NCBI GenBank assembly: GCA_021825465.1
Contig: JAKAGX010000002.1
Coordinates: forward strand, 1 to 36,638
Origin: a bacterium
Lineage (GTDB): Bacteria; Patescibacteriota; Minisyncoccia; UBA6257; GWB1-50-10
Reading direction: 5' to 3'
DNA length: 36,638 bases
Shown: piece after piece, positions 1-36,638 of the stretch
Layout: the number at the start of each line of letters is the position of its first letter
How positions within the stretch are numbered: position 1 is the first letter of the stretch
Notes under the pieces: generated by a model
Seen by the model: the letters and a program-made list of their open reading frames with translations, nothing else
Database searches by the model: none
Told to the model about the DNA's origin: nothing
Made by a program: the position numbers and the translations under genes

Positions 1-236
1 CTTGCGATCGGCAAACTGTTCGATTTCCCCGGTACAAAGAGGGGTGAAAAGGCATAGCCGACCACAATAAGGGCAATGAGAGCGAACGAAGCAGCCCAAG
101 CGGTGAAATACGTGCGTACGCCGACCCTTCCGCCTCGTTCAAGGGAAAGAATGGTCGCCCTGCTCTTCGCGAGAAAAGCAGCGTCGGGCTCTATCAAGCT
201 AAGCCTCTTCAGTTGTTTGGGAAAATCCCGATTCAT
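1..236 (-). CDS. putative anti-sigma-factor-like single-pass membrane protein (N-terminal part only; gene continues past the left edge)
   Basis: Absent from the ORF track because it is truncated. ATG is the reverse complement of 234-236, and the frame stays open for 78 codons to position 1. Translation: MNRDFPKQLKRLSLIEPDAAFLAKSRATILSLERGGRVGVRTYFTAWAASFALIALIVVGYAF... It has one hydrophobic helix. It overlaps the stop of the upstream ECF sigma gene by 38 nt, a typical sigma/anti-sigma arrangement. Confidence 0.4.
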   Translation of the reverse strand, partial: MNRDFPKQLKRLSLIEPDAAFLAKSRATILSLERGGRVGVRTYFTAWAASFALIALIVVGYAFSPLFVPGKSNSLPIA

Positions 237-768
237 GTTTTTCTATTTCTTTCTTCAGTTGCTTCAAGGCGCGATGCTGAATGACCCGTATCGCCCCTTC
301 GCTTTTGTCGAGCGCGCCTGCGATCTCCCGATTCGTCATATCATCGACGAACTTCATGATGAGAACATCCTGGTACGCCGGCTCGAGAGAAGCAACGCAA
401 TTTTTCACCATCGCGAGATCCGAGTCAAAATCCAGCTTTTTGGCCAAATCCGGATCCGCGGAGAACGTTTCTTCCGGAACGACATCGATGTCGACCACCG
501 GACGCTTGGTCCGCCAGTAATCGATGACCGCATTCCGAGCGACCTTATAAAGGTAGCTTGAAAAGGGCACCCCCCGTACGTCGAATGTTTCGATATTTTT
601 CCAAGCGCTCAAAAAAACTTCATGGGTAAGGTCTTCCGCCTCGCCCTTCCTTCCTCCGAGCTTCAAGAAGAAATACCGGTAAATCTTCGGGGCATACTTG
701 TCGTATATTTCGCCAAATGAAGGGCTATCCCCTTTTTTGGCCTTTCTCAAGAGCTTTTCGTCCTCCAT
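199..768 (-). CDS. RNA polymerase sigma-70 family factor, ECF-type
   Basis: 189-aa ORF. Region 2-like motifs are DLTHEVFLSAWKNIETF and YLYKVARNAVIDYWR. The region 4 helix-turn-helix is MTNREIAGALDKSEGAIRVIQHRALKQLK. Confidence 0.9.
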   Translation of the reverse strand: MEDEKLLRKAKKGDSPSFGEIYDKYAPKIYRYFFLKLGGRKGEAEDLTHEVFLSAWKNIETFDVRGVPFSSYLYKVARNAVIDYWRTKRPVVDIDVVPEETFSADPDLAKKLDFDSDLAMVKNCVASLEPAYQDVLIMKFVDDMTNREIAGALDKSEGAIRVIQHRALKQLKKEIEKHESGFSQTTEEA

Positions 769-897
769 AGGTTAAAACGACGCCGTTCCGATTTTGTTTC
801 TGCGTTACAGATCCAGAGTGTAACACTGCGTAACAAGCGTCAGGAAAATGGTAGCAATAACCGCAGAAAAGGGCAAGAAATAAGAGGATTTTTTAAA

Positions 898-944
898 TGG
901 AGCGGGTAAGAGAGGGATTGGTTCGACTCCTGAGATAGATTTTG
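898..944 (-). repeat. scrambled partial copy of the tRNA-Gly 3' end (inverted T-arm copy plus direct copy of the acceptor 3' strand, ending TCCA)
   Basis: GAGCGGGTAAG occurs at 900-910 and again at 944-954. GGTTCGACTCC at 920-930 is the reverse complement of GGAGTCGAACC at 956-966 inside the tRNA. On the minus strand the fragment ends TACCCGC-T-CCA. Confidence 0.6.
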
Positions 945-1015
945 AGCGGGTAAGGGGAGTCGAACCCCTCTCATCAGCTTGGAAAGCTGAGGTAATACCG
1001 ATATACGATACCCGC
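945..1015 (-). tRNA. tRNA-Gly (anticodon UCC)
   Basis: The minus-strand sequence folds as a cloverleaf: GCGGGTA TC GTAT ATCGGTA TTAC C TCAGC TTTCCAA GCTGA TGAG AGGGG TTCGACT CCCCT TACCCGC T. The 7-nt anticodon loop is UU-UCC-AA and the discriminator is U. It is near-identical in layout to E. coli tRNA-Gly(UCC) as I recall it. CCA is not encoded. Confidence 0.9.
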
Positions 1016-1096
1016 ACGTGACGGTTTTAATCTTAAACAAAAAGGCGATTCGGGGCAAGCTGGAAAAACGAATCGAATAATGGTAGAGTCTAGGGA

Positions 1097-1729
1097 ATGA
1101 AATTTAAGGACAAGAAATCCGATATCATCGAGGACAAGCATTTGCGGCAAAAAATAGCGCTTCTCGTCGTGCCGGTCATTGCGATCGTCGGCCTCGCCGT
1201 TTATGCAGCAGCAGGCCAAAACACCACGGAACCGCCTCAAGGCTTCGTCGCCTCCCGGCAAAACCTTTCCGAGATCAGCAAGGATATCGCAAACTTGAAC
1301 CAAGAGATGTCACGGGAGATCTCGACGATCCAAGAGGCCAAGAAGGCGGGTGATACGGGAAAGGCCCTGCAAGCAATTCAAAGCGCCAAACAGACGAATG
1401 CCGAAGCGGTCACAAAAGCCCAAAGTTTTTCCGCGGGCCTCGCAGAGATGTCAAAATCCTTGAGCGGCTTCACCTCGACGACGAGCCAAACGCTGGCCGC
1501 CCAAGCCGTCGCAACCGAAATTTCGCTGACCAACGAATTCATAACCTACACGAAACTTCTCGACAACTTCCTCACTCTCCTCTCGGCATCGATCACGAAC
1601 GACAATCCGACCATCGAAAACAACATCAAAACCTCGCTTGCCGAAATCAATAAAAAGGTTGACGACATCAATAAATTGAACCAAACGTTCCTTCAGGAGA
1701 TCGCAAGCTTCGATAAATCCCTTCAATAA
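1097..1729 (+). CDS. hypothetical membrane-anchored alpha-helical protein
   Basis: 210-aa ORF. The N-terminal TM helix is IALLVVPVIAIVGLAVYAAA. The rest is a low-complexity helical Q/S/T/A-rich region. No family recognised. Confidence 0.6.
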   Translation: MKFKDKKSDIIEDKHLRQKIALLVVPVIAIVGLAVYAAAGQNTTEPPQGFVASRQNLSEISKDIANLNQEMSREISTIQEAKKAGDTGKALQAIQSAKQTNAEAVTKAQSFSAGLAEMSKSLSGFTSTTSQTLAAQAVATEISLTNEFITYTKLLDNFLTLLSASITNDNPTIENNIKTSLAEINKKVDDINKLNQTFLQEIASFDKSLQ

Positions 1730-1731
1730 CC

Positions 1732-2094
1732 ATGAAGTTTATCGGCAAATTCATCTTTCACGTCTTCTCGAATATCATCGCGATACTCGTGACCAATTAT
1801 GCGGTCCCGGGCTTCTTTTCCGGCGGGATACAGGACCTTGTGATCGCCGCGCTTATTCTTTCCGTCATCAACACATTCCTCAAGCCCCTTCTGAAACTCC
1901 TCTCGGGCCCGCTTATCCTTCTCACGTTCGGCCTTTTCACCATCGTCATCAACGCTGTTTCGATCTATATCCTTGACATAGTGAGCCAAGCGATTACAAT
2001 TCAAGGATTGAAGGAGCTTATCATTGCGACGCTTATCATAAGCTTCGTAAATTTCATCGTAAGCTCATCGGCAAAACTCGGATATAAAAAATAA
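1732..2094 (+). CDS. DUF360 / phage-holin-4-like (YvlD family) small membrane protein
   Basis: 120 aa with 3-4 TM helices. The central motif LKPLLKLLSGPLILLTFGLFTIVINAVSIY is typical of the family. It starts 3 nt after the preceding ORF. Confidence 0.7.
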   Translation: MKFIGKFIFHVFSNIIAILVTNYAVPGFFSGGIQDLVIAALILSVINTFLKPLLKLLSGPLILLTFGLFTIVINAVSIYILDIVSQAITIQGLKELIIATLIISFVNFIVSSSAKLGYKK

Positions 2095-2301
2095 ATGATC
2101 CTTGCACTCCAAATAGCGGTTTCGATCATCCTCATCATCCTCGTCATCATTCAAGAGCGGGCAAGCGGCATTTCAGGCGTTTTCGGCGGGCAGGGCGCAA
2201 CTCCCTACCAAACGAGAAGGGGGCTTGAAAAAACCATCTTCTATGCGACCATCGTATTCGCCGTCATTTTCGCGGCGCTTGCGATAGCGAATCTGCTCTA
2301 G
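2095..2301 (+). CDS. secG: preprotein translocase subunit SecG
   Basis: 68 aa with two TM helices flanking the Gly-rich loop QERASGISGVFGGQGA. Size and layout are typical of SecG. Confidence 0.75.
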   Translation: MILALQIAVSIILIILVIIQERASGISGVFGGQGATPYQTRRGLEKTIFYATIVFAVIFAALAIANLL

Positions 2302-2382
2302 ATATAGACAGATAGAAACGGATATAATAGATATACAACATATCTCCGTCTTTATCCGTAGTATCCGTCTTATCTCGATTTC

Positions 2383-3993
2383 ATGAACTTACTTAGCATC
2401 ATCTTCGATAAATTCTCAACGAAAGAAAGGAAGCTTTTTCTCGGCGGCATTATTCTCGTTGTCCTTCTCCTTATATTCCTGGTGTTCCTCATCATACGAG
2501 ACTCTGGCACCTTCGTTTCCATTCCCGGAGGGTCCTATACGGAGGGTATCGTAGGTCAGCCGATCAACATCAATCCAATCCTCTCTGCAAACCCCACCGA
2601 TCAGGAAATGAGCCTTCTTTTGTATTCCCGCCTTTCCAACCTCCTCCAAACATGGAATGCGAGCTCCGACGGCAAAACCTACACCCTGGAGCTTAAAGAT
2701 GGCTTGAAGTGGAGCGACGGGCAGCCCCTTACAAGCGATGACGTCCTCTTTACCATCAATACGGTGCAAAATTACAACGCCCATTCTCCTTTCTATCAAA
2801 GTTGGCAGGGCGTCTCGGCGGAGCGCGTGAGTTCCCTTCAAATAAAGATAACCCTTCCGAATCAAAACGTCTTCTTTATGGACAATGTCGACAATCTCCC
2901 CGTAATACCGGAACACATTTACGGGTCGATACCGGCGGAGAACTACTCGCTCTCGGATTACAAACTGCAGCCGATCGGGAGCGGCCCCTATCTCTTCAAA
3001 AGTTTTGCAAAAAGGAAGGATGGCTTCATAACGTCGTATGAACTTGCCGCAAATCCCTTCTACGCCGGAACCAAGCCGCTTATACCGACCTTCTCGTTCA
3101 AATTTTTCGAAAATACCGACGAAGTCACCCAAGCCCTGGAACTCCACCAGATCAACGGCTACGGCTCGATGTGGCCGACCGGCATCGACACCTCCCTCTT
3201 GAAAGGCTTTGTTGTCGACACGATCCCGGCATCCGACTACTACGCTGTCTTTTTCAATCCTGCCGTGAACCCCATACTGAAGGACCCGAACATACGGGCG
3301 GCCCTCACCATGAGCATCGATACGAATGAGATCATTGATAAGGTCCTCTCGCCGGAAGCGACGCCGGCGGCAGGACCGGTTCTCATTCCGGGAATTCCGG
3401 CCCCGACATCGACATCGAGCACATCGACGGCAGCAAGCCTTGTCAGCAAGTATAAATCGAAAAACAAAAACCAGCCCCTCACCATCACCTTGTCGGTACC
3501 GGACGTTCAATTCTTGAAGAACGTGGCGCAAATCATCCAAAGCGACTGGGAAAGCATCGGCATCGATCAGGTGAACATTCAAACCGTCGATATGTCAGAT
3601 CCGGTGAATTCCCCCCTTAAGACCAGGGATTATGACGCGCTTCTTTTCGGAAACTTCCTTCAAAATCCCGAAGATCTCTTCCCCTTCTGGCACTCCTCTC
3701 AAACAACCTATCCCGGCCTCAATCTTGCTTCGTACCAAAGCACGAAAGCCGACAATCTCATGGAAACGATCAGAGAAACCTCCGACGAGGGCACGCGGCA
3801 AACGCTTCTTGCAAATCTTCAATCGACCATCATGAACGATGACCCGGCGGCTTTTCTTTTCTCGCTCCCTTATCTATACATCCACTCGGACGACCTTCGG
3901 GGATTTGCAAGCGGACACGTTGCATCGCCTTCCGACCTGTACCGCGACGTGAGCCACTGGTCGATCGCGGAAGTGCAAGTGATAAAACCATGA
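2383..3993 (+). CDS. ABC-transporter family-5 solute-binding protein (peptide/nickel type), N-terminally membrane-anchored
   Basis: 536 aa. The N-terminal TM helix is LFLGGIILVVLLLIFLVFLII. The SBP_bac_5-like motif is LKDGLKWSDGQPLTSDDVLFTINT. No permease or ATPase genes are adjacent. Confidence 0.75.
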   Translation: MNLLSIIFDKFSTKERKLFLGGIILVVLLLIFLVFLIIRDSGTFVSIPGGSYTEGIVGQPININPILSANPTDQEMSLLLYSRLSNLLQTWNASSDGKTYTLELKDGLKWSDGQPLTSDDVLFTINTVQNYNAHSPFYQSWQGVSAERVSSLQIKITLPNQNVFFMDNVDNLPVIPEHIYGSIPAENYSLSDYKLQPIGSGPYLFKSFAKRKDGFITSYELAANPFYAGTKPLIPTFSFKFFENTDEVTQALELHQINGYGSMWPTGIDTSLLKGFVVDTIPASDYYAVFFNPAVNPILKDPNIRAALTMSIDTNEIIDKVLSPEATPAAGPVLIPGIPAPTSTSSTSTAASLVSKYKSKNKNQPLTITLSVPDVQFLKNVAQIIQSDWESIGIDQVNIQTVDMSDPVNSPLKTRDYDALLFGNFLQNPEDLFPFWHSSQTTYPGLNLASYQSTKADNLMETIRETSDEGTRQTLLANLQSTIMNDDPAAFLFSLPYLYIHSDDLRGFASGHVASPSDLYRDVSHWSIAEVQVIKP

Positions 3994-4967
3994 CCTCATT
4001 CGAAAAGAATCTCCGCCGCTTCGAGAGCCAGCTTTCGAGCCGGAACATCAAAACGGCAAATTTCAAAGGACTCAAAGATCCGAAACCGGATGCCATCGTC
4101 ATCTGCGGCATGGGCGGATCGGGCCTCGCGGGCGACATCATCCGGGAACACGCCGCAATCCTCAAGATCCCCGTTCCCGTCGTGACCCTAAAGAACGATG
4201 GATTGCTCCCACTCCCTTTCAAGCGCCCGTTCTATATTTGCATCTCTTTCTCGGGCAACACCGAAGAAACCATCCACTGTCTTACCGAAGCCTTGAAGGC
4301 GAAGAAAAAATCCGGCATCGCGATCGTAACGGGGAGAGGCGGGACAATGAGAAAAATTGCGGAAAAAAAGATGCTTCCGGCGTCTTATTTCGACCCCGGG
4401 GACTTGACACCGCGTGAAGCTTCTGGCATGATGTACTACGGAATAGCGAGCGTACTCCAGGCGATCTTCCCCGCAGTCGCCGTTCGGGACCTCTCCCGAA
4501 CGATCAAGGCGGCTCAGTTTTCCGCACGCGGCATATCGCTAGCCGGGAAACTCAAAGGGAAAAATATTCTGGTGTATTCCGACGAAGCACATGCGGCCCT
4601 GGGCTACATCTGGAAGATCAGCTTCAATGAAACAGGCAAGAACGCCGCATTTTGGAACACATATTCGGAAATCAATCATAACGAGATCGTCGGCTTCGAA
4701 AACATCAAAGGGCCCTGGTTCGCCCTTTGGCTTACGGACCCCGCTCTCGAACGGAAGAATAAAGATAAAATAAAATTCGTCGCGCAAAAAATGAAACAGC
4801 GCGGCATTGAAAGCGCAATGATTCCCCTCGAAGGGAAAAATGACGAGGAAAAATTTTGGAACGGCGTCGCGTTCGCTTGGTGGACCGCACTCGGCCTCGC
4901 GAAGAAGAACGGCGTCGCGCCGGAAGAAACAAAAATCATCGACGAACTTAAGAAACGGTTTCAATAA
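3990..4967 (+). CDS. bifunctional phosphoglucose/phosphomannose isomerase (SIS-domain, archaeal type)
   Basis: 325 aa. The SIS motif is ICGMGGSGLAGDIIRE, and SFSGNTEET and YSEINHNEIVGFE are also present. The start ATGA overlaps the stop of the upstream gene. Confidence 0.8.
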   Translation: MTSFEKNLRRFESQLSSRNIKTANFKGLKDPKPDAIVICGMGGSGLAGDIIREHAAILKIPVPVVTLKNDGLLPLPFKRPFYICISFSGNTEETIHCLTEALKAKKKSGIAIVTGRGGTMRKIAEKKMLPASYFDPGDLTPREASGMMYYGIASVLQAIFPAVAVRDLSRTIKAAQFSARGISLAGKLKGKNILVYSDEAHAALGYIWKISFNETGKNAAFWNTYSEINHNEIVGFENIKGPWFALWLTDPALERKNKDKIKFVAQKMKQRGIESAMIPLEGKNDEEKFWNGVAFAWWTALGLAKKNGVAPEETKIIDELKKRFQ

Positions 4968-4979
4968 CGTCTGGGCAGG

Positions 4980-5103
4980 CCCCCACACCTAAGCGAAAGT
5001 GTGTATCCATTTATCTTTTCACTTACTATCGATACTAAAGCGAATAACAAAGAGAGATTTAAAATGTAAAACACTAAAGAAATTTCCTTTCGCTTAGGTG
5101 TGG
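4980..5103. mobile_element. MITE-like non-coding insertion with perfect terminal inverted repeats, flanked by a 7-bp direct duplication
   Basis: A 21-nt perfect inverted repeat, GCCCCCACACCTAAGCGAAAG, lies at 4979-4999 with its complement at 5087-5107. It encloses an AT-rich 87-nt core. GGGCAGG is present at 4973-4979 and again at 5104-5110, the first 7 nt of tRNA-Leu. Confidence 0.55.
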
Positions 5104-5187
5104 GGGCAGGTGGCGGAACCGGCAGACGCGCAGGCTTCAGGAGCCTGTGGGAGCAATCCCGTGAGGGTTCAAGTCCCTCTCTGCCCA
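5104..5187 (+). tRNA. tRNA-Leu (anticodon CAG)
   Basis: The acceptor stem is GGGCAGG/TCTGCCC. The anticodon arm is CAGGC-TTCAGGA-GCCTG with anticodon CAG and G37. The long variable arm is TGGGAGCAATCCCGT. The T arm is GAGGG-TTCAAGT-CCCTC and the discriminator is A. CCA is not encoded. Confidence 0.9.
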
Positions 5188-5302
5188 CAATGAAAATTAA
5201 AAAAGTCGAATAATTTTCAGAACTAAACACTCGGCGGGCCCCTTCACCGTCCGCGGTTTAGCACATACTCAATAAAAAGTCGTTAGAAAAATAAAAAAAT
5301 AT

Positions 5303-7018
5303 ATGACTCCAAGAGGAGTAAAAACAAACATCAAACCGCCGGAAAAAGTGTCCGGCGACCACGTCCGCCTTGCGGCCCTCGGCGGACTTGAAGAAATCGG
5401 CCGCAACATGTCGTTCATCGAATACAAGAACGACATCGTCGCGATCGACATGGGCCTCCAGTTCCCCGAGGAAACGACGCCGGGCGTCGACTTCATCATC
5501 CCGAACGTCTCGTATCTCGAAGAACGAAAAGAAAAGGTCAAAGCGGTCATCATCACACACGCCCACTACGACCACATCGGCGCCATGCCCTACCTTATGG
5601 GCAAACTCGGCAACCCTCCGGTATATGCCACGAGGATGTCGCGCGCCATTATCGAAAAGCGGCAGAACGAATTCACCAATGCACCGCGCCTCCGGGTGCA
5701 GGAAGTACGATATGGTGACCGCTTCAAGATCAGCGAGAACATCGAACTCGAATTTTTCGGCGTTGATCACACGATCCCCGAAACCATGGGCGTCATCGTA
5801 AAAACGCCCGTCGGGAATATCGTCCACTTCGCCGACTTCCGCATCGAATACAACGAGAAGGACGAGCCGCAAGGCCTCGAAACCTTCAAGCGCATCGGCG
5901 ACATGGGCGTCCACACCTTCATGGTGGACAGCACGAATGCCGAAGAAGAAGGCCATTCGCTTTCAGAAAAAGTCATCGAAAAGAACATCGAGATGCTCAT
6001 CAAGCAAGCGAAAGGCAGGATCATCCTTGCAACCTTTTCTTCGATGATTACGAGAATCGCCGAGATCATCAAAATCGCCGAGAAACTCGGAAAGAAGGTC
6101 GCCGTGAACGGCCGATCGATGCGGGACAACGTCCTCATCGCGAAAAACCTCGGATACGTCAAGACAAAGAACAAAGACACCTTGATCGCGGTCGAGGACA
6201 TCCACAAATACAAAGACAATGAGGTTCTCATCCTTTCGACCGGCGCCCAAGGAGAATCTTCCGCGGGCCTCATGAAGATCGTGACGGGAATCCACAAGTA
6301 CATCAAGCTGAAGGTCGGCGACACCGTCATCTTTTCGTCTTCCGTCATCCCGGGAAACGAACGCGGCGTGCAAAACCTCAAGGACAACTTGGCGCGGCAG
6401 GGCGCGATCGTCTACACCTCATCCATCATCGACATCCACGTGAGCGGACACGCCATGAAGGATGATATCGATCTCGCTGTGCGGGCGCTTCGGCCGAAAT
6501 TCGTCATGCCGGTCCACGGTTATTACTTCATGCGATTCGCAAACGGCCAAAACGCCGTCCGCGCCGGCGTGCGGCCGGAAAACGTCCGACTTATGGATAA
6601 CGGACAAGTCGCCCGCCTCACAAAAGAAGAGTTCGTCATAACGGGGGAAACCGTTCCGGCGAACTACGTTTTAGTCGACGGCCTCGGCGTCGGCGACATC
6701 GGCGAAGTGGTCCTTCGGGACCGCTTGCTGCTCGCTGAAGAAGGCATGTTCGTCGTCATCACGACCCTCGACCGGAAAACCGGTCGGGTCATAAAAAACC
6801 CGGACATCATTTCGCGCGGCTTCATTTACCTCCGCGAAAATCAGGAGCTTTTGGACGAGATCCGGCGGAAGGTGCGCGGCATCTTCGGCAGGATCCCCCG
6901 CCGCGAGGAAGTGGACACCGATTATTTGAAAGCCCTCATTCGGGACCAGATCGGCCAATTCTTGTACAACAAGACGAAACGGAGACCGATGGTCTTGCCG
7001 GTGATCATCGAGATTTAG
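5303..7018 (+). CDS. rnj: ribonuclease J (metallo-beta-lactamase / beta-CASP)
   Basis: 571 aa. The MBL motif is ITHAHYDHIGAMPYL. GGLEEIGRNM is near the N-terminus. Beta-CASP and C-terminal domains have typical length. Confidence 0.9.
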   Translation: MTPRGVKTNIKPPEKVSGDHVRLAALGGLEEIGRNMSFIEYKNDIVAIDMGLQFPEETTPGVDFIIPNVSYLEERKEKVKAVIITHAHYDHIGAMPYLMGKLGNPPVYATRMSRAIIEKRQNEFTNAPRLRVQEVRYGDRFKISENIELEFFGVDHTIPETMGVIVKTPVGNIVHFADFRIEYNEKDEPQGLETFKRIGDMGVHTFMVDSTNAEEEGHSLSEKVIEKNIEMLIKQAKGRIILATFSSMITRIAEIIKIAEKLGKKVAVNGRSMRDNVLIAKNLGYVKTKNKDTLIAVEDIHKYKDNEVLILSTGAQGESSAGLMKIVTGIHKYIKLKVGDTVIFSSSVIPGNERGVQNLKDNLARQGAIVYTSSIIDIHVSGHAMKDDIDLAVRALRPKFVMPVHGYYFMRFANGQNAVRAGVRPENVRLMDNGQVARLTKEEFVITGETVPANYVLVDGLGVGDIGEVVLRDRLLLAEEGMFVVITTLDRKTGRVIKNPDIISRGFIYLRENQELLDEIRRKVRGIFGRIPRREEVDTDYLKALIRDQIGQFLYNKTKRRPMVLPVIIEI

Positions 7019-7117
7019 AAGATAATGGATAATAGATAGAGAATTGGAGAAACGCGGCGTGCACTATCAAATATCCATTATCTATTATCCTATTCCCGGC
7101 TACGGTATAATACCTTT

Positions 7118-8110
7118 ATGCCAAAACCGGTGCTTGTGTCGGGCATCCAGCCGACGGGAAAACTGCATATCGGGAATTACTTGGGATCACTGAAGAATTT
7201 CGTCGCGCTTCAAGACCTCGACGAATATCAATGCTTCTTTTTCATCGCCGACCTCCATTCCCTGACCGAGGATTTCGACCCGAAAGAAAAGGCAAGTCAA
7301 ATACGGAACGTGGTCGCCGACTATCTCGCTGCGGGTCTCAATCCGAAGCAATCGGTCATTTTCCAGCAATCGGAGATTCCGGCACACGCGGAACTCGCCG
7401 TCATTTTGAACAACTTCGCCCCGATCGGAGAAATGGAACGAATGACGCAATTCAAGGACAAGTCCAAAAACCAGGCCGGCAACATCAATATGGGCCTCTT
7501 CGACTATCCCGTCCTCATGGCGGCCGATATCCTTCTCTACGGCGCATCCGTCGTCCCCGTCGGCGAGGATCAAGTACAGCACCTCGAGCTTGCCCGGACG
7601 CTCGCCCGAAGATTCAATGCAAAATTCGGCAAAACATTCGTCGAACCGAAGCCGATCCTCACGGAAGCGAAACGCATCATGAGCCTGGACGATCCGACGA
7701 AAAAAATGTCCAAGTCGCGGCCCCAAGGATGCCTCTTCCTCGACGACGAGCCGGACGTGATCCGCAAAAAGGTCCAGCGCGCAGTGACCGATTCCGGCAG
7801 CGAAATTAAATATGATCCGGAGCGGAAGCCTGCACTCTCGAATCTCATGAGCGTGTATGCGAACATGGCGGACGTCCGCATGGATCAAATCGAATCCGCG
7901 TTCAAAGGGAAGGGCTACGGCGACTTCAAAAAAGGCCTCGCCGAAGTCATCATACAAGCGCTCGCGCCGTTCCAAGAAAAGAAGCGGAAACTCCTTGCAA
8001 GCCCGGGCATCATCAAAAAAGCGCTCGCCGCCGGGAACAAAAAAGCGAGTTCGGTTGCCGATAAAAAAATCGAGGAAATAAAAGAGAAAATAGGCATATC
8101 ACTTGACTAG
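7118..8110 (+). CDS. trpS: tryptophan--tRNA ligase
   Basis: 330 aa. The HIGH-type motif is KLHIGNYLG and the KMSKS motif is present. Size is that of class Ic TrpRS. Confidence 0.93.
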   Translation: MPKPVLVSGIQPTGKLHIGNYLGSLKNFVALQDLDEYQCFFFIADLHSLTEDFDPKEKASQIRNVVADYLAAGLNPKQSVIFQQSEIPAHAELAVILNNFAPIGEMERMTQFKDKSKNQAGNINMGLFDYPVLMAADILLYGASVVPVGEDQVQHLELARTLARRFNAKFGKTFVEPKPILTEAKRIMSLDDPTKKMSKSRPQGCLFLDDEPDVIRKKVQRAVTDSGSEIKYDPERKPALSNLMSVYANMADVRMDQIESAFKGKGYGDFKKGLAEVIIQALAPFQEKKRKLLASPGIIKKALAAGNKKASSVADKKIEEIKEKIGISLD

Positions 8111-8144
8111 GCAGCCCAACGATGTTATTATTTACGGAGTAATT

Positions 8145-8603
8145 ATGAGTATTGAAAATTTCCCGACCGAGCACCAATCAACATTCGAAGAAATGGAGCG
8201 CGAACTCGGCGACCCCGAGAGACTGCGGCTCCCCGTCGATTTGGAAAAGTTGAGGGAAGAAGTCGCCGAAGAAGGACTCAAGAAGCTGATCGACAGCACC
8301 ATTCAGTACTGCGAGCGATATACCGAAAGCGTCGCCGCATACAAGGAGTTGCTCACCGACCCTTCAAGAGACAAAGCCGACCAAGCGCAGCTCGATATGA
8401 CGGAACACGTCGTCCACGACGCGACCGTCGATGCGATCAACATCCTCGCGCGAGAGCTCAAGAAAGCGGGCTATGACACGCGTTGGATCGCTTCTTTCAG
8501 ATCGAGAGCTGAGTATGGAAGGTTGGCTCTCTTCACGACCTACAGAATTCTAGAGAGACAAGTACCCAATCAAAATAAAGAAAGGGCCGATCATGAAAAG
8601 TAA
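8145..8603 (+). CDS. hypothetical protein
   Basis: The track ORF 8103..8603 uses a TTG start. ATG 8145 is preceded by GGAG at 6-nt spacing. The product is a 152-aa acidic helical protein with no recognised family. Confidence 0.55.
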   Translation: MSIENFPTEHQSTFEEMERELGDPERLRLPVDLEKLREEVAEEGLKKLIDSTIQYCERYTESVAAYKELLTDPSRDKADQAQLDMTEHVVHDATVDAINILARELKKAGYDTRWIASFRSRAEYGRLALFTTYRILERQVPNQNKERADHEK

Positions 8604-8778
8604 GCTCACGAAGGCCGAAAAGGACGGGCTGGTCTTTAAATATGTAAGGCTGGCCATAAACCGGAAAAACGGCGCCAACGGCGAAGTGAAGAAAGAAATG
8701 GAAGAAATACGCGAGGCCCTCAATATGTCACACGAAGACATCATTCGAGAAGCCGAGCGTCTCACCACCGGCGCATAG
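8593..8778 (+). CDS. hypothetical small protein
   Basis: 61-aa ORF. It overlaps the previous ORF by 11 nt and is followed by a terminator hairpin. No recognised family. Confidence 0.4.
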   Translation: MKSKLTKAEKDGLVFKYVRLAINRKNGANGEVKKEMEEIREALNMSHEDIIREAERLTTGA

Positions 8779-8790
8779 TCTAAAAACCAA

Positions 8791-8828
8791 GGAGCGGTTT
8801 CACCAAAAGAGCCGCTCCTATTTTTTTA
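8791..8828 (+). terminator. rho-independent terminator (potentially bidirectional; overlaps the ileS stop)
   Basis: GGAGCGG at 8791-8797 pairs with CCGCTCC at 8812-8818, followed by a T run. An A run precedes it, so it could also terminate the convergent ileS. Confidence 0.6.
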
Positions 8829-11800
8829 TCCCGATCCAGATCGGATCGCCGTCGAACTTCGTCTCGATCTCAGCGTCGAACTTGTCGGAACGCTTGAGGA
8901 AAATTTCCGAAGCGTTTATTTCTTTCATCAGGAGTTTTTCATTGCGCCCCACAATATTTTTAACCTCGGGTTGGGCTTCAATGAGAAGCGTTATCTTGTC
9001 TTTGGGAACAAACCCGCCGTCTTGGCGAAGATCTTGGATCATGCGCACGAGCTCGCGAACCGTTCCCTCCTCTTTAAGCTTCGGCGTGATCACCGTGTCG
9101 AGGACGAAATCCTCTTTTAACTTGGAGTCGAAGGTCACTTCTTTTACATTGATTTCATCCTTTAAAATTTCGAGAAGAGCCGCATCCATCTTCGATCTCG
9201 AATCCTTAACCGCGAGCGACGCGAGGGGCTGGCGTACTTTGATCCCCAATTCCGCACGCTTCGCGAGGGCAGCACTCGCGAGATCGCGCACCGTCTTCAT
9301 GCCGTGTAACAATTTCGAGTTCCGAGTTTCGAGTTTCGGGCTGGTCTTAGGCCATTCCTCCAGGTGGACCGAGAGCTCACCCTTCAAAGAGACGGACCGA
9401 TAGAGCGCATCGGCGAAGAACGGCATAAAAGGAGCAAGGAGCTTGGTAAGTTCGGTAAGACAATACCGGAGCGTCGCCGACGCCGCGGCATAATCCTTCT
9501 TGTTGTCCGGCTTTTGGAGCCGCCTCCGCGAACGGCGGATATACCACCGCGAAAGGTCGTTCACGAACTCTTCAATCGACTTGCCGGCGCCGCCGATATC
9601 ATACGCATCAAGGGCTTTGGTCGAAACAGCGATGGCTTCGTCGAGGCGCGCGATGATCCACCGATCGAGAACGTTCGATTTCGCGGTCGGCGCTTTATAT
9701 TTGGCGCTTTTATCGGCGTACGTCCGGTAGAAAACGTACGAGTTGTACATCATGAGGATGAACTGACGGAGCACTTTCCCGAGGTCTGCTTCGTCGAAGC
9801 GCTTCGGTTCGCCCGGCGCATTCACGGTATAAAAATACCACCGGACGGTATCGGCGCCGTATTTTTGGATCATGTCCCACGGGCTCACGGTATTTCCCTT
9901 TGACTTCGACATCTTTTGGGCGTTCTTATCGAGCAGGAGGCCCAAGGAGATCACGTTCCGGTACGGTGCTTTTTTCTTCAAGAGCGTTGCGACGGCAAGG
10001 AGCGTATAGAACCAGCCGCGCGTTTGATCGATCCCTTCAACGATGTAATCGGCGGGATACAGAAGCTTTGTCTTGTTCTCGAAAGGATAGTGGTCTTCGG
10101 CGAAGGGCATCGATCCGGAATCGAACCAAACGTCCGCGACCTCGGGAATCCGCTTCATCGTCCCGCCGCATGTGCATTGAAAAACGGCTTCGTCGACGTA
10201 CGGTTTATGGAGATCGATCTCGCCGGTATCGTTCCGGGGGATTATTTTGAGGCCGAGCTTCCGGATTTCGGCGAACGTTATAAAATCATCGCCCCGCTTT
10301 TCTTTTTCAGCGATCGCCTCGCGCTCCGTCCACCCTTCGGCAACCTGGAAAAGCATCCAAATCGGGTACTCGTGCGTCACGAGAAGGATGTTCTTTCCCT
10401 CATACTTCGACTCGCATTCCTTGAGGAAATTCCACAAGCGCGTCCGAAGATCGCGGACCGACTCCCCTCCTTCGGGCCGCCGCTCGAATTTCGACTGAAA
10501 GGTCGGGAAAAGCACGTGGTATTTCTCATCGTGGCAGCCCATGAGGTCCGCCCCCAATTGGATCTCTTCAAGACGCTTGTCCACCTTCGCATCCGCCGTG
10601 CCCAGTATCCCAAGATCAATCTCATCGGTTTCCTTCGTCCGCAAAATATCGGACGTGATGACGACGTCGATCTTCTTCCCCTTCCGGGCAAGCTCGTGCT
10701 TGAACTTTTTGATCGACAATTCGACTTGCCGCTTGCCGCGGGCGGTCAGGTGGAATTTCGTTTTTGTCGCATCGATGATATCAAGGACGTTGTTTTCCGC
10801 TTCGCCGTGGCGCATGACCCAATAGCTGTTCTTCGGGCGGCCGAGTTTTTTTGCGAGCTCGCCGACGCCCCCTAAGACTTCGGTCCTGCCGCATTTTTTG
10901 CAGACCCAAACCGGAAGCGGCGTTCCCCAATACCGTTCGCGCGAGATCGCCCAATCCTTGACATCCTTCAGCCATTCGCCGAATCTTCCGTTTTTAATGG
11001 TCGCAGGGACCCAGTTCACCGTCTTATTCGAAGCCAAAAGCTCGCGCTTCAATTTGGACATGCCGATGAACCACGAATCGCGCGCGTAGTAAAGGATCGG
11101 CGTGCCGCATCGCCAGCAAAACGGGTATTCGTGCTCATACTTTTCGGTCTTTAAAAGGAAATTCCGCTCCTTGAGAAGTTCGAATATCTTTTCTTCGGTT
11201 TCTTTCGCCTTCACGTACATCCCCGCAAGCTCCGGGACATCGGCGGTGAATTTCCCCGACGTATCGACGGTATGATGTTTCGGCAAGCCGACCTTCGTTC
11301 CCAATTGGTAATCGTCCTCGCCGTACATGACGGCCGTATGAACGACGCCGGTCCCGTCTTCAGTCGTCACGAAATCGGCCGGATATACCCGATACGAGCT
11401 CTCTGTTTTCAATTTTTTGACGTCGAAGAGCGGTTCATACCGCAAGCCGACGAGATCCTTGCCACTGAAAGTATTGAGTATCTGGTATTTAGTATTGAGT
11501 ACTTTATCTGCCAAAAGAGAAGCGATAATGTATTTTTCATCGCTCCCTTCAATACTGACTACTGTATACTTGATACTCTCGCCAACTGCGAGGGCGACAT
11601 TTCCGGGGAGCGTCCACGGCGTCGTCGTCCATGAAAGGACGTAGGTATTGCCATCGGTCGTAAAGCTTCTGCCGATCGTCTGGTTCGGCAAAAGCCTGAA
11701 CTTCATGTACACCGACATATCCTCGGTCGTCTTGTACCCTTGGGCGAGCTCGTGCGACGACAAGGCCGTCCCGCACCGCGTGCACCACGAAATCACCTTA

Positions 11801-12492
11801 TGCCCCTGGTAGAGGAGTTTTTTCTTGTGGACCTCGGAGAAGATCCACCACAAGGTCTCCATGTAATTCTTGTCGTACGTGATGTACGGATGATCCATGT
11901 CGAGCCAAAAGCCGATGCGCTCGGTGATCCGCTCCCACTCGTCCTTGTATTCCCATACCGACTCGCGGCATTTTTTATTGAACGCCGCAATGCCGTATTC
12001 TTCGATCTCTTTCTTCGATCTCAACCCGAGCTTTTTTTCAACCTCGATCTCAACCGGCAGACCGTGCGTATCCCATCCGGCCCGGCGCGGAACGGAAAAT
12101 CCGGCCATTGTCCTGTACCGGAGGACGATGTCCTTGAACGAGCGCGAGAGCACATGGTGGATGCCCGGACGGCCGTTCGCCGTGGGAGGGCCTTCGTAAA
12201 AAACGAACTTCTTTTTAGCTTTGTTCTTTTTGAGCGACTTCTCAAAAATGCCGTTTTCTTTCCAGAACTTCAACACCTTCTCTTCGACCTCCGGCAGGGA
12301 GAATGCGGAACCCGCCTCAAAAATATCCTTTCTGCTCCGATCCCCCCGGTTCGGCTGCGGCTTCTTCACTCCTCCTCGCTGGATTTGCTTTGCCAATACA
12401 GCATCGTCGTCGTTCTTTGCCTCGCTCGAACCGGAGTGGACGTCGCGACGAAAAACATCTTTGGGGCGGGTTCTGTCCGAATCATCAAGCAT
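8818..12492 (-). CDS. ileS: isoleucine--tRNA ligase (type 2-like) carrying an internal histidine-phosphatase-like insertion; 5' boundary uncertain
   Basis: 1224-aa ORF. Motifs present: PPTANGRPGIHH (HIGH region), the editing domain WTTTPWTLPGN, KMSKS, and zinc motifs CWRCG, CKKCG and CTCGG. Residues ~555-755 are not IleRS-like (see findings). The first ~62 codons coincide with a repeated RNA-like element. Confidence 0.93.
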   Translation of the reverse strand: MLDDSDRTRPKDVFRRDVHSGSSEAKNDDDAVLAKQIQRGGVKKPQPNRGDRSRKDIFEAGSAFSLPEVEEKVLKFWKENGIFEKSLKKNKAKKKFVFYEGPPTANGRPGIHHVLSRSFKDIVLRYRTMAGFSVPRRAGWDTHGLPVEIEVEKKLGLRSKKEIEEYGIAAFNKKCRESVWEYKDEWERITERIGFWLDMDHPYITYDKNYMETLWWIFSEVHKKKLLYQGHKVISWCTRCGTALSSHELAQGYKTTEDMSVYMKFRLLPNQTIGRSFTTDGNTYVLSWTTTPWTLPGNVALAVGESIKYTVVSIEGSDEKYIIASLLADKVLNTKYQILNTFSGKDLVGLRYEPLFDVKKLKTESSYRVYPADFVTTEDGTGVVHTAVMYGEDDYQLGTKVGLPKHHTVDTSGKFTADVPELAGMYVKAKETEEKIFELLKERNFLLKTEKYEHEYPFCWRCGTPILYYARDSWFIGMSKLKRELLASNKTVNWVPATIKNGRFGEWLKDVKDWAISRERYWGTPLPVWVCKKCGRTEVLGGVGELAKKLGRPKNSYWVMRHGEAENNVLDIIDATKTKFHLTARGKRQVELSIKKFKHELARKGKKIDVVITSDILRTKETDEIDLGILGTADAKVDKRLEEIQLGADLMGCHDEKYHVLFPTFQSKFERRPEGGESVRDLRTRLWNFLKECESKYEGKNILLVTHEYPIWMLFQVAEGWTEREAIAEKEKRGDDFITFAEIRKLGLKIIPRNDTGEIDLHKPYVDEAVFQCTCGGTMKRIPEVADVWFDSGSMPFAEDHYPFENKTKLLYPADYIVEGIDQTRGWFYTLLAVATLLKKKAPYRNVISLGLLLDKNAQKMSKSKGNTVSPWDMIQKYGADTVRWYFYTVNAPGEPKRFDEADLGKVLRQFILMMYNSYVFYRTYADKSAKYKAPTAKSNVLDRWIIARLDEAIAVSTKALDAYDIGGAGKSIEEFVNDLSRWYIRRSRRRLQKPDNKKDYAAASATLRYCLTELTKLLAPFMPFFADALYRSVSLKGELSVHLEEWPKTSPKLETRNSKLLHGMKTVRDLASAALAKRAELGIKVRQPLASLAVKDSRSKMDAALLEILKDEINVKEVTFDSKLKEDFVLDTVITPKLKEEGTVRELVRMIQDLRQDGGFVPKDKITLLIEAQPEVKNIVGRNEKLLMKEINASEIFLKRSDKFDAEIETKFDGDPIWIGIKK
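12308..12473 (-). ncRNA. structured repeat element, copy 2 (homolog of 14766-14930), inside the annotated 5' end of ileS
   Basis: The closing helix pairs GAACCCGCCCCAAAGATGTTTTTC with GAAAGGATATTTTTGAGGCGGGTTC. A 77-nt ungapped core differs at 8 positions from the copy upstream of ssrA. Substitutions in the helices are compensatory. Confidence 0.55.
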
Positions 12493-12500
12493 TGATGCTC

Positions 12501-12528
12501 ATTTTACCAGAAAATTTACATCTAACAA
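12501..12528 (-). promoter_or_regulatory. sigma-70-type promoter upstream of ileS
   Basis: On the minus strand: TTGTTA (reverse complement of 12523-12528), a 16-nt spacer, then TAAAAT (reverse complement of 12501-12506). The -10 ends 8 nt before ATG 12492. Confidence 0.45.
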
Positions 12529-12538
12529 CTCTCCCAAA

Positions 12539-12688
12539 CGGCTCTGATTTCTTCAAGAAAACCGTTGCGGAGTCCGAGCGGGCACGGTCCCGGCCAGTCC
12601 GTGGACCGGCTGGGGAGCGAGGATGAGCACGAGCGCGCGTTTCACGCCGGGAAACGCGACGCGTGTTTGCGAGAAGAAATCAGAGCCG
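12539..12688. other. GC-rich structured intergenic element closed by a perfect 16-bp helix (unknown identity)
   Basis: CGGCTCTGATTTCTTC at 12539-12554 pairs with GAAGAAATCAGAGCCG at 12673-12688. Internal hairpins include CGCGTTTC/GAAACGCG and CCGGTC-CACG-GACTGG (minus-strand reading). Confidence 0.4.
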
Positions 12689-12697
12689 ATCCGTCCT

Positions 12698-14284
12698 CTA
12701 CATCTCTTCCGGCGGCACAATACCCAAAAGGCGAAAGGTGTTCTCAAAAACGATGGCGGATGCGGTAACCAAGGCGAGCTTCGGCCGTTCACGCTCGCTG
12801 CCGATCACCTTTTCTTCTTCATAAAAATTGTGGAACGATTTGACGGCCCCCATGAGATACCGGGTAAGCCGATGGACTTCGTAATCCCGCGCCGACTCGG
12901 CAACAACATCGGGAAAAGAGGCAAGGCGGACCATCAGTTCGCGCTCGGCAACCGAACCCAAAGCACTGAGGTCTTGCGTCTTTGCTTTCACCGGAACGCC
13001 GGCCTTCGCGAGGATCTTTTTTGCGCGTACGAGGGCATACTCGGCATAAAACACGGGATTTTTCGACGAACGCTCCTTCGCTAAATCCAAATCGAAATCG
13101 ATGTGAGAATTCGCGCCGACCGCAAGGAAGAAAAACTTCGCGACATCAACACCGACCTCATCCACGAGATCCTCGAACGTGACGAACGTCCCTTTACGCT
13201 TCGACATTTTGACAAACTCTTCCCCTTTCTTGATGAGAATGGCCTGCGTTATCACAACGTCCGATCTTTTGAATTTCAAGATGTCCGCGACCGCCTGGAT
13301 CCGCCGCACATAGCCGTAATGGTCGGGGCCCAAAACATTGATCTTCCAGTCAAACCCCCGTTTTTTGGTCTCGAGATAGTGGCCGGCGTCGACCAAAAAA
13401 TATGTCGGGAGGTTATCTTTCGTAAGAAGCACCCGGTCCTTGTCGTCGCTAAAATCGGTCGTTTTGAGCCACACGGCGCCGTCGCGTTCATATACCTTTC
13501 CCGACTTCCGAAGGAGCCGCAACGCCTTTTCGGGAAGTTTTTTCTTCCGAACGCTCCGCTCCGATGTATACCGATCGAAATGTATGCCGGATTTTTTTTC
13601 GATGACGTGCTTGATGCCCTCCAAAAAATCATCCGCCGCCCGCTCGCCGACGGCCTCCGGGTCTTCCCGATGCCGTTCCACGAACGCGCGGTTCCTGCCC
13701 GCCCATTCTTTGACGTATTCGCCTTGATAAAATTCTTCGGAGCTTTCGATGAATCCCAATGCGGCAAGGATCGATCTTCCGAGCGTTAAAACCTGATTGC
13801 CGCTGTCGTTCACGTAGTATTCGCGTTCGACGTCGGCACCGGCAAAAGCAAGGACATTCGAAAGCGCGGTTCCGTAAAAACCGCCGCGGCCGTTCGCAAG
13901 CGTCAGGGGTCCCGTGGGGTTTGCCGATATGAATTCGACTTGCACGCGCCCCTTGACCGACCGGGAAGAACCGTACTTCATGCCCGCTTTTATAATCTCG
14001 CCGATCTCCCTTTGAAGCGACTTCTTCGAGACCCAAAAATTAATGAAGCCGTTTTCCGAAACGCCGATCCGGTCCACCGCGTCGATCGGAGACCTCCGAA
14101 ACGAATCCGCGAACTCGTTTGCCGCTTCCCGCGGAGATCTTTTTTCGGACCTCGCAAGCGCAAATGCGATGTTTGTCGCATAGTCGGCATCGGTCGCCTT
14201 TTTATCCGGAACTTCGACCGAAAATCCGGTCTCAAGACCGGTCATCTCCTTCAGCTTTCTTTCTATTTCCTCTTTTATCGTCAT
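12698..14284 (-). CDS. argS: arginine--tRNA ligase
   Basis: The track ORF extends to 14518, but that part overlaps smpB antisense and is not ArgRS-like. The real N-terminus, MTIKEEIERKLKEMTG, starts at ATG 14284. Also present are the N-terminal Arg_tRNA_synt_N-like domain, SANPTGPLTLANGRG (HIGH-equivalent) and a C-terminal DALR-type domain. Confidence 0.9.
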   Translation of the reverse strand: MTIKEEIERKLKEMTGLETGFSVEVPDKKATDADYATNIAFALARSEKRSPREAANEFADSFRRSPIDAVDRIGVSENGFINFWVSKKSLQREIGEIIKAGMKYGSSRSVKGRVQVEFISANPTGPLTLANGRGGFYGTALSNVLAFAGADVEREYYVNDSGNQVLTLGRSILAALGFIESSEEFYQGEYVKEWAGRNRAFVERHREDPEAVGERAADDFLEGIKHVIEKKSGIHFDRYTSERSVRKKKLPEKALRLLRKSGKVYERDGAVWLKTTDFSDDKDRVLLTKDNLPTYFLVDAGHYLETKKRGFDWKINVLGPDHYGYVRRIQAVADILKFKRSDVVITQAILIKKGEEFVKMSKRKGTFVTFEDLVDEVGVDVAKFFFLAVGANSHIDFDLDLAKERSSKNPVFYAEYALVRAKKILAKAGVPVKAKTQDLSALGSVAERELMVRLASFPDVVAESARDYEVHRLTRYLMGAVKSFHNFYEEEKVIGSERERPKLALVTASAIVFENTFRLLGIVPPEEM

Positions 14285-14310
14285 AAATCTTATTTTTAGT
14301 ATATACCAAG

Positions 14311-14766
14311 ATGAGGTACTATGAATACCATACAATGGCCATATTTGCGGAAAACAAAAGAGCTCTCTTCGACTACGAGATCCTCGGGGCATTCGAGGCC
14401 GGCATTGTGCTGAAAGGCTACGAAGCAAAGGCCGTAACGAGCGGCCGCGTGAACCTTTCGGGATCCTACGCTTCCCTCGTGCGGGGCGAGCTTTGGATCG
14501 TGAATCTCGACATCCCACCCTATCAGCCGAAGAATATCCCCGGCCTATACGATCCCAAGCGGTCGAGAAAACTCCTCGTTACCAAAAGCGAACTCGATGA
14601 ACTTATCGGAAAGACGAAGGGGTTGACACTTATTCCGATGAAGATGTATAGTAAGCGCGGCAAAATAAAGCTCGAGATCGGACTCGCAAAATCGAGGAAG
14701 AAGAAAGACAAGCGCGAGGTCATCAAGCAACGCGAAACTCAGAAAGAAATCAAGCGCTTTATCTAG
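14311..14766 (+). CDS. smpB: SsrA-binding protein SmpB
   Basis: Motifs NKRALFDYEILGAFEAGIVLKGYEAKAV and KLLVTKSELDEL, with a basic C-terminal tail. The alternative start ATG 14335 (MAIFAENKRA...) matches the usual SmpB N-terminus better. Confidence 0.9.
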   Translation: MRYYEYHTMAIFAENKRALFDYEILGAFEAGIVLKGYEAKAVTSGRVNLSGSYASLVRGELWIVNLDIPPYQPKNIPGLYDPKRSRKLLVTKSELDELIGKTKGLTLIPMKMYSKRGKIKLEIGLAKSRKKKDKREVIKQRETQKEIKRFI

Positions 14767-14930
14767 AGCCCATCTCAAGAGTATCTTTCGTCACGAGCCT
14801 CCGGTTTTCCGAGCGAGGCAAGGAACGACGACGAAGCTGTATCGACAAGGCAGATCCAGCGAGGAGGAGTGACGAAGCCGCAGCCGGAAAAGCGAAGGTA
14901 CAGTAGAAAGGATACTCTTGAGGTGGGCTC
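14766..14930 (+). ncRNA. structured repeat element, copy 1, 4 nt upstream of tmRNA
   Basis: The closing helix pairs GAGCCCATCTCAAGAGTATCTTTC (14766-14789) with GAAAGGATACTCTTGAGGTGGGCTC (14906-14930). A second helix pairs CCTCCGGTTTTCCG with CGGAAAAGCGAAGG. There is a purine-rich internal bubble. The apical hairpin is GCTGTATC-GACAAGGCA-GATCCAGC. Confidence 0.55.
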
Positions 14931-14934
14931 CTAT

Positions 14935-15271
14935 GGGGGCGCACGCTTCGACAGGAAAGCTCTTTGAAAGTAGCAAGCCGAGGGGCGGTAAACTCGTAAA
15001 ACTGCCGCACAAAAGAACTGACAACAATAAAGTTGCAGCCCCGGCATTGGCGTTCGCTTAATGCCGGCCCCGGTTCCACGAGAATCGGGCATCGGTCCTC
15101 TCTTCCCGCAGGAGGATAACCGGTGTCATATCGCGGGATCGCTCGCCCCAAGGGGTTCCCCATACCGGCGAGTTAAACCATCGGGAACGATTTTGCTCTC
15201 TTTTCGAGAACTAAGCTTGTAGAATACTCTCAAATAATTTCTTGGACGAGGGTCCAATCCCTCCGCCTCCA
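14935..15271 (+). ncRNA. ssrA: tmRNA (transfer-messenger RNA)
   Basis: The 5' end is GGGGGCGCACGCTTCGACAGG. The 3' end is GGACGAGGGTCCAATCCCTC-CGCCTCC-A. The acceptor helix GGGGGCG/CGCCTCC contains the G3-U70 alanine identity pair. The tag reading frame ends ...GAC AAC AAT AAA GTT GCA GCC CCG GCA TTG GCG TTC GCT TAA (DNNKVAAPALAFA*), with the stop codon inside a hairpin. It lies next to smpB. CCA is not encoded. Confidence 0.9.
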
Positions 15272-15281
15272 CAATCAAAAA

Positions 15282-15306
15282 GGCCGGCATTCATGCCGGC
15301 CTTTTT
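15282..15306 (+). terminator. rho-independent terminator of ssrA
   Basis: GGCCGGCA-TTCA-TGCCGGCC followed by TTTTT. Confidence 0.85.
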
Positions 15307-15352
15307 GATTGGTTGCTGCAGAGCGACTCGCGACGGTCCATTCCCTCCCCGT

Positions 15353-15381
15353 TTGCATTTTGGCGCATTTTTTATTAGTAT
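15353..15381 (+). promoter_or_regulatory. sigma-70-type promoter of the infC-rpmI-rplT operon
   Basis: TTGCAT (15353-15358), a 17-nt spacer, then TAGTAT (15376-15381). Confidence 0.45.
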
Positions 15382-15387
15382 TCTCGT

Positions 15388-15924
15388 ATCGCTTATCAAA
15401 GACCATACAGACCAGCGCCCACCCCGCGGCAGAGAATAAACGGGGAAATAACGGCCATTGAGCTTCGTGTCATCGATGAATCGGGAGAAAATCTCGGCGT
15501 CATGAAGAAAGAAGAAGCTCTTGCGAAGGCCATGCTCGCGGGACTCGACCTTATCGAGATCGCTCCGCAAGCCGTGCCCCCCGTCGCGAGGATCATGAGC
15601 TTCGATAAATGGCGGTATCAAAGGGAAAAAGAAGAAAAGCGATCGAAGCAGGCACAAAAACAAAAAGAACTGAAGCAGGTGCAGATCTCAGCCCGGATCG
15701 CCGAGAACGACATGGCGATGAAAGCGAAACAGGCCGAGAAATTCCTTGCGGAAGGCCACAAGGTTGAAATTCACCTCCGGCTCCGGGGAAGAGAAAAGGC
15801 GAACAAAGAATGGGCACTGGGACGCATAAAAGAATTCACGGGGAAAATAACCATACCGTACCAAGTGACCATGGAACCGCGGCAAGGAGGAAGAGGATAC
15901 CTCATGCAAATAACCAAGAAATAA
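15388..15924 (+). CDS. infC: translation initiation factor IF-3 (non-AUG start; exact start uncertain)
   Basis: The track ORF starts at ATG 15502 (MKKEEALAKA...). The frame is open from 15379, and the upstream part encodes the conserved IF-3 N-terminus RINGEITAIELRVIDESGENLGV. There is no in-frame ATG, GTG or TTG there. The candidates are ATC 15388 or ATA 15436, in line with the known AUU-type start of infC. Confidence 0.85.
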   Translation: MAYQRPYRPAPTPRQRINGEITAIELRVIDESGENLGVMKKEEALAKAMLAGLDLIEIAPQAVPPVARIMSFDKWRYQREKEEKRSKQAQKQKELKQVQISARIAENDMAMKAKQAEKFLAEGHKVEIHLRLRGREKANKEWALGRIKEFTGKITIPYQVTMEPRQGGRGYLMQITKK

Positions 15925-15925
15925 T

Positions 15926-16096
15926 ATGAAGAAAAGCGTATCAAAAAGGATCAGAATAACGAAATCGGGCAAGGTTCTTCGCCGGGCAATGGCCCTGGGC
16001 CATTCGCGGGCGAATAAAAGAACGGTGCAGATCAAGCGCAAAAAAAATGCCCGCACCTTGGGAAACGTCGATGTACAAAAACTTATCAATAACTAA
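15926..16096 (+). CDS. rpmI: 50S ribosomal protein L35
   Basis: Missing from the ORF track because it is under 60 aa. Translation: MKKSVSKRIRITKSGKVLRRAMALGHSRANKRTVQIKRKKNARTLGNVDVQKLINN. It lies between infC and rplT. Its stop overlaps the rplT ATG (TAATG). Confidence 0.85.
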   Translation: MKKSVSKRIRITKSGKVLRRAMALGHSRANKRTVQIKRKKNARTLGNVDVQKLINN

Positions 16097-16443
16097 TGCC
16101 AAGAGTAAAACGAGGCACAATTGCCCATAAAAAAAGAGAAAAGCTCCTCAAAAAGAGCAAAGGGTATAAGTGGAGCCGAAAATCAAAGGAGCGCGCCGCA
16201 CGCGAAGCGCTTCTTCATGGTCTTGCGAGAAAGCTAAAGGGCAGAAAGGAAAAGAAGAGGGCTTACCGCACGCTTTGGGAAACCGAAATCAATGCGGGAG
16301 CGAGACTCCAAGGCACGACCTACAGCAAGCTCATCGGTGCGTTGAAAAAGGCAGATATCAAACTCGACAGAAAGATCCTTGCCGAACTTGCCGGCAACGA
16401 ACCGGACACTTTTAAAGCAATAATCGACTCCCTTAAGGGGTAG
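16096..16443 (+). CDS. rplT: 50S ribosomal protein L20
   Basis: 115 aa. The N-terminus is MPRVKRGTIAHKKREKLLKKSKGY. It sits in the conserved infC-rpmI-rplT order. Confidence 0.93.
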   Translation: MPRVKRGTIAHKKREKLLKKSKGYKWSRKSKERAAREALLHGLARKLKGRKEKKRAYRTLWETEINAGARLQGTTYSKLIGALKKADIKLDRKILAELAGNEPDTFKAIIDSLKG

Positions 16444-16930
16444 TCGTCTGCTTCTTCGGCTGCTGCACCTTCCTTGTAATGGAGGTGTACGCTTTTTTGA
16501 GATTCGATTTCAAATTCGGGGCCTTCAGCATCCGCAAGGCATCTTTGTAGAGGAACCAGCCGTACCCTTGATGTTCCCGCGGCACGATGGTAACCGACTG
16601 CGTTTTCGTTTCCGCCAAATAGTAGATCACGAGGCGCGGGATCCGCTTTTTTTCCTTCGTATAAAAGACAAATCGATCGGAAACCTTGAACCAGTTGATG
16701 AACCGCAAGTTCGGCGCTTTGATGCCCGTTTCTTCCTCGACTTCCCGCAAGGCTGCCTTAAAGCTCTTTTCTCCTTCGGCCAGCTTCCCCTTCGGGAAAT
16801 TCCAATAACTGCCCCCGTGGTACAAGAGCAGAAACTTTATCCCTTCCTCCGCCCGCCTGAAGATGATCACGCCTGCGGAGATCGAAAGGTCGCCCTCTTT
16901 TTTATTACTCACCGATGATTGGTCCGGCAT
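16433..16930 (-). CDS. NUDIX hydrolase
   Basis: 165 aa. The Nudix box is GKLAEGEKSFKAALREVEEETGI. Confidence 0.8.
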   Translation of the reverse strand: MPDQSSVSNKKEGDLSISAGVIIFRRAEEGIKFLLLYHGGSYWNFPKGKLAEGEKSFKAALREVEEETGIKAPNLRFINWFKVSDRFVFYTKEKKRIPRLVIYYLAETKTQSVTIVPREHQGYGWFLYKDALRMLKAPNLKSNLKKAYTSITRKVQQPKKQTTTP

Positions 16931-17573
16931 GGTCTCGTAAAATAGGTTGTTTTAACGTTTGTTTCGGTAAAATGAGGTCCGGCACCATAAAGAGAAGGAT
17001 CGCTCCAGCAAATGCCGCAAGGGATCCCAAAATGAAGATGAAATCAAACCCCAAGAGGAGCGCAATGCCACCGCCAACGAATGCCATGACGGAAGAAATG
17101 ATGTCGATGCCGAAGTGGTCGAGCGTCCACTCGAGCGAGTAGTGATCTTTATCCAAATGCCTCGAAAAGATCGCCGGCCAGGAAGAAGAATACAGAGCGA
17201 ACGCAAGACCCTGTACCACCATGGAAGCGAGAAGCGCCGGAACGCTCCGGACGGCCAAAAAGATCAAACACACGAGGCCGCCGAGTAAAAGTCCGATGAG
17301 GAGGGCGTAAAAGTCATCCTTTTCCCCCTCATGCTTGTCCAAGTAGAACGAAATGGGCACTTCGGAGATCGCCTTCACCAAATAGTACAGCGCAGCAGCA
17401 GCTCCGACGGTAAATACGTTCGCCGCGCCGATCCGTTGCAATATGAAAACCGCAAAGATCGGAGAAATGAGCCCCCATCCTCCCCAAAACAAATAGTCGG
17501 AGAGGATGAAGAACCGCACTACTTTGTTCATCTTCATTTCGCCGAAGCTTATTTTAAAGCGAGGGAATTTCAT
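16905..17573 (-). CDS. polytopic membrane protein (about 6 TM, MFS-half-like)
   Basis: 222-aa hydrophobic ORF with no specific motif recognised. The start is uncertain because MKMNKVV offers alternative Met codons. Confidence 0.55.
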   Translation of the reverse strand: MKFPRFKISFGEMKMNKVVRFFILSDYLFWGGWGLISPIFAVFILQRIGAANVFTVGAAAALYYLVKAISEVPISFYLDKHEGEKDDFYALLIGLLLGGLVCLIFLAVRSVPALLASMVVQGLAFALYSSSWPAIFSRHLDKDHYSLEWTLDHFGIDIISSVMAFVGGGIALLLGFDFIFILGSLAAFAGAILLFMVPDLILPKQTLKQPILRDHAGPIIGE

Positions 17574-17591
17574 GGGTTCGATAGTTAGAGA

Positions 17592-20084
17592 CTAGCCTTT
17601 TGAAACTTGAAAATCAAATGCCCCGTTTTGGAACGTAATGGTAACCGTGTCGCCGTTGCCGAGGCTTCCATCGAGGATCTTGTTCGCTAAAACGCTTTTA
17701 ATGTCATCGGATATGACCTTCCGCAAGGGGCGCGCGCCGAAAACCGGATCGTACCCCCGCCTTCCAAGCTCACCCAATACCGCATCGTCGTATACGATAT
17801 CGATGCCCTTATCCTCCCCCAACGCCTCCTTCAATTCATTGACCGACAATCCGGCGATCTTCTTGATCTCGTCTTCCTTCAAGTCCCTGAAAACGACGAT
17901 ATCCGAGAACCGATTCAAGAGTTCGGGCCTGAAAAAATCGGACAGCTTTTGCTTCAATTCGCCTGCAATATCCTCGACCCGCTTTCCTTTTTCAATCTCC
18001 GATTTTATGAAGTCGGAGTTGGCATTCGACGTCGCGATAATGATGGTATTTTGGAAATCGACAGTCTTCCCCAAGCTGTCGGTCAGCCGCCCGTCGTCGA
18101 ATACTTGAAGGAAAAGGTTCAAAACGTCGGGGTGGGCCTTTTCAAACTCGTCGAGCAGCACCAAGGTATAAGGATTATCAGAAACGGCGTCGGTCAACGT
18201 TCCGGTCTTCGATCCGTCGGGAGTGCCGATCAGCCGGAAAATGCTCGTCTTGTCCTGATACTCGGACATATCGAAGCGCTGCATGGCCGTTTTTGAACCG
18301 AACTGCACTTCCGCAAGGATCTTCGAAAGTTCGGTCTTTCCAACGCCGGTCGGACCAACAAAAAGAAATGCGGCGATCGGTCCCCCCTTCCGAGAAAGCC
18401 CGCTCCGATACTCCCGAAGCGCCCGAGCAACCGCGGAAACTGCCGCGTCCTGATTGATGAGCTTTTTATGAATGACATCCTCGAGCCCCAAAAGCTTCGA
18501 GGCTTCGTCCGCCGTAACCCTTTGGATCGGAATTCGCGAAAGGTTTTCCGCAACCATATCCACGTCTTGAACAGAGATCGATTTCTTTTTGTTTTCGACC
18601 GCCTCGGCAAGCGTTTGCTTCAGGAGATCGACGGCGCTTCCCGGCAAAAGCTTTGCGTGAAAATACCGCTTCGCAAGATAGACGGATTCCTTAATGACGC
18701 TGAAGGGGACGAAAACGCGGTACTGCCGCTCGAGGAGAAGGCTTTGGTAGATCAAGAATTTGACGGCTTCTTCTTCACTGATCTCGTCGACCCGGACCAC
18801 CTCGAATTGTTCGAGAAAATCAGACCGCGGCTCGATGTATGTTTTGAATTCACGGGGATACGTTTCACCGATCACGGGAATGGCCGCGCTTTTTACGATC
18901 GGCAAAATAATATCGATCGCATTCACGGTTTCTTTCGACGTTCGGAAAAGGTCGTGCATATTAGGGACAAAGAGAACGATATTCCCCGCAAGAAGGATCT
19001 CCTCGGTGATGTCGTTCAAGCGAGCGGTCAAAACCTCCGGCGTAGCATTCCCCAAGAGATTGCCGATCTCGAGGGACACCAGCCGCTTGTCAAAGAGTTC
19101 TTCGGGAACTTCGTCTTTTATAATGGAAAACGCCAAATGATCGATAATGGTCGACTTTCCCGCCCCTGCTTCGCCGACCAAAATGGCGTTCGGCTTCCCG
19201 GGCCGCGCGATGACCTGAAGGAGCTCCTCATATTCTTTTTCGTGGCCAATGAGAAAACCGACGGCTTCGGAGCGCGCCAAGTCGGTAAGGTCCGTCGAAA
19301 ATTTGTCGAGCGTCGGCGTCGGCCGGGCCGTCCAAGCACGATTCATGGTCCGATGCCTCAAGAATCCCGGCTGGTGGGCAAAGCCGCCGATGATCTTCGG
19401 CATGAACCGCGGGGCGCCGAATATCTTCCGCCATTTGCCGAACACTACCGCGGATTCGACGTCCTCCTTTTTAATGCCTGATGCAATGAAAACCTTTTCA
19501 AGGTCGGCGTCGCCGACATCGAAGATGCCGGCAAACAGATTTCGAGGATAAATAAAAACATCGTTATGGCTGCGCGCATTTTCATATGCCCGGGACACCA
19601 AATCGCCCAAAACCGAAAGATAACTTTCTTTCGAAAACTTTCCCTTGCCATCAAAAGCGACGGCAGCTTTTTGGAGAAGGATCTCGGGTTTCACATCCAA
19701 GCGCTTCAAAATTTCACAGATATCGTCACGCTCAACGAGAAGTTCTAAAAGAACGAGATAAAAACTCACATTGGCCCCTTTCGATTTTCTGAATGCGGAG
19801 CTTAAAATGCGGTATGAGGATGGCGTCAGAGCGTCGCCGACGTTCCCTTTCCCGCGCCCGATCTCCACAAGGTTCCGCTCGCCGTCCCCAATGTGCATGG
19901 CTCGATCGGCAAGAAACAAAGCAAAAAGAATGCCGAGAGCGATAAGCCTCGCGTTCTGCGACAAGAGTAAAACCAGCGTCACGGCAACCACGACGACATA
20001 TGCCGAATAACCGAGGAGCCGCGCGAGAAAATCACCCGCTTGGCTCAAAAATATCCGTTTGCTTTTAAAATACAGATCAGACAT
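17592..20084 (-). CDS. membrane-anchored Clp/Hsp100-family AAA+ ATPase (two nucleotide-binding domains)
   Basis: 830 aa. Two N-terminal TM helices are followed by Clp_N-like repeats. NBD1 has Walker A GEAGAGKST. NBD2 has Walker A GPTGVGKTE, Walker B LVLLDEFEKAH and FRPELLNRF. Confidence 0.85.
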   Translation of the reverse strand: MSDLYFKSKRIFLSQAGDFLARLLGYSAYVVVVAVTLVLLLSQNARLIALGILFALFLADRAMHIGDGERNLVEIGRGKGNVGDALTPSSYRILSSAFRKSKGANVSFYLVLLELLVERDDICEILKRLDVKPEILLQKAAVAFDGKGKFSKESYLSVLGDLVSRAYENARSHNDVFIYPRNLFAGIFDVGDADLEKVFIASGIKKEDVESAVVFGKWRKIFGAPRFMPKIIGGFAHQPGFLRHRTMNRAWTARPTPTLDKFSTDLTDLARSEAVGFLIGHEKEYEELLQVIARPGKPNAILVGEAGAGKSTIIDHLAFSIIKDEVPEELFDKRLVSLEIGNLLGNATPEVLTARLNDITEEILLAGNIVLFVPNMHDLFRTSKETVNAIDIILPIVKSAAIPVIGETYPREFKTYIEPRSDFLEQFEVVRVDEISEEEAVKFLIYQSLLLERQYRVFVPFSVIKESVYLAKRYFHAKLLPGSAVDLLKQTLAEAVENKKKSISVQDVDMVAENLSRIPIQRVTADEASKLLGLEDVIHKKLINQDAAVSAVARALREYRSGLSRKGGPIAAFLFVGPTGVGKTELSKILAEVQFGSKTAMQRFDMSEYQDKTSIFRLIGTPDGSKTGTLTDAVSDNPYTLVLLDEFEKAHPDVLNLFLQVFDDGRLTDSLGKTVDFQNTIIIATSNANSDFIKSEIEKGKRVEDIAGELKQKLSDFFRPELLNRFSDIVVFRDLKEDEIKKIAGLSVNELKEALGEDKGIDIVYDDAVLGELGRRGYDPVFGARPLRKVISDDIKSVLANKILDGSLGNGDTVTITFQNGAFDFQVSKG

Positions 20085-20424
20085 GGAATACGCCCAAAAA
20101 TACCGCGACCAGGACCGGCGGGATCAAAAGCCAAATAATGTACAAGGCAACGGCTGCAAAAAAGACGATCGCATAAAAGACTGAGGCGACCAAGATCCGC
20201 ACCGCCCTCAGAAAGAACCCCAGAACGTAACCGGCGAACGTGTAGTCCTTATAGAGCGGAGTAAAAAGATTTTTGAGGGTTATTTTCCATGCCAAGACCT
20301 TGTCGAAATCGTGCAGCCGATCGAGGACGTAATTGGAGTATAACTTCGCGCTTCGAACGTACCAATGCCTTAAAAAATCAACGATCCGCCACAGGAACTT
20401 CTGCACCACATACGCAAAAACCAT
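20077..20424 (-). CDS. small membrane protein, translationally coupled to the Clp-type ATPase
   Basis: 115 aa with 2-3 TM helices. It overlaps the downstream ATPase start by 8 nt. TATAAT (reverse complement of 20434-20439) lies 9 nt upstream of the ATG. Confidence 0.6.
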   Translation of the reverse strand: MVFAYVVQKFLWRIVDFLRHWYVRSAKLYSNYVLDRLHDFDKVLAWKITLKNLFTPLYKDYTFAGYVLGFFLRAVRILVASVFYAIVFFAAVALYIIWLLIPPVLVAVFLGVFHV

Positions 20425-20457
20425 ACACTATTTATTATAATGGCTAATTTCTAATTA

Positions 20458-20733
20458 GCGAACTCCGCTTTGCCGAACAAACCGTCTCGGAGGACGAGCG
20501 GCCATGGTGCCGTGCAGGATGCATCTTTTCGGAACCGGGCGTTCGCCATCTCCTGCGGATGGCGCCGCCCTGCGCTCTCGTGTCGCTGAATCTGCTTCGC
20601 AGATGCCAAGCTCAGCGACACTCCGAGAGCTTCCTGAAAGATGCATCCCGCACGGCGAGCGAGTCCGAGAGCGAGCGCAAATTTCTCGGTGGGAAATTTG
20701 ATAGCGTGTTTGAGAGGTAAAGCGGAGTTCGTG
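20458..20733. other. about 276-nt imperfect long hairpin / rod-like structured element of unknown identity
   Basis: Nested helices: GCGAACTCCGCTTTGCC (20458-20474) with GGTAAAGCGGAGTTCGT (20716-20732); GTGCAGGATGCATCTTTTCGG (20511-20531) with CCTGAAAGATGCATCCCGCAC (20634-20654); GCTCTCG...GTGTCGCTGA (to 20589) with TCAGCGACAC...CGAGAGC (from 20612). The apical hairpin is ATCTGC-TTC-GCAGAT. Confidence 0.45.
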
Positions 20734-20734
20734 G

Positions 20735-21673
20735 TTATATATACCGCACCTCCTCTTCTAGCATAATGCCGAATTTCCTATATACCTTCTTCCTTAAAAT
20801 ATTTGCGAGCTTCCGCACGTCGGCGGCCTTCGCGCGCCCCTTATTGACGAAGAGGTTCCCGTGGAAAGAAGCGATCTCGATACCCCCAACGCGCATCCCC
20901 TTCGAACCGACCGACTCCAAAAGGTATCCGGCCGGTATTTTTCCATCGATGATTTTCGATCGGTCGATCCTTTCAAGGGATTTTCGCGGAACATCGGCGA
21001 CGAGGACATTCTTAAAGAAACTTCCGGGACATTTGATCCCCGGCTTGTACTTTTTCTCGCGTATCGCAATGATATGCCTCGAGATCCGTCTCAAGGCCGC
21101 CGCATTCCCCGCCTTGAATCCAAGCCGAATCCGCAAAACAAGCCACTGCCGTTCTTTAAAGACGCTTTGGCGATAAGCGAAGTTGCACTCGCGTTTCGAG
21201 ATCCACCGCTTTTTTTTACCGTCCCAAATTTCAACGGACTTGACGATCTCGGCGATGGAGTGGCCGTATGCACCGGCATTTCCGACGACCGCACCACCGA
21301 CCGTTCCCGGTATCCCCGAGAGCGTCTCGAGCCCCGAAAGTCCCCGGCCGATGGATTTTTTCACAACTTCGCCGAGAAGGACGCCGCCGTCCGCCACACA
21401 CTCTTTTCCTTGAAAAGAGATTTTCCCTCCAAAAAACCGCAAAACAAGCCCCTTCAACTTTCCATCGGGAAAGACAGTGTTGCTTCCCCCCGCAAATATC
21501 GTGAGGGGTATCTTATTTTTTTTCGCCCATTCTGCAATATCGACGAATTTCTCGGGCGTCTCGGCAATGGCAAGATACTCAGAAACTCCGCCGATCTTGA
21601 ACGTCGAAAGCGGAGCGAGTTTTGCGTCTTTTTTGATCTTAAATTGAGTGAAAGCCTCCGGCCGAGTCATCAA
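20735..21673 (-). CDS. murB: UDP-N-acetylenolpyruvoylglucosamine reductase
   Basis: 312 aa. FAD-binding domain motifs are TFKIGGVSEYL and FAGGSNTVF. The MurB C-terminal domain includes SAGSFFKN-like GSFFKNV. Confidence 0.88.
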   Translation of the reverse strand: MMTRPEAFTQFKIKKDAKLAPLSTFKIGGVSEYLAIAETPEKFVDIAEWAKKNKIPLTIFAGGSNTVFPDGKLKGLVLRFFGGKISFQGKECVADGGVLLGEVVKKSIGRGLSGLETLSGIPGTVGGAVVGNAGAYGHSIAEIVKSVEIWDGKKKRWISKRECNFAYRQSVFKERQWLVLRIRLGFKAGNAAALRRISRHIIAIREKKYKPGIKCPGSFFKNVLVADVPRKSLERIDRSKIIDGKIPAGYLLESVGSKGMRVGGIEIASFHGNLFVNKGRAKAADVRKLANILRKKVYRKFGIMLEEEVRYI

Positions 21674-21712
21674 ATTACCCTTCAGTATATGCTAAACTGA
21701 AGGTGTTCACAA

Positions 21713-23086
21713 ATGGAAGAAAAACTCATCGAGAGCATCTCCGGCGTTCGGGGCGTAGTCGGTAAAACACTCACCCCCGACGTCGTCGTGCGGTATGCCG
21801 AAGCTTTTGCGAGATTTTCGAAACGCGGGACGATCGTTATCGGACGCGACGGGAGATATCACGGCGCTTCCCTCTATGACATCCTCCGGGGAACACTCAT
21901 TGCAGGCGGCTGCCGAGTGGTTGACATCGGCGTCTGCCCGACGCCGACCGTGGAACTTGCCGTCCTGCACTCCCGCGCGGCGGGCGGCGCCATTGTGACC
22001 GCAAGTCACAATCCGCAAGAATGGAACGGCTTGAAGTTCCTCAATAAAGCCGGCGTTTTCCTGAATGCCGAGGAAAACAAAAGGCTTCTTGCGTGCGCCG
22101 CGGAAGGGCCGGCGTATCCCGGGTACCGGTCGGTTGGATCTCTCAACGACGGATCCTTCTTCGTCCGCGATCACATTGAGTGCATCCTCGCAATGAAAGC
22201 GATCGACGTGCCGTTGGTAAGAAGAAGAAAATTGAAGGTTGTCGTCGACGCCGTCAACGCTTCGGGCTCCCTCATTGTTCCGGAACTTCTCCGCGGACTC
22301 GGCTGCAAAGTCGTTGCCATGAATTGCGAGCCAACCGGCGTATTCCCCCGAAAACCGGAACCGCTCCCCGAAAACATCACCGCCGTCATGAAGCGAGTGC
22401 GGAAAGAAAAGGCGGACCTCGGCGTCGTCGTCGACCCGGATGCCGACCGGCTCGTCCTGGTAACGGAAAAAGGGGAACCCTTCAATGAGGAATACACCAT
22501 CGCTCAAGCCGTCGACCTTGTCTTCAAAAAAATACCGAAACAAAAACGGATCGCCGTCGTGAATCTCTCGACGACCCGGGCCGTTGATGAAATAGCGAAA
22601 CGGTGGAACGGCAGGGTTCTTCGATCGGCCGTCGGTGAAATCAACGTAGTACAAAAGATGAAAAAGGTGCATGCGACGATCGGCGGCGAAGGCAGCGGCG
22701 GCGTCATCCTCCCCGAGGTTCATTACGGACGCGACGCCTTGGTCGGCATTGCGCTTGCACTCGAAAACCTCGCCGAATTTGGCGGGACGCTCTCTGAATA
22801 CAAAAAAACGCTTCCATCGCTTGAGATCGTAAAAAAGAAAATCGGCATCGGAAAAAGAAAACCCGACGCCGTGATCGAAATGCTCAAAGACCGATTTTCA
22901 AAGTTCAAGATAAACACCGACGATGGATTGAAAGTCGATGCTCCGGACTACTGGATCCACGTCAGAAAATCGAATACGGAACCCGTGATGCGCATTATTG
23001 CAGAAGCGAGGACCAAACGAGAAGCCGAAATTCACATCGCCGAAATCGAGCACATCATGGAAAAACAACGAGGAGGGTTACGCTAG
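21713..23086 (+). CDS. alpha-D-phosphohexomutase (phosphoglucosamine mutase / phosphomannomutase family)
   Basis: 457 aa. The active-site serine loop is TASHNPQEWNGLKF, the metal loop is DPDADRL and the sugar loop is GGEGSGG. Confidence 0.85.
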   Translation: MEEKLIESISGVRGVVGKTLTPDVVVRYAEAFARFSKRGTIVIGRDGRYHGASLYDILRGTLIAGGCRVVDIGVCPTPTVELAVLHSRAAGGAIVTASHNPQEWNGLKFLNKAGVFLNAEENKRLLACAAEGPAYPGYRSVGSLNDGSFFVRDHIECILAMKAIDVPLVRRRKLKVVVDAVNASGSLIVPELLRGLGCKVVAMNCEPTGVFPRKPEPLPENITAVMKRVRKEKADLGVVVDPDADRLVLVTEKGEPFNEEYTIAQAVDLVFKKIPKQKRIAVVNLSTTRAVDEIAKRWNGRVLRSAVGEINVVQKMKKVHATIGGEGSGGVILPEVHYGRDALVGIALALENLAEFGGTLSEYKKTLPSLEIVKKKIGIGKRKPDAVIEMLKDRFSKFKINTDDGLKVDAPDYWIHVRKSNTEPVMRIIAEARTKREAEIHIAEIEHIMEKQRGGLR

Positions 23087-23116
23087 CGCGCACCCTCCCG
23101 CTTTTTGGGATCGGCT

Positions 23117-23317
23117 TCATTCTTCCAGATGGCCGACCGACCCACCTTCAAGCCGATCGAACTGGAAAAAAACCTCTTTTGCATCCGGATTATTCTTCTC
23201 CTTCACGCTGAACCCAAGGGGGTGGATCTCAAGGTCTATCTTATCCTCGAGGAAGCTTTTAATCACTGCGTCAAAGAGATACTCCTCTTCTCTTCTCGTC
23301 AACTTGTCGCGTTCCAT
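23117..23317 (-). CDS. hypothetical small protein
   Basis: 66-aa ORF. GGAGG lies 5 nt upstream of the ATG, and a TATAAT box lies about 40 nt further upstream on the minus strand. Confidence 0.55.
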   Translation of the reverse strand: MERDKLTRREEEYLFDAVIKSFLEDKIDLEIHPLGFSVKEKNNPDAKEVFFQFDRLEGGSVGHLEE

Positions 23318-23364
23318 GATGCCTCCGATGTTTTATTGCCGGTAAGTTCTAATACTTATTATAG

Positions 23365-23397
23365 CAGTGCGCCCACGAGGAATTGAACGTCGCTTTG
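23365..23397 (-). repeat. direct-repeat copy of the tRNA-Arg 3' end (pseudo-tRNA fragment)
   Basis: CAGTGCGCCCACGAGGAATTGAAC at 23365-23388 is identical to 23474-23497, and similarity continues for about 9 more nt with 2 mismatches. No matching 5' acceptor strand is present, so it is not a complete tRNA. Confidence 0.7.
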
Positions 23398-23476
23398 CTC
23401 CCTAACACCTTGCGGTTTTAGTATTTCCACCACGGGGAAACTCCCGTTTCCCCGACCCCCTTCCCGTTCAATTCAG

Positions 23477-23548
23477 TGCGCCCACGAGGAATTGAACCTC
23501 GATTTTATCCTTCGGAGGGATACGCTCTATCCGTTGAGCTATGGGCGC
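23477..23548 (-). tRNA. tRNA-Arg (anticodon CCG)
   Basis: Minus-strand cloverleaf: GCGCCCA TA GCTC AACGGATA GAGC G TATCC CTCCGAA GGATA AAAT CGAGG TTCAATT CCTCG TGGGCGC A. CCA is not encoded. Confidence 0.9.
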
Positions 23549-24872
23549 TCACACCCATGATGATACCGAGGGTTAACCAAAACATCAACTGGCCGGACTC
23601 CAAATCCCAAAAAAAGTGGTCCACCATCCCAAAAGCAAGCCACGAAACGCCGAGAACGAGCGGAAAGAAAAGATCTAAACCCTGCTCGCTCTTCCGCTCT
23701 TTCCAAAACTCTTTTGCTGCGGGCCAAAAAACACTCCACAGAAACCCGACAAACAAAGCGAGCCCAACGAGACCCGTTTCCGATGCAATAAGGAGATAGA
23801 GATTGTGCGCCGGCTGCCATTGCCAACTCGAATGCATGCCTTGGCCTTGATACAATCCCGCCGTAAGGCCGGCAAGAACTTCGTTGCCGACACCGACGCC
23901 GAAAATCGGATGCGATCGGATGAGATCGAACGCTATCAGTCCGTAATCGACCCGATATGTCACCGAGGGTTCGGTAAGAGAAACGCTGTCCCGCGCCGTG
24001 GCAAGCCCCCTGAAACCGAACGCGGAAAAGACGACGAAAAGGAGGAGGATGCCGATCAAAAAGAGCGACCGCCGCCTCAAAAAAGCCTCGGAAAGCCCGT
24101 AGACGATCGTCGTCCCAACGGCGAAAACAAAAACGGCAAGCCCCGACCGGGAAAAAGTAAGGAGGATTGCCGAAAGAATGAGAAAAAGAGCGGCGACGAT
24201 CCCGAGCCTTTTCAACGCATCCCGCTTCTCATCGCCAGTCCTCGAAAAAACAAAGAGGAGTGCGACAAATCCAAAAACCAAGAATCCCGCAAGAATGTTC
24301 GCATGCGGCATCGTGCCGTAGATCCGCAAAAAATCGCCGAAGGCGGTCGAGGCCCGCGCAACTCCTTCCGTCATGGGGCCGAGAACGGATTCGCCGAGAA
24401 TGCGAAGGCCCACGCTCGCTTGATCCCTGAATTGCAGAAGGCCGACGACGGCTTCGGCGACGGCGGAACACCCAAGAACCAAGAAAGTATTTTTCAAGTT
24501 TAAAAAACCGTCGCTCATCATGCGGGCAATGATAAGAGCGAAAAGAGCGAAAAGAGCGAGATGAAAAAACGCATAAACGGCCAAACCAAGACTCAAGGAG
24601 AAAAAGACGGAAACAAGGGCGGCAGCGAGGAACGACAGAAGCCACCACGCCCGCCGATCGAGCGATATTTTCCTCAAATTCAGGACGACAAAAAACAAAA
24701 CAATGATATCAAGGCCGTACAGGAAGAATGAACCGTAGGAAATCGGGATCTTGAACGGCTCGGGAAAGGAAGTGATAAACTTTTTGGTTCCGATTGGAAC
24801 CAAAAAAACCAAGAGATAAAACAGCAACTTGTTCAGCGAATTTTTCATTCGTTTTAAGAATACCAGATCCAT
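23505..24872 (-). CDS. O-antigen ligase-like (Wzy_C family) polytopic membrane protein
   Basis: 455 aa with many TM helices. The motif region is FSRSGLAVFVF ... PAHNLYLLIASETGLVGLALF. The last ~14 codons read through the 5' half of tRNA-Arg. Confidence 0.75.
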   Translation of the reverse strand: MDLVFLKRMKNSLNKLLFYLLVFLVPIGTKKFITSFPEPFKIPISYGSFFLYGLDIIVLFFVVLNLRKISLDRRAWWLLSFLAAALVSVFFSLSLGLAVYAFFHLALFALFALIIARMMSDGFLNLKNTFLVLGCSAVAEAVVGLLQFRDQASVGLRILGESVLGPMTEGVARASTAFGDFLRIYGTMPHANILAGFLVFGFVALLFVFSRTGDEKRDALKRLGIVAALFLILSAILLTFSRSGLAVFVFAVGTTIVYGLSEAFLRRRSLFLIGILLLFVVFSAFGFRGLATARDSVSLTEPSVTYRVDYGLIAFDLIRSHPIFGVGVGNEVLAGLTAGLYQGQGMHSSWQWQPAHNLYLLIASETGLVGLALFVGFLWSVFWPAAKEFWKERKSEQGLDLFFPLVLGVSWLAFGMVDHFFWDLESGQLMFWLTLGIIMGVSAHSSTDRAYPSEG

Positions 24873-24877
24873 CGGCC

Positions 24878-25147
24878 TTACATCACGTACACCCGGTCAC
24901 CTTCTCGGACCTTGTCTTTTACCTTGATGCCTATTTCATCCCCCGGTCCGGCCTCGCGCACGGATTCATGCTCGATCTGGATGGATTGCACAACGTCGTC
25001 GAAATCGGTCGTCGCGCCGACGAATCGCACGGTATCGCCGACCTTGACCGGCTTTACGAGCTTCATGGCGGCAACGCCGACATGGCCAAAGTAATGCGTT
25101 ACGATACCGACCATGACGGCCTTTCCGGCATCTTGGGAATTTGGCAT
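24878..25147 (-). CDS. small EF-Tu domain-2-like beta-barrel protein
   Basis: 89 aa. The segments VGDTVRFVG... and GDEIGIKVKDKVREGDRVY resemble the translation-factor domain II barrel. Confidence 0.55.
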   Translation of the reverse strand: MPNSQDAGKAVMVGIVTHYFGHVGVAAMKLVKPVKVGDTVRFVGATTDFDDVVQSIQIEHESVREAGPGDEIGIKVKDKVREGDRVYVM

Positions 25148-25185
25148 AGCATTTTCGCCTTTCTTACCCGACCTTTCCCGATAAC

Positions 25186-25839
25186 TTAAAGAATTTTTCC
25201 GTGAATGCCGTCTCTCTTCTCTTCAATCTCAACCAACTTCATCACTTGATCCAAAAGTTTCGAGGGGTCGTTCGAAAAAACGACATTCGACGATCCGCGG
25301 TGGGCCTTTTCGAGGATTTCCCGGAGCATGTCGGCCGTTCCGCCGGTACCTTCCAAAACGCCGATCGGCTTATGATCTTCAAAGCCAATGGTAAATTCAT
25401 TCAGGGTCCCCATCCTGCCGCAAATGGTGATGATGGCATCGGCCGATCTCGTCAAGAGCAAATTCCGCCCCGAGTAATCAAAGCCGGTATAGACAATAAG
25501 GTCGTGATAATCGAGCGGTAAATGGTACGTCTTCACGTGGGCAAGCTTTGAAACCGCCGGCGAAAGTCCAATCACGATGCCGCCGGCTTCCTTCGCGCCT
25601 TTTGCCGCCCAGTACGGCATTCCCGTCGTTGCACCCGTCACGAGGATCAAATCGCGTTTCGCGATCTCCCGGCCGATGGCCTCGGCCTTCTCAAATGAAT
25701 CTTTCGAACAGTGTCCGGTTTCAGCGGCGCCGGAAACGCAAATTTTATATTTCAAATGATAGGTATGGTTGTGATTTTCGAATCTTCCCAATCCATCCTT
25801 TTTCCCTTGTTCTTTTTCCTTCGATTTTTTGATAGGCAT
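25186..25839 (-). CDS. TIGR00725 / LOG (SLOG)-family Rossmann-fold protein
   Basis: The track ORF is trimmed to Met40 (ATG 25839), which avoids overlap with the upstream gene ending at 25847. Motifs: ICVSGAA, LVTGATTGMPYWAAKGAKEAGG and ICGRMGTLNEF. Confidence 0.7.
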   Translation of the reverse strand: MPIKKSKEKEQGKKDGLGRFENHNHTYHLKYKICVSGAAETGHCSKDSFEKAEAIGREIAKRDLILVTGATTGMPYWAAKGAKEAGGIVIGLSPAVSKLAHVKTYHLPLDYHDLIVYTGFDYSGRNLLLTRSADAIITICGRMGTLNEFTIGFEDHKPIGVLEGTGGTADMLREILEKAHRGSSNVVFSNDPSKLLDQVMKLVEIEEKRDGIHGKIL

Positions 25840-25846
25840 ACTCGAA

Positions 25847-27202
25847 TTATAACAGCACCGAATCCCCCCGTGAAGGAGCGAGGACGTCGAGGGAAAATTT
25901 TTCCTTGATCCTTTCCGCAAGGACGTCGGAAGCATTCCCGTCGCCTTGGACCACAAAGACCTTTTTCACACCCTTCCCCAACCGAAAAACCCAATCGAGG
26001 AGCTGACTTTGGTCGGCGTGAGCCGAATAACCGCTGATCGAAAGGATCGTCGCCTTTACCTCGACGGCTTGGCCGAGGATCTCGACGCGGCGTTCTCCAT
26101 CCAAAAGCCTCCGCCCCAAGGAATTCACCGATTGATACCCGACAATAAGGAGTGTGCTCCGAGGATCGGAAAGATAACGGACCTCATGGTGTAAAATCCT
26201 TCCGCCGTTCGACATCCCGGCGCCAGCTATCACGATCTTGGGCGGCTGGACATCGTTGATCTTTTTCGACTCTTCTTTCGTAAGCGTCGTCGTAAGGCCG
26301 GGAAAATCAAAAATATTTCCGCCCGACCGCACCACATCAATGAAGCCTTCGTTGAAATACAACGGGTTTTGGGAATACTTCCGATAGACATCCGTAAGCT
26401 TAATGGCAAGAGGGCTGTCGACGAAAACCGGCACGGCGGGGATTTCTTTCTTCTCGACCATGTCATTCAACTCGAAGAGCATCTCTTGGGTCCGCTCGAG
26501 AGCGAAGGCAGGGATCATAAGGACGCCTCCTCGGCGGACGGCACCTTGAACATCCTCCCGCAATATCTCCTTCCGCTTATCTAAATCCTCATGGATCCGG
26601 TCGCCGTATGCGGACTCCACAAGCGCATAATCGGCATCCATCGGATACTCCGTCCCCGTAATAAGGGGTGACGGATTGTTCCCGAGGTCGCCGGAAAAGA
26701 CGATCTTTTTCCCCTCAACCGACACCACAAGCGAAGACGAACCTAAAATGTGGCCCGCATTGAAAAATTCCACTGAAAACGGCCCGACCGCAACCGTCTT
26801 ATGATATGCAAATCCTTGCCACAGGCCGAGCGTCCGATCGATATCATCATCGTCGTAGAGCGGCCGATGGCCTCCTTTTGCCGCTTCTTCACCGAACAAA
26901 TGCGCCGTATCTTCAAGCATGGGCAAAGCAAAATCCTTGGTCGGCTCCGTTGAATAAATTGCCCCGCGAAAACCATCCTTCACAAGCTTAGGAAGGCGAC
27001 CGATGTGATCGATGTGGGCATGCGTCACAAAAACCGCCTGCACCTCGCGCGGATCATACGGGAACTGCTCATAATTCAAATCTTCGCAAAAGCTTTCCCC
27101 CTGATTCAATCCGCAATCGACGAGGATCTTTGTATCACCGGATTCCAAAAGATAATTGGAACCGGTGACGATCTTGGCCCCGCCGCAAAAAGTAAGCTTC
27201 AT
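25847..27202 (-). CDS. beta-CASP family MBL-fold hydrolase (CPSF/RNA-metabolising type)
   Basis: MKLTFCGGAKIVTGSNYLL, VTHAHIDHIGRLPKL and a C-terminal beta-CASP/RMMBL-like region ISGYSAHADQ. Start ATG 27202 is chosen because the track start 27250 overlaps the upstream gene. Confidence 0.8.
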   Translation of the reverse strand: MKLTFCGGAKIVTGSNYLLESGDTKILVDCGLNQGESFCEDLNYEQFPYDPREVQAVFVTHAHIDHIGRLPKLVKDGFRGAIYSTEPTKDFALPMLEDTAHLFGEEAAKGGHRPLYDDDDIDRTLGLWQGFAYHKTVAVGPFSVEFFNAGHILGSSSLVVSVEGKKIVFSGDLGNNPSPLITGTEYPMDADYALVESAYGDRIHEDLDKRKEILREDVQGAVRRGGVLMIPAFALERTQEMLFELNDMVEKKEIPAVPVFVDSPLAIKLTDVYRKYSQNPLYFNEGFIDVVRSGGNIFDFPGLTTTLTKEESKKINDVQPPKIVIAGAGMSNGGRILHHEVRYLSDPRSTLLIVGYQSVNSLGRRLLDGERRVEILGQAVEVKATILSISGYSAHADQSQLLDWVFRLGKGVKKVFVVQGDGNASDVLAERIKEKFSLDVLAPSRGDSVLL

Positions 27203-27209
27203 CCCGCCA

Positions 27210-28493
27210 TTATACCCCGCTTTGCTCGTTCGCAAAACGTTCGGCGACAAGCTCTTTTACAATTTCCCTCTCATTCCACGGAATCGTCCTCTTTTTTGCA
27301 ATATGAATAGAAGACTCGCTTCCCTTTCCGGTTGCAACGACAACGTCCCCCGGCAAAGCCCCATAGAGAGCCTTCCGGAGAGCTTCACGGCGATCGAGGA
27401 CCTTCCAGTAGTTCTTTGAAATTTGGAACTTGGAATTTGGGATTTGCAAAAGTCCGGCCTCTATCTCATGTATGATGGCTTCCGGGTCTTCGTCGTAAGG
27501 ATCTTCGTCGGTCAAAATAACTTCGTCGCAAAATTTTGCGGCGATGCCGCCCATAACCTTCCGCTTCCATTTATCCCGCCCGCCGCCGGCGGAACCAAGA
27601 ACACAGATCAATTTTCCACCGGATTCTTCAGCGAACGAGCTTTGCGCAGCCGAATAAATCTTCTCGAGCGAGTCCGGAGTGTGGGCATAATCGACGATCG
27701 CCGCGAACGGTTCCTTCACCACAAGATCAAACCGCCCCGGCGTTCCGGTGAATTCCCGAAAGGCCTTTTGGACCGCCGCAAGCGGCACGCCGCGAACGGT
27801 CGCAAACCGGAGGGCGGCAGCAGCATTTAAAATGTTGAAATCGGGCATAAGCCAATCGGCGATCGCCCGGCGGCCGGAAGCAGTCTTAAGATCCCATCCC
27901 CACGACTCCGCTTCACGGACGAAATATTGCCTGTCAAACGGGAAGATTTCGGCATCGGGAGCGCCTTCGACGGCGCGGATGAAATAATCCTTGTTTTCAT
28001 CTTCGGCGTTCACAAAAAACTGCTTTGGCCTTTTGCGTGACCGAAGGACATCTTGAAAAAATCTGACCTTGGCCGCCCGATAATTCTCGAACGAACCGTG
28101 CGATTCGATATGTTCGGGAGAAAGGTTCATAAAAAATGCCGCATCCCAATCGATGAACCGATCGCGCCACTGAACGACGCCCTGTGAAGTGACTTCCACA
28201 AAGGCATATTCGGCACCCGCGCGGACCGCATCCCTCAAGAAGCGCTGAATAAAAAACCTACCCGGCATGGTATTGCCCGAGACCTTTTTTGTCTCAGAGC
28301 CGACGATCCGCCGCTTCACGGAAGAAAGAAGGGCTGTTTTTTTTCCAGCCGATTCCAGAATGGCATTCAAAAGTTCGAGTGTGCTCGATTTTCCCTTTGT
28401 GCCGGTAACGCCGATGACCGTGAGATGCCGGCTCGGCCGGCCGTATATGACATTTCCGAGAAACGCCAGCAAAAAATGATAAATTTTCCTCAT
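27210..28493 (-). CDS. murE: Mur ligase family protein (MurE-like UDP-MurNAc-tripeptide synthetase, short N-terminus)
   Basis: 427 aa. The P-loop is VIGVTGTKGKSST. Also present: NLSPEHIESHGS, DYAHTPDSLEK and a C-terminal Mur ligase domain. Confidence 0.75.
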   Translation of the reverse strand: MRKIYHFLLAFLGNVIYGRPSRHLTVIGVTGTKGKSSTLELLNAILESAGKKTALLSSVKRRIVGSETKKVSGNTMPGRFFIQRFLRDAVRAGAEYAFVEVTSQGVVQWRDRFIDWDAAFFMNLSPEHIESHGSFENYRAAKVRFFQDVLRSRKRPKQFFVNAEDENKDYFIRAVEGAPDAEIFPFDRQYFVREAESWGWDLKTASGRRAIADWLMPDFNILNAAAALRFATVRGVPLAAVQKAFREFTGTPGRFDLVVKEPFAAIVDYAHTPDSLEKIYSAAQSSFAEESGGKLICVLGSAGGGRDKWKRKVMGGIAAKFCDEVILTDEDPYDEDPEAIIHEIEAGLLQIPNSKFQISKNYWKVLDRREALRKALYGALPGDVVVATGKGSESSIHIAKKRTIPWNEREIVKELVAERFANEQSGV

Positions 28494-29080
28494 TTTTTTT
28501 CACCCAACACCTTCAGGGCCCCCCGGAGCTTTTCTTCAACGCCCGCATTGGGAACGTCGTTCATCGCGGAAAGCACCCCTTTTACCGTACGCCGGTCATA
28601 TCCCAATCCTACGAGGGCATCTTCAACCTCGACGTTCACTTCGGTCGCCTTATCGAGCCCCTTCACCTCAGAAACGTTGATCTTATTCTGAAGTTCCAAG
28701 ATGATCCGTTCCGCGGTCTTCTTTCCAATGCCCGGGGCGCGCGACAAGACGTCGGCTTTTTTACCGACAATCGCCGCCATGACATTGGGGAACGAGTCCA
28801 GATCAAGAATGAGAAGCGCCGTCCGGGGGCCGACGCCGGAGACCGTGATGAGCATCTCGAAAAATTTCAGCTCCCCTTCGTTGAGAAAACCGTAAAGCTC
28901 CAGCGCGTCCTCTTTGACGTGGAGGTGCGAGTAGACAAAGACTTCTTCGCCCCTCGGCGGGAGCTTGTACAACGTTTCAGCATTGGAGGATACCTTGAAC
29001 CCGACGCCGCCGACGTCAATGACAAAGAAATTTTCCTTCTTTTCGACAATCTTTCCGGAAAGCGAGTATATCATCACCAA
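28490..29080 (-). CDS. ruvA: Holliday junction branch migration complex subunit RuvA
   Basis: 196 aa. The N-terminal OB fold begins IYSLSGKIVEKKENFFVIDVGGVGFKV. The HhH motifs are VSGVGPRTA and APGIGKKTAERI. Confidence 0.88.
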   Translation of the reverse strand: MVMIYSLSGKIVEKKENFFVIDVGGVGFKVSSNAETLYKLPPRGEEVFVYSHLHVKEDALELYGFLNEGELKFFEMLITVSGVGPRTALLILDLDSFPNVMAAIVGKKADVLSRAPGIGKKTAERIILELQNKINVSEVKGLDKATEVNVEVEDALVGLGYDRRTVKGVLSAMNDVPNAGVEEKLRGALKVLGEKK

Positions 29081-29131
29081 TCATTATACCTTCCGGAAAC
29101 AGATACTGGATAGTGGATACCGAATATTTTA

Positions 29132-29160
29132 TTGACATATCCCCCCGCAAAAGGTACTAT
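29132..29160 (+). promoter_or_regulatory. sigma-70-type promoter of rpsT
   Basis: TTGACA (29132-29137), a 17-nt spacer, then TACTAT (29155-29160). The ATG lies 12 nt downstream of the -10. Confidence 0.55.
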
Positions 29161-29172
29161 ATATCTACTTAT

Positions 29173-29448
29173 ATGCCTATCACGAAATCAGCAAAAAAGG
29201 CGCTCCGAAAAAGCTCCCGAAGGCGCGAAATGAACCTCGGAAGAAAGAAAAAAATGAGATCCGAGATCAACGCTTTCAAAAAGCTCGTCGACGCCGGAAA
29301 ATTTGACGAAGCAAAGAAGGCTCTCCCGACCGTCTATCAAGCCCTCGATAAAATGTCCAAGGTTAAATTCATCAAAAAGGGGAGGGCAAATCGGCTGAAA
29401 TCGAGGCTTTCCAAAAAACTCAATTCAGCTCAAAACAAAGTCAAGTAA
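29173..29448 (+). CDS. rpsT: 30S ribosomal protein S20
   Basis: MPITKSAKKALRKSSRRREMNLGRKKKMRS... is a typical S20 N-terminus. The track ORF uses an upstream GTG at 29113 that lies across the promoter. Confidence 0.88.
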   Translation: MPITKSAKKALRKSSRRREMNLGRKKKMRSEINAFKKLVDAGKFDEAKKALPTVYQALDKMSKVKFIKKGRANRLKSRLSKKLNSAQNKVK

Positions 29449-30228
29449 CGCTTCCGGGAGGTCCAATTTCCCGCTTTTCACCGAAACATCGTACGTCGCA
29501 AGGCGTGCGATTTCTTTTCCGGCTGCCTGGAGCGCCAGCGAATTGAAGATATGGCCGGAGTCGGCGCCTTCCAAAAACAGCTTTTCAAGAAAGACGATCT
29601 TTTCCGTCCATCGTCCCGCCCCAATGATCCTCCGCGAAAGCGTCCACACCTCGTCGAAGTTCGGAAACGAAGAAATCTTGTTCAAATCCTCCAAGGAGAC
29701 GGTCTTTTTGCCGAGAAATCCGGCTTTTTCTATTTCGCTCGCCGCAATCCAACTCCTCCCTTCTTTTTTGCCGGCCAAGTAATCGAGGAAAAACGAAAGG
29801 GCGTCGGGGGAAAAAGAAAACCCTCTCTTTTCCGTCTCATCCGACACGAACGAAGAAAGGCTTCGCCCCGCGAGTTCCTCGAACTCGTAGGACGTGACGG
29901 GTTTTTCAAGAAGAAAGCCGAACGCCTTCAGCGGCTTTCCCCGATCCAAAACAAAAAGATGAACCGAAGGATCGGCAGCCTCTTCTTTTAAAAATTTTAT
30001 CCATTCCTTGTCCGCAAGCGACCCGCCTTCTTCCACGGTCGCGATCTTCAATCCGCCGAAGATCGATTGTTGCCGGCAAAAATCCTTTACCCCCCTCCAC
30101 GCATCGGGATTTTCTTCCACGTCGGCATCCATCCGTTCGCTTATTTCCCCTTCTTCAAGACGACCAATGAGTTCCGCAAATTTCGCGTTTCGCCGCAGTG
30201 AATCGGGGCCGAATAAATATGTGATCAT
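29425..30228 (-). CDS. holA: DNA polymerase III delta subunit-like protein
   Basis: The N-terminus is MITYLFGPDSLRR. The length is ~267 aa and the C-terminal helical domain ends KSGKLDLPEALLDFVL. The track start 30252 would overlap the terminator of the upstream gene. The family call is moderate. Confidence 0.6.
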   Translation of the reverse strand: MITYLFGPDSLRRNAKFAELIGRLEEGEISERMDADVEENPDAWRGVKDFCRQQSIFGGLKIATVEEGGSLADKEWIKFLKEEAADPSVHLFVLDRGKPLKAFGFLLEKPVTSYEFEELAGRSLSSFVSDETEKRGFSFSPDALSFFLDYLAGKKEGRSWIAASEIEKAGFLGKKTVSLEDLNKISSFPNFDEVWTLSRRIIGAGRWTEKIVFLEKLFLEGADSGHIFNSLALQAAGKEIARLATYDVSVKSGKLDLPEALLDFVLS

Positions 30229-30250
30229 CTCTTTTTCATAATTGTACAAC

Positions 30251-30285
30251 AAAAAACGGCGTATCCCACAAGGGCAGGATACGCC
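30251..30285 (-). terminator. rho-independent terminator of the lipoprotein gene
   Basis: On the minus strand: GGCGTATCC-TGCCCTTGTG-GGATACGCC followed by GTTTTTT. Confidence 0.75.
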
Positions 30286-30299
30286 GCTCTAAATTGTGC

Positions 30300-30722
30300 T
30301 CACTGGGTGGATGCCCAGAGCCTTCCTTGGCTCAAATGAACCGTCCAGATTCTCGTCGGGGGGTTATAAGAATTTCCCGTAAAGACCTGGGAAACGCTCT
30401 GGTAAGACCCCCGGACTTGGGCCGTGATGGACATCGTGGGATATTGGGTATAATCCCAATAAAAGAACCACGATCCGCCCGGGGGGACATCGTTGGCATA
30501 AAATTCATCCCCCCACCGACCCGCCTGACGAAAGTCGATGGCAACGCCGGTGTTGTTGATGCACCTCACGCCGCCGAACGTGATCGGGAATCCGCCTTTT
30601 TGGATCACCTTCCCCTGCCCCACGTCGACAACGGTCAACTGAAGGGGATAAAAAGCCATGCATCCGCCAAACACTGCCGCGAATGCCAGGACGGCGGCAA
30701 ACATTCCTATTCTCGTTTTCAT
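30300..30722 (-). CDS. hypothetical lipoprotein
   Basis: 140 aa. The signal peptide carries a lipobox-like AAVFGGC. GGAGG lies 7 nt upstream of the ATG. The mature part is predicted beta-rich. Confidence 0.65.
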   Translation of the reverse strand: MKTRIGMFAAVLAFAAVFGGCMAFYPLQLTVVDVGQGKVIQKGGFPITFGGVRCINNTGVAIDFRQAGRWGDEFYANDVPPGGSWFFYWDYTQYPTMSITAQVRGSYQSVSQVFTGNSYNPPTRIWTVHLSQGRLWASTQ

Positions 30723-30867
30723 TTTATACCTCCACCGATCTACATCGGTATTTTATTTCAGAAACTCTGTGTTATTTAAAACTTTATGTGCTGTCTTTAT
30801 GTTGCGATTATACATCTTTTTTGAAAAAACGTCAATAACCGTTACGAATCACCAAAATTACGCTATA

Positions 30868-32544
30868 ATGCAACCAATGCTTCAATCGAAAAAAGACGTG
30901 GAAGAGGCCCTCCAAAGACAGCGGCGCGAAGCGGAGGAAAACGACGCGAAGCGGCGCGCCGCGGAGCGCGGGTTCCCCTACCTCGACCTCATATCGGCGA
31001 AGGCGCCGACTGAAATCCAAGCCATGTCCCTCGTTCCGGAAAACGAGGCGCGGGAAGCGCTTCTCGCACCCCTCCAAATTTCGAGAAAGAAGCTTCGCAT
31101 AGCCGTCTTCGACCCCGAACTCCCAAAAACAAAAGAGCTTCTCGAAAAACTCAAGGAAGCCCATGAGGTTTCCGCGAACGTCTCGTCGATGACGAGCCTT
31201 GCCCACGCGTGGAGCTACTACCGGTACGTGGTCCCCGAAAAAGAGATCACCGGCAAGGTGGACATCAATGAAAAGACGCTGAATGAATTGAGGGAAAAAA
31301 TAAAGAGCTTGGAAAACCTGAACGCGGAACTTGCCGGATTTTCGAGCCCTTACCTTTCACAGGTCCTCGAGATCATTCTCTCGGGAGCGATCGCGCTCGG
31401 CGCTTCCGACATCCACCTCGAACCGACGGAAGAACACGGGACTCTCCGGCTCCGCATCGACGGCCTTCTTCATACCGCGTACGACAAGTTCAACCTCATG
31501 ATGTATCGATCGATCGTCACGAGGATCAAGCTGCTTTCAAGCCTGAAGCTCAATGTTTCGAACGAACCGCAGGATGGACGGTTCACTATCGGCCTTTCCG
31601 ACCGCAACATCGAAATCAGAACCTCCATCATCCCCTCCGACTACGGGGAAACGGTGGTGCTCCGGCTCCTGGACCCGAGAGCGCTCAAGGTCAACCTCGA
31701 GGAATTAGGGTGGCGGCCCGACGATCTCGCGATCGTTTACGATGAAATCAAAAAACCGAACGGCCTCATTTTAAATACCGGCCCGACCGGATCGGGAAAA
31801 ACAACGACGCTCTATGCGTTCCTCCGGAAGGTCTTCAAGCCCGAAATGAAAATCATCACCGTCGAAGATCCGATCGAATACCATCTGCCGGGCATCTCCC
31901 AAACACAAGTTGATGCGGCTGCCGGGTATACGTTCGCTTCCGGCCTCCGATCTATCTTGCGACAAGACCCGAACGTCATCCTGGTCGGCGAGATCAGGGA
32001 CAAAGAAACGGCCGACATCGCCCTCAACGCTTCTTTGACCGGCCACTTGGTCTTTTCAACACTCCACACGAACGATGCCGTCGGCGCCATTCCTCGCCTT
32101 ATCGATCTCGGGGTGCCAACGAACATCTTGGGGCCGTCTCTCAGCCTCATTATCGCGCAGAGGCTTGTACGGGTCCTCTGCAATGCATGCAAAACGGAAG
32201 TCAAACCAGATGAAGCCTTGAAAAACAAAATACAATCGTTTTTAAACGCCGTTCCGAAAAGGGTGGACAGGTCCCCCTACGCGGACTACAAGATCTACGA
32301 AAGCCGCGGGTGCGACCAATGCGGGCACATCGGCTATAAAGGAAGGACGTCGATCTTCGAACTCTTTTCCGTGGACGAATCGGTCGAAGGAGCGATCTAC
32401 AAAAACCCGACCGAAATGGAATTGAAAAAACTCGCGAAGGACAACGGCATGGTCACCATGCAAGAAGACGGCGTTTTGAAGGTGCTGCGCGGCACGACAA
32501 GTTTTTCGGAAGTCGAACGATTGACCGGACCGATCGCGTGGTAG
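30868..32544 (+). CDS. type II/IV secretion system ATPase (PilB/GspE family)
   Basis: The track ORF starts at 30658 inside the divergent promoter region. The homologous N-terminus begins MQPMLQSKKDVEEAL at ATG 30868, with an alternative in-frame ATG at 30877. Walker A is GPTGSGKTT, followed by VEDPIEY, Walker B LVGEIRD, and the tetracysteine motif CNAC...CDQCG. Confidence 0.88.
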   Translation: MQPMLQSKKDVEEALQRQRREAEENDAKRRAAERGFPYLDLISAKAPTEIQAMSLVPENEAREALLAPLQISRKKLRIAVFDPELPKTKELLEKLKEAHEVSANVSSMTSLAHAWSYYRYVVPEKEITGKVDINEKTLNELREKIKSLENLNAELAGFSSPYLSQVLEIILSGAIALGASDIHLEPTEEHGTLRLRIDGLLHTAYDKFNLMMYRSIVTRIKLLSSLKLNVSNEPQDGRFTIGLSDRNIEIRTSIIPSDYGETVVLRLLDPRALKVNLEELGWRPDDLAIVYDEIKKPNGLILNTGPTGSGKTTTLYAFLRKVFKPEMKIITVEDPIEYHLPGISQTQVDAAAGYTFASGLRSILRQDPNVILVGEIRDKETADIALNASLTGHLVFSTLHTNDAVGAIPRLIDLGVPTNILGPSLSLIIAQRLVRVLCNACKTEVKPDEALKNKIQSFLNAVPKRVDRSPYADYKIYESRGCDQCGHIGYKGRTSIFELFSVDESVEGAIYKNPTEMELKKLAKDNGMVTMQEDGVLKVLRGTTSFSEVERLTGPIAW

Positions 32545-32567
32545 ACAAACTCCCGAACGGCGAAATA

Positions 32568-32606
32568 AAATTCCCCGAGCACGTACATGCTCGGGGAATT
32601 TCTTCT
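32568..32606 (+). terminator. rho-independent terminator after the PilB-like gene
   Basis: AATTCCCCGAGCA-CGTACA-TGCTCGGGGAATT followed by a T-rich tract. Confidence 0.7.
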
Positions 32607-32607
32607 C

Positions 32608-32737
32608 GCTGATGAAAGGTCTGTGGGCATAATGCCGTAAGGAGAGGCTTTATTAAGATTCGCTCGAGGAGGTGCCCAGCCGGAACCAAGCAGTCCGAAA
32701 TCTGGAGCAAATCTCCTGCCCACAGGCCTCTCATCAG
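32608..32737. other. structured intergenic element closed by a 21-bp helix (unknown identity)
   Basis: CTGATGAAAGGTCTGTGGGCA (32608-32628) pairs with TGCCCACAGGCCTCTCATCAG (32717-32737) at 19 of 21 positions. Internal hairpins include GGAG-CAAAT-CTCC. Confidence 0.4.
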
Positions 32738-32833
32738 TGACAGGCCCTATATTAGCATAAACGGTTTTAAATGTCAACCCTCGAAGAAACCGGCCCAGTG
32801 GGTGTATAATAAGAGAGAAAATAAGCAGATAAA

Positions 32834-33841
32834 ATGCCTAAAAATCAAGAAAAGACCAATGTCCCCGACGAAACGCAGAGCATTGAACAGCTCCTCCGCC
32901 CGCAGAGCTTCGCGGAATATGTCGGCCAGGAGAAGATCAAAGATCACCTGAGGCTCATCTTGTCGGCGGCAAAAGGCCGGCACGAAAGTTCGGACCATCT
33001 GCTTTTTTACGGGCAAGCGGGACTTGGAAAGACGACGCTCGCTTACATCATCGGACAAGAAATGGGCGTCGGCGTCAGATCGACATCCGGACCGGCTCTC
33101 GAAAAACCGGGGGACATTGCGGCCATCCTTTCAAACTTGGAGCCGAACGAAATTCTCTTCATCGACGAGATCCACCGCATCAATAAATTGGTCGAGGAAA
33201 TCTTTTACCCAGCCATGGAATCCCGAAAGCTCCATCTTGTGATCGGCAAGGGGCCGGCGGCAAAAACATTCACCTTGGACCTGCCCCCCTTCACCGTCAT
33301 CGGAGCAACCACGAAAGTGAACCTTCTTTCGGCGCCTCTCCGTTCCCGCTTCGGCGCAACATTCAGATTGGATTATTACCAAGACGACGATATTGAAAAG
33401 ATCATCAAGCGCTCCGCAAAGATATTGAACGTTGCGATAACCGACGGCGCCGTGCGCCTTCTCGCCGGAGCATCGCGGTTCACGCCCCGGGTCGCAAACC
33501 GACTCTTGAAACGCGCGCGCGACTATGCACAAGTGAAGGGGGTCCCGGAAATCGACGAAAACGTGGTACTGCGAACCCTTGAAATGCTCGAGATCGATCC
33601 TCGGGGACTTGAAAACGCGGATCGGGAGCTTTTGAACGTGATCATAACGAAATTCAGCGGCGGGCCGGTCGGTCTCAAAACGCTTGCGGCGTCCTTGAAC
33701 GACGAAATGGACACGATTGAGGAAGTATACGAACCGTTTCTCATGAAACTCGGTTTCCTGCAACGAACGCCTTCCGGAAGGGTAGCAACAAAGCTTGCCT
33801 ACGAGCACCTGGGACTCGAGAAAGAAAAGAAACTCTTGTGA
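32834..33841 (+). CDS. ruvB: Holliday junction branch migration DNA helicase RuvB
   Basis: 335 aa. Walker A is GQAGLGKTT and Walker B is LFIDEIHR. A sensor region and winged-helix C-terminus are present. Confidence 0.93.
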   Translation: MPKNQEKTNVPDETQSIEQLLRPQSFAEYVGQEKIKDHLRLILSAAKGRHESSDHLLFYGQAGLGKTTLAYIIGQEMGVGVRSTSGPALEKPGDIAAILSNLEPNEILFIDEIHRINKLVEEIFYPAMESRKLHLVIGKGPAAKTFTLDLPPFTVIGATTKVNLLSAPLRSRFGATFRLDYYQDDDIEKIIKRSAKILNVAITDGAVRLLAGASRFTPRVANRLLKRARDYAQVKGVPEIDENVVLRTLEMLEIDPRGLENADRELLNVIITKFSGGPVGLKTLAASLNDEMDTIEEVYEPFLMKLGFLQRTPSGRVATKLAYEHLGLEKEKKLL

Positions 33842-34287
33842 TCATCGAAGTTCGATCGAAAAACGAAACACTCGCGCTGGCAAAATTGTTCGCCGAGAGC
33901 ATATCCCCAAACGAGAAGGGGCCGCTCGTCATTGCGCTCGAGGGCGACCTCGGTGCCGGAAAAACCACGTTCATTAAAGGGCTTGCGCGCGGGCTGGGCA
34001 TCCGAAAAAACATCACAAGCCCAACTTTTCTTATGGTAAGAAGGTATGAAATCCCCCATCACCGAGGCGGCTTCAAAAATTTCTATCACGTCGATGCTTA
34101 TCGGATGAGCTCCGCGCGCGACCTTGAAACGACGGGGCTCGCCGACGCTCTTCGCGACAAGCGGAGCATCATTGCCGTTGAGTGGGCCGACCGCATCCGA
34201 AAAAACCTCCCGCGGAAAGTCATCCGCATCGCGATCGCCCATCAAAAAGAAAACGAGCGAACAATCCTATTCTCGACAAAAAAATGA
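33838..34287 (+). CDS. tsaE: tRNA threonylcarbamoyladenosine biosynthesis ATPase TsaE
   Basis: 149 aa. The P-loop is LEGDLGAGKTTFIKGLARGLG, and HVDAYR and VEWA are also present. Confidence 0.85.
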   Translation: MIIEVRSKNETLALAKLFAESISPNEKGPLVIALEGDLGAGKTTFIKGLARGLGIRKNITSPTFLMVRRYEIPHHRGGFKNFYHVDAYRMSSARDLETTGLADALRDKRSIIAVEWADRIRKNLPRKVIRIAIAHQKENERTILFSTKK

Positions 34288-36638
34288 AAGAATTACTCCT
34301 TATCGACGCCAACTCGCTGATCCACCGGGCATTTCACGCCCTTCCTCCGCTCACGTCGGACAGCGGTGCGCCATCGGGCGCGCTGTACGGGCTTTCCAGT
34401 ATTCTCCTGAAGACCCTCAAGGAGCAAAAACCGGACTATGTTGCGGCGGCATTTGATCGCCCCGAACCGACATTCAGGAAAGAAATGTTCGACGATTATA
34501 AAGGGACGAGACCGAAGGCGCCCGACGAACTCATATCCCAAATCATCGAAGCGAGGAAACTTTTCGAAACATTCGGAATAAGAACGTTCGAAAAGGCCGG
34601 CTTTGAAGCCGATGACATCATTGGAACTCTCGCCCGCCGGTTCGGAGCACATGAAGGACTTTCGGTCCGGATATTGACCGGCGACCTCGACACCCTTCAA
34701 TTGGTGCAAGGGAAAAAAGTGGTGGTCGAGATCCTCAAAAAAGGCGTCAGCGAGACCATTGTCTATGACGAGGGGGCTGTCCAGGAACGGTACGGCCTGA
34801 AGCCGGAATTTTTAGTCGATTACAAAGGCCTGGTCGGAGACAAATCGGACAACATCCCCGGCGTAAAAAATGTCGGACCAAAAACAGCGGAAAGGCTCCT
34901 TTTAAAATACGGCAGGCTCGAAGACGTCTTTTCGGCCAAAGCAAAAGACGATCCCGCCGCCCAAAAACTTCTCCCCTTCAAGAAAACGGCGTTCCTCTCA
35001 AAAGAACTCGCAACGATAAACGACCGTGTCCCGATTACGGCGGAACTATCGGACCTTACATTCGAATCTCTGCCAGTGGAAGATTTAAGAAACTACTTCC
35101 TTGCGTGGAATTTCGGGAGCCTTTCAAAACGCTTGGAGGGAAATCCCCTTCGGGAAAAAGAAAATCAAAACGGAACGGCGGACAGAGAAACGCTGAACGC
35201 GCTTTTTTTGTCTTCGTCGGCGGATTTGAACGAGACGACGCTCCAAACAAAAAATTTCGAGGTGGCTTGGGAATGGAAGCCGATCATAAAAGAGCTTCTT
35301 CAAGCCAAGAGAGGGGCTCCTCCGAACATTTTCGACATCTCAATCGCCTACTGGCTTCTCCACCCCGACACGGGCAAGATCTCAAAAGAGGAGGTTGCAA
35401 AAGAACTCCTCGGCAAGGACCGCACGGACGACTCCGACTGGCGGAATATCTTCGCCCTCCTTAAGGAAAAGGTCAAAAAGAACGGCCTTGAAAGGATTTT
35501 TTATGAAATCGAGATGCCGACCGTCGGAATCCTCGCAAAAATGGAGCTCGCGGGGATAAAAATAGACACCGCTTCGGCCCAGGACGTACTCGGCAACCTC
35601 GAGGGGGAGCTTAAAAAACTTGTCGAAGGAATTTACCGTGAGGCCGGCATTCCCTTTAACATCAATTCCCCGCGCGAAGTTTCCGGAATAGTTTTTGAAA
35701 AACTGGGGCTGCCGCCAGCAAAAAGGAAGAGGACCAAATCGGGGATCTTTTCGACGTCGTCCGAAATGATGTCTCATCTTCGGGGAACGAGGATCGTCGA
35801 TCTCATTTTAAGCTACCGGGAAGCGTTCAAAATGAAGTCGACCTACCTTGAGCCGATCATCCACATGACGGACGCCGACGGAAGGCTCCGAACGACCTTT
35901 CTGCAAACCGGCACAGCGACCGGAAGGATTGCTTCGGAAAAACCGAATCTCCAGAATATCCCCCAAGAATCCCTGTGGTCTGAAAAAATACGAAATGTAT
36001 TCGTGGCCGAAGAAGGGTGGAGTTTTGCCTCCTTTGATTATTCTCAGCTTGAGTTGCGGCTTTTGGCGCACGTTTCAAAGGACGCAAACCTCAAGGAGGC
36101 TTTTGCACGCGGGCAAGACATTCACGCCATGACCGCAGCGGAAGTCTTCGGAGTCCGCCCGGAATTGGTCACAAAAGAAGAGCGTCGAATCGGAAAAACA
36201 CTGAACTTCGGCGTCGTCTACGGCATGGGTCCCCGGGCATTCAGTGCGACATCCGACACAAGTCTCGTTGAAGCAGAGAAATTCATCGCAACATACTTCG
36301 AAAAATTTCCAGCCGTCCGCGCATGGCAAGAGGAAATTAAAAGATCGGTTGCCAAAGAAGGGTTTGTCCAGAACATCAACGGCCGGAAGCGGTGGTTCCC
36401 CGAACCGGCAAATAAAAGAATAGCCTCCGAGAACGAGCGGGCAGCCGTCAATATGACCATTCAAAGTCTCGGCGCGGATATTTTAAAGCAAGCCATGATC
36501 GCTTCCTCGAAGCTTATCAACGCATCGGAAAAGCTCCGGGGAAAGATAAGGATGCTCCTTACCATTCACGATGAATTGCTCTTTGAAATCCGCGATGATA
36601 TTCTAAAAGAAACCACAGCAAGCATCGCGGGCATTATG
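34284..36638 (+). CDS. polA: DNA polymerase I (5'-3' exonuclease plus polymerase domains), 3'-truncated by the window edge
   Basis: Absent from the ORF track because it has no stop codon. ATG 34284 overlaps the tsaE stop (ATGA). I translated the frame by hand and it is open for 785 codons to 36638. The 5'-nuclease motifs are LLLIDANSLIHRAF and GDKSDNIPGVKNVGPKTA. The polymerase motifs are RLRTTFLQTGTATGRIASEKPNLQNIP, DYSQLELRLLAH, RRIGKTLNFGVVYG and TIHDELLFE. Confidence 0.92.
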   Translation, partial: MKELLLIDANSLIHRAFHALPPLTSDSGAPSGALYGLSSILLKTLKEQKPDYVAAAFDRPEPTFRKEMFDDYKGTRPKAPDELISQIIEARKLFETFGIRTFEKAGFEADDIIGTLARRFGAHEGLSVRILTGDLDTLQLVQGKKVVVEILKKGVSETIVYDEGAVQERYGLKPEFLVDYKGLVGDKSDNIPGVKNVGPKTAERLLLKYGRLEDVFSAKAKDDPAAQKLLPFKKTAFLSKELATINDRVPITAELSDLTFESLPVEDLRNYFLAWNFGSLSKRLEGNPLREKENQNGTADRETLNALFLSSSADLNETTLQTKNFEVAWEWKPIIKELLQAKRGAPPNIFDISIAYWLLHPDTGKISKEEVAKELLGKDRTDDSDWRNIFALLKEKVKKNGLERIFYEIEMPTVGILAKMELAGIKIDTASAQDVLGNLEGELKKLVEGIYREAGIPFNINSPREVSGIVFEKLGLPPAKRKRTKSGIFSTSSEMMSHLRGTRIVDLILSYREAFKMKSTYLEPIIHMTDADGRLRTTFLQTGTATGRIASEKPNLQNIPQESLWSEKIRNVFVAEEGWSFASFDYSQLELRLLAHVSKDANLKEAFARGQDIHAMTAAEVFGVRPELVTKEERRIGKTLNFGVVYGMGPRAFSATSDTSLVEAEKFIATYFEKFPAVRAWQEEIKRSVAKEGFVQNINGRKRWFPEPANKRIASENERAAVNMTIQSLGADILKQAMIASSKLINASEKLRGKIRMLLTIHDELLFEIRDDILKETTASIAGIM

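Follow-up and report, generated by a model that had tools for sequence, protein, structure and literature searches.

A histidine-phosphatase domain inserted in type-2 isoleucyl-tRNA synthetases of Paceibacteria/Parcubacteria

The window, i.e., the whole stretch of 36,638 nucleotides that was analysed, encodes an isoleucyl-tRNA synthetase (IleRS) of type 2 which is otherwise intact and into which a complete branch-1 histidine-phosphatase domain (HP) is inserted in frame. The insert is a common, clade-wide feature of IleRS in the Paceibacteria/Parcubacteria group. Judged from sequence comparisons, the window probably encodes a genuine bifunctional IleRS/phosphatase, representing the fused form of a gene pair conserved in this group. 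Aminoacyl-tRNA synthetases (aaRS) are among the most studied enzymes, and an additional domain in one of them mostly points to a further function (e.g., editing, tRNA binding, signalling, or resistance). The conserved and apparently active phosphatase in the CP3 region of this essential synthetase is widespread and apparently undescribed. Open-access papers yielded nothing on the insertion or on a link between IleRS or other aaRS and histidine phosphatases (an absence that is not proof), in keeping with the earlier note, which was aware of no aaRS carrying this domain, and two recent surveys of IleRS evolution refer to neither a phosphatase nor the candidate phyla radiation (CPR). A precedent for an IleRS with an extra enzymatic domain is the curated NCBI model NF040702 (“ileS_w_GNAT”), whose additional domain is a GNAT and not an HP; the window protein scored 348 bits against this model (cutoff 1999), through its IleRS part only.

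The synthetase and its insert

Coordinates refer to the window, and all features given are located on the minus strand. The ileS gene (8818..12492) is an uninterrupted open reading frame of 1224 aa, assigned by TIGR00392, Pfam, and an AlphaFold2 (AF2) model. Against TIGR00392, the ileS equivalog model, the protein scored 915.8 bits (cutoff 621.4), which places it among full-length members, and Pfam identified tRNA-synt_1, Anticodon_1, and DUF5915. The C-terminal organisation, comprising Anticodon_1 and DUF5915 without the zinc-binding C-terminal domain of IleRS1, is shared with type-2 IleRS, the eukaryote-like, mupirocin-resistant form of the bacterial enzyme. The closest structural matches of the full-length AF2 model (mean pLDDT 91, pTM 0.83) were IleRS2 and T. 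thermophilus IleRS. The whole IleRS body could be aligned and superposed with P. megaterium IleRS2 (8c8u/8c8v/8c8w) and T. thermophilus IleRS (1ile) (phmmer E ~1e-245; Foldseek TMt 0.81 for 8c8v and 0.92 for 1ile).

The class I HIGH signature was read from the sequence as GIHH (aa 110-113; 12154..12165), a non-canonical G-x-H-H form which aligns with GVHH of the 8c8w mutant, the wild-type 8c8u having HVGH at this place. The G-x-H-H variant is functional in IleRS2, and PMC10485003 describes this motif class, to which the window IleRS belongs, for some members of the IleRS2 group. The KMSKS loop (aa 860-864; 9901..9915) was likewise read from the sequence, with K800, M801, and K803 (numbering of alignment A3) being invariant. 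The CP1 editing domain shows its motifs WTTTPWT (aa 288-294) and GTGVVH (aa 380-385), and the editing region aligns to the editing-domain structures 1wk8 and 1ue0. Three Cys-pair zinc motifs are intact, including the CP3 zinc knuckle, whose first Cys pair (CKKC, 10891..10902; C471/C474 in A3) lies 17 residues before the insert and is invariant in 118 homologues, and whose second pair (CTCGG, 10162..10176; C713/C715 in A3), also invariant, follows the insert. A zinc motif is likewise found in CP3 of T. thermophilus IleRS (PMC7191050). The second CP3 pair is absent from three other loci (L015-L017), where the insert is kept nonetheless. The continuous reading frame and these motifs bear out the earlier note, which had described an in-frame insertion with intact IleRS motifs, and as part of the overall best explanation the sequence comparisons suggest that the window IleRS is in all likelihood a working type-2 isoleucyl-tRNA synthetase.

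The HP module including its linkers was identified by Pfam His_Phos_1 (PF00300) and spans aa 549-757 (10222..10848), as delimited by alignment to insert-less IleRS. About 209 residues of the window IleRS thereby replace a loop of about 8 residues in P. megaterium IleRS2 (8c8u/8c8w), with window aa 548 and 758 aligning to chain residues 476 and 485. The site lies within CP3, between both Cys pairs of the zinc knuckle: window aa 552 aligns with residue 501 of C. albicans IleRS (6ldk), whose CP3 comprises residues 473-534 (PMC7191050). All IleRS that have been solved or discussed lack a domain at CP3. The C-terminal linker back to CP3 contains the conserved motif PRNDTG (10222..10239; P752, R753, and G757 in at least 90% of insert-bearing IleRS), which is missing from free-standing HPs, whose end reads ...GELRKLN. 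The earlier note had placed the domain at nucleotides 10228-10830, corresponding exactly to aa 555-755, between CKKCG...ELAKKLG and DLHKPYVD..., both of which are present as quoted; the motifs YWVMRHGEAENN, LTARGKRQ, ITSDILRTKET, LEEIQLGADLMG, and ILLVTHEYPIWML were all recovered where it had located them. Its reading as a complete branch-1 histidine phosphatase is upheld by the PF00300 match (envelope aa 558-723, 10324-10821), which at 86.5 bits and E = 2.4e-24 exceeds the gathering score of 21.7 so far that a chance match is excluded.

Gene pair, fusions, and possible role of the phosphatase

Directly upstream of ileS, the window carries argS (arginyl-tRNA synthetase; 12698..14518; Pfam Arg_tRNA_synt_N, tRNA-synt_1d, DALR_1), with no HP gene between the two. 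This argS is the conserved upstream member of an argS-(HP)-ileS arrangement, the same order being found in most of 59 metagenomic loci and in L022, L023, and L024, where a free HP precedes an insert-less ileS. The nearest free-standing relatives of the HP, of about 190 aa, are encoded in just this position (argS-HP-ileS). A metagenome scan using the 6-sequence alignment A2 as query yielded 70 loci, 34 with a free HP and ileS next downstream and 25 with the HP inside IleRS, the rest being uninformative (4) or holding distant homologues elsewhere (7). Adjacency of HP and ileS held in 34/34 informative loci with a free HP, at a gap of -7 to +24 nt. Since the HP gene adjoins the start of ileS or overlaps with it, the two are expected to be co-transcribed, probably with coupled translation. 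Free and inserted forms have subfamily motifs in common, with free relatives reading SH-x-D-P-L-W. In the fused-pair explanation, sister lineages encode the HP in its own gene of about 190 aa, which adjoins or overlaps the start of an insert-less ileS, and in the window lineage the HP lies inside IleRS, no separate gene being left between argS and ileS. This alternation between upstream gene and internal domain constitutes a natural experiment on whether IleRS and HP activities cooperate.

Further fusions were found among the homologues as rare variants. Two IleRS (P0176 and P0239) contain two HP domains each; in P0239, the second one occupies another site, preceding the anticodon-binding domain. 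An ArgRS-HP fusion is represented by P0180 and a Sua5-HP fusion by P0210; at locus L101, where the HP is fused to ArgRS, ileS is absent. The neighbor-joining (NJ) tree of HP domains was star-like and did not resolve the branching, so that no inference on the number of insertion events was drawn from it. Apparent “free” HPs within IleRS clades were mostly contig-truncated IleRS (e.g., P0145, which falls into one 90% cluster with an IleRS fragment of 723 aa). An NJ tree of IleRS calculated without the HP columns interleaves insert-bearing and free-type enzymes, which hints at more than one HP transition, or at ileS exchange; as the tree carries no bootstrap values, this is only a lead.

With respect to its role, the HP would supply a phosphomonoesterase activity needed by the cell. 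That it is an unrelated housekeeping phosphatase merely sharing expression with IleRS has a chance slightly better than even, and a functional tie to IleRS or to adenylate-forming chemistry, e.g., by freeing the synthetic site of phosphorylated nucleotides, PPi-type products, or inhibitors, or by acting on the tRNA end, has a chance slightly below even. The strongest competing explanation of the insertion itself, whose probability nearly reaches one half, is that the adjacent HP gene was copied into a permissive surface loop of IleRS and became fixed by chance, retained only because IleRS tolerates the domain and the HP activity as such is required, with no mechanistic interplay with aminoacylation. 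In its favour, the wider order smpB/argS/HP/ileS/x/recO is conserved although genes such as argS, ileS, recO, and smpB are functionally unrelated, and adjacency alone therefore says little on a functional link. The HP is moreover fused to whichever neighbour is at hand (ArgRS) and present without ileS nearby (L101); fusion with a neighbour could be opportunistic. Distant homologues occur in other housekeeping operons, e.g., adk-HP-secY in L028, and the structural neighbours of the HP are ordinary metabolic phosphatases.

Another, apparently unrelated fusion that involves a histidine-phosphatase domain is known from the RNase H/acid phosphatase family, which appeared among the matches as PRK07238 (Rv2228c type). 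In it, a CobC/PhoE-like phosphatase is covalently linked to an enzyme acting on nucleic acids, and the two share no obvious pathway; the insert matched the phosphatase half of this model at E = 6.9e-15, with a score under the cutoff. The fusion to RNase H is terminal in PRK07238, whereas the window HP is an internal insertion in an aaRS. Several observations exceed what simple read-through into a neighbour would predict, namely the in-frame insertion kept at one CP3 site across lineages whose inserts share only about 40% identity, the conserved and rigidly modelled linkers (PRNxTG), the second, independent insertion site in the same enzyme (P0239), the tight gap to ileS in all informative loci, and the Sua5 fusion in a different context. 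Even if the HP proves to be unrelated housekeeping, it represents a clean case of an essential enzyme having taken in a neighbouring gene as an internal domain.

A narrower version of the functional tie, in which the HP is a dedicated IleRS partner (a subunit where encoded upstream, a domain where inserted) with its catalysis coupled to aminoacylation, is considered rather unlikely, and the L101 locus is a counter-example to strict dependence on IleRS. At the synthetic site, such a partner could remove a phosphorylated nucleotide, a pyrophosphate-type product, or an adenylate-mimicking inhibitor that bears a phosphate; alternatively, it could take a blocking phosphate off the acceptor end of tRNA-Ile. 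If coupling were true, this would be the first aaRS in which a phosphatase activity of its own plays a part in charging, and the covalent links to IleRS (at two sites), ArgRS, and Sua5/TsaC would reflect shared adenylate-forming chemistry.

Type of phosphatase and catalytic residues

In the full-length AF2 model the insert, both linkers included, was predicted with pLDDT 90-97. The HP modelled on its own reached pLDDT 92.4 and pTM 0.90 and contains a helical cap at model residues 107-122. The best Foldseek matches of the HP were phosphatases of the PhoE/PspA/HFP/GpgP type (TM 0.69-0.77, probability 1.00). From these models, the HP can with confidence be regarded as an independently folded domain of about 195 aa which most resembles small PhoE/PspA-type phosphatases. 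The small branch-1 phosphatases compared were PhoE/YhfR (1h2e, 1ebb), the phosphoserine phosphatase PspA (4ij5), the riboflavin-pathway phosphatase HFP (9mmh), GpgP Rv2419c (4pz9), and CobC (6e4b). They have the fold, the size of about 200 aa, and the Arg-His-Arg-Glu-His core in common with the HP, which also carries a PhoE-like acid region “R-L-R-E-I-x-L-G”. However, identity to them amounts to 18-23% only, and the HP scored under every NCBIfam equivalog cutoff. It is further set apart by its subfamily motifs (N-x-Y ahead of RHG and, following the second His, H-x-x-P-[IL]-W) and, unlike the small phosphatases, by being encoded in or adjoining aaRS genes. A SixA-type phosphohistidine phosphatase was rejected, as TIGR00249 gave 23.6 bits (cutoff 74.5) over the N-terminal 80 residues only and as SixA is capless with about 155 aa, whereas the HP model has a cap.

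The HP might instead be the divergent cofactor-dependent phosphoglycerate mutase (dPGM) of the cell, parked in or beside ileS merely for expression. The short archaeal dPGM family NF038349 was indeed the top NCBIfam match and S. pombe PGM (1fzt) the best PDB sequence match, some relatives are listed in databases as “putative phosphoglycerate mutase” or under K15634, and Jaffe et al. was counted in favour of this reading. The scores, however, stayed far under the family cutoffs (62 vs 225 bits for NF038349, 35 vs 316 for PRK01295, and 40 vs 261 for PRK03482), and a dPGM identity was rejected. In S. pombe PGM, the substrate-binding residues specific to mutases comprise tyrosine in ERYYG, lysine in GLNK, both arginines in WRRS, and asparagine in HGN. 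None of these is conserved: compared with 1fzt, the insert has EIQLG for ERYYG, FQSK for WRRS, and HEY for HGN, and the lysine of GLNK has no counterpart. The family consensus at mutase positions reads REIxLG and SHEYP, and the insert readings resemble the phosphatase PhoE (EIHLG). The structural neighbours were mainly phosphatases, at similar scores, and fold and cap would suit a phosphatase of the small-molecule type (PhoE, PspA, HFP, GpgP) and not a glycolytic mutase. A mutase role is thus improbable, and the term “phosphoglycerate-mutase-like” used in the earlier note holds only at the level of the superfamily, the dPGM-specific residues being absent.

The catalytic core of the insert is in register with 1fzt and 1h2e. 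The RHG motif (R561, H562 as nucleophile, G563; 10804..10812) aligns to RHG of 1fzt, and R561 and H562 are invariant in 118 IleRS homologues as well as in 23 free or inserted homologues, with one free-standing exception (P0194) in which the catalytic His is missing. In SDILRT (10636..10653), S614 and the second phosphate-pocket arginine R618 are invariant. The predicted proton donor E643 in RLEEI (10561..10575) is conserved in at least 90% of the 118 sequences, is invariant in the 26-sequence alignment A4 (E95 in its numbering), and aligns with the catalytic Glu region of PhoE 1h2e/1ebb (“RLREIHLG”). The invariant H707, second of the catalytic histidines, lies in VTHEYPIW (10357..10380) together with the H-x-x-P-[IL]-W motif peculiar to the subfamily, W712 being conserved in at least 90%; E677 is also invariant in the 118 insert-bearing IleRS. 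The HP would be expected to follow the standard two-step route of histidine phosphatases, in which H562 would attack a phosphomonoester held by R561, R618, and H707, E643 would protonate the leaving group, and the phospho-histidine intermediate would then be hydrolysed.

Outside the catalytic set the domain diverges (48% mean pairwise identity among the 118 sequences), and it evolves faster than the IleRS core (0.48 vs 0.62-0.71). An invariant catalytic set amid a diverging domain indicates selection on catalysis, and the inserted HP is very probably catalytically active. That the HP is an exapted dead enzyme, i.e., a catalytically irrelevant structural or tRNA-binding appendage, is accordingly disfavoured and very improbable, the complete set being retained in the insert-bearing IleRS and across 17 GTDB loci while surrounding positions vary. 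Compatible with an appendage are the idiosyncratic CP insertions that class I synthetases often gain and that aid tRNA binding, the single homologue lacking the catalytic His, and the loss of CP3 zinc ligands in L015-L017, where the insert may have taken over a structural role.

Distribution and annotation

The same insert was found in 17 GTDB species representatives originating from different studies, and PF00300 was present in all 120 closest IleRS clusters. Among HP-domain representatives clustered at 50% identity, 94 of the best 150 were IleRS. All carriers of the insert are Patescibacteria of the Paceibacteria/Parcubacteria group, so that the insert is spread over a large radiation of bacteria of ultra-small size (the CPR). 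An assembly chimera or pseudogene, for which the metagenome-type origin of the window genome and some fragmented or frameshifted database relatives (P0001-P0004) might be cited, is rejected with near certainty on account of identical junctions in independent assemblies from many studies, the continuous reading frame, an insert GC content equal to that of the flanks, and the conservation of both IleRS halves together with the insert. The earlier note was thus right to regard the architecture as genuine; as a singular oddity it did not stand, the feature being common, clade-wide, and recognisable from Pfam hits that databases have already precomputed.

Product names ignore the HP, and NCBI often designates insert-bearing proteins just as “class I tRNA ligase family protein”. 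Phosphoglycerate mutase is reported to be patchy in Parcubacteria. KEGG-style pipelines may count the HP as “probable phosphoglycerate mutase” (K15634), which could distort metabolic reconstructions of CPR bacteria.

Site and conservation of the inserted domain

The ileS gene of the window is an uninterrupted open reading frame of 1224 codons on the minus strand (8818-12492), which scored 915.8 bits against the NCBIfam model TIGR00392 (ileS; cutoff 621.4). The earlier note had proposed, from sequence alone, a histidine-phosphatase (HP) domain of about 200 residues within the encoded isoleucyl-tRNA synthetase (IleRS) at nt 10228-10830. This interval corresponds exactly to aa 555-755, all peptides quoted in support were found in the protein, and His_Phos_1 (PF00300) was matched in Pfam at aa 558-723 (E = 2.4e-24, 86.5 bits vs gathering score 21.7), in between the two parts of a divided tRNA-synt_1 match. 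The flanking IleRS motifs, which had been described as intact, were confirmed by reading the sequence (GIHH, WTTTPWT, GTGVVH, KMSKS, and three Cys-pair motifs), and the IleRS body of the AlphaFold2 model could be overlaid on the IleRS2 and T. thermophilus structures at TMt 0.81-0.92. The HIGH signature of class I enzymes takes the non-canonical G-x-H-H form here (GIHH; 12154-12165, minus strand, aa 110-113), which in IleRS2 has been shown to confer mupirocin hyper-resistance (PMC10485003). GIHH was also the consensus among 118 IleRS relatives, and GVHH was found in insert-less IleRS encoded downstream of free HP genes.

Relative to P. megaterium IleRS2 (8c8u/8c8w), the window protein carries about 209 residues in place of about 8, because its aa 548 pairs with chain residue 476 in the alignment and its aa 758 with residue 485; the GC content of the insert (0.546) equals that of its flanks. 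The insert is flanked by CKKC (aa 531-534) and CTC (aa 773-775), and in Candida albicans IleRS (6ldk), where CP3 spans residues 473-534 (PMC7191050), the position aligned with window aa 552 is residue 501. This places the HP domain within the CP3 zinc knuckle; CP3 is a surface subdomain that connects CP2 with the second part of the Rossmann fold. In the insert-bearing IleRS of L015, L016, and L017, all four cysteines of this knuckle are gone (CKKC to SEDG, C-TC to KNGKK), and the phosphatase insert is retained together with its catalytic residues.

R561, H562, R618, E677 (GES motif), and H707 were invariant in 118 aligned insert-bearing IleRS, the predicted proton donor E643 was conserved in at least 90% of them, and the catalytic set was likewise conserved in 17 GTDB loci. 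Mean pairwise identity was 0.48 in the rest of the HP domain, 0.62-0.71 in the IleRS core, and 0.46 in the C-terminal domain. The HP catalytic residues are under purifying selection, and the domain looks functional as judged from sequence and models. The full-length AlphaFold2 model (118-sequence alignment) reached a mean pLDDT of 91 and a pTM of 0.83, with pLDDT 90-97 for the insert and both linkers; the structure prediction suggested in the earlier note bore out an independent fold, with the isolated domain modelled at pLDDT 92.4.

At the N-terminus of the window IleRS, an in-frame extension of 55 codons (DSDRTRPKDVF...RKDIFEAGS; 12313-12480, minus strand, aa 5-60) is shared with L002 (81% identical) and missing from the near-identical L001 (insert region 99% identical), whose IleRS starts MLDNLDNSAFSLPEVEEK, and is therefore an indel polymorphism.

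Distribution of inserted and free-standing phosphatases

A 261-aa query covering the insert and its flanks was recovered over its full length at 34-99% identity in 17 species representatives (one genome per GTDB species), all of them Patescibacteria from different studies (Yonathbacteria, Minisyncoccia, and Paceibacterota, some labelled Saccharibacteria). PF00300 was present in 120 of the 120 best-scoring IleRS clusters (55-100% identity), and when 1.84 billion representatives at 50% identity were searched exhaustively, 285 insert relatives were obtained at E ≤ 1e-10, the best 150 of which included 94 IleRS or IleRS fragments. The insert is real and clade-wide, and no one-off. One of the outcomes that the earlier note had listed as refuting, a common feature of this IleRS clade, is what was observed, but the domain is missing from product names. 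Several close insert relatives in public protein sets (P0001-P0004) are short, out-of-frame fragments on long contigs of 13-160 kb; they seem to be gene calls frameshifted by assembly errors and not true split genes.

Many of the insert relatives are proteins of about 190 aa (33-40% identity), and free and inserted forms have the subfamily motifs N-x-Y-[FW]-x-[LM]-RHG, SD..RT.[QE]T, RLR[DE]I, GE[ST], and KNIL[IL]V[ST]H..P[LI]W[LM]L in common. The free-standing family comprises at least 1257 clusters at E ≤ 1e-10, with members named “PhoE,” “histidine phosphatase family protein,” and “putative phosphoglycerate mutase” in databases. One free-standing member (P0194) has its second catalytic histidine replaced (SSEG vs SH-x-D/G in the 23-sequence alignment A1), which could reflect decay of this copy or an error in sequencing.

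All three free-standing HP examined (P0154 from a Staskawiczbacteria MAG, P0190, and P0170) were encoded in the order argS-HP-ileS, and the downstream IleRS lacked the insert; its alignment to the window protein covered aa 63-549 and aa 762-1224, two stretches separated by about 13 residues. A metagenome scan with six free-standing HP sequences as query resulted in 70 loci: 34 with ileS directly downstream of a free HP, 25 with the HP within IleRS at the same site, three in which other ORFs lie between the free HP and the contig end (small selfish genes in L036 and L053, ORFs of no assigned family in L033), one with a free HP at the end of the contig, and seven weak matches (28-34% identity) in other contexts. 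As in the window (argS at 12698-14518, minus strand), argS was located upstream in most metagenomic loci. The HP subfamily is conserved in Paceibacteria and almost always encoded just ahead of ileS or within it. From HP stop to ileS start, the distance was -7 to +24 nt (31 of the 34 loci, i.e., those with both gene ends placeable), which implies co-transcription and, probably, coupled translation. Where ileS usually follows the free HP, the next genes are a ribbon-helix-helix/RelE-like toxin-antitoxin pair in L036 (~2393-2872) and a GIY-YIG nuclease-like ORF in L053 (~755-1057); both contigs stop before any ileS could appear.

Further architectures included an IleRS with two HP domains in tandem in CP3 (P0176) and a 1419-aa IleRS (P0239; L102, 1932-6191) whose first HP lies in CP3 and whose second separates the catalytic domain from the anticodon-binding domain. 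The same subfamily was joined to another adenylate-forming enzyme in a C-terminal ArgRS-HP fusion (P0180; L101, 6001-8070), directly followed by recO in a locus from which ileS is absent, and in a Sua5/YciO/YrdC (TsaC-like)-HP fusion (P0210; L100, 977-2140). More distant HP homologues occur elsewhere, e.g., between adk and secY. In a neighbour-joining tree of IleRS (HP columns removed; no support values), insert-bearing and free-type enzymes were interleaved, which hints at more than one transition between the two forms.

Relation between the two activities

The window protein would be a bifunctional IleRS/phosphomonoesterase in which an older gene pair has become covalently joined by the insertion. 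Within this explanation, functional coupling of the HP activity to IleRS is proposed tentatively, at slightly less than an even chance. In favour of cooperation, one internal site was retained over deep divergence with conserved linkers, and IleRS also has another, independent site of insertion; against it, the HP fold is like that of ordinary metabolic phosphatases. Also in favour, HP and ileS lie close together in all informative loci; against, the entire smpB/argS/HP/ileS/recO neighbourhood is syntenic although its members are unrelated, and HP is retained in one genome without ileS nearby. Fusion of HP to two further adenylate-forming enzymes also argues for cooperation, although simple read-through could account for the ArgRS case.

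Added domains are also carried by other synthetases. The NCBIfam model “ileS_w_GNAT” is a curated precedent for an extra enzymatic domain in IleRS, and PRK07238 is a histidine phosphatase fused to a nucleic-acid enzyme. In the open-access literature, where absence is no proof, no report was found that describes a histidine phosphatase within a synthetase's catalytic core, or the alternative arrangement with the phosphatase as operon partner, and two IleRS-wide evolutionary studies make no mention of the HP insert (PMC10485003; bioRxiv 10.64898/2026.02.03.703510). The insert is widespread and conserved, and H562A, insert deletion, and the free-type pairs provide a direct experimental handle.

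Phosphatase assignment and surrounding genes

The closest solved folds of HP were small phosphomonoesterases (TM 0.69-0.77, 18-23% identity), namely HFP (9mmh), PspA (4ij5), GpgP (4pz9), CobC (6e4b), PhoE (1h2e), TIGAR, and S. pombe phosphoglycerate mutase (PGM; 1fzt). Aligned to 1fzt, the insert has EIQLG for ERYYG, FQSK for WRRS, HEY for HGN, and no counterpart to the K of GLNK. It is best called a phosphatase rather than a mutase, because none of the NCBIfam equivalog cutoffs was reached and the mutase-distinguishing positions are like those of PhoE and unlike those of cofactor-dependent PGM (dPGM). The idea that HP is the “missing PGM” of the cell gains some interest from PGM having been reported as undetected in several Parcubacteria clades (PMC7304191), but it is improbable, as HP fails the dPGM signature test.

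In the window, three class I synthetase genes, trpS (7118-8110, plus strand), ileS, and argS, lie within 7.5 kb. The longest argS ORF has a GTG start and a leader of ~80 aa rich in Arg/Ser/Pro ahead of Arg_tRNA_synt_N; the true start probably lies further downstream. Just past argS, a tmRNA gene was identified (Rfam RF00023, 118 bits; 14935-15274, plus strand), and smpB occupies the corresponding neighbourhood in the related loci L022 and L101.

Follow-up and report, generated by a model that had tools for sequence, protein, structure and literature searches.

What is the long hairpin that fills the space between smpB and the tmRNA gene (ssrA) in this genome of the Patescibacteria: an RNA with a gene of its own, a working part of the transcripts that carry it, or an inserted passenger? 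In the window, which is the whole 36,638-nucleotide stretch of DNA analyzed here, a 165-nt hairpin begins on the last base of the smpB stop codon (TAG, 14764-14766) and ends 4 nt (CTAT) before the tmRNA. An earlier note made from the sequence had described this arrangement, and the reading frame, the Rfam tmRNA match and the predicted folds agree with it; ARAGORN, unlike Rfam, makes no tmRNA call in the window. The parts of the locus, all on the forward strand, are as follows.

14311 to 14766, forward strand: smpB, assigned from its open reading frame, its translation and its PF01668 homologues; the stop codon overlaps the first base of the hairpin.
14623 to 14652, forward strand: promoter-like site TTGACA-18-TATAGT inside smpB, from a consensus scan (11 of 12 positions match).
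14766 to 14930, forward strand: the hairpin, copy 1 of a palindromic element in the smpB-ssrA spacer, delimited by its fold and by the short spacer in relatives.
14766 to 14788, forward strand: 5′ arm of the closing helix of copy 1, pairing with 14908-14930.
14820 to 14835, forward strand: left strand of the central "bubble", AAGGAACGACGACGAA, forming a non-canonical helix with 14861-14876.
14836 to 14860, forward strand: apical hairpin, GCTGTATC-GACAAGGCA-GATCCAGC, in which four of the eight pairs covary over 10 distinct copies.
14861 to 14876, forward strand: right strand of the "bubble", GAGGAGGAGTGACGAA, Shine-Dalgarno-like and with an in-frame GTG.
14908 to 14930, forward strand: 3′ arm of the closing helix, from the minimum-energy and consensus structures.
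14935 to 15274, forward strand: the tmRNA gene ssrA (Rfam RF00023, 118.2 bits, E 8.7e-46).

Copy 1 is predicted to fold into a single rod of about 165 nt with a free energy of -82.0 kcal/mol (z -9.3, equaled by 0 of 200 shuffles), and the opposite strand folds more weakly, at -67.9. The closing helix consists of 23 contiguous pairs in both the minimum-energy and the consensus structures and amounts to a 23-bp terminal inverted repeat, GARCCC...GGGYTC, the sequence of which differs among copies. The motif had not been recognized on first reading, and neither window copy matches any Rfam family, 6S RNA included, at the gathering score or at E<=10. Integron attC sites, REP/RAYT elements, retrons and the hammerhead and hairpin ribozymes were set aside by eye, on the grounds of ill-fitting end or core motifs and the lack of any Rfam match.

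Searches by pattern and by covariance model agree on exactly two copies of the element in the window. The second had been placed correctly on the minus strand at 12308-12473 and described as co-oriented with ileS; its relation to that gene is closer, as the coding sequence of ileS contains it, after the conserved start MLDDSD.

8818 to 12492, reverse strand: ileS, the host gene of copy 2, an open reading frame of 1224 codons with its ATG at 12492 and the Pfam domain tRNA-synt_1 from residue 73.
12308 to 12473, reverse strand: copy 2 of the element, an in-frame insertion of 56 codons in ileS after codon 6, with an open frame.
12501 to 12528, reverse strand: promoter-like site TTGTTA-16(TG)-TAAAAT, from a consensus scan, 8 nt before the ileS ATG.

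Copy 2 has a fold of -80.1 kcal/mol (z -7.9), and the ileS frame reads straight through it (MLDDSD[RTRPKDVF...IFEAGS]AFSLPEVEEK). Orthologous loci were retrieved through SmpB homologues, and four of them (L124, L125, L128 and L131) have an uninterrupted ileS start, MLDDSDKFSLPEVEE or near variants of it. The start MLDDSD is kept in six genomes with synonymous variation. As this conserved ATG and the first six codons precede copy 2, the copy is a 168-nt in-frame insertion and not a leader. The metagenome-assembled genome FK_Sedi_B_Bin.358 (L003) is 98.7-98.8% identical to window positions 10170-18325 and yet is without 12311-12473, having 1 nt in its place and reading MLDNLDNSAFSLPEVEE. Its ileS keeps a TTCCGC that matches the right end of the element and is missing from the outgroups, and the retention of these six extra nucleotides favors a recent in-frame deletion there over a recent gain in the window. 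Both copies are present in L135, whose SmpB is 97% identical. The TAAAAT box stands at an equal distance from the ileS ATG in relatives, which suggests, if the predicted promoter is one, a nearly leaderless ileS mRNA with the hairpin about 19 nt from its 5′ end.

The smpB-ssrA site shows the same alternation of filled and empty states. The four relatives with an uninterrupted ileS are empty here too, and the spacer between smpB and tmRNA measures 0 nt in L128 and L131 (TAA directly followed by GGGGG), 4 nt in L134, 16 nt in L125 and 17 nt in L124. From these lengths it follows that copy 1 is an insertion into a very short, co-transcribed spacer and that ssrA is transcribed either together with smpB or from the promoter-like site inside it. 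The latter recurs at the same place in smpB of the metagenome-assembled genome WY5.bin131 (L001) as TTGACA-18-TATAAT and is a possible ssrA promoter, in which case copy 1 would lie in the pre-tmRNA leader; we infer that it forms part of that leader whichever way ssrA is transcribed. The spacer of L001 reads TAG-AACC-AGAGCCCATTTCAAAAGTAT-GGGGG, in which 18 of 20 nt of the left arm of the element are joined straight to the tmRNA. This 20-nt piece looks like the remnant of a deleted copy.

Further copies lie at unrelated places. A scan for the exact core through one genome per species (185,579 species) returned three further stretches, with only one or two matches per representative genome: the orthologue of copy 2 in the ileS of WY5.bin131, the copy between smpB and ssrA in L003, and a copy at the start of the RNase HII gene (rnhB) of WY5.bin131 (L002; also L138). 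The rnhB copy is full-length and lies in frame after codon 10 with a net gain of 55 codons, giving a protein of 257 aa against 193-204 aa in about 30 close homologues. The nearest empty site, from P0123/L136, reads MMSNNLMKTTS followed by RYVIGVDEVGRG (MMSNNLMKTTS|RYVIGVDE), as against MMRNNLKKMA[RTHL...EMGS]EYVIGIDEVGRG in the filled gene; no rnhB gene that could serve as an empty site was found in the window. By this comparison, the rnhB copy is the second case of an insertion in frame, independent of the one in ileS. Four diverged instances were identified with a covariance model built on the core. Two of these are arranged tail to tail directly 3′ of the RNase P RNA gene of WY5.bin131 (L002, 3048-3114 forward and 3157-3225 reverse), and the smpB-ssrA spacer of L133 contains an inverted pair of copies nested within a larger closing helix. 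In total, 11 instances fall into four classes of site, namely the smpB-ssrA spacer, ileS, rnhB and the 3′ flank of rnpB, none of them more than about 30 nt from where a gene or stable RNA starts or ends, and empty orthologous sites are seen for the first three. A metagenome scan with GCGAGGAGGAGTGANGAAGCC gave no true copy among the matches listed (L004-L123), which belong to an unrelated, abundant freshwater family in which the 21-mer is a Shine-Dalgarno site plus start context. Viral contigs gave 0 matches to the core and, with a degenerate core, one match at chance level.

The window genome, WY5.bin131 and L124 are roughly equidistant in ArgRS and SmpB identity, and the pattern of filled sites, empty sites and remnants therefore needs several gains and/or losses. 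The alignments of orthologous loci establish that the element has inserted at several unrelated sites and is absent, or has been lost, at some of them in relatives. The earlier note had held that a mobile DNA element would betray itself by copies at unrelated loci bearing target-site duplications. The unrelated loci are essentially as it described; no duplication is seen at ileS or at smpB-ssrA, and a possible CAG occurs at rnhB only. The hairpin is thus probably a copy of a small (about 85-270 nt), non-autonomous palindromic insertion family of one Patescibacteria clade that works in the manner of the Rickettsia palindromic elements (RPEs) and of the ERIC and bcr1 repeats. As a separate observation, several features sit awkwardly with an insertion element: the variable ends, the low copy number, the lack of a consistent target-site duplication and of a partner enzyme, and a low synonymous divergence. 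No partner transposase, HUH enzyme or reverse transcriptase is seen in the loci examined.

The structure of the element is maintained by compensatory change. Between the two window copies, 44 aligned positions differ, 36 of them in paired columns, and 11 pairs are altered on both sides and still pair; within the ungapped 77-nt core the differences number 8, as counted earlier by hand. The five full-length copies share a consensus of 58 pairs in which 94.8% of cells pair, compared with 88.3% in shuffles and 37-44% with slid partners. Double-sided changes affect 16 of the 58 pairs, nine of them in helix 1, and 0 of 500 shuffles match this figure, so that the compensatory stem changes first noticed in two copies hold for the larger set. 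The differences cluster in the stems, the ends of the element are less conserved than its interior, and the two purine-rich strands are almost invariant, the right-hand one showing no variation in the five full-length copies and next to none in the diverged ones. These strands had been taken for a large open internal loop, a description that gives way to a different one once 10 distinct copies are aligned. The facing columns read GC, GA/AG, AU, CG, GA/AG, CG, GA/AG, CG, GA/AG, and the diverged copies change AU to GC, CG to UA and one GA/AG to GC/CG. As the facing Watson-Crick pairs covary around the G.A/A.G pairs, the "bubble" is probably a closed, continuous non-canonical helix of four tandem G.A/A.G pairs flanked by Watson-Crick pairs. 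Tandem sheared G.A pairs are stable in both RNA and DNA. The whole element is then most likely a rod composed of a closing helix, a second helix, the tandem-G.A helix and the apical hairpin.

The G-T pairs had been read as evidence of constraint at the level of RNA. The fold is stronger on the strand co-oriented with the host genes; the pairs themselves make a weak argument, with about 11 G-U columns against 7 A-C columns.

The length of 165 nt and the rod outline of closing stem, central purine-rich region and terminal hairpin resemble 6S RNA (RF00013), which is likewise cut from a longer transcript, and the hairpin had been proposed as a discrete 6S-like RNA gene. Under that proposal the two copies would be paralogous, free-standing genes for an RNA acting in trans, released from longer transcripts, for which the covariation and the strand-asymmetric fold also speak. 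The evidence from the other copies points the other way, and we regard the proposal as very improbable. Besides the absence of any model match, the essential ileS gene carries a copy in its coding frame, rnhB carries another, further ones lie beside rnpB, and both copy number and location differ among genomes, in contrast to a conserved single-copy gene at a stable locus. Near-identical and related genomes do without the element, and its center is probably a closed tandem-G.A helix, unlike the open, promoter-like bubble of 6S RNA. The hairpin is most likely neither a separate RNA gene nor 6S RNA.

The copies inside genes raise the question of whether the encoded peptide is the selected product, a portable N-terminal tag or domain of the form ..SEArNDdEAV..IQRGGVtKPQP..SRKdIF... 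All full-length copies share one open frame, which is that of ileS or rnhB where the copy lies within those genes, and copy 1 is in frame with smpB after the TAG; several frames of the pyrimidine-rich strand are open too. The substitutions argue for a different target of selection. When the ileS copy of the window is compared with its orthologue in WY5.bin131, the fraction of sites that differ within the element is 0.185 for synonymous and 0.123 for non-synonymous ones (dN/dS about 0.63), as against 0.66 and 0.10 in the rest of ileS, and the rates of the element at the three codon positions (0.125, 0.161 and 0.125) are flat. The flat rates and the low synonymous divergence indicate selection on the nucleotides and not on the peptide, in agreement with the view first taken of the two window copies. 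Moreover, the right-hand core is free of synonymous change over five copies, the diverged copies have stops in every frame, and an indel in the 5′ arm of copy 1 shifts its frame with respect to copy 2. An alignment of the insert peptides, searched against 5.8e9 proteins, gave no match in a search that also misses the insert-bearing protein P0122, which is present in the database; an exhaustive phmmer search with the 56-aa insert against 1.84e9 representatives returned a single spurious repetitive protein, and Pfam finds no domain in the inserts. In an AlphaFold model of the RNase HII, residues 1-57 have a pLDDT below 50 and are followed by a confident RNase HII fold; with no alignment depth over the insert, the model is consistent with a predicted disordered peptide. 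A selected peptide is accordingly given hardly any chance.

Another possibility is that IleRS and RNase HII are made without the insert, which would then behave as an intron or be bypassed. A very stable hairpin does join the two flanks, and CPR genomes are known for intervening sequences in their RNA genes. Removal would need no open frame, and so the open frames count against it: both coding insertions are whole numbers of codons (+56 in ileS relative to outgroups, +55 in rnhB), and their frames stay open through 14-20% divergence. There is also no match to an intron or ribozyme family, and the idea seems highly unlikely.

A more serious contender starts from the same nucleotide conservation. 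The ileS copy is too conserved for a decaying passenger, so that it is either constrained in place or younger than the split of its hosts. Given how well this copy and the core of the G.A helix are conserved, a function at the level of RNA is a minor possibility. Whatever its origin, the rod may have been exapted as a cis-acting module that is now under host-level selection for a role in the transcript. Candidate roles are to shield the 3′ end left on the smpB message once RNase P has cut, to shield the 5′ end of an ileS mRNA with almost no leader, to give a protein that binds double-stranded or G.A helices a place for docking or processing, and to expose a Shine-Dalgarno-like GGAGG with an in-frame GUG. 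The low synonymous divergence fits such a role, as do three doubly compensated pairs in the window/WY5.bin131 ileS pair, in which pairs are retained above the level of random substitution (P about 0.03). The core motif has been kept at smpB-ssrA both in the window lineage and in the much-diverged L133, every site is close to a gene or RNA end, and the promoter-like site directly upstream of the ileS ATG would place the rod near the 5′ end of that message. Set against these points, the element is dispensable: the 98.8%-identical genome has an ileS cleanly without it, and close relatives lack it at both sites. The copy at 1260-1325 in L133 is inverted with respect to its host transcript. The spacing from the Shine-Dalgarno-like motif to the GTG is only 1-4 nt, and the GTG has become GTA in one diverged copy. 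Exaptation of this kind is therefore a possibility that we consider unlikely. Equally tentative is a broader version, in which the element is an undescribed structured RNA module, a rod built around a conserved, regular helix where single Watson-Crick pairs separate four tandem sheared G.A pairs. Such a module would spread by insertion, come under purifying selection in its host transcripts, the coding part of an essential aminoacyl-tRNA synthetase message included, and have its G.A helix read by a cellular factor in the processing, stability or translation of the pre-tmRNA, the ileS mRNA and the RNase P RNA precursor.

The reading of the element as an insertion family gains from comparison with known systems. 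The RPEs of Rickettsia are hairpin-forming repeats of 105-146 bp without a transposase that are found in frame in 19 ORFs of R. conorii, in intergenic regions, and within the tmRNA and RNase P RNA genes; they are tolerated as extra peptide segments, and their target-site duplication is unclear (PMC2229807, PMC10969869). The parallel with copies in frame in ileS and rnhB, directly 5′ of tmRNA and directly 3′ of RNase P RNA is close. The present element differs in belonging to the Patescibacteria, in its much lower copy number, in lying at extreme N-termini where RPEs occupy internal surface loops, and in having only an internal tandem-G.A helix as its conserved part where the RPE is conserved as a whole. 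The ERIC and bcr1 repeats of Enterobacteria and the Bacillus cereus group are imperfect palindromes of 127-155 bp that are transcribed with neighboring genes, keep their RNA hairpin through compensatory changes, can alter mRNA stability and have a non-conserved distribution between related strains (PMC3184786). They differ from the element in their TA or 5-bp target duplications and mostly intergenic location, whereas half of the full copies described here are inside coding sequence and none shows a clear duplication. Like MITEs such as the Correia element and like REP/REPIN doublets, the element is small and non-autonomous, has inverted-repeat ends that form a long stem, is polymorphic for presence at several unrelated sites with filled and empty orthologues, and occurs as nested or inverted pairs (L133, L002). 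It contains no transposase ORF, its sole open frame encoding a 55-aa peptide without a homologue. The ends of MITEs and REPINs are conserved for binding by transposase or RAYT, whereas in this element compensated changes make the ends variable and the interior is the fixed part, and no parent IS or RAYT was found in the loci examined. No paper linking such palindromic elements to Patescibacteria/CPR was found in the literature searched. The best reading is of a new family that is RPE/ERIC/bcr1-like, likened to the RPEs by behavior, with membership of the RPEs by sequence unlikely in a different phylum.

A mechanism in keeping with an insertion family can be outlined. Copy 1 would be transcribed with smpB and/or from the promoter inside smpB as a pre-tmRNA leader; RNase P cleavage at 14934/14935 would free the tmRNA and leave the rod on the upstream fragment, where it could act as a 3′ stabilizer or simply be degraded. 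Within genes, copies persist because their length is divisible by three and one of their frames is open, and these two properties imply that they would be translated as a disordered N-terminal peptide. Selection on a single-stranded form, either RNA or DNA, may preserve the rod, which is probably the feature that the agent moving or maintaining the element recognizes in trans; the element itself would otherwise be carried passively in host transcripts and proteins.

For the discovery of RNA motifs, the case is a caution that two covarying copies of a hairpin do not suffice to define an RNA gene. Gene calling in CPR genomes calls for similar care, as the Shine-Dalgarno-like GGAGG within the element, with an in-frame GTG after it, makes a plausible false start; in the rnhB database entry P0122 the call begins at the ATG further upstream and takes in the insert. 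Two features offer testable leads, the regularity of the tandem-G.A helix and the strong conservation of synonymous sites in ileS. Protein-coding palindromic repeats have been described as a peculiarity of Rickettsia, and a functionally similar family in Patescibacteria would suggest that such tolerance of selfish DNA arose more than once in small genomes.

The palindromes and long hairpins found in the window besides the ~165-nt hairpin element are the following:

4973-5110: 127-nt palindromic element distinct from the ~165-nt one; its 21-bp inverted ends are perfect (GCCCCCACACCTAAGCGAAAG...) and its loop is AT-rich
12539-12688: hairpin of ~150 nt in the argS-ileS spacer, with 24-nt arms that are 88% complementary
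20459-20731: nested hairpin of ~270 nt, with arms 20459-82/20708-31 and 20509-34/20631-56

The 127-nt palindrome interrupts tRNA-Leu(CAG) within its 5′ end, where CAGG flanks it on either side as a duplication and its own terminal GGG restores the acceptor-stem start GGGCAGG. No further copies of it were found in the window or in the compared loci. The 3′ part of tRNA-Arg(CCG) is present twice, 109 nt apart, as a 37-nt direct repeat that is 89% identical (23365-23401 and 23474-23510), and this duplication is the kind of scar that integration at a tRNA gene leaves. The ~270-nt nested hairpin occupies a whole intergenic spacer that measures only 58 nt in the relative L131; an Rfam search of the hairpin returned no match. 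This hairpin, too, may have arisen as a palindrome insertion, or it may represent a structured RNA. The ~150-nt hairpin sits directly upstream of the ileS promoter-like site, and the corresponding spacer sequence of the relatives is unrelated.

In the MAG WY5.bin131, the RNase P RNA is followed immediately on its 3′ side by two diverged copies of the hairpin element; this locus (L002) has the following features:

L002 2677-3046, + strand: RNase P RNA, scoring 61.5 bits where the gathering score is 100
L002 2060-2515, - strand: HNH-type ORF, abutting a tRNA and near the RNase P RNA

As its score falls below the gathering score, standard annotation would miss this RNase P RNA. The metagenome scan with a 21-mer of the hairpin element returned a freshwater-metagenome sequence family carrying ...CACACGCGAGGAGGAGTGAYGAAGCCTCAA..., very abundant among the matches listed (L004-L123; e.g., L011, L030, L040), often with a second CGCGAGGAGGAGTGATCA ~85 nt upstream. 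The 21-mer is common to this family and the element by chance; in the family it is a Shine-Dalgarno plus start context.

The tmRNA gene of the window (14935-15274), which Rfam finds at 118 bits, is missing from the ARAGORN output. The smpB coding sequence contains the following site:

14623-14652: near-consensus putative sigma-70-type promoter, TTGACA-18-TATAGT

Its counterpart in the WY5.bin131 locus L001 reads TTGACA-18-TATAAT, and the site in the window may be the ssrA promoter. In some relatives the first G of tmRNA directly follows the smpB stop as TAA|GGGGG (L128 10430-10440; L131 8648-8658), so that an RNase P cut would end the smpB message exactly at the stop codon. The ileS gene (8818-12492) encodes an IleRS with an embedded histidine-phosphatase domain (PF00300, residues 558-723, E 2.4e-24), which is also inserted in the IleRS of the relatives L125, L128 and L131. 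The histidine-phosphatase inside IleRS is an unusual domain fusion and a feature of the clade.
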